The notes below the pieces were generated by a model. That model was not told where the DNA came from, did no database searches, and saw only the letters and a list, made by a program, of their open reading frames with translations. Position numbers and translations under genes: made by a program. This document shows positions 1 to 64,000 of a DNA stretch of 64,000 nucleotides, piece by piece. The stretch comes from Trichosphaerium sp. ATCC 40318 (Eukaryota > Protista > Tubulinea): the NCBI GenBank assembly GCA_038496445.1, contig JALMLS010000085.1:62001-126000 (forward strand), in the 5' to 3' direction. Position 1 is the stretch's first letter. The number at the start of each line of letters is the position of its first letter.

Positions 1-410
1 TAGCTTGTTTGCTTATAATATTCGCATGCCCAGCAGCTAGTTCTGAAGAAGAGGAGGAAGCTTGCTTAGGAAAATGGTGTTCAACATTGTACTCAAAGGA
101 CGGAAGGACTTTTTGTGGGGATAGGTGGGCTCGTGCCCTAATAATTTCTCGAATGTACGTGGATAGACATTGTTTGTATGCACCGATGGCCTTACTCCAA
201 GTAGCATGCTAAAGTTAAACTGTCACAAAAATGTAAACGGTGCAATAAACGAACTGTAGGTGGGAAGAAATGCAATCACAAAGAAGCCACATTTCCCAAC
301 ACTCTTATCTCAAAATACGAGTGTAAATGATTTTGTACAACCTAATTTAAATGCAAGAAAAAAGGTATTTTGTTTAAATGTATCTCAACCTGACATGGTC
401 TTGGATCATG
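1..410 (-). CDS. Hypothetical protein, 5' part, runs off the window start
   Basis: Open minus-strand frame over 1-209 (HATWSKAIGAYKQCLSTYIREIIRARAHLSPQ...) preceded by an AG acceptor; upstream exon structure uncertain. Confidence 0.3.
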
Positions 411-551
411 CTGTAGTTGTACCCAAAGACGTGTGGTTTATTAGTTTTTCAGACAGAAAGAGCTCTTTACAATTTCAACGCGTATATGTCTACACGTGGC
501 AATGACTTAATCGACTTGTCTGGCTTGACTAGTTAGTTTTTTCAGAGAAGC

Positions 552-1109
552 ATGGCTTCTTCAACACCTCTACCACAGTACTATTTCGGCTTTGGCTCCA
601 ACCTGAATGCCTCTGCAGTTACGGCATGGTGTAAAAAGCGCAGAATGAAGGAGATACGGCTAACATACGTCTCGAATGGCTGGCTGGACGGCTATAAGCC
701 TAGATTTACAAATACGACTACAAATAGTGTTAGAATGCGCGTTTAGATGATTTCTAATAGCAAACAGGGTTTTGACAAGCCAGGATACTTAGATATTGTT
801 GAAAGTAGCGGCGAACGCGTTGAAGGCGTCATTTATAGTATCTCCGAAGCAGAAAAGGCGATTCTTCGTAAAAAAGAAGTATTCCCAACCATGTACTTAG
901 AACGATCTTTAGAAGTTACTGCTACTGATGGTAAGCGCTACACGTGCGTTGTGTATCAAATGAACATGCCTCAATCAATTGACATCCCGCCTTCCTCTCG
1001 ATACAAGCAAATCTTGATTGAAGGTGCAAAGGAAATGAACCTCAGCGCGGAGTACATAAAATGGCTTGAAAGGCAGCCAGTAAAGGTCTATGAGAAACGG
1101 AAAAAATAA
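552..1109 (+). CDS. Gamma-glutamylcyclotransferase (GGCT/AIG2-like) family protein, 1 intron
   Basis: YFGFGSNLN, VEGVIYSI, L.KKE...Y and PPSSRYKQILIEGAKEMNLSAEYIKWL motifs; the in-frame TAG at 744-746 lies in a short intron. Confidence 0.85.
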
Positions 1110-1331
1110 ATAAAAAACTATCACGTGATTGTGTTGCACATTGCAAATACAGATCCGTTGTCTTCTTCTGTGACATATACGAGGTCATATATCATTGTAA
1201 GAAAGCCGTGGAATAAAAGAAAGAGGTCGCATTGCTGTGTAGGCACTTCACAATCGGTGTTATTACAGCCAACAAAAAAAACTATCAAAAGTCAGAAAAC
1301 GTCAACTTTGTTGTTGTTTTGGCTTTGCGCC

Positions 1332-4300
1332 ATGGCTCTAGGATGCCTCGGCTTATTTTGGGCTTTAATAAAGCAAACGTTAACGCAAATAAAAGCGAAA
1401 AAACTGAACGCTTGCTTGGGATTTTCAGCATGTTTAGTTGTTATCTTTACAGTAGCTCTTTTAATGTCTGGTACTCTTTTTCGTACCCCATGTTCCCAAC
1501 TAAGTTTAAAACCATTCTAGTGCTACAAAAATCCCCTCTTATATTTCTACGATTGTCTGAACTTAGTAACGGGTACGCTTTGTCACGTGGGCTGGAATAA
1601 AACTTGTAAAGATTAATTTTCTTTTCAAAACGCAGGGAAATTGATGTAAGGTTAAAGCCGAATACAGATAGTGGCGCTGAACGCTTGAATTATACAGTAA
1701 TTGAGAAAACACTATCAGATACATCCATTAAGCTTCATTCTCCAAGATTACGACTAGATAGTGCCGGGTTGTTTTTATGGAAAGATTGTGCGTATAAAAT
1801 CAAAAAAAATTACCTCTTTGTAACACGTGTTTTTAGGTAATCCCGGTGGAAACTTTGAGTTCGTTGTTTTACCATCATCTCAATCAATAACTCAGTTCTT
1901 AGTTCCTTATTATGGATATATGGCATGGGAAGAAAAGCTTGTACTATGGAAAAAGGAGGATGTATTCATGATAAATGCGATGCCTCGGGCGCCGTGCGTA
2001 GAGCTGGTGCAACATTAGTTTTAATAACGAAAATTTACAGGTTACATTGATGGTATTGTCTACGACAAAGGAGAATAAAATGAATGTTCCAGCTGACTGG
2101 GATTTACCACCTTTATCAAAAGGGGGTGCTTATATGCAAGATAACGTAATGGATAGTCTTAACGTCAAGGTTGGTGATAAAATTATAATCGAAGTTAACT
2201 TGCCAAGCTTGATTCCAAGGTTTGACTTTTTTGTTAAAACACCATCTTACTCTTTGCTTTAAAGCAAACATTATTATGATATTGCAGCTGGTCACAAAGG
2301 ATATAAACCATCAAAACAAGATGTCTACAATATTGGATCTATAGCGTATGTACCTCTAGAAGTAAGAGGGAGGTTCAAGAAAGACGGAAAATTCGATTCA
2401 GATATGAGCGATGGTATGCCATTTTGATTTAAAACGCAATGTGTATTAACATCTTCTAGCTGTTATCGTTGATATCGACTCTTTGATGGAATCTGTTGCG
2501 TTTAATATGCACCCCATTGTTCCTGCCAAGTCACGTGCGCGTATAGCTAATATATCCCTACAAGGCTACGCCAACTCTGTGATTGTAAACATGGAGAACA
2601 GAATGGAAAAATACATTGATTCTAATTATGACAATGTTCAAAAAAATGTAATACCATTTTCCAACTCACTTATCTTTGAACTTGGACTACTTAAGGTACC
2701 AAGAACGTTTACACGGCCCCATTATACTAACTCTAACCGAGCTCGACGTGGAATTACCTGTATTACAAGGAGTGAGTAATAGTTGTGTTTGGGTGTATTT
2801 TTTAGCTTACTTTTTTATAGTTGTTTGAAACAAGATTTATGCTGTTGTTTCTTGGGCTTGTACTTGATCTCATATTATTCGTCTTATTATCTTTATCCAT
2901 CCTCCTCATTTATTCTCTCTTGATGATAAGCGTTGAGACAAGAACGTTCAACCTAGGTGTCATGCGGTAAGTGTTCTTAGTGGAAACAATTTGCTGATTT
3001 TGTGAAGGACTCTTGGCACAACAAGAATTGGTGTTACAATTCTAATTCTTATTGAAGCTTTTATGTACAGCATACCTGCTTGGTTTGCCGGTATAGCTCT
3101 TGCACGTGTAACAAACTCGCTATTGATGTATTTACTTGGCAACGCTATACACGTTAAGCTCGACAGGTACAGACTGAACAAAAAGTTAAAATATTAAACT
3201 GCTTTAAAGCGCTTTGAGCTGGGCAGGTATTGGTATGGCGATTTTCTTGGGCACTGTCATACCCGCACTATCTTCGCTTCTTCCTATACAAAGAGCTTTA
3301 TCTAATAACCTAAATGCACGTGATTTATACTAGTCAAAAACTTATCTCAGCTCCTGACTTTGGGTTTATAGGATTCACTTGATGTTAAGCGTTCTAAAAC
3401 AAAAGCAGTCAAAGTAACAATATCAAGATCAGAGAACGCAGGCGCAATTAATTGGGCTTCTGTTGCCTTTGGTGGACTTTTAGCTCTCTTTGGGTTAGCT
3501 GTACGTGTTGACACTAAATACGTACAGAGGCATATGTTAACACAACGTGCTAGATATACTACCTGTTCCCAGCCGCCTTGTTGAGTTTTAACTTGGGACT
3601 TCTTCTAAATGTACGTTTTTTTTGAAGCTTTTTTTTTCACTTTCCACGTGCCTACATGTGTTTTCTTTTGTGCTTGTTTAATTTGGGTTAGATATTCTTT
3701 GCATTGCTTGCTGGTATGATGGTTGGACTAACTATATTGGCGTTGAATCTGCAGAGTATTGTTGAAAAAACTATACTGGCATTTGGATTTTTCTGGGACA
3801 ATAAGTCTGTCAGGATTGTTGTACAGAAAAACTTGGTTGCTCATAGAGAGCGTAATAGAAAAACATCTATTATGTATGCTTTAAGTCTAGGATTTATAAT
3901 CTTCATCCTGGTACGTTTATAAACGATCCAACAGACAAGATGATCAAACCAAAGTGCTGACAGTTAAAAACCAAAGGTTGCCTATCAGGTTCAGGTTATG
4001 ACATTTCAATATAACGAACAGCAAATCAATGGAGGTACTTTGCATGTTCAAACAAAAGATCACGGGAAAGTACGTGTAGATTGAAGATAGCTGATCTAGA
4101 AAAATCGAAAACACTTTTTTCATGTTGTTTTCTTTTGGCAGAAACTTCCCTAGAAAAGTACTTTTATGAAAGAGTTGCTGTTGTCAAACCACCTTTAGTA
4201 AATTTTTAATTTTTCTGTATAGGGCGTCAAAGGAATTCAAGAGCTTGATGAACTTGTTGATGATGCAATTGTTGGCAGAACGTGGATAACTAAAAAAATG

Positions 4301-5735
4301 AATGAGTTTCAAATCTACTTTAAGATAGAGAATCTGGGTCGATACTTTTCAGAAACGTGCGTTTATTAGTTTTTCTTGAATGACACGTGAATAATATAAT
4401 CATTTTTAACGGTTTTCTATTTTTAGGATACACGTAAGAGGAGTACCACCCAACTTTTTTAGGGAAACAAAAGGAAGTTTAGAAGATAAAGATTCCTTAT
4501 TTAGATCAACCTACATGCCAGACTGGTTGTACTCTCGCCATGGTTCAAGCGGTGCTATGATTAGCTCTTATACAGCTAAAAATGAGATATTTATTGACGC
4601 CAACGGAACTTTCTCTGCGCTTGTACGTACCCATGACGTTTGTTTTTCCATCTTTTTGCGTTTTTTTTTTCGTTTTTAATTGAAATGGTAGAGCACTAAA
4701 GAGCTTGGGAAAGATGTTGGTAGAGCTTTCGAAACAAATGAAAATAGAGGAAAGAGTCACGTGCTCCGTGCAGGTGGTATATTCGACACAGCTCCTGTTT
4801 TATTCTTTACAAAATACCCAACACTTTTGTAAGTTTTCTGTTATTGCTTTTTGATCTTTTGTCTTGTGTATGTATTTGCTTAAGCTCTATTTTTTTAGGC
4901 TTAATCCTGATATTGGTGTATCATTGCCTACATTTATGAGAATGAGTGATGGTAAATTCAAGAGCGCTGATGAAGTACCAATTGACAAGTATATTTTCAA
5001 AACAAAAAAAGGAGCTTCTAATTCAGATCTTGATCGAGTACGTACTCTAATACATGTTTATTCAACCTTTGTTGATACTGATTATTATAAAGGTTAAAGG
5101 TAAGATACAGGCAATCATATCGAGATATAAAAACCACAAACTATGGGATATCAGGTAAGCAAAAAAGTGTTCATTAATTTTCTTTTTAACTAAGTTTTTA
5201 GAGACGAGTTGAAGCCTTTTGAAGCTGCAACAACTGCTCTCAACTACTTTTTCACATTTACGACAATAGTAGCTATGGTAGTGAGCTTCTTTAGTTTACT
5301 ATCGAGCATGTTCACAAACATATACGAACAAACAAAAGAAATAGCAATCTTGCGTGCAATTGGAGTTAAAAAAAGTCTAATGTACCGTATCTATGTCTAT
5401 GAAGCGTTCATTATAGTTCTATCTGCTTCTCTACTGGGTATCGGTATAGGGCACGTGACATTTATTAAAATATGTACTGTTACTCACGCTCTACGTTAGG
5501 TTTGTTCTAGCATACGTAATGACTATCCAAAGAGTACGACAAGCAGTAGAAAAGAAAGAAAACTGATTTTTGACTAGGCGCTTTTCACTGGTTTACCTAT
5601 CCCTTTCGTATTTCCTTGGTTCATAGTGGGCATTGTATTTGCAGCATCAATGGTATTTTCGGCATTATCAGCGTTATTTCCAATATACAGAGTTCTACAA
5701 ATGAGCATTGTCTCAATTTTTAGGATATTGTCATA
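1332..5735 (+). CDS. FtsX/MacB-type ABC permease-like multi-pass membrane protein, about 19 introns
   Basis: Spliced product contains KSPLIFLRLSELSNGEID, YSLLMISVETRTFNLGVMRTLG, NLVAHRERNRKTSIMYALSLGFIIF and FTNIYEQTKEIAILRAIG (two FtsX-like halves); ends RILS-stop. Confidence 0.85.
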
Positions 5736-6106
5736 ACCAAAGCATATTTTCCAAAAGGGACACAGCCTAAACGTCCCACGTGATTTAAATAAAATATTGA
5801 ACCTACCCTAATGCTTTTATACATAGTCCGGACTTAGCCTAAAAATAGACAGTTTTTGGTTGGAAAAACCGTCAGTTCTTTTTGCGTAACACAAACGGTT
5901 TGGCCTTCTGTCACTGAATTATTTTCATAGCTAGGTATGTGATGTAGACATTGAGAAAACAAACGAACATCAATACAACGAGGTAACGTCCATAAAGTGC
6001 CAAAAAGTTGAGAAAAACTCTAAGTCTGCACATCAATTCAATGAAAAAGAAAACCGAAGGAGAAGTTTCGGTTAAACATAAATAACAAATCAACAAATAC
6101 AATACA

Positions 6107-6949
6107 ATGCAACAACAATACAATAACTCAAATTCTAACGTAAACATATGGCATATAAGCGATACGCATGCTATTACAGGCACAATGATATCGGAACTAG
6201 TACATATCATCAAAGCTTCAAAATCAGATAAAAACATACTTATTCACTCCGGAGATGGCACCAACCACGGGACTGTCGAAGAACTAGAATCTTTAAATAG
6301 AGACTTCGCCAAAATACGTTCAGCACTACCTAGCATAACTATTCTGTTCGTTATTGGCAACCACGACTTGTTTTCTGGACTGGATTACTATACTATACAA
6401 AACATAATCAATAACGCTTGTGTTCTTCTTAACAAAGGTGTGACGGTACATGGTTTAAAGATTTACGGCAGTCCTTGGCATCACAATCATTATTGGGACT
6501 ACAGGTTCAAAAAAGGAGAATCTAGAAACAACATGGGAACGTACTACGATTGCTTTAACATCCCAGAAGGCTTAGATGTTTTGATAACACATGGACCAGC
6601 TTATGGCGTACTTGATGCTGCCGATGGCTACGACGACAACCACAGTGGGTCTGTGGTGCTACGGGAAGCTATTGATAAACTAAAACCAGGACTTCATTGT
6701 TTTGGTCATATACATGAACAAAATACACGTGGTGATGTTGGACAGATTGATCCAAGTGGGTATAAACATAACGAAGGTGGTATCTTTAAAGGAGAACATA
6801 CTTGTTTTGTTAACTCTGCAATGTCCGGTAGATGGGACAAGCGTCATGCCTTGTTAAATGATTTTCATTTAATAGAGGCAATCCGTACTAAATCTGGTTG
6901 GAATTTTAATGCACGTGCCATGAGAAGACATACCACCAACAACAAATAA
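6107..6949 (+). CDS. Calcineurin-like metallophosphoesterase (MPPED/239FB-like), intronless
   Basis: ISDTH, IHSGD, GNHD, ITHGP and FGHIHE motifs. Confidence 0.9.
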   Translation: MQQQYNNSNSNVNIWHISDTHAITGTMISELVHIIKASKSDKNILIHSGDGTNHGTVEELESLNRDFAKIRSALPSITILFVIGNHDLFSGLDYYTIQNIINNACVLLNKGVTVHGLKIYGSPWHHNHYWDYRFKKGESRNNMGTYYDCFNIPEGLDVLITHGPAYGVLDAADGYDDNHSGSVVLREAIDKLKPGLHCFGHIHEQNTRGDVGQIDPSGYKHNEGGIFKGEHTCFVNSAMSGRWDKRHALLNDFHLIEAIRTKSGWNFNARAMRRHTTNNK

Positions 6950-7077
6950 ATAACAATTCCAACAACTGATGTGACTTTATTTTTTTTTCTTTTCCTATTA
7001 AAACCTAGAGCCGGCATACTTGGCATAGTTCGTCCTCGCTTGCCCTGTAAAGGATATTAAAGGTTGTAGGCTCTTTT

Positions 7078-8137
7078 TTACTCAGTAATAGCTGCTTGTT
7101 TATAGCTATCAAACACTATCATTTTAAGCTCGTCAACTGACATTGATTCTATTTGTAGCTTTTTGTTCGCTATTTCTATGAACAAGATCAACTTTTTGTT
7201 TTCGGGTTTTACTATTAATTCTTCCATTTCACGTACTTCTGAGAATCTTTGCAGGCACCATCGATGTTGATAGTGGTATTTCCAACACAGAGCAAGTTTC
7301 AGTCTTTACATAGTAGATGTAATTCTTCTAAGGAACAGTCAATAGGCAACAAATTGTCAAGGTGGCTTCTAAAATTTTTCTTACTGCCTCTTCATCTTCA
7401 CTATCTGAGTCATGTGTTGAACTACCTTCCCCGTCTGAGTCAGTTGAAGTATCTCCAAGATCTCCAGTGTCTGAGTCACTTATTGAAGTGCCTTCGCAAT
7501 CAGAGTCATGTGTTGATATGTCTTTGTTGTCCGAGTAAGGTGGTACCATGTCTTCCATATCACAACGCCCACTAGTTTCATGGTACATGCCACCACGAAG
7601 ACGTAGTACCATAGTAAGCTGGGGACCAGTATATAGCCTCCCTGCTCTACGACTAAGAAGGGCACCTGCGGCTATCCGTTCATCGATAAGATCCCTGTAG
7701 GAAACGCGATAATTCTAGTTATCTTTTTACCTGTTAACCCTACTTCTTGCATCGTATCATTATCCGTTAATTGTCTACCTGTGTTTCGTAAGCTATGATG
7801 GCAGTAACGCTAAAAAAGGTAGGCACCGAAATAGATAAGACGCTGTTGGTCGAAAGGGATCCCCACTTCTTCGTAGATTAAATTTTTGAGCTCTTCAACA
7901 GTATTGGAAGGTTCAACTTTAATCCATATTTTTTTCCCTGTTAAAGTCCCCTTTGTGCTTGTTAACTCTATTGCCACATTTGATTTTTCGTACGATAATG
8001 ATGGAGTGGCCTAGCGGAAAGTCTGATGCTTCTTCACTCTCTTTTGGCTTTTGCACGTGCTCTTCTGACTTGGTTATGTCTTTAGCATGTGATATCTTCT
8101 TTTTAGATCTCGACTTACGTCTTAATACATTACCCAT
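7078..8137 (-). CDS. Ubiquitin-like domain fusion protein with N-terminal MG/polybasic leader and acidic C-terminal extension, about 5 introns
   Basis: Spliced: MGNVLRRKSRSKKK...IIIGTLTGKKIWIKVEPSNTVEELKNLIYEEVGIPFDQQRLIYFGRQLTDNDTMQEVGL...MVLRLRGG-MYHETSGR; the 3' exons are less certain. Confidence 0.75.
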
Positions 8138-8523
8138 GGCGGTACAGGTGTTAGCTTGTATCCAACTGGGTTTTTTTTGAAAACAGCTGTTTCGTTGAAC
8201 TATAACGGGTAAGTTCACTGGTGCACAATTGTAGCCAGGCGACAACTGTCTTTTCAAGCCCTTATCTGTCTTTATGAGACTTGTCAAAGGATTTTTGGGT
8301 TCGTTCTTTGTAACTAGATCGTTTAGTAGATAATTTAATTCGGGGCATCTCCCGAGCCATTCGCATCCTAAAAGCAAAAAACTGTAGCTTGATATCAAAA
8401 AAATATGCTTGTAAAAGAATCAAGTTTGCAGACGAATATTGGCTGCTTAGTAATGCTCTCGCGTTAAGAATGAACACTATGAGTATCCGAAAACAGTTGT
8501 ATTCACTATTCATGACTACAAAA

Positions 8524-8665
8524 ATTCAGTAAGCATTGCTGTACGTAGAATAGTGTATTGGTTACCACAGTGTACACTGAAGCATTGTATGCTGTCACTA
8601 GTTCCCTTTTGGTCGTACAGTCACGGAAGATCAAGAAGTGCTAGTGCGGAATCTTCGGTCTCGTT
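8524..8665 (-). repeat. Dispersed repeat, inverted copy of 20067-20216 (degenerate gene fragment)
   Basis: Shared AACGAGACCGAAGATTCCGCACTAGCACTTCTTGATCTTC and GTGGTAACCAATACACTATTCTACGTACA; this copy has a frameshifting deletion. Confidence 0.85.
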
Positions 8666-9252
8666 GACATACGGTTTTGCCGCCACAGTGAACAGTCAAT
8701 AATTAGCATTTTGATGTTGTGTTTTACGTTACTTGGCAGAAGTCTTAAATCCAGGGAATAGGTCTAACTTAAAAAACCACCATCGCTTAGCGTATTCAAT
8801 TAATTAGAAGAGTTACGCTAATTTAGTTGTGATTGGTTGGACAAAAGAAGATTTTGCGTGCAATCATGAGGTGAGGTTCAAAAAATAACGTTTGAAACAT
8901 ACACGTGCTTCGGGTACGTTGATAAATCGTACTATGTGCGTTTTTCTCTGAAATGCGAATATTAAGTCCAATTACCGAGCTTGGTACTGTCGTGGCTTGT
9001 CCATCACAGTTTACAAAAAGCGTGATATTATATAACCAGTTACTACCCATAACGAAAACCGAAAACCAACACCAAGCTTGGTTTTTCGCTTTTTTTTTTT
9101 TGGTTGAAAAGAAAAACGTGTCCTTCAGAACTAACAACATTTCTACATCTCATTACCAGCAATGTCATTCAACAAACCCGTCAAACAAATAATTTTTGCC
9201 TGACCCGAAAATGATACACAAACTGAATCAACAATCAACAAGTGTTACCACT

Positions 9253-11251
9253 ATGATTACATCTTCTCTACGGTACATAAACAATCATTCTACCCTTTAC
9301 ACTAACTCTATACTACAGACTACTATTGCTCGTCTTGGTTTACTTTGCTTTTACTACCATCGCCGGTTCTTGGGTTCCTTGTGCCGATGAAGGACAGCAA
9401 TGTAACCCTCCTCCAAGCCTTGTGGCTCCAAGCGTTTTGATGAAACTTACCGACCCTCAAACAAACGACGCATCCTTTGTTGTTGTTGCTTCTACCGAGT
9501 TCAGCTGTAATTCAGACGAATTTGGTGATCCCAAACATGGGTCTTCTAAATCTTGTTTCTTCTACACCTCACCATCAACACTGTATCATGGGACCTTCAC
9601 TAATCAATATAACAAGTGTTCCGAGGACGCTTGGTGTGATTTGAACCTCCAAGGGTACCGTCAAGTTAAATTCACTTCAGATGATGGACGAGCGTCTTTT
9701 GGCTTTGTACGGGGTATTTTTTACTGCGATCGACATGCCTTTGGTGATCCTGCGGATGGAGATACCAAGCACTGTTGGGTCTCTGATAACCCAGTTACTT
9801 TCCTAGAGGACGCAACGTTTACCCATTGTGCTACGGAGCACTCTGAGTGTGTTCTTCCTGGAGACCAAACACAACTGTATTACGTCAAGTACGGGACCGA
9901 CCACGCCCAGGATTCTGTCAGACTATTCACTGGGGGGAGCACTATCAGGTGTAGTGATGAAGGAGGTTGGCCTGAACCAGACAGCACAAGGCTAAAGTAT
10001 TGCTCGTATGTTAAAGCGAAATCGACAGTTTTGGTAACTTTAGAAAAAGGCAGTTGGACACCTGCTGCGAGCTGCTTTGGTGCTTCAGAATGCTCCACCT
10101 CTCTGAACGAAGGTGTTACTTCTTCTGTTACTCATACAAACGAAGAACGACACTCCTTTTCTGTAGCCCTTGCAAAGCAATATGGCACTAAAGAAATAAC
10201 GTTATCATACACTGGCGAGTGGTCTAAGATCTACACTCACGCATGGGAGAAAAGTTTTGACAAGTCTTGCGATGCCACTTGTTCAATTGATAGTGGGTAT
10301 ACGTCATACACAATCTGGCAGAGGCGAGATGATGCTGTGGCTTCAAATTGGGTCAGTTCGCATCTAGGGAACAATGATATTACCGCTTACTCTTGTGAGT
10401 ATGTTTGTATACCAATGCTTCCTGGACTTGAACACGGACCTGCTTGCAATGGAGGTGCAGCCATTTGTACGAACAAATGGTGTCAGTATCCATGCCGAGG
10501 AATGATGCGGTTAATAACTGGGCCGACTCAAACTCCGACTTCAGAAGAACATTGCCTTTCTCTTGCATCGTATGCAGATTCGCTACAGTACATGGATGGC
10601 AACCCTGCGCGACCAGCCTGGAACAACAACTTTCTCTGCTGGAGCAAACAATTTGCGGACGCTAACGAGTTTGAGATCTTAGGGGAAGTGTCATACGTAA
10701 ATGAGAAATGTATCGATGTTGATGAGCAAGAGCTTGCGTCAACAAGATCTAAGCTTAAGCTTTGTTGGAGCGACAAGCTGCATAATCAGTACGCCTTCAA
10801 GTTCGTATCAGATTGGTCTGTACTCTCTGAGGAAGGCTGGTATTGTATACCTTTTGGAGACGAGGAAGAAGGACACACAGCAAACAACAGACTGTGCATA
10901 AAACCGAAACTCGTATACCCAAGTGCTATCACCGAAAAGTTGCCCTCAAAAATACCTACTGGCAACGCTGATGTTTTATCTGCTACTGTTGTAAGTGGAT
11001 GGGCTGTTGATCCGGATGACTTGACATCAGAACTAGAGATTAATGTCTACAACAGAACAGCTCATGGTTTTGAATTGATAGCGCAAGGTTTAGCAAATCT
11101 TCCAAGCGCAGATCTGTACACCTCGTTTGGTATTCCTGGAAATCACAGGTTCTCGATTCCAATCAGTGTTCTACAAGGCGATTCAATTGAAGTCTGGGCT
11201 ACTGATGCACAATTTAATGGAAACGCACGCATTGGAAGCTCTCTAGTATAA
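9253..11251 (+). CDS. Secreted Cys-rich multidomain protein (FGDP-type repeats, putative beta-pore-forming segment, bacterial-type C-terminal domain)
   Basis: ATG at 9253, one 5' intron (9273-9318), signal peptide MITSSLRLLLLVLVYFAFTTIAG; three C..E...C...C...FGDP..G..K.C-type repeats (third degenerate). Confidence 0.75.
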
Positions 11252-11449
11252 CCTGTACAGCAATAAATTTGCCCTCTATAAAAGTCTTTGTTGTACACAA
11301 TTTTTTTCACCTTGATATTAAAATTGATAGTAACAACACAGTTAGGCCCAACCTGACAAGACCTCCACTTGTGGTCCATATTTTGTCTGCCAAGAAGAAA
11401 TTAAAAAAATTTATTTACATTTTGCAATCATTTCCGCCAGTAACGATTA

Positions 11450-12152
11450 CTAGTCTTTGTTAACAGCTAAGGTCGCCAGTAAAGCATTTAAAGCTTCCTT
11501 AGCTTTCTCATGTTCTATCCTAGTTCTCTCATATTCTGTGTACAGAGTCTGTAATTTAATCATAACATTATTTGACTCTTGCATTTTTTTCTGTAACGCT
11601 TCTTGCTCATTCTGTAACTTTGACAGTGCTTCCTTGTGCCTATCTTGAAGTGGGCTATTCTCTGATGCTGGTTTAATGTCTAATGCTTTTATAGAGTTAA
11701 CTAAACCAAGTGCTGAGGGTTGTCCGAAATCAAGAATATTAGCTCCAGGCTAAGGACTCCAACATTAGTTTTCTTGTCTCATGTCTGATTGTCTCCACGC
11801 ACCTTTATTTGGCTTACGCAGGTAGTTATAGATGCATCAAATGGTGCGGTTGGCTTGATTTCGCTGTTCTCGCTGTTTAAAGATAAAGTGTTCATTTGAC
11901 GCGTTTGATCGCTTGATGCTTGGGTTGTTGTTTGTTGAGGGTTGTTTGTAGACGTTTCGGCATTTAGTTCTTGTTGTGAGGATGGTTTAGAGCGTTTTTT
12001 AACCTTACGCACCTTCTTCTTGCTTTATACGTTGGTTAAAACAGTATTTAAATGAAAAACACAGATTATATTAGAGAAACGTACTGCGGTTGTTTAGTAG
12101 TTCGGACATCTGGTGGTACGCCGTTTGCAGGTAGATCGGTGAAGTGCAACAT
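11450..12152 (-). CDS. Hypothetical protein with C-terminal coiled coil, 2 introns
   Basis: MLHFTDLP...; GT-AG introns restore the frame; heptad-rich C-terminus (HKEALSKLQNEQEALQKKMQE...). Confidence 0.6.
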
Positions 12153-13030
12153 TGAATTAAATCAAAACGAATAATAAAACCCTTTTAAGCGAGTCTAGTT
12201 AAGATTCTTTAATTCTGAACTGATATAGATAAATGTGAAGACTACCCTTTAGACTTGATAGCTACCGGAATGTTAGATCAGCGCACGTGAGTGAGGAGAA
12301 ACTATTTTGTAAAACTCCACATTCGTTTTTGCGTTCAACTTTGAACTCCTTTCAGGAACTTAAGTTTAGCTAAAAAGTTCACGTGAACACTAACCCAAAT
12401 AAGGAATGTACAAAGTCAAAACGCTCTGTTTTAATATCAATCGTGAACAGAAGAAGGATAATGTCACATTCAGGGTACAAACGCGATTTATACATGTCAA
12501 TCTTACTAATAGAGCCGACCAACAGTAAACCGTATGAAAGCCAAGAAAAAACTTAGTTCTAACGCCATTTTACTAGTCATATACGTAAAACCGTTGTACC
12601 AAGCTTACGTTGTTTTGATCACAAGTGCTACCTGGCGATACAAGAAAAGGGAAAAAACTTGCTAACGTAAAAACATCACGTGTATTGCTTTCGATGAACT
12701 CCAAGTACTCGGTCAAAGTCACATTGACTAGTTCGATAATCCAAAACATAAAAGCTCACACGATCCCTCTTTTATGATGAATTAAAAGACAACATACACT
12801 AATATCAAAGATGAAAGAAAAAAGTTCGCTGATACAAGCACGATGATACTGGCAATACATTCAAAGACAACTTATGAAATTTTTGTATCAAATTGTACAA
12901 TTGATCACTTTAGCTTTTCTTCCGAATGTCAAAAGGGCTGACAATAAATAAAGTAAAATAAACTAAAAATAATATTATATTATAAACTATTTGACTCAAA
13001 TGGTCACTACGAAGATAACACCAAATGCTC

Positions 13031-16000
13031 TCAAAGATCCATGTCCTCAACAAACTCGCTTAGAGTTTTCTCTACATGTTTAAAAGTAGGTCTTTCAGAG
13101 CTATTAAACTTCCAGCATGCTTGCATTAGAAACTTCCAGTTCAGATGTACATGTCCTTCTATTTCAGGTGTATGACCGTCATCTCTAATCTTAACAGCCA
13201 ATTCAAGCATATCAGGAACATCACTATACGGTGCTCGCCTGTGAGTCAGTTCCCAAACAACAACACCAAATGACCACACCTAAACGAACTAGTTAAAACC
13301 TCCACAGCATAGAATAGTAATCATACATCGCTTGATGTTTCATATTTTCTTGCTAATGACTCAGGCGCCATCCACTTGATAGGCCCAATATTAGTCTTTG
13401 TTGTGTTTACACCGCCTTCAAGTGCTGATTTTCTACAACAAGTGTGAGTCACTTTTGTTCATAAAATACAACAAAACACAGCTTCAAGAACACGTGTTCA
13501 GGTCTTGAGCAGGAATATGAAATAACGTACCTTGACATCCCGAAGTCACTTATCTTTGTTATGTGTCTTCCGGATAACTAGATAATTGTTAAGTCGTTAA
13601 TAAAAGAAGAAAATTGTAAGAAAACAGCTATTCATGTGACTCGTGCGTACCAGGACCTAGATACAAGTGTGAGTATAATAGAAATGCAAAAATATGGTTT
13701 TAAATAAACTTCGTACATTTCTACAAGCCAAATCTCTGTGAACAACAGCGTTGTCATGGAGGAATGCCATACCACAGGCGATTGAGGTTAGATATTGTCG
13801 TACTTCATGAAAACTAAAATCTTTTTTTTGCTTTTCATAAAGATCGGATAGTGACCCTCCGTCCATGAATTCGAGTACTAGAATAGGACGTGCATCGTTT
13901 ATACACATACCTACAGTACCAACAATGTTCTTATGTGGAGGTAAGCCAAGGTTAACCTCAACCTAACTGAAAGTTAAAAACAATGTACATTTTGTTAGAT
14001 TCTTGCCTCTCTTAAGAACGCTTCGTTTTGACTTAATCCACATGATGACAATTTTACTGCTACTAGTTTTCCTTTGTACATAGCCTTTTTAACAACTCCG
14101 AAACTTCCCTCTCCTAAGAATTGTCAGTCAGATCTGACAAGAATAATTCAAAGAAGAATAAACAAGCCAAGATTTAGACTTCGATTGCAGCGCCTCTAAG
14201 TTAATCAAAGTACCAATTTGCTCTCCCATCTTGAGATCACCGAAATCAATAAGACCTTCTTTAGCAAACGCATCTTTTGGCATAATACCGTAATCAACAG
14301 AAGACTTGAGAGTAGTAAGTCCTTCACCAATGTTATTGCTATCGTTTAGAGATCTTTGCTTGATTGATCTTTTACGGCATTTGAAGCACCAAATAAGGAG
14401 TATAATCAGAGCGCATATCAATAGTAAAGCTACCACAGCAGCGATGATACCAGCAATAAGAGCAATATCTAAACAATAATAAGCAACGACATTCGTGTAC
14501 AACAGTTTCATACTGCTGTCTCCTGGAGTAACTAGCAGACCAGGGTCAATAGGCGCCTCCGTTGTGTTTAATGTGTTAGAACTTGGTACTTGCGGTGCCA
14601 TTGTTGGGGCTACAGTAGGAGGTACTGTAGGACTTGCGGTTGTTGGTTGTGTTGGAGAAGTTGGAGGCGCAGCAATTGTGAAACAAGTCATATCAGGTTC
14701 GTAAAGGCATTCTGGGTTTGTAAAGTTCTGTCCTGGTCTCTCGGGTATATTAAAAGTAGTCAAATGCCAACTTATATCAGGATTATATACCATACAAGTA
14801 GGTACATTCGCAGTGCAAAGCTACAAGTATATCAGTATCAACAAAAGCGCGTGTTCAAGTTTTAAGGTTGGTGCGTACGCTTGCAATATCACGTGTTCTA
14901 CATCCCTTATAATTTATCATATCGTCAACATCCTTGTCGCAATAATATATTTCATCCGGTAAGTGCTCTGGGCAAGCAAAAGAGAGGGCACCAGGAACAC
15001 GTTCTTCGTTAACACAAAGTCCAGTTGTAGTATCACACCAACTTGGATTACAAGCGTCAATGGATATACAAGTACCGCACGTCATTGGACTAGTATTAGC
15101 TAGACATTCAGAAGCACTAGCAGCATAGGTACAGTCAATACCTTGAAGTAATGTTGTTAGGAACTGCTCCAAACTTAGTATTCACTCACCACCATTACAT
15201 GTTACATCAGGACCGTATATACGTGCGTCTGGATTACACAACGATGCATGATCGCCTAGCCACATGCGTTAGTGTTTTTAAAACATTGATGGTCACATAC
15301 AATGTATGGAAGCATCAGGGTCATTTGGATAAACAGGAGGATCTTTAGAAACACATCCAATGTTTGGATTAACACATGTTTCTGTTGTGCATGGATTTCT
15401 ATCATCGCAAGATGTTGCAGCGCAAGTGCACTCTATATTACAGTTACAATCCCCTTTGCATTTTGTTCCACAAGGGCTTCTGGTAGCTAAGTAAACAAAA
15501 GTCAGAAAAAAAAGCTGTCAAGGTATTCTTGTGCTTACGGGTACAAATCTCACTATCTATCGAAGCTTTTAAGGTGCCCTCGAGTAGATTTACAAGAGTA
15601 TCCTTGTGGTTTCTACTTGAGATATCAACGGGCATTATGCTAGTTAATACAATTGATTGTATGCTAAAGGCCTAGAGTATACAATCAGTTTTTTAAACAA
15701 AAAGTAAAAGTCTTGCCTGAAGTCTCAGTTCTCGCGATAAGTCTTTTGCAGCTTCATCGTCAATTGAACATTTAAGCCCGTCCCTTTGATTTATAATAAT
15801 TTGTCTGCCTTGATCCCTACCTTGTCTTCCGAACAGCTCATAATGATCACGTGCAGACTCAAGCGCTGTAAAAATTGTTAAAGTCAACACAAGTGTTTCT
15901 TAAAATATTCTAACCCAACGAGATGTTTGTGCATCCTGAAGGTGTGTTCTCAGTGCGTATTTGTTCCATTCGCTGTAAAAAGAACTCTTTGGTGTGTGAA

Positions 16001-17323
16001 CCAAGAGGTAAAGATATATGAGACTCCTCACTGTAAAGCATAATACCAGTACGAAATCCGTATTCTCCAAATTTTAATCGCGCTGTAGCATCTTGTATAA
16101 AGGTAAAGTAATTATCCCATTCGACAAGCCTACAACACTCTTCTACTGTGAATCGATTATACGCCCCGAAACCTCCTCCAGTAGAGTTACATAACTGCAT
16201 ATATTCAACACTACAGTTGTCAGGTTTAAGAACGTTCTGGGAAGCATCAACAACTAGAGAGAGTAAGCAGTGAAGAAAATAAAAACAAGTTTTGATTTGG
16301 GTTGTGTACCAAAAAGTAGATCTACGGTATCGACACAATCTACTTCCTTACAACCAGTAGGTATTGTTGGCGTAATAAAATTGCCTGGATCACCCAAATC
16401 AATGATAGTACCATCAGCGTATCTTACTCTGAAAAAAATTTAAAAAAAGTCGTTAGGATTGTGATACAAAAACTACTAAAATAGCTTTTTTTGCTTTTAA
16501 TCCACACGTGTGATTAAACGTACCTTATTAACTCGTTCGAACTCACATCTAAGTATAAATCTGTGGTATCCATAAAAGTACCTTTATCAACGCTCGGCAA
16601 AGATCGCGTAAGCCTCGTACTTCATAGTGGTTAGCGAGCAGAGTAAAAATGAACAAAAAAGATTGTCGTACGCATTTATGAACGAATATATCACAGGAGA
16701 ACCTACAGTTCTATGTACTATAGGAACATCACCTGCAGTAGAAAATCCAGGAAAGCTAGCCTCATATGGCCAATTTGAACCTAGTTCGACATTTGTAGCT
16801 TTTTCACGTGACATACAGCCAGCACTTGGACATGACGTTGTTTCTATGATAGATTTCTGTATTTTCAAAAACGTAAGGTTTGGATATGTGAACCAAGTAA
16901 ATAGAGTACCGTTTCAAGGTCCCAACGCTCTATTACGTATCCGTTCGTAGTCGTATCATTGAAGTAAATATCAGCGACGAGAAACCCAATATCAGTATCA
17001 ATTTTTCCTTCGTATCCAAACTCGCCGTACTTTACGACCTACATAACAAAACAACATTAAAATCAAAAATCACGTGACAAATACCCAAAAAAAAATCATA
17101 AAACGAAAAAAACACTCTTGAATTACTCACCATCGAATCGTCCGTGTTGTACATTACAGCTTGCCTAGAGTGAATAAACGAAAAGACAGCCGAGTAAGCA
17201 AGGCTTATATTAATCACCAACAAAATACAGACACCTACAACAGCACCGTAAGCAGATGAAAAAGATTTACACGTTTCGCGCTAGTACAATAATAATAAAC
17301 GAACCTGCCGTATTTGTTGGCAT
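13031..17323 (-). CDS. Single-pass receptor TKL/tyrosine-kinase-like kinase with VWA-like and Cys-rich ectodomain
   Basis: Signal peptide, VVDASQN (VWA-like), Cys-rich region, P/T-rich stalk, TM IALIAGIIAAVVALLLICALIILLIW, then GEGSFG, HRDLACRNVL, DFGMS, GPIKWMAPE, SDVWSFGVVVWE. Confidence 0.9.
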
Positions 17324-17491
17324 TGTTGTTACGAAGTGTTGATCGGTATTTGGGTAAATATTTATATCAAATGGAACTCTGTTGAATTTTGGAAGAAAAG
17401 TCAACCTCAAATGCGGAAAAATGGAAAACCAAACAATCCAATATGTTATCCAGAAAATTTATTGGCGGTGTTTTTCGCGTTTTTTGGACAA

Positions 17492-19324
17492 TCATCGCCA
17501 TCTCGTTCTTTTTAATTTTGGTCCTAGCACAGAACTAGCGTCTCCTTCTATATCATCCAGCTTTCTTATAAGCCCTCTGTTTTTTTTAGTATCAACTATT
17601 TCTTGAACTTCATCGGGAATAACCAACATATCATGGTAATCCTTTAACTCAGGTTTCATGCCTGCATGAACCTATTACAACACTTATTAGAAAACACGTG
17701 ATAACATCAATATGATAACGTACCTTGCGGTCCGTATAATCTATAGCTTCTTGGATAGTATGTTTACTGTTCAATGTGCCCTCTGTGTAAAGAAGTTTAG
17801 CTGCGCTAAAAATGAGCTGATCAAACATGACATCAGCAACTTGTTGAATAGCAGAATCTCTTGCCATATACCATCGCCACCTTAAACCATTTAGAATACT
17901 TAAACAGCTAATATAAGTACCTGTTTGGGCTGTAATTCTGCGCTCTGATTGTTTCGAGTTGCCTGGCATGCTGTGAGATAAGATTCTTAGCATCTTGGTT
18001 TGCTTCGCTAAGTGCTTTGAAAGAAAAATGTCGCCGAAGAATAAACTCCCTCTCAAGTGCTGCAACGACTTGTTTTTCAGAATTCCGAATGTCACCGTCC
18101 ACGTATCCGCTGTATATCAAGCTAACATAATGAATAAGGAAAACAACGTGACGCTCAGAGCAAAAATGCACCTTTCCCAATCGACAGTTATCTCACGTTT
18201 CTTTAATTCTTCATCCAAGTCCCTCTTGCGTTCTTGCTTTTTTAACTCCTTTGATTGCCTTCTCTTCTCCTTATTACCCTCTCTTCTCTTTTGCTCCTCT
18301 TCAAAGCCTTCCTTACCGCCATACTTCTCCAACGCAGCAGCATAAACATCAGACACCTACGATGTTAATAAGTCAGATTACCATTAAGAATCTCAAGCTT
18401 GTTTTTTAGCGTACCAGATACTCTATGCGCCTCATTCCCCATCCACCACCTCGAGTACTACTTTTAATAGGCTGCATATCTCTTTCGCTTAGACAGAACA
18501 CTATGTGACCGAGTCAGAGAGCTGGGAGAATCGAAGGGGAAATCTAGTTGAGAAAACTTACTAGCTTTTGCAGCTGTCTTGTTTATGACTTTGTACTTTT
18601 CTATATTCACTTGACAATCCTTACAAAGAGTCTTTTGAACGAGTTTAACACGACAACTTGTTTTAATCCCTAAACAAAGCAATTGTCAGAGCACTGATTT
18701 TCACAAAAAAACCGTAAATAAAAACCGTATTAATCCGTACCACATTCGTTACAATACGTCTTTGATTGTATCCTACAACAACTCGTTACATATAAAGAAC
18801 CATCGAGAGATAAATGGCGACAGCGAAGCGAGATGGACAAGAAAGTAACAAGTTTTTCAAAAAAAATGCGTGGATTGGTTCCACAACAATGCAAAGGCAT
18901 CCAAGACACTTTCATACGCAAGAGCTCAAAAAGAACGGTGCTTTCAGTGGAGCAATAAGCGGAAATTCCACTACGTCAACCAAAGTGAAGAAAAAAGCGC
19001 TAGATTCGCTTACCTACGCAAGAACGTTCTCTTGGGGTGTTGTCGACCCTTATAAACTGGCCATTTCTTCTGGTTACACAAACGCATCCTACAACGCCGT
19101 GAGAAGGTTAAACAGTCTACAATCTACACCATAGTGTCAAAAGTACATACCAAACTTGCTTAGAGTCTGCAGCTTCGCACCATAGCTTTGACACTTGCGC
19201 AAATACAAGCACATCAGTGAAGGGAAGGTGATATAACACTTCGGTGAGCATCTACGATTCGTCAACTTTTCTGTTACGTCAAATAACGTACTTCATTCGG
19301 TATCTCGCTTATAAAACACTCCAT
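17492..19324 (-). CDS. F-box protein with CxxC zinc site and XPA-like domain
   Basis: ISEIPNEMLTEVLYHLPFTDVLVFAQVSKLW (F-box); CNEC...CKDC..KYKVINKTAAK..FCLSERD..YLVSDV..AALEKYGG. Confidence 0.75.
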
Positions 19325-19380
19325 CGTGATATTGGTAATTGTTAGACTGCGGCGGTTAAGCTAGAAAGCAGATAAGTACA

Positions 19381-19398
19381 AATGTCCACGTGGACATT
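19381..19398. promoter_or_regulatory. Perfect 18-bp palindrome centred on CACGTG
   Basis: AATGTCCACGTGGACATT, 57 bp upstream of the F-box gene ATG. Confidence 0.45.
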
Positions 19399-19799
19399 CA
19401 AAAAACCGGCAAAAAAACCCGCCAACGTTTTTGTCAATTACCGCCACTGTAGGTGAAAAGTTTTGCCAAAAAACGTGGTTTAGAGCTACAGAAGCAATCT
19501 ACACGCGAGGGTTTCGCGAGTCTAGTACAAACAAACGAAACGCTCCAAGACAGTCAACTTTTTTATGTAAAATGGAAGCAGTTACTTCTAAAGAACAATG
19601 AGGCACAAATAACGTACCAGTAGTAAACAGCTCACGCCCTTATAGTAGGACAAAGCGAAATCAAAGCGGTGCAGTAGAAAAACGAGCCAAGCGACGTAAG
19701 ATAAGGTGACTAGGGCCTAGCCAAAAAATAAATAAATTAACGAAATCAATTATCCAAAAAAAAAAAACACAAGTTTGAGCTTGTATTAGAAACCGAGAT

Positions 19800-21284
19800 T
19801 CTAATGCCATTACAGTCAACTTAGAAAAGCCTCTCTACCAAGTTTAGCCGGATATGAGCATTTGTCTGACTTGGATATCGTACTTACAACCGAAGATGGA
19901 GAAGAGATTGTAAGAGTAAAAACGGGAAGAATGACACTGGCGTTAAACTCAAAGTGCACCTTTAATGAACCTATTAACGTAGATTCTGCTTAACTAGCTT
20001 TACAGGTTCTTCAATGACGAATTAAAAGACGTAACATCAGGGAAGTATCACTATATTCTTGGTCATAACGAGACCGAAGATTCCGCACTAGCACTTCTTG
20101 ATCTTCTCTCTTCACGTGACTGTACGATCAAAAGGGAAGTTGTGACAGCAGTTAATACTTCTATGTACACGGTGGTAACCAATACACTATTCTACGTACA
20201 CCAATGCTTACTGAATACATTGGTAATTGACCCACCTAGAACGACAAAGATTGCGATTATGCGAAACAACTTTTCAAACACATTTGTTCTGTTTGTTCCT
20301 TTGAGGAACTATTCTATCTTAAAGCGCCAGGCAATGAAGAGTGCAATCTAGCTTTTATACAAGGAATAATAAGGCATTATAAAACAACATCAGTATTAAT
20401 GCAACACTGTTATGATACCAAAGAAAAAGTTATACTCGAAGATGGAGTTCTAGATCTGATGTGGAAGCATTACCAAGAGGGATATGAAGAGCCTTATATC
20501 GATTCATCAGCGGATGTATGGTTACTTGCATGTAAGTATCACATTGCTTTCGTTCTATGGTTCATTGGTACCAACAGGTATGGCAAGGCATTATGACTTG
20601 GCTGAAAGGATAGAATATAGTTTACCTTGTGTTTTTGCCGGCTACTTGTGGAAACGTCAAGAGGAAAACAGGTGTTGGTGGATATCAGTATGGGGTGAAA
20701 CGTGTGGTAACTATTTTCCTAATTTGAACATACTTGCTATGAGATCTCAGTCAGATATTGACAACGAGATTTTCCAAACACTGTACACTAACACAATGTA
20801 CGTATTGCTCAACTTATTTATTATTTTTGATTCATTTTAACTATAGTTATGAGCAAGCTGACTAGTCTCTAGCGTGCAACAACAAAAGCCACTGTGTGTT
20901 GGAAAAACAGCTGAAACTACCACTAGCGTAACTACAACATACCATGATGGCAGTTTCAATGTGTACATTGCTGGAATAGTATGGTACAAAATGATACAAT
21001 TCAACACTTGTTTTGTATTTATACGTGTTTGTAGGGCCCTAAATGCAAGGGTTTGCGGGGATAGAACTAGAACTTGGGTATACCCAGCACATTCTGATGA
21101 TATCTTGCGTGTTCCATACAGCATAAAATTCGTACCAAAGAGTAAGGCACTAGTAGCTTCACCAAAACAAGAAGTGACTTTTTATCGGAATACTGATAAA
21201 GCAAGGTGCGCTACAAAGCATGGGCACTCATTTAACACCACTCTTCCCTTTACTGTTGATATAAAGCTATATGTAGACAACTAG
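19800..21284 (+). pseudogene. Degenerate or frameshifted hypothetical gene(s), paralogous to the 8.3-8.8 kb region
   Basis: Overlapping short ORFs in shifting frames; contains the repeat copy 20067-20216. Confidence 0.4.
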
Positions 21285-21468
21285 TAAATGATCTTTAACA
21301 TGCTAACTGTTGAGGATAAAGTATCTGCTACGCATTATACTTCTGAATTTCACAACGCACGTGATTGCTTTGAATTCTATTCGTCAAGTTAAGTTCGACT
21401 TGCTTCTTAGTCAAGGAAAATCCTTAGCGCGAGTAGTTTATGTAACATCAAGATACGCAGTTTGCTGC

Positions 21469-23414
21469 TTACATACAAGTTGTAGAGTTTTCATCTGGAA
21501 ACTCAACAAACATAATGTCAAGAGGTTTTAAAACTAATGGTGTCTTGTTATCAACTTGAAGTCCTTCAATACTTGGTAGTTTCATTGGAGAATATACCAA
21601 TGGTTTACCATTTAATGAAGCTCCAGTACCACTAAGACCTTGAGTTGGGGAGAGACGGTATTCGACTCTAAGTTTGGCTGAAAGAGAGAGTGCAACATTG
21701 GCAGTCTCTTTTTGATCCAGGTTCATTAAAACGATAGAAACACCTCCTCTGCTCCTCGCACTACAATGAGCGTATGCCCTGATGTGCGTAGACCCGCTGA
21801 CAGTTGTATTCAATACGCCTGTGCCCATGACTCTCGTCCAAATATAGTTCCCGTAGTAGTCCGGTAGAGGGGTATGTGTCATACAATCAAGTAATCCGTA
21901 ATCAGCTCCTATGAAGTCTTGACGACAAAAAGCACTATACCCGGCCGCAGCTTTGGATCCCTGAGAAAGAAGTCGAGTTAGTTTGGTAAAATGAAAGAAA
22001 ACAGACGTCGTTGTTTTATCAGTAAATCAAAGAGTTTGGGTCGAAAGTGCACCACGTACCATGGCGTCTAAGTACCAGAAAGTGTCAGCATAGTTAGCCC
22101 AGCGCATTGACTCATGTGAACAAGGTGGTGATCCTCCATTATGTGGTCCTATTTCTCCCGCCCATGTTTCTGCTTGTGGATAATGTTGTTGTACCGCTTC
22201 GTACACGTGTTGACCTATATTCAATGTTGTATCAAGTAAAGATGGATCTGTTGTAGTATTGACATCAACTTCAATATACTCGTGATGCGTGATCGCGAAC
22301 ATGTCCAATTTATTCTTCATTGCTTCATCCATAAAGCTAGCAAGCCAATCGGTATTAGGATCTGTAAAAAAACTGTGAGAATTGTAGAAAGGAGGGCAAA
22401 AAATACTTGCTTTTTGTACGGAAACTATGTGGATCAGGGCCGATTATTTTTGGACGAGAAGAAGCATCTGGATACAATTCCTCTAATAACTTTGCTAGGA
22501 TTAAAAAATCCGCAACTTCCTAGTACTTGGATTAAGAGCATGGACCAAAAAAAGGTAGTCAACTTACTTCAGCACCAGTGAAGCGGTTATTTTGCTCGTT
22601 GCCAAGCTCGAATCCAAAAAACTTATAGCCTTTCTTTATGGAATACTCAATAAGAGATCGAGCATTTGTTGGATCCCACTTATTGTCTGAGGTACGTTTG
22701 GCAAGATTAAGACCAAATACCATGTTTAAGCCAGCATACTAATGCCAAAGTTACTATTGGCAGAAAAAAAGAAGAAAAAAAATCACGTGCCTCAGAAAAT
22801 CCGTTTAAGTTATCCCACCAAGTACTGTTGAGAACTTCCCCCCTTCTGCCAGATGCATTGCTATTAACGTCATACGTTAAATCGTCGTTACCTGTTCCTC
22901 CAACCTTTCAACAGAAAAGTAAGAATCTTTTATCTAAAACATTACTTTACTTGTTCTGTTGGTCACTTACTCTAAGATACGCAGGAGCTATTTGCTTTGC
23001 CAAATATCTAAGATTAGGGTCGGCTAGGTTTCTTTGAAAGAAACCTCTGTTGGCCGAAGTGTCTATGTTGAAACCTAGTAGAAAAAGTAAGAACAAAAAA
23101 AAAACCATTTAATGCCACTTTGCGGCACGTGCGTACTGGCAAAATTTGGTGAGGTTTTGTACGTTATTTTACTAGTATCAACCTTTATATTAATGTCCAT
23201 ACATCCAACTACACCTACTGCTAATCGTTAGTCTTTTCTCGGCTACCTTTTTCGACAGAAAAGTTTTCTAACTTTGTTACACTGTTTTAAACACTACAGG
23301 TAAAGCTATCTACTGTGTAAAGCGTATTCAACATTTGGGACAACAAATGTGCTATCTCTTATACTTATACTTACATAATAAGGCCAATAACACAGGTAAT
23401 GCGAATACTCTCAT
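21469..23414 (-). CDS. Glycoside hydrolase family 79 (heparanase/beta-glucuronidase-like), secreted
   Basis: Signal peptide MRVFALPVLLALLS; APAYLRVGGT, FELGNE (acid/base), WAGEIG (nucleophile), FCRQDFIGADYGLLD, PLPDYY. Confidence 0.9.
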
Positions 23415-23906
23415 TATCTATCAAGCTTTGTGTTCTCTTCGAAAAGCGGTTAAGAAAATCGTGTCTCACCAAATGTCAACGGCAGTAAACCCTCGTGTAA
23501 AAAACACTATGGCATCATGCAGTACACGTTCGCTTTCCTACTCATGGCGGAATAGCGGAGCGGAAAAAACCTGTCATCAGTTTCTATTCAGTTTGTGGAT
23601 GATAAGGATTGCTCTCACTTTTGGATACAATAACGGCTTTGGCAAAACACATATCATAAACGCATCGCTAATGGATGGAACTCAATATGCCTTTTGTAAG
23701 AAACGCATAAATAGCTTTTACAATACGCCATTTAGCCACACGTGCGACCCCTAACTTGAAGCGGAAACGGTAATTTCTCAATATAGGGTTTCTGACAAGG
23801 TCAACAAGCAACAAACAAAGTCTTTTACAAAAAAATTTTAACTATAGTCGTTGCAATTTACAAATTTCATAATACAAGTTATTAAAGTGTCTCCTTCTTT
23901 CTTACT

Positions 23907-26900
23907 TTATAGTACCTTTCTACCAGAAGATGTTGAAGAAGAAGAGTTGAATGTTATGAGACCCTTAGACCTCAGGTAAAGAATAGGAGGTACAGTAAGT
24001 AAAGTCAAAGCACCAACCATCTGAACATAACTCCAAAGTAAACCAGAAGGTGTACTCTTGATTAAACTAGGTGTATGATTCTTAGCACTCTTTAGCTTAA
24101 CAAGAAGAGCCATTTGCTTCTCAAGAGCTCCAAATAATTTATCAACATCTGGAACATGTGCTTGAACACCTACTTTTGTATCTGCAGGTACGTTATCAAA
24201 AGAAAAACCTGATAATATTTTTTGTAATCCCGATATTTCTTCCTTCCATGCATCCAAGAGGCCTTTAAGTTTTTTGGCAGCAAGAAAGTTTTTATACTCT
24301 TGTGTCATAGCTGAATGGTCTCCAGTACTGTTTATAGATAAAAGAGATAAGTAATGCTCAAAAAAATCGAGTTTGTTGTTAAGTTTGATCAATTCTTCTG
24401 AACTCGTCGAACTAGCAATAAGTACTTCCAATGCGCCGATTCTCGTCACCAAGTAAAATGCAAGTGCTGATATAAGTAATAAGCATACCATGCCTGTATA
24501 TATAAAAATAGAACTAGCTCCTGCGGCCATAACTGGTTCAGTAACAGGTATAACTTCAACATCTGCTTTTTTCTTCTTTTTCTTTTTAACAACTTCAACA
24601 TTCTCTGTTGACGCTGATGGCTCTTCCGGTGTTTTCATCAAATACTTTTCTGTTTCTTTTGTCGAAGCTAAAAGCCAAGTCTCTACAATAGTCTTTTGTG
24701 TTGAGATAGAAGCCTTTTCAATCGGTCCTAAAAATAATAAATAAAACAATTTAAAAAAATATTCGATAAAAGAACCGCGTTTGTAACAAAGGCTACGTTT
24801 GCTTCTATCTAACCCACAACTTTAAGGAGAGTATTTTTACATTGTTTAATATTAAATATTGTAATTGTAATTGTAATTTCAGTGATAAGAGCATGCTCTT
24901 GTATTGTGGTGACAAGCGTCCATGAAAAATAACAGGAAAATATGTGCACGTACCCTTCAACCATGTAGATTTTCTCCAGCGTACTCCTGCGTCTACAGAT
25001 ACACTAACATTACCATCTTCCTCAACAATAATCCAATTTTCTTCAACAGTAAAATAATCAGCATACGGAACATCTTTTGCTTGTCCTTCCGTCTCAATAT
25101 TCAAAACCCTAAAAAGGAAAGTAAACAAACAAAAAACGTGTACAGTTCACTGAAATGAATCAAAGAAATTGGACTTACTTTTCACTTGAGAATCGAGCAC
25201 GTTGAGTTTGATCTACCCTTGTGCTCTTAGGACCACCTACGGGCGTTAATGATTTAAACGTAAGTGAATCGAACCTGGGAAGTTTGTTCTGACAGGAGCT
25301 CTGTAGGATACTTTTCGAGTCATACAGCTGTTATCGTCGGCAAGAAGCCACGGAGATGCCGTGAGTTCTAAAATTACAAATCAGCAATGAGTTTGAAGCG
25401 TAGAATCATAAAATTACGTAATTTCAAAAAAAATACCTGTAAATTCATTATTTTCAGCGTGAAGCTTAGTAAAGTCGTGTGAGTGCCAGAACAAAGCGAA
25501 AAACTCTCGGCAATCAATTGGATAACTCTTATCAGCAACTCTAGAACCTAAATAAAAATAAGGATACGAGTACAAATGCCATTTTTTTTCAAATAAAAAA
25601 AAAGCACCAATGAAAAGTATCCATACCTTTAACTTTATCAACAAACGTGCAATGCTTAGAAGTAGCAGATAATGGTGGCATAGTAACCTAGATATAAAAA
25701 ATAAGATAACCATGAATAAGAATGACACCAAAAGCAGTATTGAGAGCAACCCGAAGCCATAACGTTAAATTCAAAAAAAGAAAAAAACGCCGGGTTAAAA
25801 TTTTAAGCGACGGTTAAAATTACCTCCGGAAACTTTAGAGATTTGGCCGGGGATTCCGTAACAGGCGCCGATTGATTGTCTCCAGTACGTATAAGTGACT
25901 CTATATTATCTGGACGACCATCATCAATTGATCCACGCTTTTCTTTTTTGCCCTTTTTTTTCTTTCCCAATTTCTGCTTTTCTCCATTGTTTTCACCTTC
26001 TTGATCCTTATCCTCCATTACGTGAGATGTTTTTTTGCTCCCTCGCACAGAACCAAGTTTAGATGACCTACTACAGTACGTAAGTACCAATTAAAAGCTA
26101 AACACGCTTGTTTTACGCCTTTTCGTGCTGATCTGTAAACTTGGCCTTTAAACGTAATAAAAACATACCTTTTTGATTTAGAACCGCTTCTCTTGCGTTT
26201 AGGTTGACCCCCAGAAGAACCTGGAGGCTCTTCGACAATATTATGGTTTTCCAACACTGAAGTATCTATTTTTGATCTAATAAATAAAAACGCATGGTAC
26301 GTGCCAACAAGCGTCTTAAAATAGAAATAGAAAGTCCAATAATGAACAAAAAAACGCGTTTGACCAAAACGCAAAAAAAACCTTCAAAAATCGAAACCAC
26401 ACGGTTTTTGTGACTCTGTGCGCTATCCCACAAAGAGTGAACGAATACGTACTTGGTGGAGAAGATGGTGGAGTCTTGGCGTTATCAGCAACTGTATCTG
26501 GTGTGTATAGTGATCCTCCTGATGTTGGAGTGTTTATACTACTGAAGAATGTTAGAGTTTCGGGTTTTTTTGGCTTATCCGCGGGGAAAGAGTCAATAAC
26601 GTTTTAGTTAGTTGAATCAATCATGTCACATTTCTTTCTTCCTTTCTTTGTTTTCTAGTACGTACTTTCTTGAAGCTACAGTAACAGCTGCTTGTTCATC
26701 TATATCCACAGCATCATCATGAATTACAAGGTCTTCTCCCCTAAACAGATACTTTTTGTTACTATTTTTGCTTCTAATAGTCTAATAACACGTGCAAGTG
26801 TGCTGCTATGGCATCAACAATAGATCTTAAGGCTCTATCACGGAATATGAAGGATGAATATGTAAACTGCGAGAAGTTAGAGTTTTTGTTGTCAGTTACT

Positions 26901-27313
26901 ATTTACGAACCTTTTTTTGACCTTCTGGTGTACACGCTGCTATTTCCATAGCGTTTGGAAACACGTATGCCGTATTAGTACGGCGGATCTTAACAATATC
27001 ATCAAATAGGATGGAGTGGCGCTATACAGTGTTAAGATAGCCAAAGAAGGAGTTATACGCACCACAGACTTGAAAATAGGAGAATCAAACGCAATACGCT
27101 TATTTGTAATGTACATACGCCCCTGGCGCAGTATACCTTGTAAATTATACGCACAGGAGTAATCTTGGCGGTTTTAGTAAAGGTAAAATGGAATTAGTTT
27201 TTACCGTCTATCATTTCACGGTCCTTGAAGCCAAACAACGTAAAGAACTCATCCTCCTGTTGTGTTCGTTGAATATCTTGAGGTGGCGTTGAACTGTTCG
27301 TATCATCACTCAT
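23907..27313 (-). CDS. GRAM + VASt (StART-like) domain membrane protein, Lam/GRAMD1/VAD1-type sterol transporter
   Basis: YSCAYNLQGILRQGRMYITNKRIAFDS (GRAM); KDVPYADYFTVE...WRKSTWLKGPIEK (VASt); C-terminal TM helices. Confidence 0.88.
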
Positions 27314-27519
27314 TACACTAACACGTTGTGGTAATGAGAATTCTAGATGGATAGAGAGTGATGCGGAGACTAACGGATGACTTTGGTTTGTGTGAAATTT
27401 TATTTAGTTTGTCCGATGACATTTAACTCTTTTTACATACGCTAACGCTACAACGCTATCAAACAGCTCGGAAAATTAGTATAAAGATGAAAACTTTCGG
27501 TTGCCTTTTTCTCAGCCTA

Positions 27520-27780
27520 ATAAATTACCAGTGCGCACCTTTAGTGCACTATTTACGCCTAGCCGGGCAATATTAGATACACCACGTACCGTTGAGTAGA
27601 TACTTTTCCAACGTAGGAGAATAACTGCCAACACCCCACAAAATCAGACAGCTACTATTTTGTGGACATTGACGCGTTAGCGTGCGACTGTAGGAAGCAG
27701 AAATTTCCAATTGAGATATACCCGACAACGAGATTTTTCAACCTTCTAAATTGTGCACTAAACGCACCGCAAGGTAGATT
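27520..27780 (-). other. Structured non-coding element closed by an inverted repeat
   Basis: TTTAGTGCACTATTTA (27540) pairs with TAAATTGTGCACTAAA (27748), 15/16; internal 9-bp hairpin CCACAAAAT/ATTTTGTGG. Confidence 0.4.
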
Positions 27781-29344
27781 CGGTGCTGCCTAAGCTTTTT
27801 TAAAGGCCATAGTGGACTTATATCGTTTTTTTTCTGCAGCCTTTGTAAATTCGTCGTGAATGCAATGAGGGGCAGGATAGACTAACTTAAGGCGTGTGGG
27901 AGCGTTTGGTATCTTTAGGGTAGACCGTGAGCCAATATCTCTACACAATTTCTTGTCACGTGGTAGAATTTCCCGAAAGTTTGTTTGGAGCTGTTTGGAG
28001 CTACGTGGAGTTTTAGCACGTGTTTAGCGAAGAAAGGCATGTGTACCTAAGCTTACGTTTAACCTGCTTCGTCCAATGACATTGTAATTTTGCAAATCAC
28101 AATTATCTCTGCAATAGATTATGACCACCTCAACCATAACCACTTGACAGCAGTGTAAGTGTGGAGCGAACTTCTACGTTGTCATGGATACTCTTTGAAA
28201 TGTTTTAACCAGAGGTACGGCAAGCTGAGGTATCTAGGAGTAAATGAATTGTTGTTTTTTACCGTGAAAACTTTATGACAAGATGTTGTTAGCGTACTGT
28301 AATTGTAGCTCACTCGGCACAACATTTATGACAGATTGTATTGAACTTGACACCAAGATGGCTTTCTCAGTACCATATGTCACTCTATCAAAACAGTTAA
28401 CTATTTCTGACGCGAATTAATGTATATAAGCGCACTACCTTTGCTTTCACACGTACACTAATCCTATTGCTTACCTGCTGCACTATAAATTATTCCAAGA
28501 GTCTACGATGTCGTTTAAGGGCAATTTACGGTCGCCCATGCGGACGTCGGCTGAAATAAACTTATTTTAGTGTCAGGTTTTTTTGTGAAGGATGTCGTGA
28601 CACTTCACCCTTACACCACTATCGCGTGGGCGGTTTAAGTTACTTTTTTTGCTGTTAGAGACTTTGTTACTCGTTCTCCATTTTCTTCATGACCGATTTG
28701 CGTTATGTATCCACCAACTCTGAAAGCACGCAATGTATGTATTGTTAGTTGTGGCGAGCGAGTTTTAAAACACGGTCAAATAGTTTCTGACATTAATAGC
28801 CAATCTACTTGTAGAACACTCGAGCGCTTCATCGCATTCCTGGCCTTGTTATTTTTTGAGTGCGCTTCTTCGTTTACAGGTTCAGAGTTACTCGTATAGA
28901 CGATTTCTGGACGTCTTTATCGAGCAATGTTCGCTCTTGCTATGTATCTCCTTTGATTGGTGCTGCGTCTCGAGTTAATTAGCATTGGCGATCTAACGTA
29001 AGTATAGCTACGTTAAACTAGTTTTTTCAACCCAACCTCGCTCACAATAGGCACTACATGAGTGTGGTGCTTATTTTGATTACAAGAGGGAAATTAAAAC
29101 CTCGGTTTAATTGGAGGCATACCCGCTATGGTTGTCTACCGAGATTAACGCGGAAAATTAGCATTACGACTTGTCTTCTTCAAAAAAACAAATTTGTGAA
29201 GAAGAAAAACGCTTGTTTCATTTCTACTTTGTACAGGTTTCCTGACATGTCTTCGTCATAGGCTTTCGTTGCTGGTTGCAATGCTCGACGAGTTTAGCAG
29301 CTTTGAATGGCATGAGCATTAGCTTCAACTGCATCCTCAGCGTC

Positions 29345-29433
29345 AACCTCAGTGTAGGTTGATGCAGATCTCACCACTGTAACTTACACCATGAAGCGGT
29401 AGTGAGATCCACATCAACCTCCTCTGAAAGGTC
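29345..29433 (-). ncRNA. Pre-miRNA-like hairpin
   Basis: Minus strand AGGUUGAUGUGGAUCUCACUAC / GUGGUGAGAUCUGCAUCAACCU: 22 contiguous pairs including 3 G:U, plus an imperfect basal stem. Confidence 0.55.
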
Positions 29434-29845
29434 ACCTACAACAACGTGTTATAAAACACATGAACAACAAAAATTGAATAACACAAAACAAACCAAAAAA
29501 AGACATTACTATGTTCTAACTCTTTACCATGTCTTGGAGTTGTCAGGCTCTGTACATGCCTTAAGTGTAAATCCAAAGTTAGCATAATAAAGAGTTTCAA
29601 CACAAATCCTACTTCGTACCCTCACATAGGAGTATGTTCGATGTTGTTTTACTTATACTAGAAAAGATTGACAAGCCATAATACGTATGGGTACAAGGCG
29701 TACTAACCGCTGTTGTCCACATTAACAAGTTCTTGTGCAATAATAGTTTAAAATCACATGCTACACAAAGTTTGAGGACTCTTAAATGTGGTAATTGTAC
29801 ATTGTTTATTTTCGTTGCGTATTTTCTTGGTTTAAACCTTTTTTT

Positions 29846-31742
29846 TCAGCTAACAAAACTATCCTGATAAACAGGCCTTGTAGTCTTACGATACTCAAAT
29901 TTTAAAGATGTTATCTTTTTATGTTTAATCTTAAGTCCGTGGATCTTTCGATATGCTTTTTTCCATTCTCTGTAGTAATGAAAAGAAAGCTCTAAGTCAA
30001 GAAGATCAGTTTGACGAAAGCGTTTAAGAAAAAAATGAGAAGACGAAAGTTGTTACTTTACCTAACACGTCAAGTTCGTATAGTGTATATCGTCTTTTTT
30101 TATTGTTATGACGAACGACAAACTCATCTTCACGACCAACGCCACCATAATTCTGACAGTTATCGTTGTTGTATTTAGCCTTCATTTCTTTTACAAATTC
30201 AGCAAAGAGTTCCTTTAAACAAGTAAGAAATTACGCTCTTAAACTATGTCACGTGATAAAAATACAGGCTGGCTACACTACCTTGGTTCTTTCAAACCCG
30301 GATTTAACTTCTTTATCGTGTGGTAGATGATATAGAGCATTTTCAGAGTCAACCTCTGCTTTGTAGTTTGCTGCAGCAAGTTCACAGAAAAATGAAGATT
30401 TATCTCTTCCACTTATGAACCTATCATCGTACCTTGGTTGATATTAGTTTTCAGTTGTAATATTATCACTGACCGTCTTACCTAGGAAATCCTTTGGCTA
30501 TTATAACATACGGCTCAAAACCACGTATGTATGCTGCTGGGTAAGATGAATTTGCAAGTACATATTTATCGTATAACTGTGGACCTGAGCCTCTTGGGTA
30601 ATACAAGTGACAAGGTTCTAATACATGCGTAGCAAGTAACTCAAGCAAGGAAGATTTTGTTTTAGGAACCTAATCAGTAAGTCACTGCAGTCCACAAGTT
30701 TCGGTGTTGGCAAGATGAAGTGAATGGGAAAGAGTTTTTATGCTGATATTGTAATTGACGTTGTACCATCTTATTGTAGAAGTCCTCGACTAAACTAAGT
30801 ATTTCACCACGCTCACCGAAAGTCTTGGCATAAGGATCGTGAATATCTGGAGTAAACTCGAAGCTTGGAATGGCCAAGTACTTTTTTTCTACAGACTTGT
30901 AAACAAAAAGTTTTAGAAAAAAATTATCAATAGTACGTTGCTTCAACTCCATGAGTTTAGACGTATATCTAGATGATAGCAATCTCTCGTAGATATCCTC
31001 ATTTGGAATGAAATCGACATCAACCAAAAATAGCAAAGAAGCTGTTTCGTTAGAGAGGTCAACAGCAACATTTCGAAGAGTCTATTTAAAGTTAGAAGAA
31101 TGTATAGTTGTATGCTTGCACATTTCATTTTTTTTGTGTATACCAACGCACGTTGTGTGGGTATTCATGATCATTAGGCTTATACTGATGGCCTTTCATA
31201 ACAATGTGCAAGTCAACTGACAAGTCAAGATCATTTGCACAATAATTATACATCACGGAATCTCTTTGCATTTTACTAGTCACATACACTGCAGCTGAAA
31301 TAGGTCCTTTCTATTTCAATTTATATTCAATAACAGTAAATATAAAGTACCAACCCATATTTTAGTCATTAGAGCAAGTCTTGAAAACCTAAAGAGCCAA
31401 AATTTAATGGATAAAAACGTATATAAAATCCCAAAAAAAATCAGAAAATCGGACTTACCTTTCCGCAGATAAATGTGTTACAAGTATTATTTGACTATCG
31501 TTGTAAACCCATCTCGAGTGTATACTCCAAGCCATATCACTTTCGGAGTAACTCGTACAACTAAGAACTTCTGTTTGATAAGTGATACGCTTTATAGACG
31601 TCGTATCGCTGCGTTTTCTACGGTTATTTCTTAGTTTGATAAATGAATGACTGCATTACGCTCTATTGAGCCAAAGAAACCCTAAAACACAGAAAGTAAT
31701 GATCAACAGTAAGCGTAATCGGAAGGAGCCCAATTTTGTCAT
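29846..31742 (-). CDS. Glycosyltransferase family 49 (B4GAT1/LARGE-like), type II membrane protein
   Basis: N-terminal TM; VTHLSAER..WKGPISAAVYV, YPHNTLRNVA, FLVDVDFIP, AIPSFE, GFEPY..., PRYDDRF..GRDK; 3' end approximate. Confidence 0.88.
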
Positions 31743-32288
31743 TTGTTTAATCGATTTAACTTTGGTTTCCGTTTTGCTCCTTTCTATTAACGGTTGTTAC
31801 TAATACGATCTATACATGTTGTAACACAAATGATTTGGTTGATTACCCAATCTATCACGTGACTAAAACGTTTTAAGCCATCTTCACAGCATCAGCGCTT
31901 TAAAATAAGTAACAATCGCGATTGTTTTTGTTTCTAAAACACGTGACGCTTTTATTTGGATGTTGTTTTGTAGATATCCTTTTGGTGCAAAAATGTTTCA
32001 CGTCTATCAACGGTTTTTTTATCAGAGCTTTAGAATATGGTACAATGCCGTCATACTGGCAGAGCATATACAGAAATTGTTTTGTGTTGAATTAGCTGGT
32101 GACACTAGAACATAAAACTATGAATCTAGAAAGCTCACCAGCAACCAAGACACCATACTGCAAGCGTCATAAAAACAGTTGTGATTTTTATTGTGTCTGG
32201 AGTTACCCGTACACTAAACAATACGCCAATGTCACGTGAAGGCACATATTTTTCCATAGCAAAAGTCAACACTTGTTCTCATACACAC

Positions 32289-33437
32289 ATGTACAAGCGA
32301 ACAACTATCCTCTTGTCCCTTTATGTGCTAGGTGCGAATCAATTTTATCATCGATACAACCTAACAGTATATTTTAAAAGCATGTGTGGCTTTGCCACCA
32401 GGAAACTGGGTCCCATACGAAGCCATGACTGACGAGTTTAACAATGGATTTAACTTTTCCAAATGGTGTGGGTTTTTGCCGAAAAAGACTGTTTTGAAAC
32501 AAAGCTCATGTTCTAACGCTTGTATTAGGAATAATCATAACCCAGTATGGCAAGGAAGAGAACCTAGTTGGTTTGATCCCAATAACGTTGAGGTAACAAA
32601 TGGAATGTTGACTCTTACGATGAGACATGCCTCACCGCCCAATGAACCTGCTGGATACCACGACTATACCTCTGCGGCTGTACAGAGTAAAGCTAATACG
32701 GTTTATGGATACTTTGAGATCAAAATGCAGCCTATGGATAGTTTGGGTTAGTTCGAACTTTTTTTGGATGGGGTTTTTTTGAAGGTTGTTTTTGACTTTG
32801 TGTTTGTTCTGTAGGTTCTTCTTCTTGGTGGTTTAGTAAAGGAAAAGGTCCAGATAATGGATGGCGCACAGAAATAGATATTTTCGAACTTGGCGCTGGT
32901 GCACCTGGTCAAGAAAACTCGTTTCATATGAATTTGCACGTTTTTGATTCACCAAATGCTTATCACTCACAATGTCCTCCTGGAGACAAAAAAAGATGGA
33001 ACGGACGTAAGTCACCACCTAATTGATCTAATACATTTAGCTTAAAACGGTTTTATTTAGTGTACACTACACCGTTCAAACTTGCTTCCGGTTTTCATGT
33101 TTATGCTCTTGAATGGACCAAAGAAAAAATAGTATGGTAAGATAGCACAAACTTTTCTCGCTTCTTCGATACTTGCTCTTTTGTTAATGCTTTCAAATAG
33201 GTATGTTGATGGTAAACCAGTTAGGACAGAGGACAACACATGTTTTCACACGTGCGTTTTTCTAAAAATAACTTTTTTTTATCCATAACGAGTTTTACTT
33301 TATTCAGGCCTTTGCACATGGACTTCGATTCTGAGACTATGTATTTCGGACTTCCGCCATTTAATACATTACCTTCTGTTTATAAAATAGACTATGTACG
33401 CGCATACAAGCAAGCAGGTTCCGTTGAAGTACAATAA
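32289..33437 (+). CDS. Glycoside hydrolase family 16, secreted, resembling bacterial beta-porphyranase/agarase-type GH16
   Basis: Signal peptide; TDEFN, WQGREPSWFDPNNV..TNGML.L, YGYFEIKM, catalytic EIDIFE, FHVYALEW, WYVDG, YKIDYVRAY; 6 GT-AG introns. Confidence 0.88.
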
Positions 33438-33489
33438 GTTAGACAAATAAATCTTTAGCATTCTCCCTTTATTGTACTTTACTGTGTTG

Positions 33490-35748
33490 TTATACCCTTT
33501 TCTCTTTTTCTATTGCTATGTGGAGCCCCTCTGTATCTATTATCGACTATAAATGCGGCAGTATTACTTGGTAACGTGACTCTACTCTTGTTCAATGAGA
33601 CAGTCCACTTCTCTGAATGGCAACCTGGGTTTCTTTTATGGAGCCTTTAAATATTTGCTTCTGGCACTCGTTAACGTGTATTTCCTCTGACGTTTGTATC
33701 TTGTAACTATTAACTATACCACTACGGATTGTTCTGCATTTGGAAACATAATAGAAGGTCGTACTAAAACAAACTTTTGTAAATAGCGATAAAAAAAAAC
33801 CAAGTGTTACCTCTGCCTTGTAGTATTCCTATCTTTCGGTTTACTGGTAACGTTGGTGAAGACATAGGCTTTGTATCTGGCTTAATACTAGGCAATACAT
33901 TCGCCATGTCAGGTGCGTATTGTAGTATTGTAGCTATAAGTGTTGCAGTGTCTCCTGACCACCAGTAAGGAACAGGAACTAATGCAATACCTATGCAACG
34001 TCAGATAACCTTTGTACAGCTTTAGCTGTACCTAGCTGTGTACAAATATCAGCTTTTTCAGCATCTATTGCTTCTCTTGAAGATAGTGCTAAGGATTCTG
34101 GAAATATAGATTCGTGGTAGTGTTGCTCACCTAGAAAATAAGGTTGAGATAATTGAATGGGTGTAATTTGAACAGACTGTATTGGCTTCCTTACCTTGAT
34201 ACTCAAATGCTATGCTGTAGTGTGGTATGAAAATATCTACTATAACCTTATGTAACGAAGAGCTAAGCAAGTGATGCTCCTCTTCAATATGTACATGAGA
34301 AGCGAACATCTTCCTTATAAGTTTAAGAAGCCACCTTAACAACAAATATCAGTTAAGTTGTTTTTGTAATAAACTCAGTGACTAAAGCTTACTTTTGTTT
34401 AGCTTTTCTGTTATATCCATGAGTCAAATGTGAGAACTTCCATTCAAAGTTCGGATATGCCATGGAAAGCATATTAAAGTAATTATTTACACCAGCATGC
34501 CCTGCTACTTTACGAACTTGATCTTGGGATATACGATACCTAGAGAAGGTTTAAAGATCATCAAGGCTCGAAGGAGATATGAGATGATGTATTACCAGTC
34601 TCCGGGGTTATCAACTTTAAGTTGCTTCTGAAGAGAATATAAAAAATCAATTTGGGCTGAGTACTCTTGTTGCTTTGCCCATGAACTTAACGTAATTAGA
34701 AAGATGGATCGTAAGTTATAGTACCCTTTAAACTTAGCGGTTAGCCACGATCGGTTAGGGAATGCAGCAGTAAGTGCCTTCGAAAGCGACTTATCAAATC
34801 TAAAAATAAATGAGGAAATTGCCCAAAAAAAAAACACAAACTGTTTTACCTCTTGAGTATTTTTCTTCCTTCCATGCGGGCAGAAAAATCCTTTGTTGTG
34901 ATTTTATACCAGTCTTCCATGTGTTTTATATTCATCTCTTTTCCAAGCCGGTCAACTTTTTCTGTAAGAGGATTAACCTCTTCTTTTGGAGATCTACAAA
35001 GAAACTTAACAAATTTCCTGCAACTTAAAGCCGTCCAACCAACAAACGCACGTATATACAAATGAGGCCCATACTTTCTGAGGATATAACTCTGCGTATA
35101 AATCGCCTAAATTACGTCCGTACCTATCACAAAGTTAGTAATTTGTAAACGAGCCAAACACGTGCTTAGTCAAAATATAACCTGCTCCTTGTTCATTCAA
35201 CTGAGCAATCGTTATTTTGTACCAGTCATCTAGTTCCTTCACTCCTAGCTCGGCAGCGATACAATTAAACTTAAGACGCATGTTACCAATCTCCTGCCAG
35301 AAAGCTCTTGGAGCGTAACTAAAAGCAAAAAGTGTCAAACTTTTTTTTTTCATATTTTTTGATCAAACGTTTGTTCAGCTAAAATAGGTCGTACACAAAT
35401 GACCATGGCTCCCACTTGTATTCTGGGTAAGATGTTGTGACTGCTCTAGATATAGAACCTCCATACCTGTTTTAAAGTAAAAACCTAATCTTTCAGAGGT
35501 TTGTGCCTGTTTAGTATGGATTCACCGCCTACACGTCTTATATCGCGTGTTGAGACTTGATACCACTGCCGTACTAGCTGTACTCTCAATTTTCGTCCAA
35601 GCATGTCAAGATGGCGCCTATTGCGTATAGAACAGACGACATCGCTCAGGTGTTGTTTTACACAATACATACGGCATTGTTGAATATTAATGGTGCGAGT
35701 GACAGTAAAATAAGTAGTGAAGCTGTGTACATTGCTCCAACACTTCAT
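33490..35748 (-). CDS. Protein with repeated 'L.I....DWY.(I/V)' helical units and a C-terminal PD-(D/E)XK (DUF559/Vsr-like) nuclease-fold domain
   Basis: Four repeats (RQWYQVS, DDWYKIT, EDWYKIT, GDWYRIS); VDIFIPHYSIAFEYQGEQHY...D.EK...C..LGI.LVPVPYWW; 3' end approximate. Confidence 0.75.
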
Positions 35749-36020
35749 GCGTGATAGTTATTTGATGTGAAGAGTATAATTTTGACTGTCAAACTTTCAA
35801 GCGCTTAACTTGCAACGTATTGTTTTCTTGGAAGGCCATAACTACGCCAATACAGTAATTACGTGTAAAAATGAGACGCAATCATGTCAAACTAACAGGA
35901 TCAGTTAATCAAAAACAGACACGGCTTAAAAACAAATCTAAAGAGTGTTCTATTTTACGCAACACGTTGATATCACTTACAACGCTTTTATTCATATTTT
36001 CAATTTACAAATTAACAACA

Positions 36021-36696
36021 ATGGAAACAACAAAGACCAAAACAGTGTGGTTCATCAGGTAGTGCTATAAGTACTAGTTTTAAGCTAATAACAACAAGAC
36101 ACGGACAAGCTGAACATAATCTCCGCAAACCGGGGTATCATGACATTCCAGACCCTGTATTAACACCGCTGGGCGTATCGCAAGTGAAATCTATTAGTGT
36201 TCCAAACCACATCGAAGTAATTATTACTTCTCCCTTTGTACGCACTCTACAAACAACAATGATTGGTCTAGAGAGCTTGATAAAGTCTAAACCGATAAAA
36301 ATTATTGCAAATCCTGATATTCAAGAGAGGAACGCTTGGGCTTGTGATACAGGTGCGTCAAACAACGATCACTACTGTAGTGAGTGTTAATTGAACTTCG
36401 TGCTAGGTTCTCCTAAAGATAAGATAGCCGCAGAATTCCCTTCTGTGGACTTTTCCTTACTCCCTAGTAATGATTGGTACAAGAAAGAAGGTGACTACGT
36501 TGCTACAGATGAAGCTGTTGAAGCTAGACTTGGTCGTTTCTTGGTATACCTTGAGCAGCGTCCAGAGAGTGCAATTGCAGTTGTTGCACATCATGGTGTT
36601 CTGAAAGTACTTTTTGATGGCCTTGATTTGAAAAACGGTGAGGTCCAGAAGCGCCAGCTGGTAAAACGCGATGGAAGAATCGTACTTATTAAATAA
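36021..36696 (+). CDS. Histidine phosphatase (phosphoglycerate mutase-like) family protein, 2 introns
   Basis: FIRHGQAEHN, SPFVRTLQT, QE...CDTG and VVAHHG motifs. Confidence 0.92.
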
Positions 36697-37173
36697 TTAA
36701 AGAAGCACGTGTTGCAGAGTAATCGTGTTTTCAAAAAATACTTTTCAGATTGAACATCTTTGCGGAAGCCTATAGGCATACCACGAAAGTAAAATTGAAA
36801 GTGAACAACGTTTTATAAGTGCTATTATTGCCTCAAAGTTTTTTCTAAGTCAGTTTTCGCAACTCCCGCGTTAAGTTTACCTTTTTAGATATTGCTTTGC
36901 TTAAATTGCTTGATTAAGGCGTTCTATTACTGTCACAGTACGAAAATTGCTACTACATACAAACACAAGTGTATTGCGTTGAAATAAAACGACAAAAGGG
37001 TAATTATAGCGTACAGTAGAGAAATTGCCTGCATTAGCGAAGAGCATTATTTATTTACCTCTAAACGCATTAAATCGAGGTGAGCGCGCCATAATAGAGG
37101 ATTTGTAAATTTACTGTAACTCTTACTGAATTTCCGTCTAACTTTGCCAGTTACGCTCTGAGGTTATACAAAA

Positions 37174-40663
<3,490 letters not shown>

Positions 40664-40934
40664 TAAAAAAAAATAAATTGACAAGGAATATTATTTAACA
40701 AAGTACTTGTCATCTGCCGTAACAACAACGGTTTTATTTAATATGCCAACATAACCCAGTACACATAATTAATAAGAAATATTTGTTTCTGTTTCAACGA
40801 ATACAACTCAACGAAGAACTTACTTTTCTGATTGTTTCGCGAAATGATTTTTTTTCAGGAAAAAACGGACGTCTCACAACGTCAAAATCTTTTAGCGCCT
40901 AAGTGATTTGCAAGGCAATTGACCTGTTTATCAG

Positions 40935-43900
40935 ATGGCGTACTACGAAGACGACTCCATCGACGAAGTACAGGCAGCAAACAGAAAGGCGTTGTATGAC
41001 TACAATGAAGCTGGTGTTGATAATACTGGCTATACAACGTTTACAGAAAGTGACATTGAGTCTTCATTTGATTCCTATGAAAGTGAAGACGAGTTACGCC
41101 CTTCTAACGATAAATTGGACAAGGTAAAGCGTATTTAGAGCGATTTTAGTATAAATCTGGCGTTTAGGATTGGAATAAAGAATTTCAAGCCGCAATGGCC
41201 ATGGAGAATGGTCTAGCGAAGTACCAGGCGATAACAAATTTAGCGCAAGATTTTAGCTATGTACAACTCCAGAACGTATCCACACTGTACTAACTTTACC
41301 AGGCATCACGCCTTTACGCTAAGGTGATAGTTTCGGAGTTGTATGTAGACGATGAATTAAAAACAATCAAACCAGTTAAAATAGGTGGTGTAGCAGGAGG
41401 TACGTCATATACAACCATAAAGCAATCGTTTAACGCAACTTCTAAAATAAATTCCGAAATAGGATCCAAAGTACGCTGATTTTCAATAAAACGCACTGTT
41501 GAGTTACTAAACCTTGTGCAGTATATTTGCCAAGGTACTTGAAAGATAGAGGATCAAGTTATTCGTGACATTGTTACAATTTAGGTATTTTATTTAAATT
41601 CGCTCTTGATATTGAAGGATTGTATGGTAAGCGTGGTTTTTCTATCATTTCAAACGGTTTAGAAAATGTAACAAAAGAAAATCTTCTTTCGATGGTTGCT
41701 TCTCTTAGAACTGTTCTAAATGCTTCTAGGTGGTGATGAGTTCGCTATGAAGGCTGCTAATCATGAATTACATGGTTTAATGTGCTATATGGACCAAGAG
41801 ATACCAAGTAAAACGCGCTTACTGTTTTTTTCTAATGACATTAGGTGTCAACTTTCCTCTCATGTGTTTGATCGATTATAGAGGTTTTCGTGTAGTTTCA
41901 ATGTCATTATTACCTCTAGGAGGTGATACACTTATTTATGGAAGTTGTAATGGCGGACATGATGTATACGCATCAGACAAGAAGTTCAATGCTGTCATGA
42001 AAGATGTAAGAGACTCACTTTTTTGTTTGACTTTAACTCTTCTTCTGTTTAGGCAGCAAAGAAACTGAATTTAAGAGGACATATTTGTGGAATGAAGGAT
42101 CAGAAAATGATACATGGTCCTGCTGATATAGAAGGTCATCGAAGCAAACTGGTTAGTAAACAAAAAAAGATTATTTCAAGGAAAAAATCTAAAAATAAAT
42201 GTATTTGACTGTTCTGTTCTAGGATGGTAAATATTATCTATTGGATTTTGCTAGAGTGTGCGTTGAATATATAGTTCTGTTTTTATTACAGTAATTGGGG
42301 TTTTTATTTTATTTTTAGGATGCCACCTCAACGTAAAGAAAAAGGTGTCAATGATAAGAAAAAAACACATCTTTATGAATTATTACGTCCTGAATTCGTA
42401 AGATTTTATTCAAAGCCATTGAGTTCAGATGCATTGACTGGTATGGGTAGACATGACGAAAAATTTAAGGAGTATAACAAAGATGTACGTGAACAATACC
42501 CAATTCGAAATTAACCTTTTTTTGTTCGACCTGTTAGGCAAGTGATGCAAGTGAAATGTTGTTTTGTGAAACTATTCCACAAATGGCAGTTTGGTTAGAT
42601 TCTTTACAATCTTGTCCTCATGGTCAAGCTTTAGTTGACGCCATACATCGTAAAGGTAAGGTGAAAAACTGCCTTTTACCAGATCCATTAATTTTGGGAT
42701 TCTTCTTTTTTTCTTTTTTTCTTCTTTGTCGTTTTAATTTTAATGTTATGGTAGGTATAAATTGCAGACATTTGGGTCGTTTGCGTATGGCATCTGAGAA
42801 TGATGATACGAAGAAAAAGTGTCTTGAAGAAATGATAACAAGAGTATTAAAAGATAGATTAAACGCTTTTCTCAGAGCTGAGATGGAACGTATTAAAGTG
42901 CCTGCAGAGCAACCTTATCGTCTTCTTATCAAGAATCTTCTTGATGCTGTATTCGTTGTAGACAGGAAGAAGATTTGGTGTGGGGTAATTAAACAGATAA
43001 TAGACAGTGGCGTAGTTACTAACCAAGAATTTTTTAAGAAACTTAAGAAATGGATTCGCAAAAAGTTTCACTGTGGCCTAACAGTAGAGGAAAAGGCTAA
43101 AACTTTTGATTTGTTATCTATTATAGATGTTCAATATATCATTGAACGATTACAAACTATCACGTGCATTAAAATCAAATCCAACGCGATATCTTCACTC
43201 GTTTATGGCGCAGGTTGCATGTACGTTTCAAAAAACCCCTAACCCCTCATTTTGTCTTACTTACTCCTATAGTGTTACTGCAGATGTATGCAAAGTTGGT
43301 GTAAGTGTAAAGAATATAAACTTAGTAGGTAAGATAGAGTTGTATTGTTGTGTCTGGAATACGTTGCGAAACCAAAAAAAAATTGAACTAAAAAAGAAAG
43401 TTAAAGATCTTTTCACTAATACGTTATAGCTATGGCCTCTGCAAAACAACTTAGTCTAGAGGCTCTCAAAGTTACTGGATCAGAATCAAACAGACTTTTT
43501 AAAGATTCTATGCGTAAATTCAAGGTAAGTAAACCAGAAGAAAAGACAGCATGGATTTTTATATTTTCCTAAACTTTATCTCAGGAAGCTCTTCATGCAA
43601 CACCTGCTAGTGGTCTTATACTCTATGAATGGGGGATGGCTCTTTGGAGATATGCTAAGTCAATAAAACTAAACTGGAAACGATTAATTTACACTTCTCA
43701 GGCGAAAGAGGTACTAAACGAAAGAAAATACTAAGTCACTAATCTCACTTAACAGAAATTGGTTCAAGCTGTTGCTATGAATAACACTGATCCTCATATG
43801 CATGTGCAATGTGGTATATTAACCATAGAGCACCTTATGAATCCTCACCTTCTTTGGAATCATGCCCGTAGAGAGTCTTATGACAGTGAAGAATTCAGTG

Positions 43901-45980
43901 TATGTTTGTCATATGAATTATTTGTTGTTTAACTGCTCTGTCTAGAATGCATTTAAAACAGCAACGATGCACCTTGAACAAGCTTTGGCACTAGATAAGA
44001 GTGGTGTAATTGCGCAGATTATAGCAAAGTACGCCTATGGAGCTGAACCGACATGTTTGCTGTCACTGATTCATGTACGCTTTTTTTTGGTCATATTTTT
44101 TGTGAACTTATGTTGGTATTAGATATCTGAAGCCTTACCTAAAGCATTTGATGTGATTAAAGCTGATATGGTTTTGGAAAAGCGTACAGAGTTTCAGTGT
44201 AATAACTCGGCCTTTGTCAGCAAAAAAACACTTGAAAGACTTGTATCTTTAATGCCAAACCTGAGCGTTCTACAAGTAAGTGAAGTCAAATATGTTTACT
44301 TTTTTTTTAATGATCACTTGATTTAGATTCAACACAATGTTTATATAGACAATGACAGTCTAAAGCTTATGTCTGCAACTCACTTGAGTCATATCACAAC
44401 ACTATGTATTTCTGGATGTTCAAACATTACAAAGATTCCCAAGTCACTTAAAAACTTAAAAACACTAACAATATGTGACGTACCTGTTACATCACGTGAA
44501 TTTGGAGCTATTGCGAAAATGCACCCACAAATAACTTCACTTGACCTAAGTGGTTGTCGTCATATAACTGATGAAGTAGTTACTCTTATAGCAATGAATA
44601 TGACTAATCTAAGACGATTGGTTCTTGGTGCTTTTAGTAACTTATCAAGAAACCTTTTTTTCTGCTACAAGATGGAGACACCTACATTCCCTTTCCCTAA
44701 TTTAACGTACCTTGACTTACACGGATGTCAAAGGCTTTCAGAAGCGTCTATACAGTCAATATCAAAGTAAGCACAAGACAAAAAAAAAACTTTTTAGTTC
44801 ACGTGCAAAGAATTAACAATTCGTTTTTAGATGTGTTTCTTTGAAGACTCTTAAAGTTTCATTCCGTGTCAAGCCCAATGGTATGTGTTACCTCTTTTTT
44901 ATTGCAAATGTGCCCTAACATATAGCATAGAAAGTGGCAGCTGTAGAGGTGAAAGCGGTCATATAGCCATTGCAAAGAAGTGCACAAAACTTGAACACCT
45001 AGGCATGTGCAATAATTTTTTGTTAGTGCTAACTTTGGTTGTACAGACTTTGAATCATTTACTGTCACTGATAGTACAATGAAACAAATTGCTAAATCTT
45101 GTCCACTCATTCGTACCCTGGATTTGGGAACATGCAAAAACATTAAAGGTAGACACATCAAATACCTACTGCAAAAGGTACAATACAAAATTTCGGAAAA
45201 CACACGTGATTATTGTATACAAACCGTTTTTCATATTGACGTATTTTTTTGAAGGCCGAACATCTAGAAACGCTTAATTTAAGTTATGTGGAACTAGAAC
45301 CTAAGGCGTTTGTTGGTTTGGGAAAATGTGTAAGCAATAGTCTCCACGAATTGAACATCAATCACTGCTCGAACCTTGTCAATATAGACGAAATATTCAA
45401 GGCTTGTCCAAATATGCAAATTCTTAGGGCAGTTGGTGTCACATGTATAGTTGATAATACTCTTGATTGTATAGCAAAGTGCTGTAAGAATATCCAAGCT
45501 ATTGATGTATCCAAGTGTGGATTATTAACAGCAAAGGGTATTGCAAGTTTTGTTCGTCAAGTGCCAGATCTCAAAAAGCTTGGTTTGACTGCACTCCGTG
45601 TTAGTGAATCTCTTCTAAAAGAAATTGGAAATTGCTTACCGGAATTGACTGATTTAAGGTTAACCAATACCAAACATATGTCACAATGTTACCACACGTG
45701 CGTTAAAGCGAGGAAATCCTTTTTTTTTTTTTCTCTTTATTTGTTTTTTTTGAAATAATTCTTATTTTTCTTTACTTCTTTTTTTGACACTTTTGCTTCT
45801 TTCTTTAGGTTACAATACGTAGTACAACAGTGTAAAAAACTTGAGAATTTACAAGTTGAAGATTGTAATATACCAAAAGAGTTTTTACGTGATGGATTGA
45901 GGTATAAACAAACGAATCTAAGAATACATTTCATGGAAAAAACAGATGACATTAAAGCACAACTTAAAGTCTTGGTTTAA
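40935..45980 (+). CDS. Clu-domain protein with TPR-like region and C-terminal cysteine-containing (FBXL-type) LRRs, about 24 introns
   Basis: DWNKEFQ, GGVAGGSKYICQGILFKFA, FPLMCLIDYRGFRV, GPADIEGH..DG.YYLLDFAR, LYELLRPE, H.KGINCRHLG; LDLSGCRHITD-type LRRs. Confidence 0.88.
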
Positions 45981-46285
45981 AAAAAACGTACAAATACGGA
46001 ACTACTCTTCCTTTCAAAGGAAGTATACCACAACACCGATAAATATGATAAAACAATGCTTAGCATAATTCTTCAATAAACTATTAGACTCATGCAACTG
46101 GTTACTTTCCTAGTACAATTCACTTCATATGAAGGCAAGATTCATCACCACGATTTAAGGTTGTTGCAAGTTGAAAGGCGCAAAGTCGGAACTCATCATC
46201 GGTTCTAGGAGTATACACTTACAGATCCTAATATGTGGAATATTACACCAGGAGACTATGTGGGAAACCCAAATATGTAGAACTT

Positions 46286-46479
46286 TGTCAAAAAAAAGTC
46301 GAAAATTCGGCACACTAACTATCCTATATTATGCCATAGGAACTATTTAGAAAGCCCCCCTGAAAGGGGGAGTTTGTGGGGGAGAGCCTAGCGGCGACTG
46401 AGCGCCATAACCCAGTTGTCTCCCTTTGTGGCGAACAGTTCAATATCACTTTGACATTTTTTCGACTTTTTTTTCGACA
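46286..46479. mobile_element. MITE-like or structured element with ~20-bp imperfect terminal inverted repeats and a GC-rich hairpin core
   Basis: TGTCAAAAAAAAGTCGAAAA ... TTTTCGACTTTTTTTTCGACA; core hairpins CCCCC-TGAAA-GGGGG, GGCG/CGCC, GGGAGA/TCTCCC. Confidence 0.4.
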
Positions 46480-46785
46480 TTTTAGTACACACCGACTATG
46501 TTCTTCGTGCTGCCATTTAACAACTTTATTTTTTGATTGTTCGTGTATGGTAGTGCTGAACACGTGCTAAAATAAAACGACAAGCACCAAAATGAACAAA
46601 CGTGGTGGCCACACGTTCGCGAAAACCATACGGAACTTCGTTGTTGTATTTACAGAAAACAGCTATCCATAAAATACCTTTTGAGCTTACGTAGGCGTAT
46701 TTATACAAACAACACGTGATTATTTTTATTTTAAGTTAAACCGACGCACAAAACTCAATAATCACTATCAAGCTCGCAGTAAAAC

Positions 46786-47502
46786 ATGAAATCGGTTATT
46801 GTTTTTCTTACATTGGTGATAACGACCACATACGCAGCGTCTGGCCAAGCCACATTTTATGGTGGAAACCCATTTGGAAACAGTTGTGGCGCTAACGGCC
46901 CATACACTGGTCACCCTATCAACGGTCATTACGCAGCAGCTGGTAGTACAATATTCAACGATGGCTATGGATGTGGTCGTTGTTACAGGATAACGTGTAC
47001 AGGACCGCAAATAAACCCTTTCTGCGATTGTACAGGTGGTAGCGCTCAAATAGTCCAAATCATCGATCAATGCCCAGAATGCTCCTCCACTCATTTTGAT
47101 TTGAATTTGGACACTGCAGCCGCTGTAGTAGGCTCTTCGAGCGCGGCTTTAGCATGTGGTGTGATAGGTATCACGTTCGAACGCGTACAGTGCGACATCC
47201 CTGGAGGCTTCATAATCAGGAACAAGGCTGGCACTAGCAAGTGGTGGTATGGATTCCACATGGACAATGTATCAGGCTGGGGTAATGTTAATAGTGTGCA
47301 GTTATTCAAGGGTTCCACCGTCGTTGCCACGTGCGACAAAAGCCAGGGAACATCATTCTTTTATTGCTCGCTTATAACAACCCTTCCCAACCCACCTTTG
47401 ACAGTTAAGCTTTTTGGGGATTTCGGAACAACAACAACAGCCACCGATTGTATTTCAAGCTACAACGGCGGTGCCACGTTTAAATGTTCTCCAAACTTGT
47501 AA
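46786..47502 (+). CDS. Expansin-like protein (DPBB + CBM63-like), secreted, intronless
   Basis: Signal peptide; GQATFYG, SCG, GYGCGRCYRITC, DQCPEC..THFDL, ERVQC. Confidence 0.9.
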   Translation: MKSVIVFLTLVITTTYAASGQATFYGGNPFGNSCGANGPYTGHPINGHYAAAGSTIFNDGYGCGRCYRITCTGPQINPFCDCTGGSAQIVQIIDQCPECSSTHFDLNLDTAAAVVGSSSAALACGVIGITFERVQCDIPGGFIIRNKAGTSKWWYGFHMDNVSGWGNVNSVQLFKGSTVVATCDKSQGTSFFYCSLITTLPNPPLTVKLFGDFGTTTTATDCISSYNGGATFKCSPNL

Positions 47503-47621
47503 AACCGCAATAAACATCAAATTCCCGCTTCAAAACAACATTATTTGTTACTTTAAATCAGTTATGAATGCCTCTACAATAGGTAAGATCAAATCTTTAT
47601 ATCTATTTTACACTACATACT

Positions 47622-48123
47622 TCACTCACGTATCCTTAGTACCAGGTGTAAGGTTACTTGATATTCCATGTTATAGTCGCAAAGAGTTTTGTCATCATCA
47701 CTTAGAGCCTTGCCAGCAAATATAATCCTTTGTTGCTCTGGTGGTGCACCCGACTTGTCTTGTATCAGTTCCTTTAGTTTAGCAACTGTAATTCCAAGGT
47801 CAATATCGGTTAAATGATAAGTTTGTCCTACAAGCGTTTTGATGTATATTTGACGCAGCACGTGTCCAGGGTAGCTTATATTCAGTTCATCGCCGTCTTT
47901 TAAGCCTAATTCGCCGATTGTCGTTGTATTATCGTTAACCTCTATCTGTTCACCTCCGCTTTTCGTGTATGATAAAAATATGCCTTCTACACCGCCTGAG
48001 AGCTTTAAATTGTCTGGTGAAATAAGTTGTTGTTTTAATGTGGCAACTGTCGTAGAACTGGCCAATGCTTTCTTTGTAGAGCCTTTGTAAGGTCCCCATA
48101 TTTTTACGTTTACCTTGCTCATT
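47622..48123 (-). CDS. Tandem ubiquitin-like protein lacking the C-terminal diglycine, intronless
   Basis: Second domain QIYIKTLVG...[34 protein letters not shown]...LHLVLRIRE-stop; divergent first Ubl domain. Confidence 0.85.
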
Positions 48124-48841
48124 ACCCTTAGTTGTAGCAAAGATTTAGACTCAACTTAACTGATTTCTAAGTCACTTTATTGACCACCTGTGGTCTCTTT
48201 AGGTCAACGACATCTCTAGACCAGTCGACTATTTTGATAGCTAAGACAGTATCTCACATTCAACTTGTGTTTTGAAGAAGCAATTCTTGCAACATAGTGT
48301 GGCTAATGAGTTTTTTTTTCTATCTAAGCATGAAGTGATAGTTCCTGCCTTCAAAGTCATTTCGCCTTCAACAAGCGGACAAGCTAATGGTAGCGTCATT
48401 TATGTCACCAGTAAATCATAATCGTCTGCATTATGTTGTCGTAAGTAGCAAATATCTAGCTGTTTTACAGACACAGTTTTGAATATTCAATCCACGAATA
48501 ATTGGTGATTACTTTGCTGAAAGAACTTACGAAATTAATTAATTCCTGGTGGTTCAGAGTACCCATTACTGTTCATTAATCTATACAAACATTGTTCGAT
48601 TGTTCTTCCTCCAACAGGAACTATAGCAGAAGATAACAGAAATACAAGTCCTCATATACAAAGCTAATGCGAGTGCTGTTTGTCCAACATCAACAACCAC
48701 TCCAGTGAGCAGCTCTAATAATGTAAGTCCCACAAATACCCCTGGAATACAGTGTTAACAACAAACACGTTTTATTTGACTATTTAATTAATCTATCTAA
48801 CAACAAGCACATGTTTCTTTACTTTTTTTGGTGATGACCTT

Positions 48842-50326
48842 TTATTCTTTTCCAGACCAACAAAAAATCGATAAATAAAAGGTGTTTGCAAAGTACCTGA
48901 ACCAACCATATAAAATATTATGAAACATCAGTAATGGAAAAACAAGTGTGTTGAATGATCTTATCAATAAACCGCTACTTTGAGTACCAGTTTTCTTGTT
49001 GGTACCAAAGTGTTTTTTCCTTCTTGTTTTTTTCATGCTGAACCATCTCTTTACCTCATCATCTGCCTCTGCAGCGGGCTTTCCAGTCTCAACCCATTCT
49101 TTATTGCTTATTAGCTTACCATCAACCCACATGCTTAATGATCTAAGTTGTCCATTTTCATGCCATTCCTTACTTTCACCGTTTTGTTTACCATTGGCCC
49201 AAGTGGCTTGAGACCTGATTTGTCCGGCTGAACGCCATTCTTTGTATTCACCATGCCGTTCACCTTTGACATAAGTGCTGTATTCTTTCAGTTGTCCATC
49301 TTCATACCACTCCTTTCTTACACCATCTATTTTATCATTGACCCAAGTTTCTTGAGAAATGAGTTGTCCGTTTTTGGACCAGCGTTTGGTTTCACCATGC
49401 TTTTCACCATTGATAAATGGGATAGATGCTATAAGCTGTCCGTTTTCATGCCATATTTTAGATTCACCATGTTGTTTGTTATCAACAAACATACACCAAC
49501 TCACAAGTTGTCCATTTTCATGCCACCCCTTTCTTTCGCCGTTTTCTTTACCATTGATCCAAGTACTTTGAGCTTTAAGTTGTCCGTTTTCATGCCACTC
49601 CTTACCTTCACCATTTATCTCACCACCATCAGTAAGTACGTAATGGACCTTAAGTCGGCCATTTTCATGCCACTCCTTTCGTTCACCATTTTGTTTACCA
49701 TTGGTCCAAGTGCTTTCAGCTTCAAGTTGCCCGTTTTTATACCACTGGTTAGCTTTGCCGTTTAGTTTACCATCAATCATTGTGCCACGCGCAATGAGTT
49801 GGCCATTTTCATACCACTCCTTAACTTTGCCGTTCTGTTTACCATTGACATAATTACTTTGAGATGATAGTTGCCCGTTTTCATACCACGTCTTAGCTTC
49901 GCCGTTCTGTTTACCATTGACCCAAGTGATTTGAGCTTTGAGGTGTCCGTTTTCGTACCAGTGGGTAAATTCGCCGTTTTGTTCGCCTTTGACACAGTTG
50001 CCTTGAGAATTAAGTTGTCCGTTTTTATACCACTGTTTGACTTCTCCTTCTATTTTACCATCGACCAATATCCATTGCGACTCAAGTTGCCCATTTTCAT
50101 GCCAGCATTGACATAATCCAGTTTTTGCATGTTCATGGGAACAAACTTTTCCGCTTTTATACCAACTGATCCATTTTCCTTTCGGTTCTAATGACTCATC
50201 AAAATGAGTGTTGATTGCTGCTCTCCTCGACAATGTATGGAACTTTGTGAATGTTTTCGAGTCGAAAGTACAGATGTACTGTTGGATATCACATGGAAGA
50301 TCTAACAAAGTCAAAGAAGACGACAT
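48842..50326 (-). CDS. F-box-like + MORN-variant repeat protein, intronless
   Basis: LLDLPCDIQQYI N-terminus; about 14 repeats of 24 aa (G...GE.KEWHENGQL); hydrophobic C-terminal tail. Confidence 0.85.
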   Translation of the reverse strand: MSSSLTLLDLPCDIQQYICTFDSKTFTKFHTLSRRAAINTHFDESLEPKGKWISWYKSGKVCSHEHAKTGLCQCWHENGQLESQWILVDGKIEGEVKQWYKNGQLNSQGNCVKGEQNGEFTHWYENGHLKAQITWVNGKQNGEAKTWYENGQLSSQSNYVNGKQNGKVKEWYENGQLIARGTMIDGKLNGKANQWYKNGQLEAESTWTNGKQNGERKEWHENGRLKVHYVLTDGGEINGEGKEWHENGQLKAQSTWINGKENGERKGWHENGQLVSWCMFVDNKQHGESKIWHENGQLIASIPFINGEKHGETKRWSKNGQLISQETWVNDKIDGVRKEWYEDGQLKEYSTYVKGERHGEYKEWRSAGQIRSQATWANGKQNGESKEWHENGQLRSLSMWVDGKLISNKEWVETGKPAAEADDEVKRWFSMKKTRRKKHFGTNKKTGTQSSGLLIRSFNTLVFPLLMFHNILYGWFRYFANTFYLSIFCWSGKE

Positions 50327-50587
50327 TGTAGGTTCAAAAAAACTAAACAAGCGTTAGAACTGAGAATTTAAATGGTAAACCGTATGTGCTTTTGCACATA
50401 TGTTCTCAGCGGGACGGAACACGAAAAGGTCAAAAATCAAATAGATCCCAAAAAAAAAAAGAAACTGCACATGAGGCTGTTTTCGGCACGTGCTCGGTTA
50501 TTTGCTGTAAAGAAGGCCGTTACTTTTGTGTATTTTGTTGACCGAAAGCAAGGTAGGTACCAAGTGAGTTGACAATTTAAAGTGAGT

Positions 50588-51070
50588 TTAGAATGTAATA
50601 TCTAATCTTGGCGTTTTACTGCTGAATGAAGGCCTGTGTTTCTGTTGGTAGAATAGATATCCATTCAATAACTTAAAAAAAAGGTAAGCATCTGTACGAT
50701 TTAAGTGTTTTAGACCGCCTTTTGACGAACAAGTACATTGATTCTTAACACTGCGTTTACAGTCTGAGAATAAAATGCGTTCGGGATTTATGGTACAAAT
50801 GTTGTGTTGTGATACCGTACCTACTACGTTATTCCTTGTTGCGTCTGATACCTTTTTGTATTGTGACTTTAACTTAACTGAGTTTAGCTTTACCTTAGCT
50901 TGCGTAACACGTGACCTTGGTAGCCTGCGGGCACCCAACGACACTTCAAAGCCTCTTGATGATAGTGAAGGAGCACCTAGTCCAGTAGATGCCTTTTTCA
51001 AGTAATAAACATTGACATTGGTTTCAGGAAGCCCTTCATTCAAAATATTTTTGCTTTTTCGCCATGCCAT
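50588..51070 (-). CDS. Hypothetical protein or gene remnant
   Basis: 160-aa ATG-initiated ORF with no recognisable motif; part of it is duplicated at 53187-53490. Confidence 0.3.
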   Translation of the reverse strand: MAWRKSKNILNEGLPETNVNVYYLKKASTGLGAPSLSSRGFEVSLGARRLPRSRVTQAKVKLNSVKLKSQYKKVSDATRNNVVGTVSQHNICTINPERILFSDCKRSVKNQCTCSSKGGLKHLNRTDAYLFFKLLNGYLFYQQKHRPSFSSKTPRLDITF

Positions 51071-52151
51071 ACTGCAACGTGTATCTAATATGTTCCAGCT
51101 CTTTTTTCAAGTGACAGCGAAGCAATAAAGTATCACGTGTCACGCAAGGTCTAGTTTATTAGATGAGAAAGGTCCAACACGTCAATGGACCACAAAACCA
51201 ACCAAGTGATACTGAAATCAAAGAAAAAAAACAGTACGAAGTTAAAACAATACTGTTAACGCCATGTATTGATATTACGTGCTGAAGGACCATCTCCTCG
51301 TCTGAACACTGGTCTATCTATCCTATTGTTGCGAAATATATTGTCCGTATCATTCAAGTTTGCAACAGGTTTGGCAGGTATCAAAGTGTAAGATCTTGCA
51401 AGTTCTAACTAACGCCCTTCCGTTATGAATACTGATAGAATATTCATTTTGTAAGTTCTGGAGTTTTGCAAGTTCTGTCAGATTTTGTCAGTTTTGATAT
51501 CTCTTCCAGAAAAACAAAACTGATAGGCTGGAAGTTCTGTCAGTTTTGCAATGTTGAACCAGTGCAATGTGAATGCATCACATTCTATAACTCATGACAA
51601 TGTACCTTGCTTGCCGTCCTTGTAACAAACCATGACATAAGTGACCATGTTTACAAAAAATGTGTTCCTTGAATACAGTTAACGGGGTTACTTGAACGCA
51701 GTTAATGACATTGAAAAAAAGTAATAAGTACTATAATTACATGAATAGTGTTAACAAGATGTCACAAAAATCTGGAAACACGAGCGTGTGACAGCACCAT
51801 TTTGGTTATAAGAATCGCCTTGTGTGCTTGCATCTTCAGCTTTATCCAAAGATTTCGTTTCACATCACATCTAAGGTTGGTTGTGAAGCAGAAATTTTAA
51901 CAGCTAATTTTGATAATAAATTTGACAAAATCTGTTTGCTTTCATTGGTCAAACGAGCAACCTGACAGGATCCATGTAAAGGTTTCGCGTCAAGCTACTC
52001 ATTTCTAAAGAAAGCCAAACTAAGTTAGTTTCAACAACGAAGTTAAGTTCAATTCGAAGTCTAAATATAGTAAGAAACTCAAGCATTACAACTCCTAACA
52101 CTAAACGGACAATAAAACTGATTAGTCAAACACATTCCTTTAAATACTGTA

Positions 52152-52937
52152 ATGGCACTCGAACCCGATCTACTACACCTCCCATACGAGTTATACCTTT
52201 ATATTACCGACATAGACCATGAAATATACGCCAAATGGTCTATACTGTGTAAAAGTACAGCAACATCAACTAGGTTCGACGAAAACTTGGAAAAACATGG
52301 CAGATGGGCGAAAAAGAATAAATGTTCAAGATATCCCAAAACAAAACAAATAGCTGTGATAAGACACTGGAACCATGGTAAACGACATGGTGAAAATAAG
52401 CGATGGTATGATAATGGACAACTTTATTACCAGGAAATGTGGGTTGATGGTAAACGACACGGCAACTGGAAACGTTTCTATGACACAGGGACACTAAGAG
52501 ATGAATGTACATATGTTGATGGTAAACGAGAGGGCGAGCGTAAGAAGTATTTCTGTACTAGCACATTAAGTATGCTTTGTACTTACGTTGATGGTAAACG
52601 AGAAGGAGAAATAAAGAAATGGCATAAGAATGGTCAGTTAATGGAGCTTAGTTTTAGCGTTGGCGGTAAACGAGAAGGAGAGATAAAGAGATGGCATAAG
52701 AATGGTCAGTTAATGGAGCTTAGTTTTCGCGTTGGCGGTAAACGAGAAGGAGAGACAAAGATATGGCATAAGAATGGTCAGCTAATGGAGCTTGGTTATA
52801 GTGTTGGTGGTAAACTAAAAGGACGGATAAAGCAGTGGAATAAGAATGGTCGGTTAATAGACGTTAGTTTTAGTATAGACCTTTCCCAGTACTACGTGGT
52901 AGTACCTTATCAAACACGTTTTACTAGTCCGGATTAA
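52152..52937 (+). CDS. F-box-like + MORN-variant repeat protein, intronless
   Basis: LLHLPYELYLYI...TRFDENLEKHGRW; GKREGEIKRWHKNGQL repeats. Confidence 0.85.
   Translation: MALEPDLLHLPYELYLYITDIDHEIYAKWSILCKSTATSTRFDENLEKHGRWAKKNKCSRYPKTKQIAVIRHWNHGKRHGENKRWYDNGQLYYQEMWVDGKRHGNWKRFYDTGTLRDECTYVDGKREGERKKYFCTSTLSMLCTYVDGKREGEIKKWHKNGQLMELSFSVGGKREGEIKRWHKNGQLMELSFRVGGKREGETKIWHKNGQLMELGYSVGGKLKGRIKQWNKNGRLIDVSFSIDLSQYYVVVPYQTRFTSPD
52593..52870 (+). repeat. Near-identical 72-bp coding tandem repeat, about 3.8 units
   Basis: Units start at 52593, 52665, 52737 and 52809. Confidence 0.9.
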
Positions 52938-53186
52938 TCTCGACGAAAATGGTCAATGCCTTTTCAAATGTAATTACGGCAAAGGTGTTCATGGAGAGTA
53001 CAAGAGCTGGTCTGTATATGGTTTTAGAGGAGGAATGTAATTGCACATGGCATCAAAGATGAGGCAAAAAAGGCAAACTTCTTTTGAGAGTGTCACAATG
53101 ATGTCAAAAGAAATAAAGTGAATATCCAATGTTAGCTTTGTGTTTGTAAGTATGTGTATGGAAGTATGATGTTGTATATGTTAGCG

Positions 53187-54437
53187 AGCTAAACTCAGTT
53201 AAGTTAAAGTCACAATACAAACCGATATCAGAATCCACAAAAAATAACGTAAGTAGGTACGTTACCACAACACACATTTGTACCAATCGTGCCTCATTTT
53301 CTACCTGAATTTTTTTCGCAAGAAAGTAAATCGCTTATTCGCCAAAAACGCCGGTGTAAAGCATATCCTTACACTTAAATCATACAAATTCTCACGTTTG
53401 TTTTAGTTATTGAACGGCTACCAACAGAAGCACAGGCGTTCATTCAGCAGCAGAAACGCCAAGATTAGATATTACACTCACCTTAAATTGTGAACGAACT
53501 CGAGTTGAAAGTACAGATGTACTGTTGGATATCACATGGAAGATCCAACAAAGTCGAAAACATTCACAGTTCCATACATTGTCGAGGAGAGCAGCAATCA
53601 ACACTCATTTTGATGAGTCATTAGAACGCAAAGGAAAATGGATCAGATGGTATAAAAGTGGAAAATTTCTAAGTCAAGAACATGCCAAAACTGGATTATG
53701 TCAATGTTGGCATGAGAATGGGCAACTTGAGTCGCAATGGATATTGGTCGATGGTAAAATAGAAGGAGAAGTCAAACAGTGGTATAAAAACGGACAACTT
53801 AATTATCAAGGCAACTGTGTCAAAGGCGAATATAACGGTGAATTTAAGGAGTGGTATGAAAATAAAATCTCAAATCACTTGGGTCAATGGTAAAACGAAC
53901 GGCAAAGCTAAGAAGTGGTATGAAAATGGACAACTAAAATCTCAAAGAACTTGTGTCAATGGAAAACAAAACGGCAAAGTTAAGGCGTGGTATGAGAATG
54001 GACAACTAAAGATATGGGGCACATATTGATGACAAAATAGATGGTATACTTAAAGAGTGGTATAAAAATGGACACCTATCATCTCAAAGCACTTGGGTCA
54101 ACGGCAAAGAAAATGGTAAAAGCAAAGAGTGGTACGAAAATGCGCAACTTAAATCAGTTTGCCTGTGGGATGACGCCAAGCAAGAATAGAATGTAGTAGT
54201 AGCAGTGGCTTATTGATAAAATCATTCAACACCCTTGTTTTTCCATTACAGATGTTTTGTAATATTTTATATGGTTGGTTCAGGTACTTTGCAAACACCT
54301 TTTATTCATCAATTTCGTATTGGTCTGGAAAAGAATAAAAGGTCATCACCAAAAAAAGTAAAGAAACATGTCCTTGTTGTTAGATAGGTAATAAAAAAAT
54401 GGTCAAATAAAACACTGCTCGTTGTTCACTGTATTCT
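53187..54437 (+). pseudogene. Inverted duplicate of about 48744-50890: MORN-repeat pseudogene with flanks
   Basis: High identity to the reverse complement of the 48.8-50.3 kb gene, its 3' flank and upstream DNA; start lost, micro-inversion, frameshifts near 53865 and 54025. Confidence 0.9.
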
Positions 54438-54524
54438 AACTTTGATGTTAGAGTTTTAATTCTTTTGGTTATTTCTGAAAAAACAATTTATTTGACACGT
54501 GTAAGACATTTTTTTGTTTCAGAT

Positions 54525-57234
54525 TCATGTGCTCTTTTTTAAAGCCTTCTTTAATCTCTCTGTCATGATATAACGCCATGATTTATGATATCCAACCAAT
54601 ACAACATCATTTAGAAACAAAGTAGGCGAAACCAATCGACGTGTCTTGGTGTCAATAAGAAGAGAAAATAAATCATAATCAGGAATGCCATGAAGAACAT
54701 CTCCTTCAAATACACTTGGTTCTTTCATTTCAACCTATAGATACAATAGTTAGATATCAACCAAACAAGAAACAATCAACGTAAAAAACATACCCTACAA
54801 ACAACAAGTCGACCAATAGCTTTAACACGATCATATGCTTCTTGAGGAGAACATCCATTTTGTTCATCTCTCCTCAAATAACTAATTGGTAGTGTAATAC
54901 CAAGAGATGCTAAAGACTTTACAAGTCTTCTACAGTGACTCTTTCTAGTCATATCAGCCTCTCGAAAGTAACATTCAGTAATGCCAACTAACATCAAAGT
55001 CAGAGCGATTCTTAAATACAACAATCTTACCTTTACTTGCTTCCATCTGTCTTGTAGCTTCTTCAAGCCAAGTTGGATCTGACATCCAATGGTTAGCGTG
55101 GAAGTAACAAATCATATATATAATACCTCTTGTCGGCTTGCGTGATCTCACAGAAAGGTACTGAAGGCTAGCGGAAACAGCCTTTGATAATGAACCGTTT
55201 CTTCTAACTTTCTTTTTCCTTTTCTTTGGACGTGCCATCTTGTCTTGAAGACGACGCTTAGCAGCCGTATCGGCTAAAATATCCCTATAGGATTCTCCTA
55301 TAGACTCAGTATCATCACCATCACCTGACATACGAGGCATTCTAGCAGAGGCACACAAAGTGTTAAACTCCCGACGAGGTATTTTAGCAGTAAGTCCTTT
55401 TGGAACATTTCTTCGTTTCGGTACTGGAGGTTTTGGTACTGCCTTATGCCTCTTCTCCGTAATAGGTCCATTCTCCTCCGAAGACTGACTGTTCTAAACA
55501 AAACATATAAGACGAAATACTAACGCTACGATATCGAACGTACCAGATTATTAGAACTGCTCAACTGAGAACGTGCAGAACTCATTTGTGATAAACGATC
55601 AGAACTCGTTAATGAAAGAGAGCAAGATGCCTCTGGCATATCTTTAATCAAAGGAACACCTCCCACAACTTCAACATTCTGACTAGAAGGTTCTTTCTTC
55701 GCAGCAAGGTTAATTGTAGGCTTTTTATTTGGCCACTGCTAAAACAAAGAATAAGTACACGAAGAACTAATACGGTTTTGATGGTTTTCACGTACCGAAT
55801 TTATACCATCAAGAGTTGGTCTCCTTAAAGGTGGACGCGATAGACGTGCACGTATAGGAGATATTGTTAATTGTTCAAAATCATCTCTGTTAGTGAAGAG
55901 TGATTTATAGTTAGAAATCATCAATTCAACAAGAGAAACCAATACTTGGATTTCTTTCTTTGCAAATGTTGCATTCATTTTAGATTCAGAACTTCTATGA
56001 GACTTGGGTTGATGATCAAATATAATAGTAGCCCAGCATATAGCAAAGTTACGGGCATCTAAATAAAAGACTAAGTCTCCAAGACAACAACAAAAAATAA
56101 ACAGAAAAAAAAAGACAACCCGTTAAACGCACCCATGTGATTGCTCTCTTTAAATCTTGCCAGGTATTTCAATGATTCTATAATAGCCGCCAATAAATCA
56201 AAGTTTGCTTGAGGTAGTGCACCAATACATTGATATAATTTACCAACCTTATCAGTGGTACCTTTCGCATTGCCTTCAGTAAAAAGTCAGAAAAAAATAG
56301 GAAAAAAAATCCTCCTTGTACCAACACATTGAAGATAAAGTTGTGTGAATTCAGAAGGGACAAGCGTCTGTGGAAGCTCCCTTACATAACGCTTAAGAAG
56401 ACCAGCTACGTTACCAACATTGCTCTCGTTCGAAAAGTCGACATCTTTGCCTGTAATAGACGTGTTAACGATTTTAAACGGATTACATCAAAAAAAACGT
56501 CTAACCCGCATTAATGTCGCTTATATAGTTTTTGATACGCGTAGAATTACCGTTAACGCGGAATATACCATCTTGGTTACCTATTTAAACGGTTTGAACC
56601 AAAAAACGTTATAATGATTTAAAAACGTACAATGATCCTTTAGAAACTCTATACACTTTGAAACAATCACTGGTATGCGTTTTTTATTCTGAACTATTTT
56701 AACAAACGGCAGAACAGAATTATTTAATCAAAACTAACCTGTATACCGTTACTCTCTTGTAAAGCAATCAAAGTACCAAGCGGCACACCGAAAATAGCAG
56801 TCTGAAACAAGTAAATTAGCTCTTTTTATAAAATGCTGTGAAAATAATAAAAAACGCACTTCCTTTGAAGCAGACGCGCTTGATTCATGCTGAAGCTGTG
56901 ATATATCCTTGTAAAGCATTAAGATGACTTTTTAAACATGTTTTTTGTTTGGTGGTTTGCTTGCTCTTACCATTGCAGTGCGCTTTTTTCTCCTACGCTT
57001 TGCTGCGGAGGAACCTCGCTTTCTCTTTGAAGGTATTCTCTTGGTTCGTTTTGTTTTAGGGCTCGTTGTTTCAGTCTTACTACCCCATCCCTTTACCCTC
57101 CCAAATAGCTTTGCTTTCTTTTGGTCGTTTGGCTTTTTTGTAACGTTTAGCAAGACGACGAAACTAAAAAGGTAAAAATAACGCTTTGGTAAACGTGCCT
57201 GTGTATTTTCCTTTGTTATACGCTTTGCAGACAT
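54525..57234 (-). CDS. RhoGAP-domain protein with an uncharacterised C-terminal domain
   Basis: IFGVPL, IPVIVSKC, GIFRVNG, VASWFLKRYVRELP, MDARNFAMCWATIIF. Confidence 0.85.
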
Positions 57235-57699
57235 GTTGTGTTTGAATTTGGCGGTAATTGTTCTTATTTCAAAAGTTAAGCCACACGAAATGATTGTAGT
57301 ATCCTTTTGACGCAATTTTAGAGCTTCTTATGATACGTCGACGCAAAACAAGCCGTGAAAAACAGCTTTAACTGTTTGTTGGTTCAAGTCACGTTATTCG
57401 GAAGTTACTGTAATCTAATACTCTTTGCACGTATCGTGCGTAGACACAATGAATATTTTGGTTAAGAGATACATTAAAAGTTTGATGACTTAGTGAACCA
57501 CCATTCCCTTTAAAAACTACGTCTTACAAGTGGCAGTGAAGCACTCGTTAGTGTTGGATAAATCCAGCGAACTGAGTGGAGGCTTATAGCTATTTTTGTT
57601 GGTGAAATGCAAAACTCTGCGTCTACTGGTAGTATAGAAAATCAAGCGCGTCTGCGTAGTCCCAAAAGAAATGGCAAAAACAAAACGCGTGACAAGCAA

Positions 57700-59583
57700 A
57701 TGGCTGAGATTAAAGACGAGGTACTGTGTTATACTCTACATTGGTTCATATCTGTGCGTACACTAAAACGGCGTTGTCAAGATATCAAATATGCATAACG
57801 CTCTGTACATGATAAGTTCTATGCTAAAAGACTACAATGAGCGCGTTGGCGAATTGCCAAAGAAGGCTAGAAAACGTAAGAGCAGTGAGAGCGAAAAAAA
57901 GGTACGCACAGCACCAGCAACGCTAAAAACGTCCAAAAACCAAAACAAGTAACGATTGGTGAAGAAAATTAGAAAAGAATCAAATCGAAAGATACACCTA
58001 AATGTAGGCGGTAAAACGTTTGTAACGCTATCTGGAACCCTTACAAAAGACAGAGAATCATATTTCAATATTTTATTAGCAGGCAATCCAGAACCCAACG
58101 GAGAGTACTTTATTGACAGATCACCAAAGTAAGAAACAGTCTAAAAACAACTCTGTGAAGTTTTTCTTTTAATTATAACACCACGTCCTTACTAACGCCT
58201 GTTTAAGACTTTTTGAAGTTATACTGGACTATATACGCAGCGAAACATACGTACCACCTACTGAAACACGTCAACAAAAGCGAGAATTAATAGAAGCGGA
58301 GTTTTATAGAGTTTCAGGGCTAATAAAGGTTATAAAACAGCATGTGAGTGGTCAGGTATCACCAGTAGCGACAGTTGTTGTTGAAGAACCACCTGAGAAG
58401 CCAGAAAAAGTAGAAAAAGTTGAAAAATCCGAAAGTCGTGAAAGTAGCAGGAGCAAGCGATGTAAGTTTTGACAATGGGTGTAATGAATAGTATCCCTAA
58501 CCTTTCTATTTTCTAAAGTACGCAAAAAGTTGAGCGTACAACGTGAACAGTCATGGGATTCAGAGAAAATGGCTCGAGATTTGGAAGTTTATCCTGGTGC
58601 AAAGACTGTTGTTTCTACAGCCAATATTACAGGCTATAGGTAATATTTATCGCATGGTATTGTATTTAATTTATTTAACTGGTATATATTAGGTCTATTC
58701 TTGGTGTAAATGGCTTCCGAAGAGGTGTACACCGGTACGTAGTATTGTAATTCTTGTAAATTTTGATCTTCTTTTTTTCTGGTTTTTTGTGGGTACTGAG
58801 TTGTTTGGTTTACAGGTGGAGAATATATATAACGGGGGCAAGTGATGAAGAACCGTCTACTGATAACTCAGAAGCAGATTTTTGGACGGTTATTGGTGTC
58901 GCTACTCTTGACGCTAAGCGTGAAGGAAACTACAAAGAAGGTAAAAAAAACATCTATTGAAAGATTTTGCTCCTTTTTGATTAACTTGTTTAGGTGTTTA
59001 TGGTTGTTCTTGTAATACTCAGAGGTATGATGCATCAGATGTATCAGGTATGTACTAGTTAATCTCTGTCCTTATAACACACGTGTAGGAGCAAGTAATA
59101 GAGGATTTGCTTTCTCTATAAACGATACAATTACACTTGAATTGGATTGTAAATTGGCGCTATTAAAATACTGGAGAAATGCTAATGATACAGGCGTAGC
59201 TTGTTCTCTTACACCTGGCAAAACGTATTATCCAATAGTGGTAAGTCTTTCACAACCAGTAAACTCAACCGATTGGTTACTTTTCGTTGCCCTCACTTTT
59301 TGACAAAAAAATCATGCTAATCAATGTAAGGTTCTTCGCTATCCTGGTAATCAAGTTACAATTATTGATGAAGGTGAGGTAAGTAAGAAGAATACTCGTG
59401 AAGCAATAGCGAGAACATATACATCTCGTCTTCCAAGAGCAAGGTCTCATTCAAGACGCCGTTCACAACAACGTATGTATTATAAATTTTGGAAGTTTCT
59501 TGCCTCTTTTTGTTGTCGTATCCTTCTAATGTATTGTTACTTTAGCACGGAAACGCGTCTCTATTGACATGCAATTCCAATAG
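57700..59583 (+). CDS. BTB/POZ (KCTD-type) + SPRY/B30.2-like protein
   Basis: IHLNVGGKTFVTL..TLTK..SYF...EYFIDRSPK.FEVILDYIR; GVHRWRI..IGVA..DTITLELDC..YYPIV. Confidence 0.85.
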
Positions 59584-59951
59584 CTTATGTGATGTATTAT
59601 TACAAACAAATAGACAGGTATACCTGTAAGTCCTTAGAAGAACAAAAAAAAACCAGCCTACCAAAAAAGGTCTACAAGAAAAATGCACAAAGCTATAAAC
59701 GTTGTGTATGTAATGTAGTCTTAAGATACAATAATGTACAGTATATGAAACTGTAGAATAAAAAGTTACACACAGAAGGTTGTTGATATGGAGAAGCTCG
59801 TTTAGAAGAACGGATTTTTTTCTGATTTTTGTTTTTCGATTCGAATCTTTACTGCCGTGATTATCAAACTATCGACATTGTCTAACTGAAGTGGTGATAG
59901 AAGTTTATTTACAATGAGTCAGAGATGGCATTTGTTTATAAAACACGTGTG

Positions 59952-60830
59952 TTATTTTCCTATTTTTTTACCATTTACAAAGTGGCTTTGTTCACGCAAT
60001 TTATCATGCAAATCCCATCTTTTGTATTCTCCTTCCTTCATACCTTTTACATAATGACATTTCTCTCTCGTAGGCCATCCAGCATGAAACCAGTGTATGT
60101 ACTCTCCTTCTTTTTTACCATTGATGTAATGACACTTCGTTTTAATTGAGCCATCATCATGCCACTCTAAATAATCTCCTTCAATCTCACCATTGACATA
60201 ATGGAAATGGCTCTTTAATATACCATTTTCATACCATTCCTTGTATTCTCCTTCTCGAACGCCGTACAAGAAATTATAACGAGCTGACATTCTTCCATTA
60301 TCAAACCAAGATGTATACCCTTTATGCTTTTGACCTTTGTGATAGAAACAGTTTACCCACTGTAGGCCATTATCGTGCCAGAGCGTGCCCTCCCCGTGGC
60401 GCACGCCACTACTATAATGGGACATCTGTGATAACTGACCGTTAGATCGCCATACCTTATGCTCTCCTTCAAGTTTATCATTAACGTAATGGCTATGTTT
60501 CCATAGTTTGCCCGTGTCAATCCAATACTTACACTCACTTTCTCTTTTACCGTCAACGTACTGGCAATGCTGATACATCCTACCATTTTTATGCCAAAGC
60601 TTGAACGTTCCCACTTGTTTTCCGTTCTCCCAGAATCCTTCAGCGCACTTTGAGCCATTGTCTCTGTATTTAATCCACTTTCCATTCTTGTTAAGAGCGC
60701 TATCAAATCTTGAACTCATCGCTGTTTGTTTAGATAGTAGAGGCCACGTGATAAACGTCTCAACATCTAAAGATGCTATTTCTAGGTGTAGTTCACTCGG
60801 AAGACGTAAAATCCATGCAGGAGAGTGCAT
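59952..60830 (-). CDS. F-box-like + MORN-variant repeat protein, intronless
   Basis: ILRLPSELHLEI...WPLLSKQTAMSSRFDSALNKNGKW; EGEYKEWYENG repeats. Confidence 0.85.
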   Translation of the reverse strand: MHSPAWILRLPSELHLEIASLDVETFITWPLLSKQTAMSSRFDSALNKNGKWIKYRDNGSKCAEGFWENGKQVGTFKLWHKNGRMYQHCQYVDGKRESECKYWIDTGKLWKHSHYVNDKLEGEHKVWRSNGQLSQMSHYSSGVRHGEGTLWHDNGLQWVNCFYHKGQKHKGYTSWFDNGRMSARYNFLYGVREGEYKEWYENGILKSHFHYVNGEIEGDYLEWHDDGSIKTKCHYINGKKEGEYIHWFHAGWPTREKCHYVKGMKEGEYKRWDLHDKLREQSHFVNGKKIGK

Positions 60831-61483
60831 TACGCCCGCCACCTGCTTGGTTCTTTAGATAAATAGGCAATGTGTAATAATTTAGAGGTACCTGGTTTTT
60901 TGATGCCATCAGGCACTTGATTTTCGCTATTTTAGCAATGAACGATTGTTTCCGGTGTAAATGAACTTATCAACTTCCCAAGGAATTTATCAGAACTCTC
61001 AGAACAGCTCCTTTAGTACTCCGAGTTTAAATGGATGCATTGAGCTGTAGTTCTCAGTGAGAGATATTTTTAAGTCTCAAAATTGCGAATTTTCGCCATG
61101 TTTTCACACGTTTCGCTTAATATTAGTCACGTTTCGCAAGAAAAGTCCGTAAGGTTGCCTTCGTTTTGCCTCAGCATGCATCGCAAAAAAAAAGGTTTGA
61201 CCGAGATGGCATTTAATAACAAAATAGTTTGAATTCCTCGAAAAAATAAGATTGTAGGTGCTAAAGCACTAGGTATTGCTCACCCAACATTATTCCCAAT
61301 AGCCGCGCATTGTCAAGAATATCCATAGCATCTTTCAAAGTTGTCTAAATAGAATTAAAGATAACAGTGCAGCTTGTAAGGCGCATATTGTTTTGTTTAA
61401 AAAGGCGACTATTTGATAGCATTAACCATATGTACTCTATCCAAGGACTACAGACATTCTTTCTTCCCATGTATTCTTTTTAT

Positions 61484-62563
61484 TTATTTTGGTACATTTG
61501 TTGGCCACAGACCTGGTTTTCCTTCACCTTCTCCCAGCGCAACACCAAGACCCAAAACAACTCTAATTAAAAAAAAGAAAGTTAACGCATATCATTGGTA
61601 TCGTATCAGCTTTTTTTGGCACCTGTTGACATAGTTAAAGTAACCTATACATTGTACAAGTTCAAGGCAACCACGATCATCTAAACCAAGTTTTTTAAGT
61701 GCATCAACATCTTCATAACAATCCAATTAGCTAAGAATAAAACAAGAAAATAATCAAGTTACCTTTTTTTACAATGCTTCCAGGCTCTTTTGTTAATTTT
61801 GTTCCATATTGTATAAACGCCTTTTCGCGCTCAGTTAGCTTAATATCATCAATATTGGATCCCTTCAAGTCCAATGTTAGCTGTAAAAAAACGCAAGAAA
61901 TAATACAATGTTAATTATAAATACTGACCTCAAACAGTTGCTTTGCAACCTCTTTCCTATCGTCAGGTAATAACCGTTTGAGTCCCTAAATAAAGCAATA
62001 TTAGATACAAGTAACCGCTATGAAGCCGAAAAAAGCATTGAACCTCCATGTGGTGCGTTTGGCTACAAAAGAAATAAGTTAACAAAGATTAACAAAAAAT
62101 CAACTTGCCAATAAGTGCATGAATTTAATCTGCTTACAACAACACCGACCATCTCTTTCTCCGTCCTTGTTAGCTTATCATCATTGTGCATTATCTGAGT
62201 ATACATGGCAAAATGCGTCTTTAGTGTTTCAATATTGAGAGAGTGGATTTTCATGACGTTGTCAACTTTAAGCAAAGAAAGGGTTAAAACTGAACTTGGG
62301 AAGGGCAAAAAGCGAGCTCAAGTCATTTTTTTAATATTAACACGTGCCTGTACCGTCGCCGTTGCCTACTTGTTTATACCACTCCTCTAGCTCTCCTTGA
62401 GCGTTTTCTTCTGATATTGTTTGTATAAATGCTATTGTTTTCTCATCTGGAGCGCAAACAGCACAGCTAGCGTCTGTGGAACACCTGTTATAAAATAAGT
62501 ACGGAATTTCGAAAAAAACATGACGTGCTTGTCCGACATTTGTTTCTTCTGATTTTGACACAT
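61484..62563 (-). CDS. AhpD/carboxymuconolactone decarboxylase-family peroxidase-related enzyme, 7 introns
   Basis: AFIQTISEENAQGEL..WY, VDNVMKIHSL, LTRTEKEMVGVVVSRLNSCTYCQTHH, GYFNYVNRVVLGLGV. Confidence 0.9.
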
Positions 62564-63482
62564 GATTGAAAAAGTCAAACCTTATCTTTGGTTGAAGTTA
62601 GCTAGATTGTAGACAGTTCCACAAGCTCTAAGATCTTAGCAAGACTATAAGCCGTGCCTTTGGTTGCTGCAAAACTTCACGATCGAGAATGTTCAAGCGG
62701 ATGGATGGAATCCATTTGGTACTGGAGCTGTATTTGAAAGTCACGAGGCAACTAAAGCGATGACACGTTTCATTCCCAATTCCTAAACTTGGTTTTACAC
62801 ATTTTGTACTTGTTGATGTTGATAGGCTATATTGGCAAAGCTGTATCAATTGCGTGGCTACTGCCGAAGAATATGTACGAAGATTTACGTAAAAACTGTT
62901 ACTTGCAAGCGTATATTCTAGTATTCCTAACACATTGGTACAACTATCCACCACGGTACTGCAACGTCTATGTAGGGCAGTACAACGTCATCAATGCAGC
63001 ATTGAATAAGCATCCTATTATTGTAAATGTAGTGGGTTTTTGCCTCCTTATATACGCCTACTTCTACGCCTCTAGTGCGTGTTATTGTAATATAAGTCAT
63101 TTGCAAAATAATACAATACTATTTAGGAACTAATCGTGTAGCATAGCTTTTTCGGTTTTAATCCCAAACTAGTACTTGTTACAAAGCGCGTATTATCCCA
63201 TAATATCGATTCCTAATGCTTACGATGGTATACAGTACCTACAACGGAGTTTGATGACACCGATTTTCGTATTATCAGATTTGCAAAAAACTGTTTCACA
63301 CTGAGCCTATTTCTGGATGATACGTCTTAATACCTCATAATATAGCATAGTACTAATGATAAATACGTTTGCATGTTATTTATCGTAATGAAAGTGGAGT
63401 TGTATTACGTTAAGGTGTAATATTCCGAAATTTCCGAATTTTGTACTTTAACTAAAACCAAAAATACAATAACCACACAACA

Positions 63483-64000
63483 ATGACAACAGCTACTGAG
63501 CAACTCACCAACGCACTCGCCGACCTTATGGAAGTTTCAGGACATGACCCAAACAAAATCAAAGCTCTAAAAGACAGAACTACGCCCGAAGTCGTTCTAA
63601 CCAAGCCTTCTGAGTCCTCTACAACTAAGCGCAAAGCAAGCAGTGGAAATCAGTCTATCAAGCCTCTCGAGCTTGGACTTGTAGTTAACGACCTCTCCAA
63701 CACTGATGTTATCTTGTACGTACTCTTTAAACGACGATATGAACTAAAATTGAACCACAATCAGAAATGTAAGTTGCTAACTATAACCTTAGATCACCTC
63801 TTGCTAAAGACCCATACCGCGTACCAGTAACACCACGAACACAGACTGCAACAATCTTTAACCTATTTTTGTATTTGATGTATTTCAAAAAGTCTGGTGA
63901 GGAATTTTGGAAAGAAGAAGCTGAACGTTGTTGCAACGAGCTTAGTATTCCAACAACTGGAAAAGGTGGCGCTTCAAATCTAGCTCCAGATGTACGTTTA
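63483..64000 (+). CDS. Hypothetical protein, 5' part, runs off the window end
   Basis: ATG at 63483, GTACG donor near 63716, coding-like downstream exon. Confidence 0.55.

Follow-up and report, generated by a model that had tools for sequence, protein, structure and literature searches.

A single-copy, transcribed hairpin of Trichosphaerium sp. ATCC 40318 as a candidate plus-strand miRNA or hairpin-siRNA precursor

We found that an 89-nt hairpin in the 64-kb stretch of Trichosphaerium sp. DNA analyzed here (the window) lies in the second exon of a short, capped and spliced RNA that is transcribed from the plus strand and contains no open reading frame of note, and that this hairpin is present once in a genome that also encodes RNA-silencing enzymes. 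Our preferred explanation, which we hold tentatively and with rather less than even confidence, is that the plus strand of the locus encodes a miRNA or short hairpin-siRNA, that this gene is young and specific to its lineage, and that the hairpin is a candidate Dicer-processed precursor. We give about the same likelihood to a neutral inverted repeat carried in a non-coding transcript of low level. A preliminary description of this DNA had proposed an undescribed miRNA or hairpin-siRNA precursor on the minus strand; the precursor part of that proposal is partly supported by the hairpin's structure, its single-copy status, its transcription and the presence of machinery genes, but the strand that it assigned is not.

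The hairpin is the one dominant structure of a short non-coding Pol II RNA that is capped, spliced and transcribed as a unit of its own. Under our preferred explanation this RNA, with exons at approximately 28799-28997 and from 29262 to at least 29590, would act as the primary transcript. A Dicer- or Drosha-type RNase III encoded by the genome would cut the stem of about 30 bp to yield a duplex of about 21-22 nt made of the two arms (Table 1), and the duplex would then be loaded into Argonaute; dicing, loading and any target are predictions of this model.

Table 1. Positions of the hairpin, its host transcript and neighboring features in the window.
Feature	Position	Strand	Evidence
Hairpin, 89 nt	29345-29433	+ (strand seen as RNA)	sequence, folding, window scan
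Candidate 5p (5' arm), 22 nt	29356-29377	+	sequence, fold
Terminal loop, 21 nt	29378-29398	+	sequence, fold
Candidate 3p (3' arm), 22 nt	29399-29420	+	sequence, fold
Putative TATA-like element TTTTAAAA, ~30 nt before the mapped transcript start	28764-28771	+	sequence only
Exon 1 of host transcript	28799-28997	+	run X1 contig
Intron of host transcript, 264 nt, GT..AG, GTAAGT donor	28998-29261	+	run X1 contig
Exon 2 of host transcript, as far as the contig reaches	29262-29590	+	run X1 contig
Dispersed repeat, 88 nt, inside exon 2	29541-29628	+	copies in genome
Convergent neighbor gene, at least 10 exons, CT..AC introns (42-97 nt)	29779-31848	-	contigs
Neighbor exon segment resembling 29331-29367, same orientation	30337-30376	+	blastn
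Site pairing 19/22 with the plus-strand 3' arm	31005-31026	-	neighbor mRNA

The hairpin reported in the preliminary description is real: the 22-nt arms, the 21-nt loop and the basal extension were all found in the sequence, and a repeat search showed that the inverted repeat grows, imperfectly, to arms of 29 nt (29349-29377 and 29399-29427). When the 22-nt arms were paired by hand, the inverted repeat that they form proved to be imperfect at three sites (arm positions 10, 11 and 20). As had been claimed, these sites form U:G or G:U wobbles in the minus-strand RNA and C·A or A·C mismatches in the plus-strand RNA. The minus-strand arm duplex is paired at all 22 positions, including the three G:U pairs. 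The plus-strand arm duplex is paired at 19 of 22, with symmetric mismatches only, and the stem of about 30 bp on that strand contains one 2x2 and one 1x1 C·A internal loop.

Folding with shuffled controls on both strands, which the preliminary description had recommended, gave -38.6 kcal/mol (z -6.2) for the plus-strand RNA and -44.7 kcal/mol (z -5.9) for the minus-strand RNA, and none of 200 dinucleotide-preserving shuffles was as stable on either strand. The plus-strand hairpin has an MFEI of about 0.93 (-38.6 kcal/mol over 89 nt, with the GC content of 0.46-0.47 of matched stretches). When the window was scanned with RNAfold in sliding segments of 90 nt, it ranked first on both strands, with values of -36.7 and -40.7 against a window mean of -13.3 (sd 4.6), and when the whole of exon 2 was folded it was still the dominant structure in the MFE and centroid structures alike. 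The next most stable 90-nt folds of the window, at -31 to -33 kcal/mol, lie at 51926-52015 (minus strand, with an uninterrupted stem of 17 bp), 7541-7630 (minus strand) and 46336-46440 (both strands). Measured against the structural features common to plant and animal miRNA criteria, the locus shows a single hairpin with a 20-24-nt duplex of no more than five mismatched positions, and is free of large asymmetric bulges and of secondary stems inside the duplex.

Structure by itself is no proof of function, and hairpins of this kind are not unique to the locus. Counting inverted repeats of 22 bp with at most three mismatches and a loop of 3-40 nt, we found two in 264 kb (one in the window and one in 200 kb taken from other contigs), compared with about 0.1 in block shuffles of the same 264 kb, so that the genome-wide total, though above chance, may be tens to hundreds. 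The other hairpin of this class in the sampled 200 kb (contig C17, 200978-201053) has arms rich in A/T runs. Because such hairpins stand well above shuffle expectation genome-wide, a mutational source for them exists, and this favors the alternative to which we give the same tentative weight as to a precursor: that the hairpin is a neutral inverted repeat in transcriptional noise, with no selected small-RNA function, even if Dicer may nibble at it. It would have arisen by a small inverted duplication, possibly from scraps of the neighboring gene, and would be carried on an unstable RNA from a divergent promoter region at 28615-28799. The rank of the hairpin as the strongest single fold in 64 kb argues against this alternative, and further evidence on both sides comes from the transcript itself.

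To characterize transcription we aligned contigs of four transcriptome runs, considered RNA-derived because their contigs skip canonical introns, to positions 26600-32400 (5801 letters). A 547-nt contig of run X1 joins the two exons listed in Table 1 across the intron, which supplies the transcription expected of a miRNA precursor in the form of a plus-strand, capped and spliced contig. Directly before 28799 this contig carries a SMART-type tail (ending in …GAGTACGGG; loose 5' tail GGTATCAACGCAGAGTACGGG), which we take to be the SMART template-switch oligo with its three G residues, marking the cap (5') end; position 28799 is therefore the capped 5' end of the RNA. As no GGG occurs in the genome upstream of 28799, strand invasion by the adaptor is unlikely. 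The hairpin's 5' arm begins 94 nt inside exon 2, and in the mature RNA it lies approximately 293 nt from the 5' end. The longest ATG frame of the two joined exons has 16 codons, indicating that the host RNA is non-coding, and no open reading frame crosses the hairpin: the preliminary description was right that all minus-strand frames contain stops here, and the plus-strand frames are closed as well. With stops in six of six frames and only those 16 codons in the spliced RNA, we rejected a coding exon.

The RNA appears to be scarce: of the three runs with coverage of the neighboring gene, one contains it, at about one fifth of that gene's k-mer depth. Such low and patchy expression is what transcriptional noise would predict. 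Proper capping and splicing, the TATA-like element and the canonical GTAAGT donor, however, speak against noise. So does, weakly and at low depth, the comparison of the two exons with the assembly, in which the run X1 contig shows no difference in the 329 nt of exon 2 but four substitutions and a 2-nt deletion in the 199 nt of exon 1. Allelic or strain variation, or assembly error at low depth, may account for the exon 1 differences, which are too few for constraint to be read from them. Since contig and assembly agree over exon 2, with the hairpin reproduced letter for letter, the three mismatches are independently confirmed and show no A-to-G editing. The library is of poly(A) type, in which an intact hairpin represents unprocessed RNA only. 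An AATAAA at 29588-29593 on the plus strand lies near the contig end at 29590, which is probably an assembly break inside the 88-nt repeat; from this signal the RNA's 3' end is predicted at about 29605-29615. A look-up of exact ORFs for further copies of the transcript found nothing on record.

A contig of run X6, from which five contigs aligned here at 95-100% identity to the window, represents an unannotated minus-strand transcript at 28319-28615 that skips a 56-nt CT..AC intron (28383-28438). Runs X6-X8 have contigs of 95-99% identity in this neighborhood, and their source may be a sister species or strain. The interval 28615-28799 may be a bidirectional promoter, from which this transcript would diverge from the start of the hairpin RNA; the suggestion of such a promoter upstream is a further point in favor of noise.

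The intron of the hairpin RNA is 264 nt long, compared with 42-97 nt for the introns of the neighboring gene. Two small hairpins lie within it, one of 13 bp near 29046-29078 and one with 16-nt arms at 29171-29208. We rejected the locus as a snoRNA host gene, the intron having no Rfam snoRNA and only a mild fold (z -2.1).

The direction of this transcript bears directly on the strand. The preliminary description had called for an RNA from the minus strand, but the only transcript over the hairpin is read from the plus strand, as judged by its GT..AG intron and by the template-switch adaptor at 28799. In the contigs of the runs aligned we saw no minus-strand RNA over the hairpin, a result that leaves room for rare read-through RNA on that strand. 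The contigs of the convergent neighboring gene, which is transcribed from the minus strand, end (3') at 29779-29839, beside a minus-strand AATAAA and about 350 nt short of the hairpin. A functional miRNA or hairpin-siRNA precursor on the minus strand, fully paired with three G:U wobbles, would nonetheless have the more stable of the two folds, by the values given above, and all three arm differences would be wobbles on it. The preliminary description had taken this pattern as a sign of selection on a folded minus-strand RNA. We give that argument little weight, because wherever a transition hits a single arm of a perfect repeat, one strand gains a wobble and the other a C·A mismatch, and the neutral probability that three such transitions share one polarity is 1/4 for either strand and 1/8 for the strand that had been named. 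Moreover, the plus-strand duplex with its three C·A mismatches is at least as miRNA-like, symmetric loops being typical of miRNA duplexes. We therefore regard a minus-strand precursor as improbable. For the noise alternative, the same simple transitions are those expected of a decaying repeat, and their shared polarity (p = 0.25) is unsurprising.

The hairpin is single-copy in the 70-Mb assembly, and we found no second copy of the surrounding 1 kb in those 70 Mb apart from a separate 88-nt element. Neither arm occurred elsewhere in the genome at three or fewer mismatches beyond chance level; a near-match to the 5' arm at C89:160369 was rejected as an 18-nt chance match, a reversed-pattern control having given an equal count. 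A degenerate arm pattern had no match in metagenome contigs. The preliminary description had named many dispersed copies with target-site duplications, the hallmark of a MITE, as an outcome that would count against an miRNA; what we found is one copy, and a MITE or other repeat identity for the hairpin was rejected. That the hairpin represents the terminal inverted repeats of a MITE or other mobile-element relic is thus already largely refuted and is, in our estimate, the most improbable of the readings considered, its one attraction being the genuine dispersed repeat that begins 107 nt downstream.

This repeat, the 88-nt element, starts 120 nt 3' of the hairpin's 3' arm, 107 nt beyond the hairpin base, and forms no part of the hairpin. 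It occurs in at least 10 copies of 82-91% identity with sharp ends (TGTCAGG...CCCTCACA), contains the AATAAA internally, and has probable 4-6-bp target-site duplications (flanks read by eye rather than counted systematically). It resembles a miniature mobile element or a SINE-like unit. As a structured RNA it was rejected, its fold giving z values of 0.1 and -0.5.

No Rfam family matched in the window at gathering thresholds. The sub-threshold matches to miRNA families (MIR827_2 at 38.6, MIR5269 at 30 and mir-583 at 21 bits, with gathering scores of 67, 60 and 80), which fall on both strands and include plant and animal families, reflect hairpin shape and chance and not homology, and a known RNA family was rejected with the best score at 38.6 bits against a threshold of 67. 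The lack of an Rfam family at threshold, and of any second copy or family from which a motif might be deduced, also weakens the possibility that the hairpin has a non-silencing role, as a structural element of a long non-coding RNA (a protein-binding stem, or a stability or 3'-end element) or as a DNA palindrome that forms a cruciform. Its position between two convergent transcription units, near the 3' end of the neighboring gene, would suit such a role, as would the good fold on either strand and the fact that it is an inverted repeat in DNA too. Nothing specific points to this role, however, and we think it has only a slight chance of being correct.

A candidate precursor of this kind presupposes an organism that encodes Argonaute and a Dicer-type RNase III, and the preliminary description had suggested looking for these genes. 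A six-frame family search of the genome found both. PAZ and Piwi domains occur together at C37:385235-387255, and again at C549:4784-6460 with a PAZ score identical to that of the first locus; the two are probably allelic or duplicated contigs and not two distinct genes. A locus at C34:29062-31313 has a Dicer_dimer domain, a PAZ domain and two RNase III domains in canonical order; Dicer_dimer and RNase III domains are present on contig C6, and a further RNase III locus on contig C12. At C23:231013-231907 lies a compact locus in which two RNase III domains were matched, but neither PAZ nor Dicer_dimer. Compared with solved structures, its first domain scored highest against human Drosha RIIIDa (E 2.6e-8), by a slim margin over Dicers (1.7e-7), and its second domain had no match in the PDB.

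Among characterized systems, the closest match in architecture is provided by the intergenic miRNA genes of Dictyostelium discoideum, which depend on DrnB/RbdB. [quoted passage not shown] In both cases the locus is lineage-specific and has no homologues, and the genome is of amoeba type and encodes Dicer-like proteins. The Dictyostelium genes, however, were defined by DrnB-dependent 21-nt reads, whereas the present candidate is defined by structure and a long-RNA contig; pri-mir-1176 is reported as not polyadenylated, whereas the transcript here is spliced and carries an AATAAA; and neither Dictyostelium precursor has sequence similarity to this hairpin. Amoebozoan miRNAs are few, mostly species-specific, and accepted on small-RNA evidence only (PMC11014262), so that the absence of homologues is no objection to the candidate.

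The hairpin also resembles animal exonic or lncRNA-hosted miRNAs in its stem of about 30 bp interrupted by mismatches, its loop of more than 10 nt and its location in an exon of a spliced lncRNA, and the two-RNase III locus whose best structural match is Drosha, by a small margin over Dicers, recalls the animal Drosha/DGCR8 systems. Unlike animal miRNAs, it shows no convincing basal UG or other microprocessor motif, and the host is not an animal.

A third comparison concerns the origin of the hairpin. According to the model of Allen et al. 2004, young plant miRNA genes reportedly arise by inverted duplication of a fragment of the target gene. Like such genes, the locus has a foldback that is nearly perfect and looks recent, carried in a non-coding Pol II unit of its own, with an arm and flank weakly similar to a nearby protein-coding gene to which its RNA is antisense. 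Unlike in young plant miRNA genes, the similarity to the parent is marginal (E 0.017 and 0.45) and spread over two exons, and the arms are about 22-29 nt in length rather than hundreds.

The gene in question is the convergent neighbor, which is single-copy, has a weak Glyco_transf_49 match in one exon (E 0.003 in an exon-by-exon search) and yielded no paralogue when its DXD-motif exon was used as the query. The first similarity, found by blastn, aligns positions 29331-29367 (the basal flank and the first 12 nt of the 5' arm) with the exon segment at 30337-30376 at 31 of 37 positions with one 3-nt gap; its E value of 0.017 is marginal and post hoc, and its score is higher than those of 159 other real 1.5-kb chunks of the genome (best of 160). 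The second is the site in the neighbor mRNA at which the plus-strand 3' arm can pair, inside the exon encoding the LVDVDF (DXD) motif. The pairing includes two G:U and has mismatches at positions 2, 12 and 22, and among the non-self sites of the window this one ranks first. With shuffled arms such sites occurred at 0.12 per 128 kb, which corresponds to about 0.003 expected for the 1.45-kb neighbor mRNA, but this match too was found post hoc, and by blastn alone it is weak (E 0.45).

The preliminary description had proposed a genome search for targets complementary to either arm. At three or fewer mismatches no complementary site to either arm was found elsewhere in the genome beyond the reversed-pattern control; within the window, with G:U allowed, the best site was the 19/22 one in the neighbor mRNA. 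The want of a convincing target is consistent with transcriptional noise. That the hairpin was born from scraps of the neighboring gene and is antisense to it is, on these weak sequence resemblances, a lead and not a finding. A more specific version, in which a newborn cis-acting miRNA or hairpin-siRNA gene, derived partly from those scraps, would regulate the neighbor by a 22-nt RNA from the 3' arm acting on the DXD exon, seems to us unlikely. If it were true, the locus would be an example outside plants of the birth of an miRNA by local inverted duplication of its target. We also considered and rejected a decayed tandem paralogue of the neighbor: tblastn of the exon peptides on 27800-29790 gave noise only, indicating that there is no collinear pseudogene.

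To a specialist, lineage-specific hairpin RNAs are to be expected in amoebae that possess Dicer and Argonaute, and finding one is no surprise. At present the locus is a well-documented candidate only. If its arms are diced, however, it would add to a protist lineage in which miRNAs are few, young and species-specific an miRNA gene with a mapped cap site, an intron and a host transcript, and would offer a concrete locus for asking how such genes arise.
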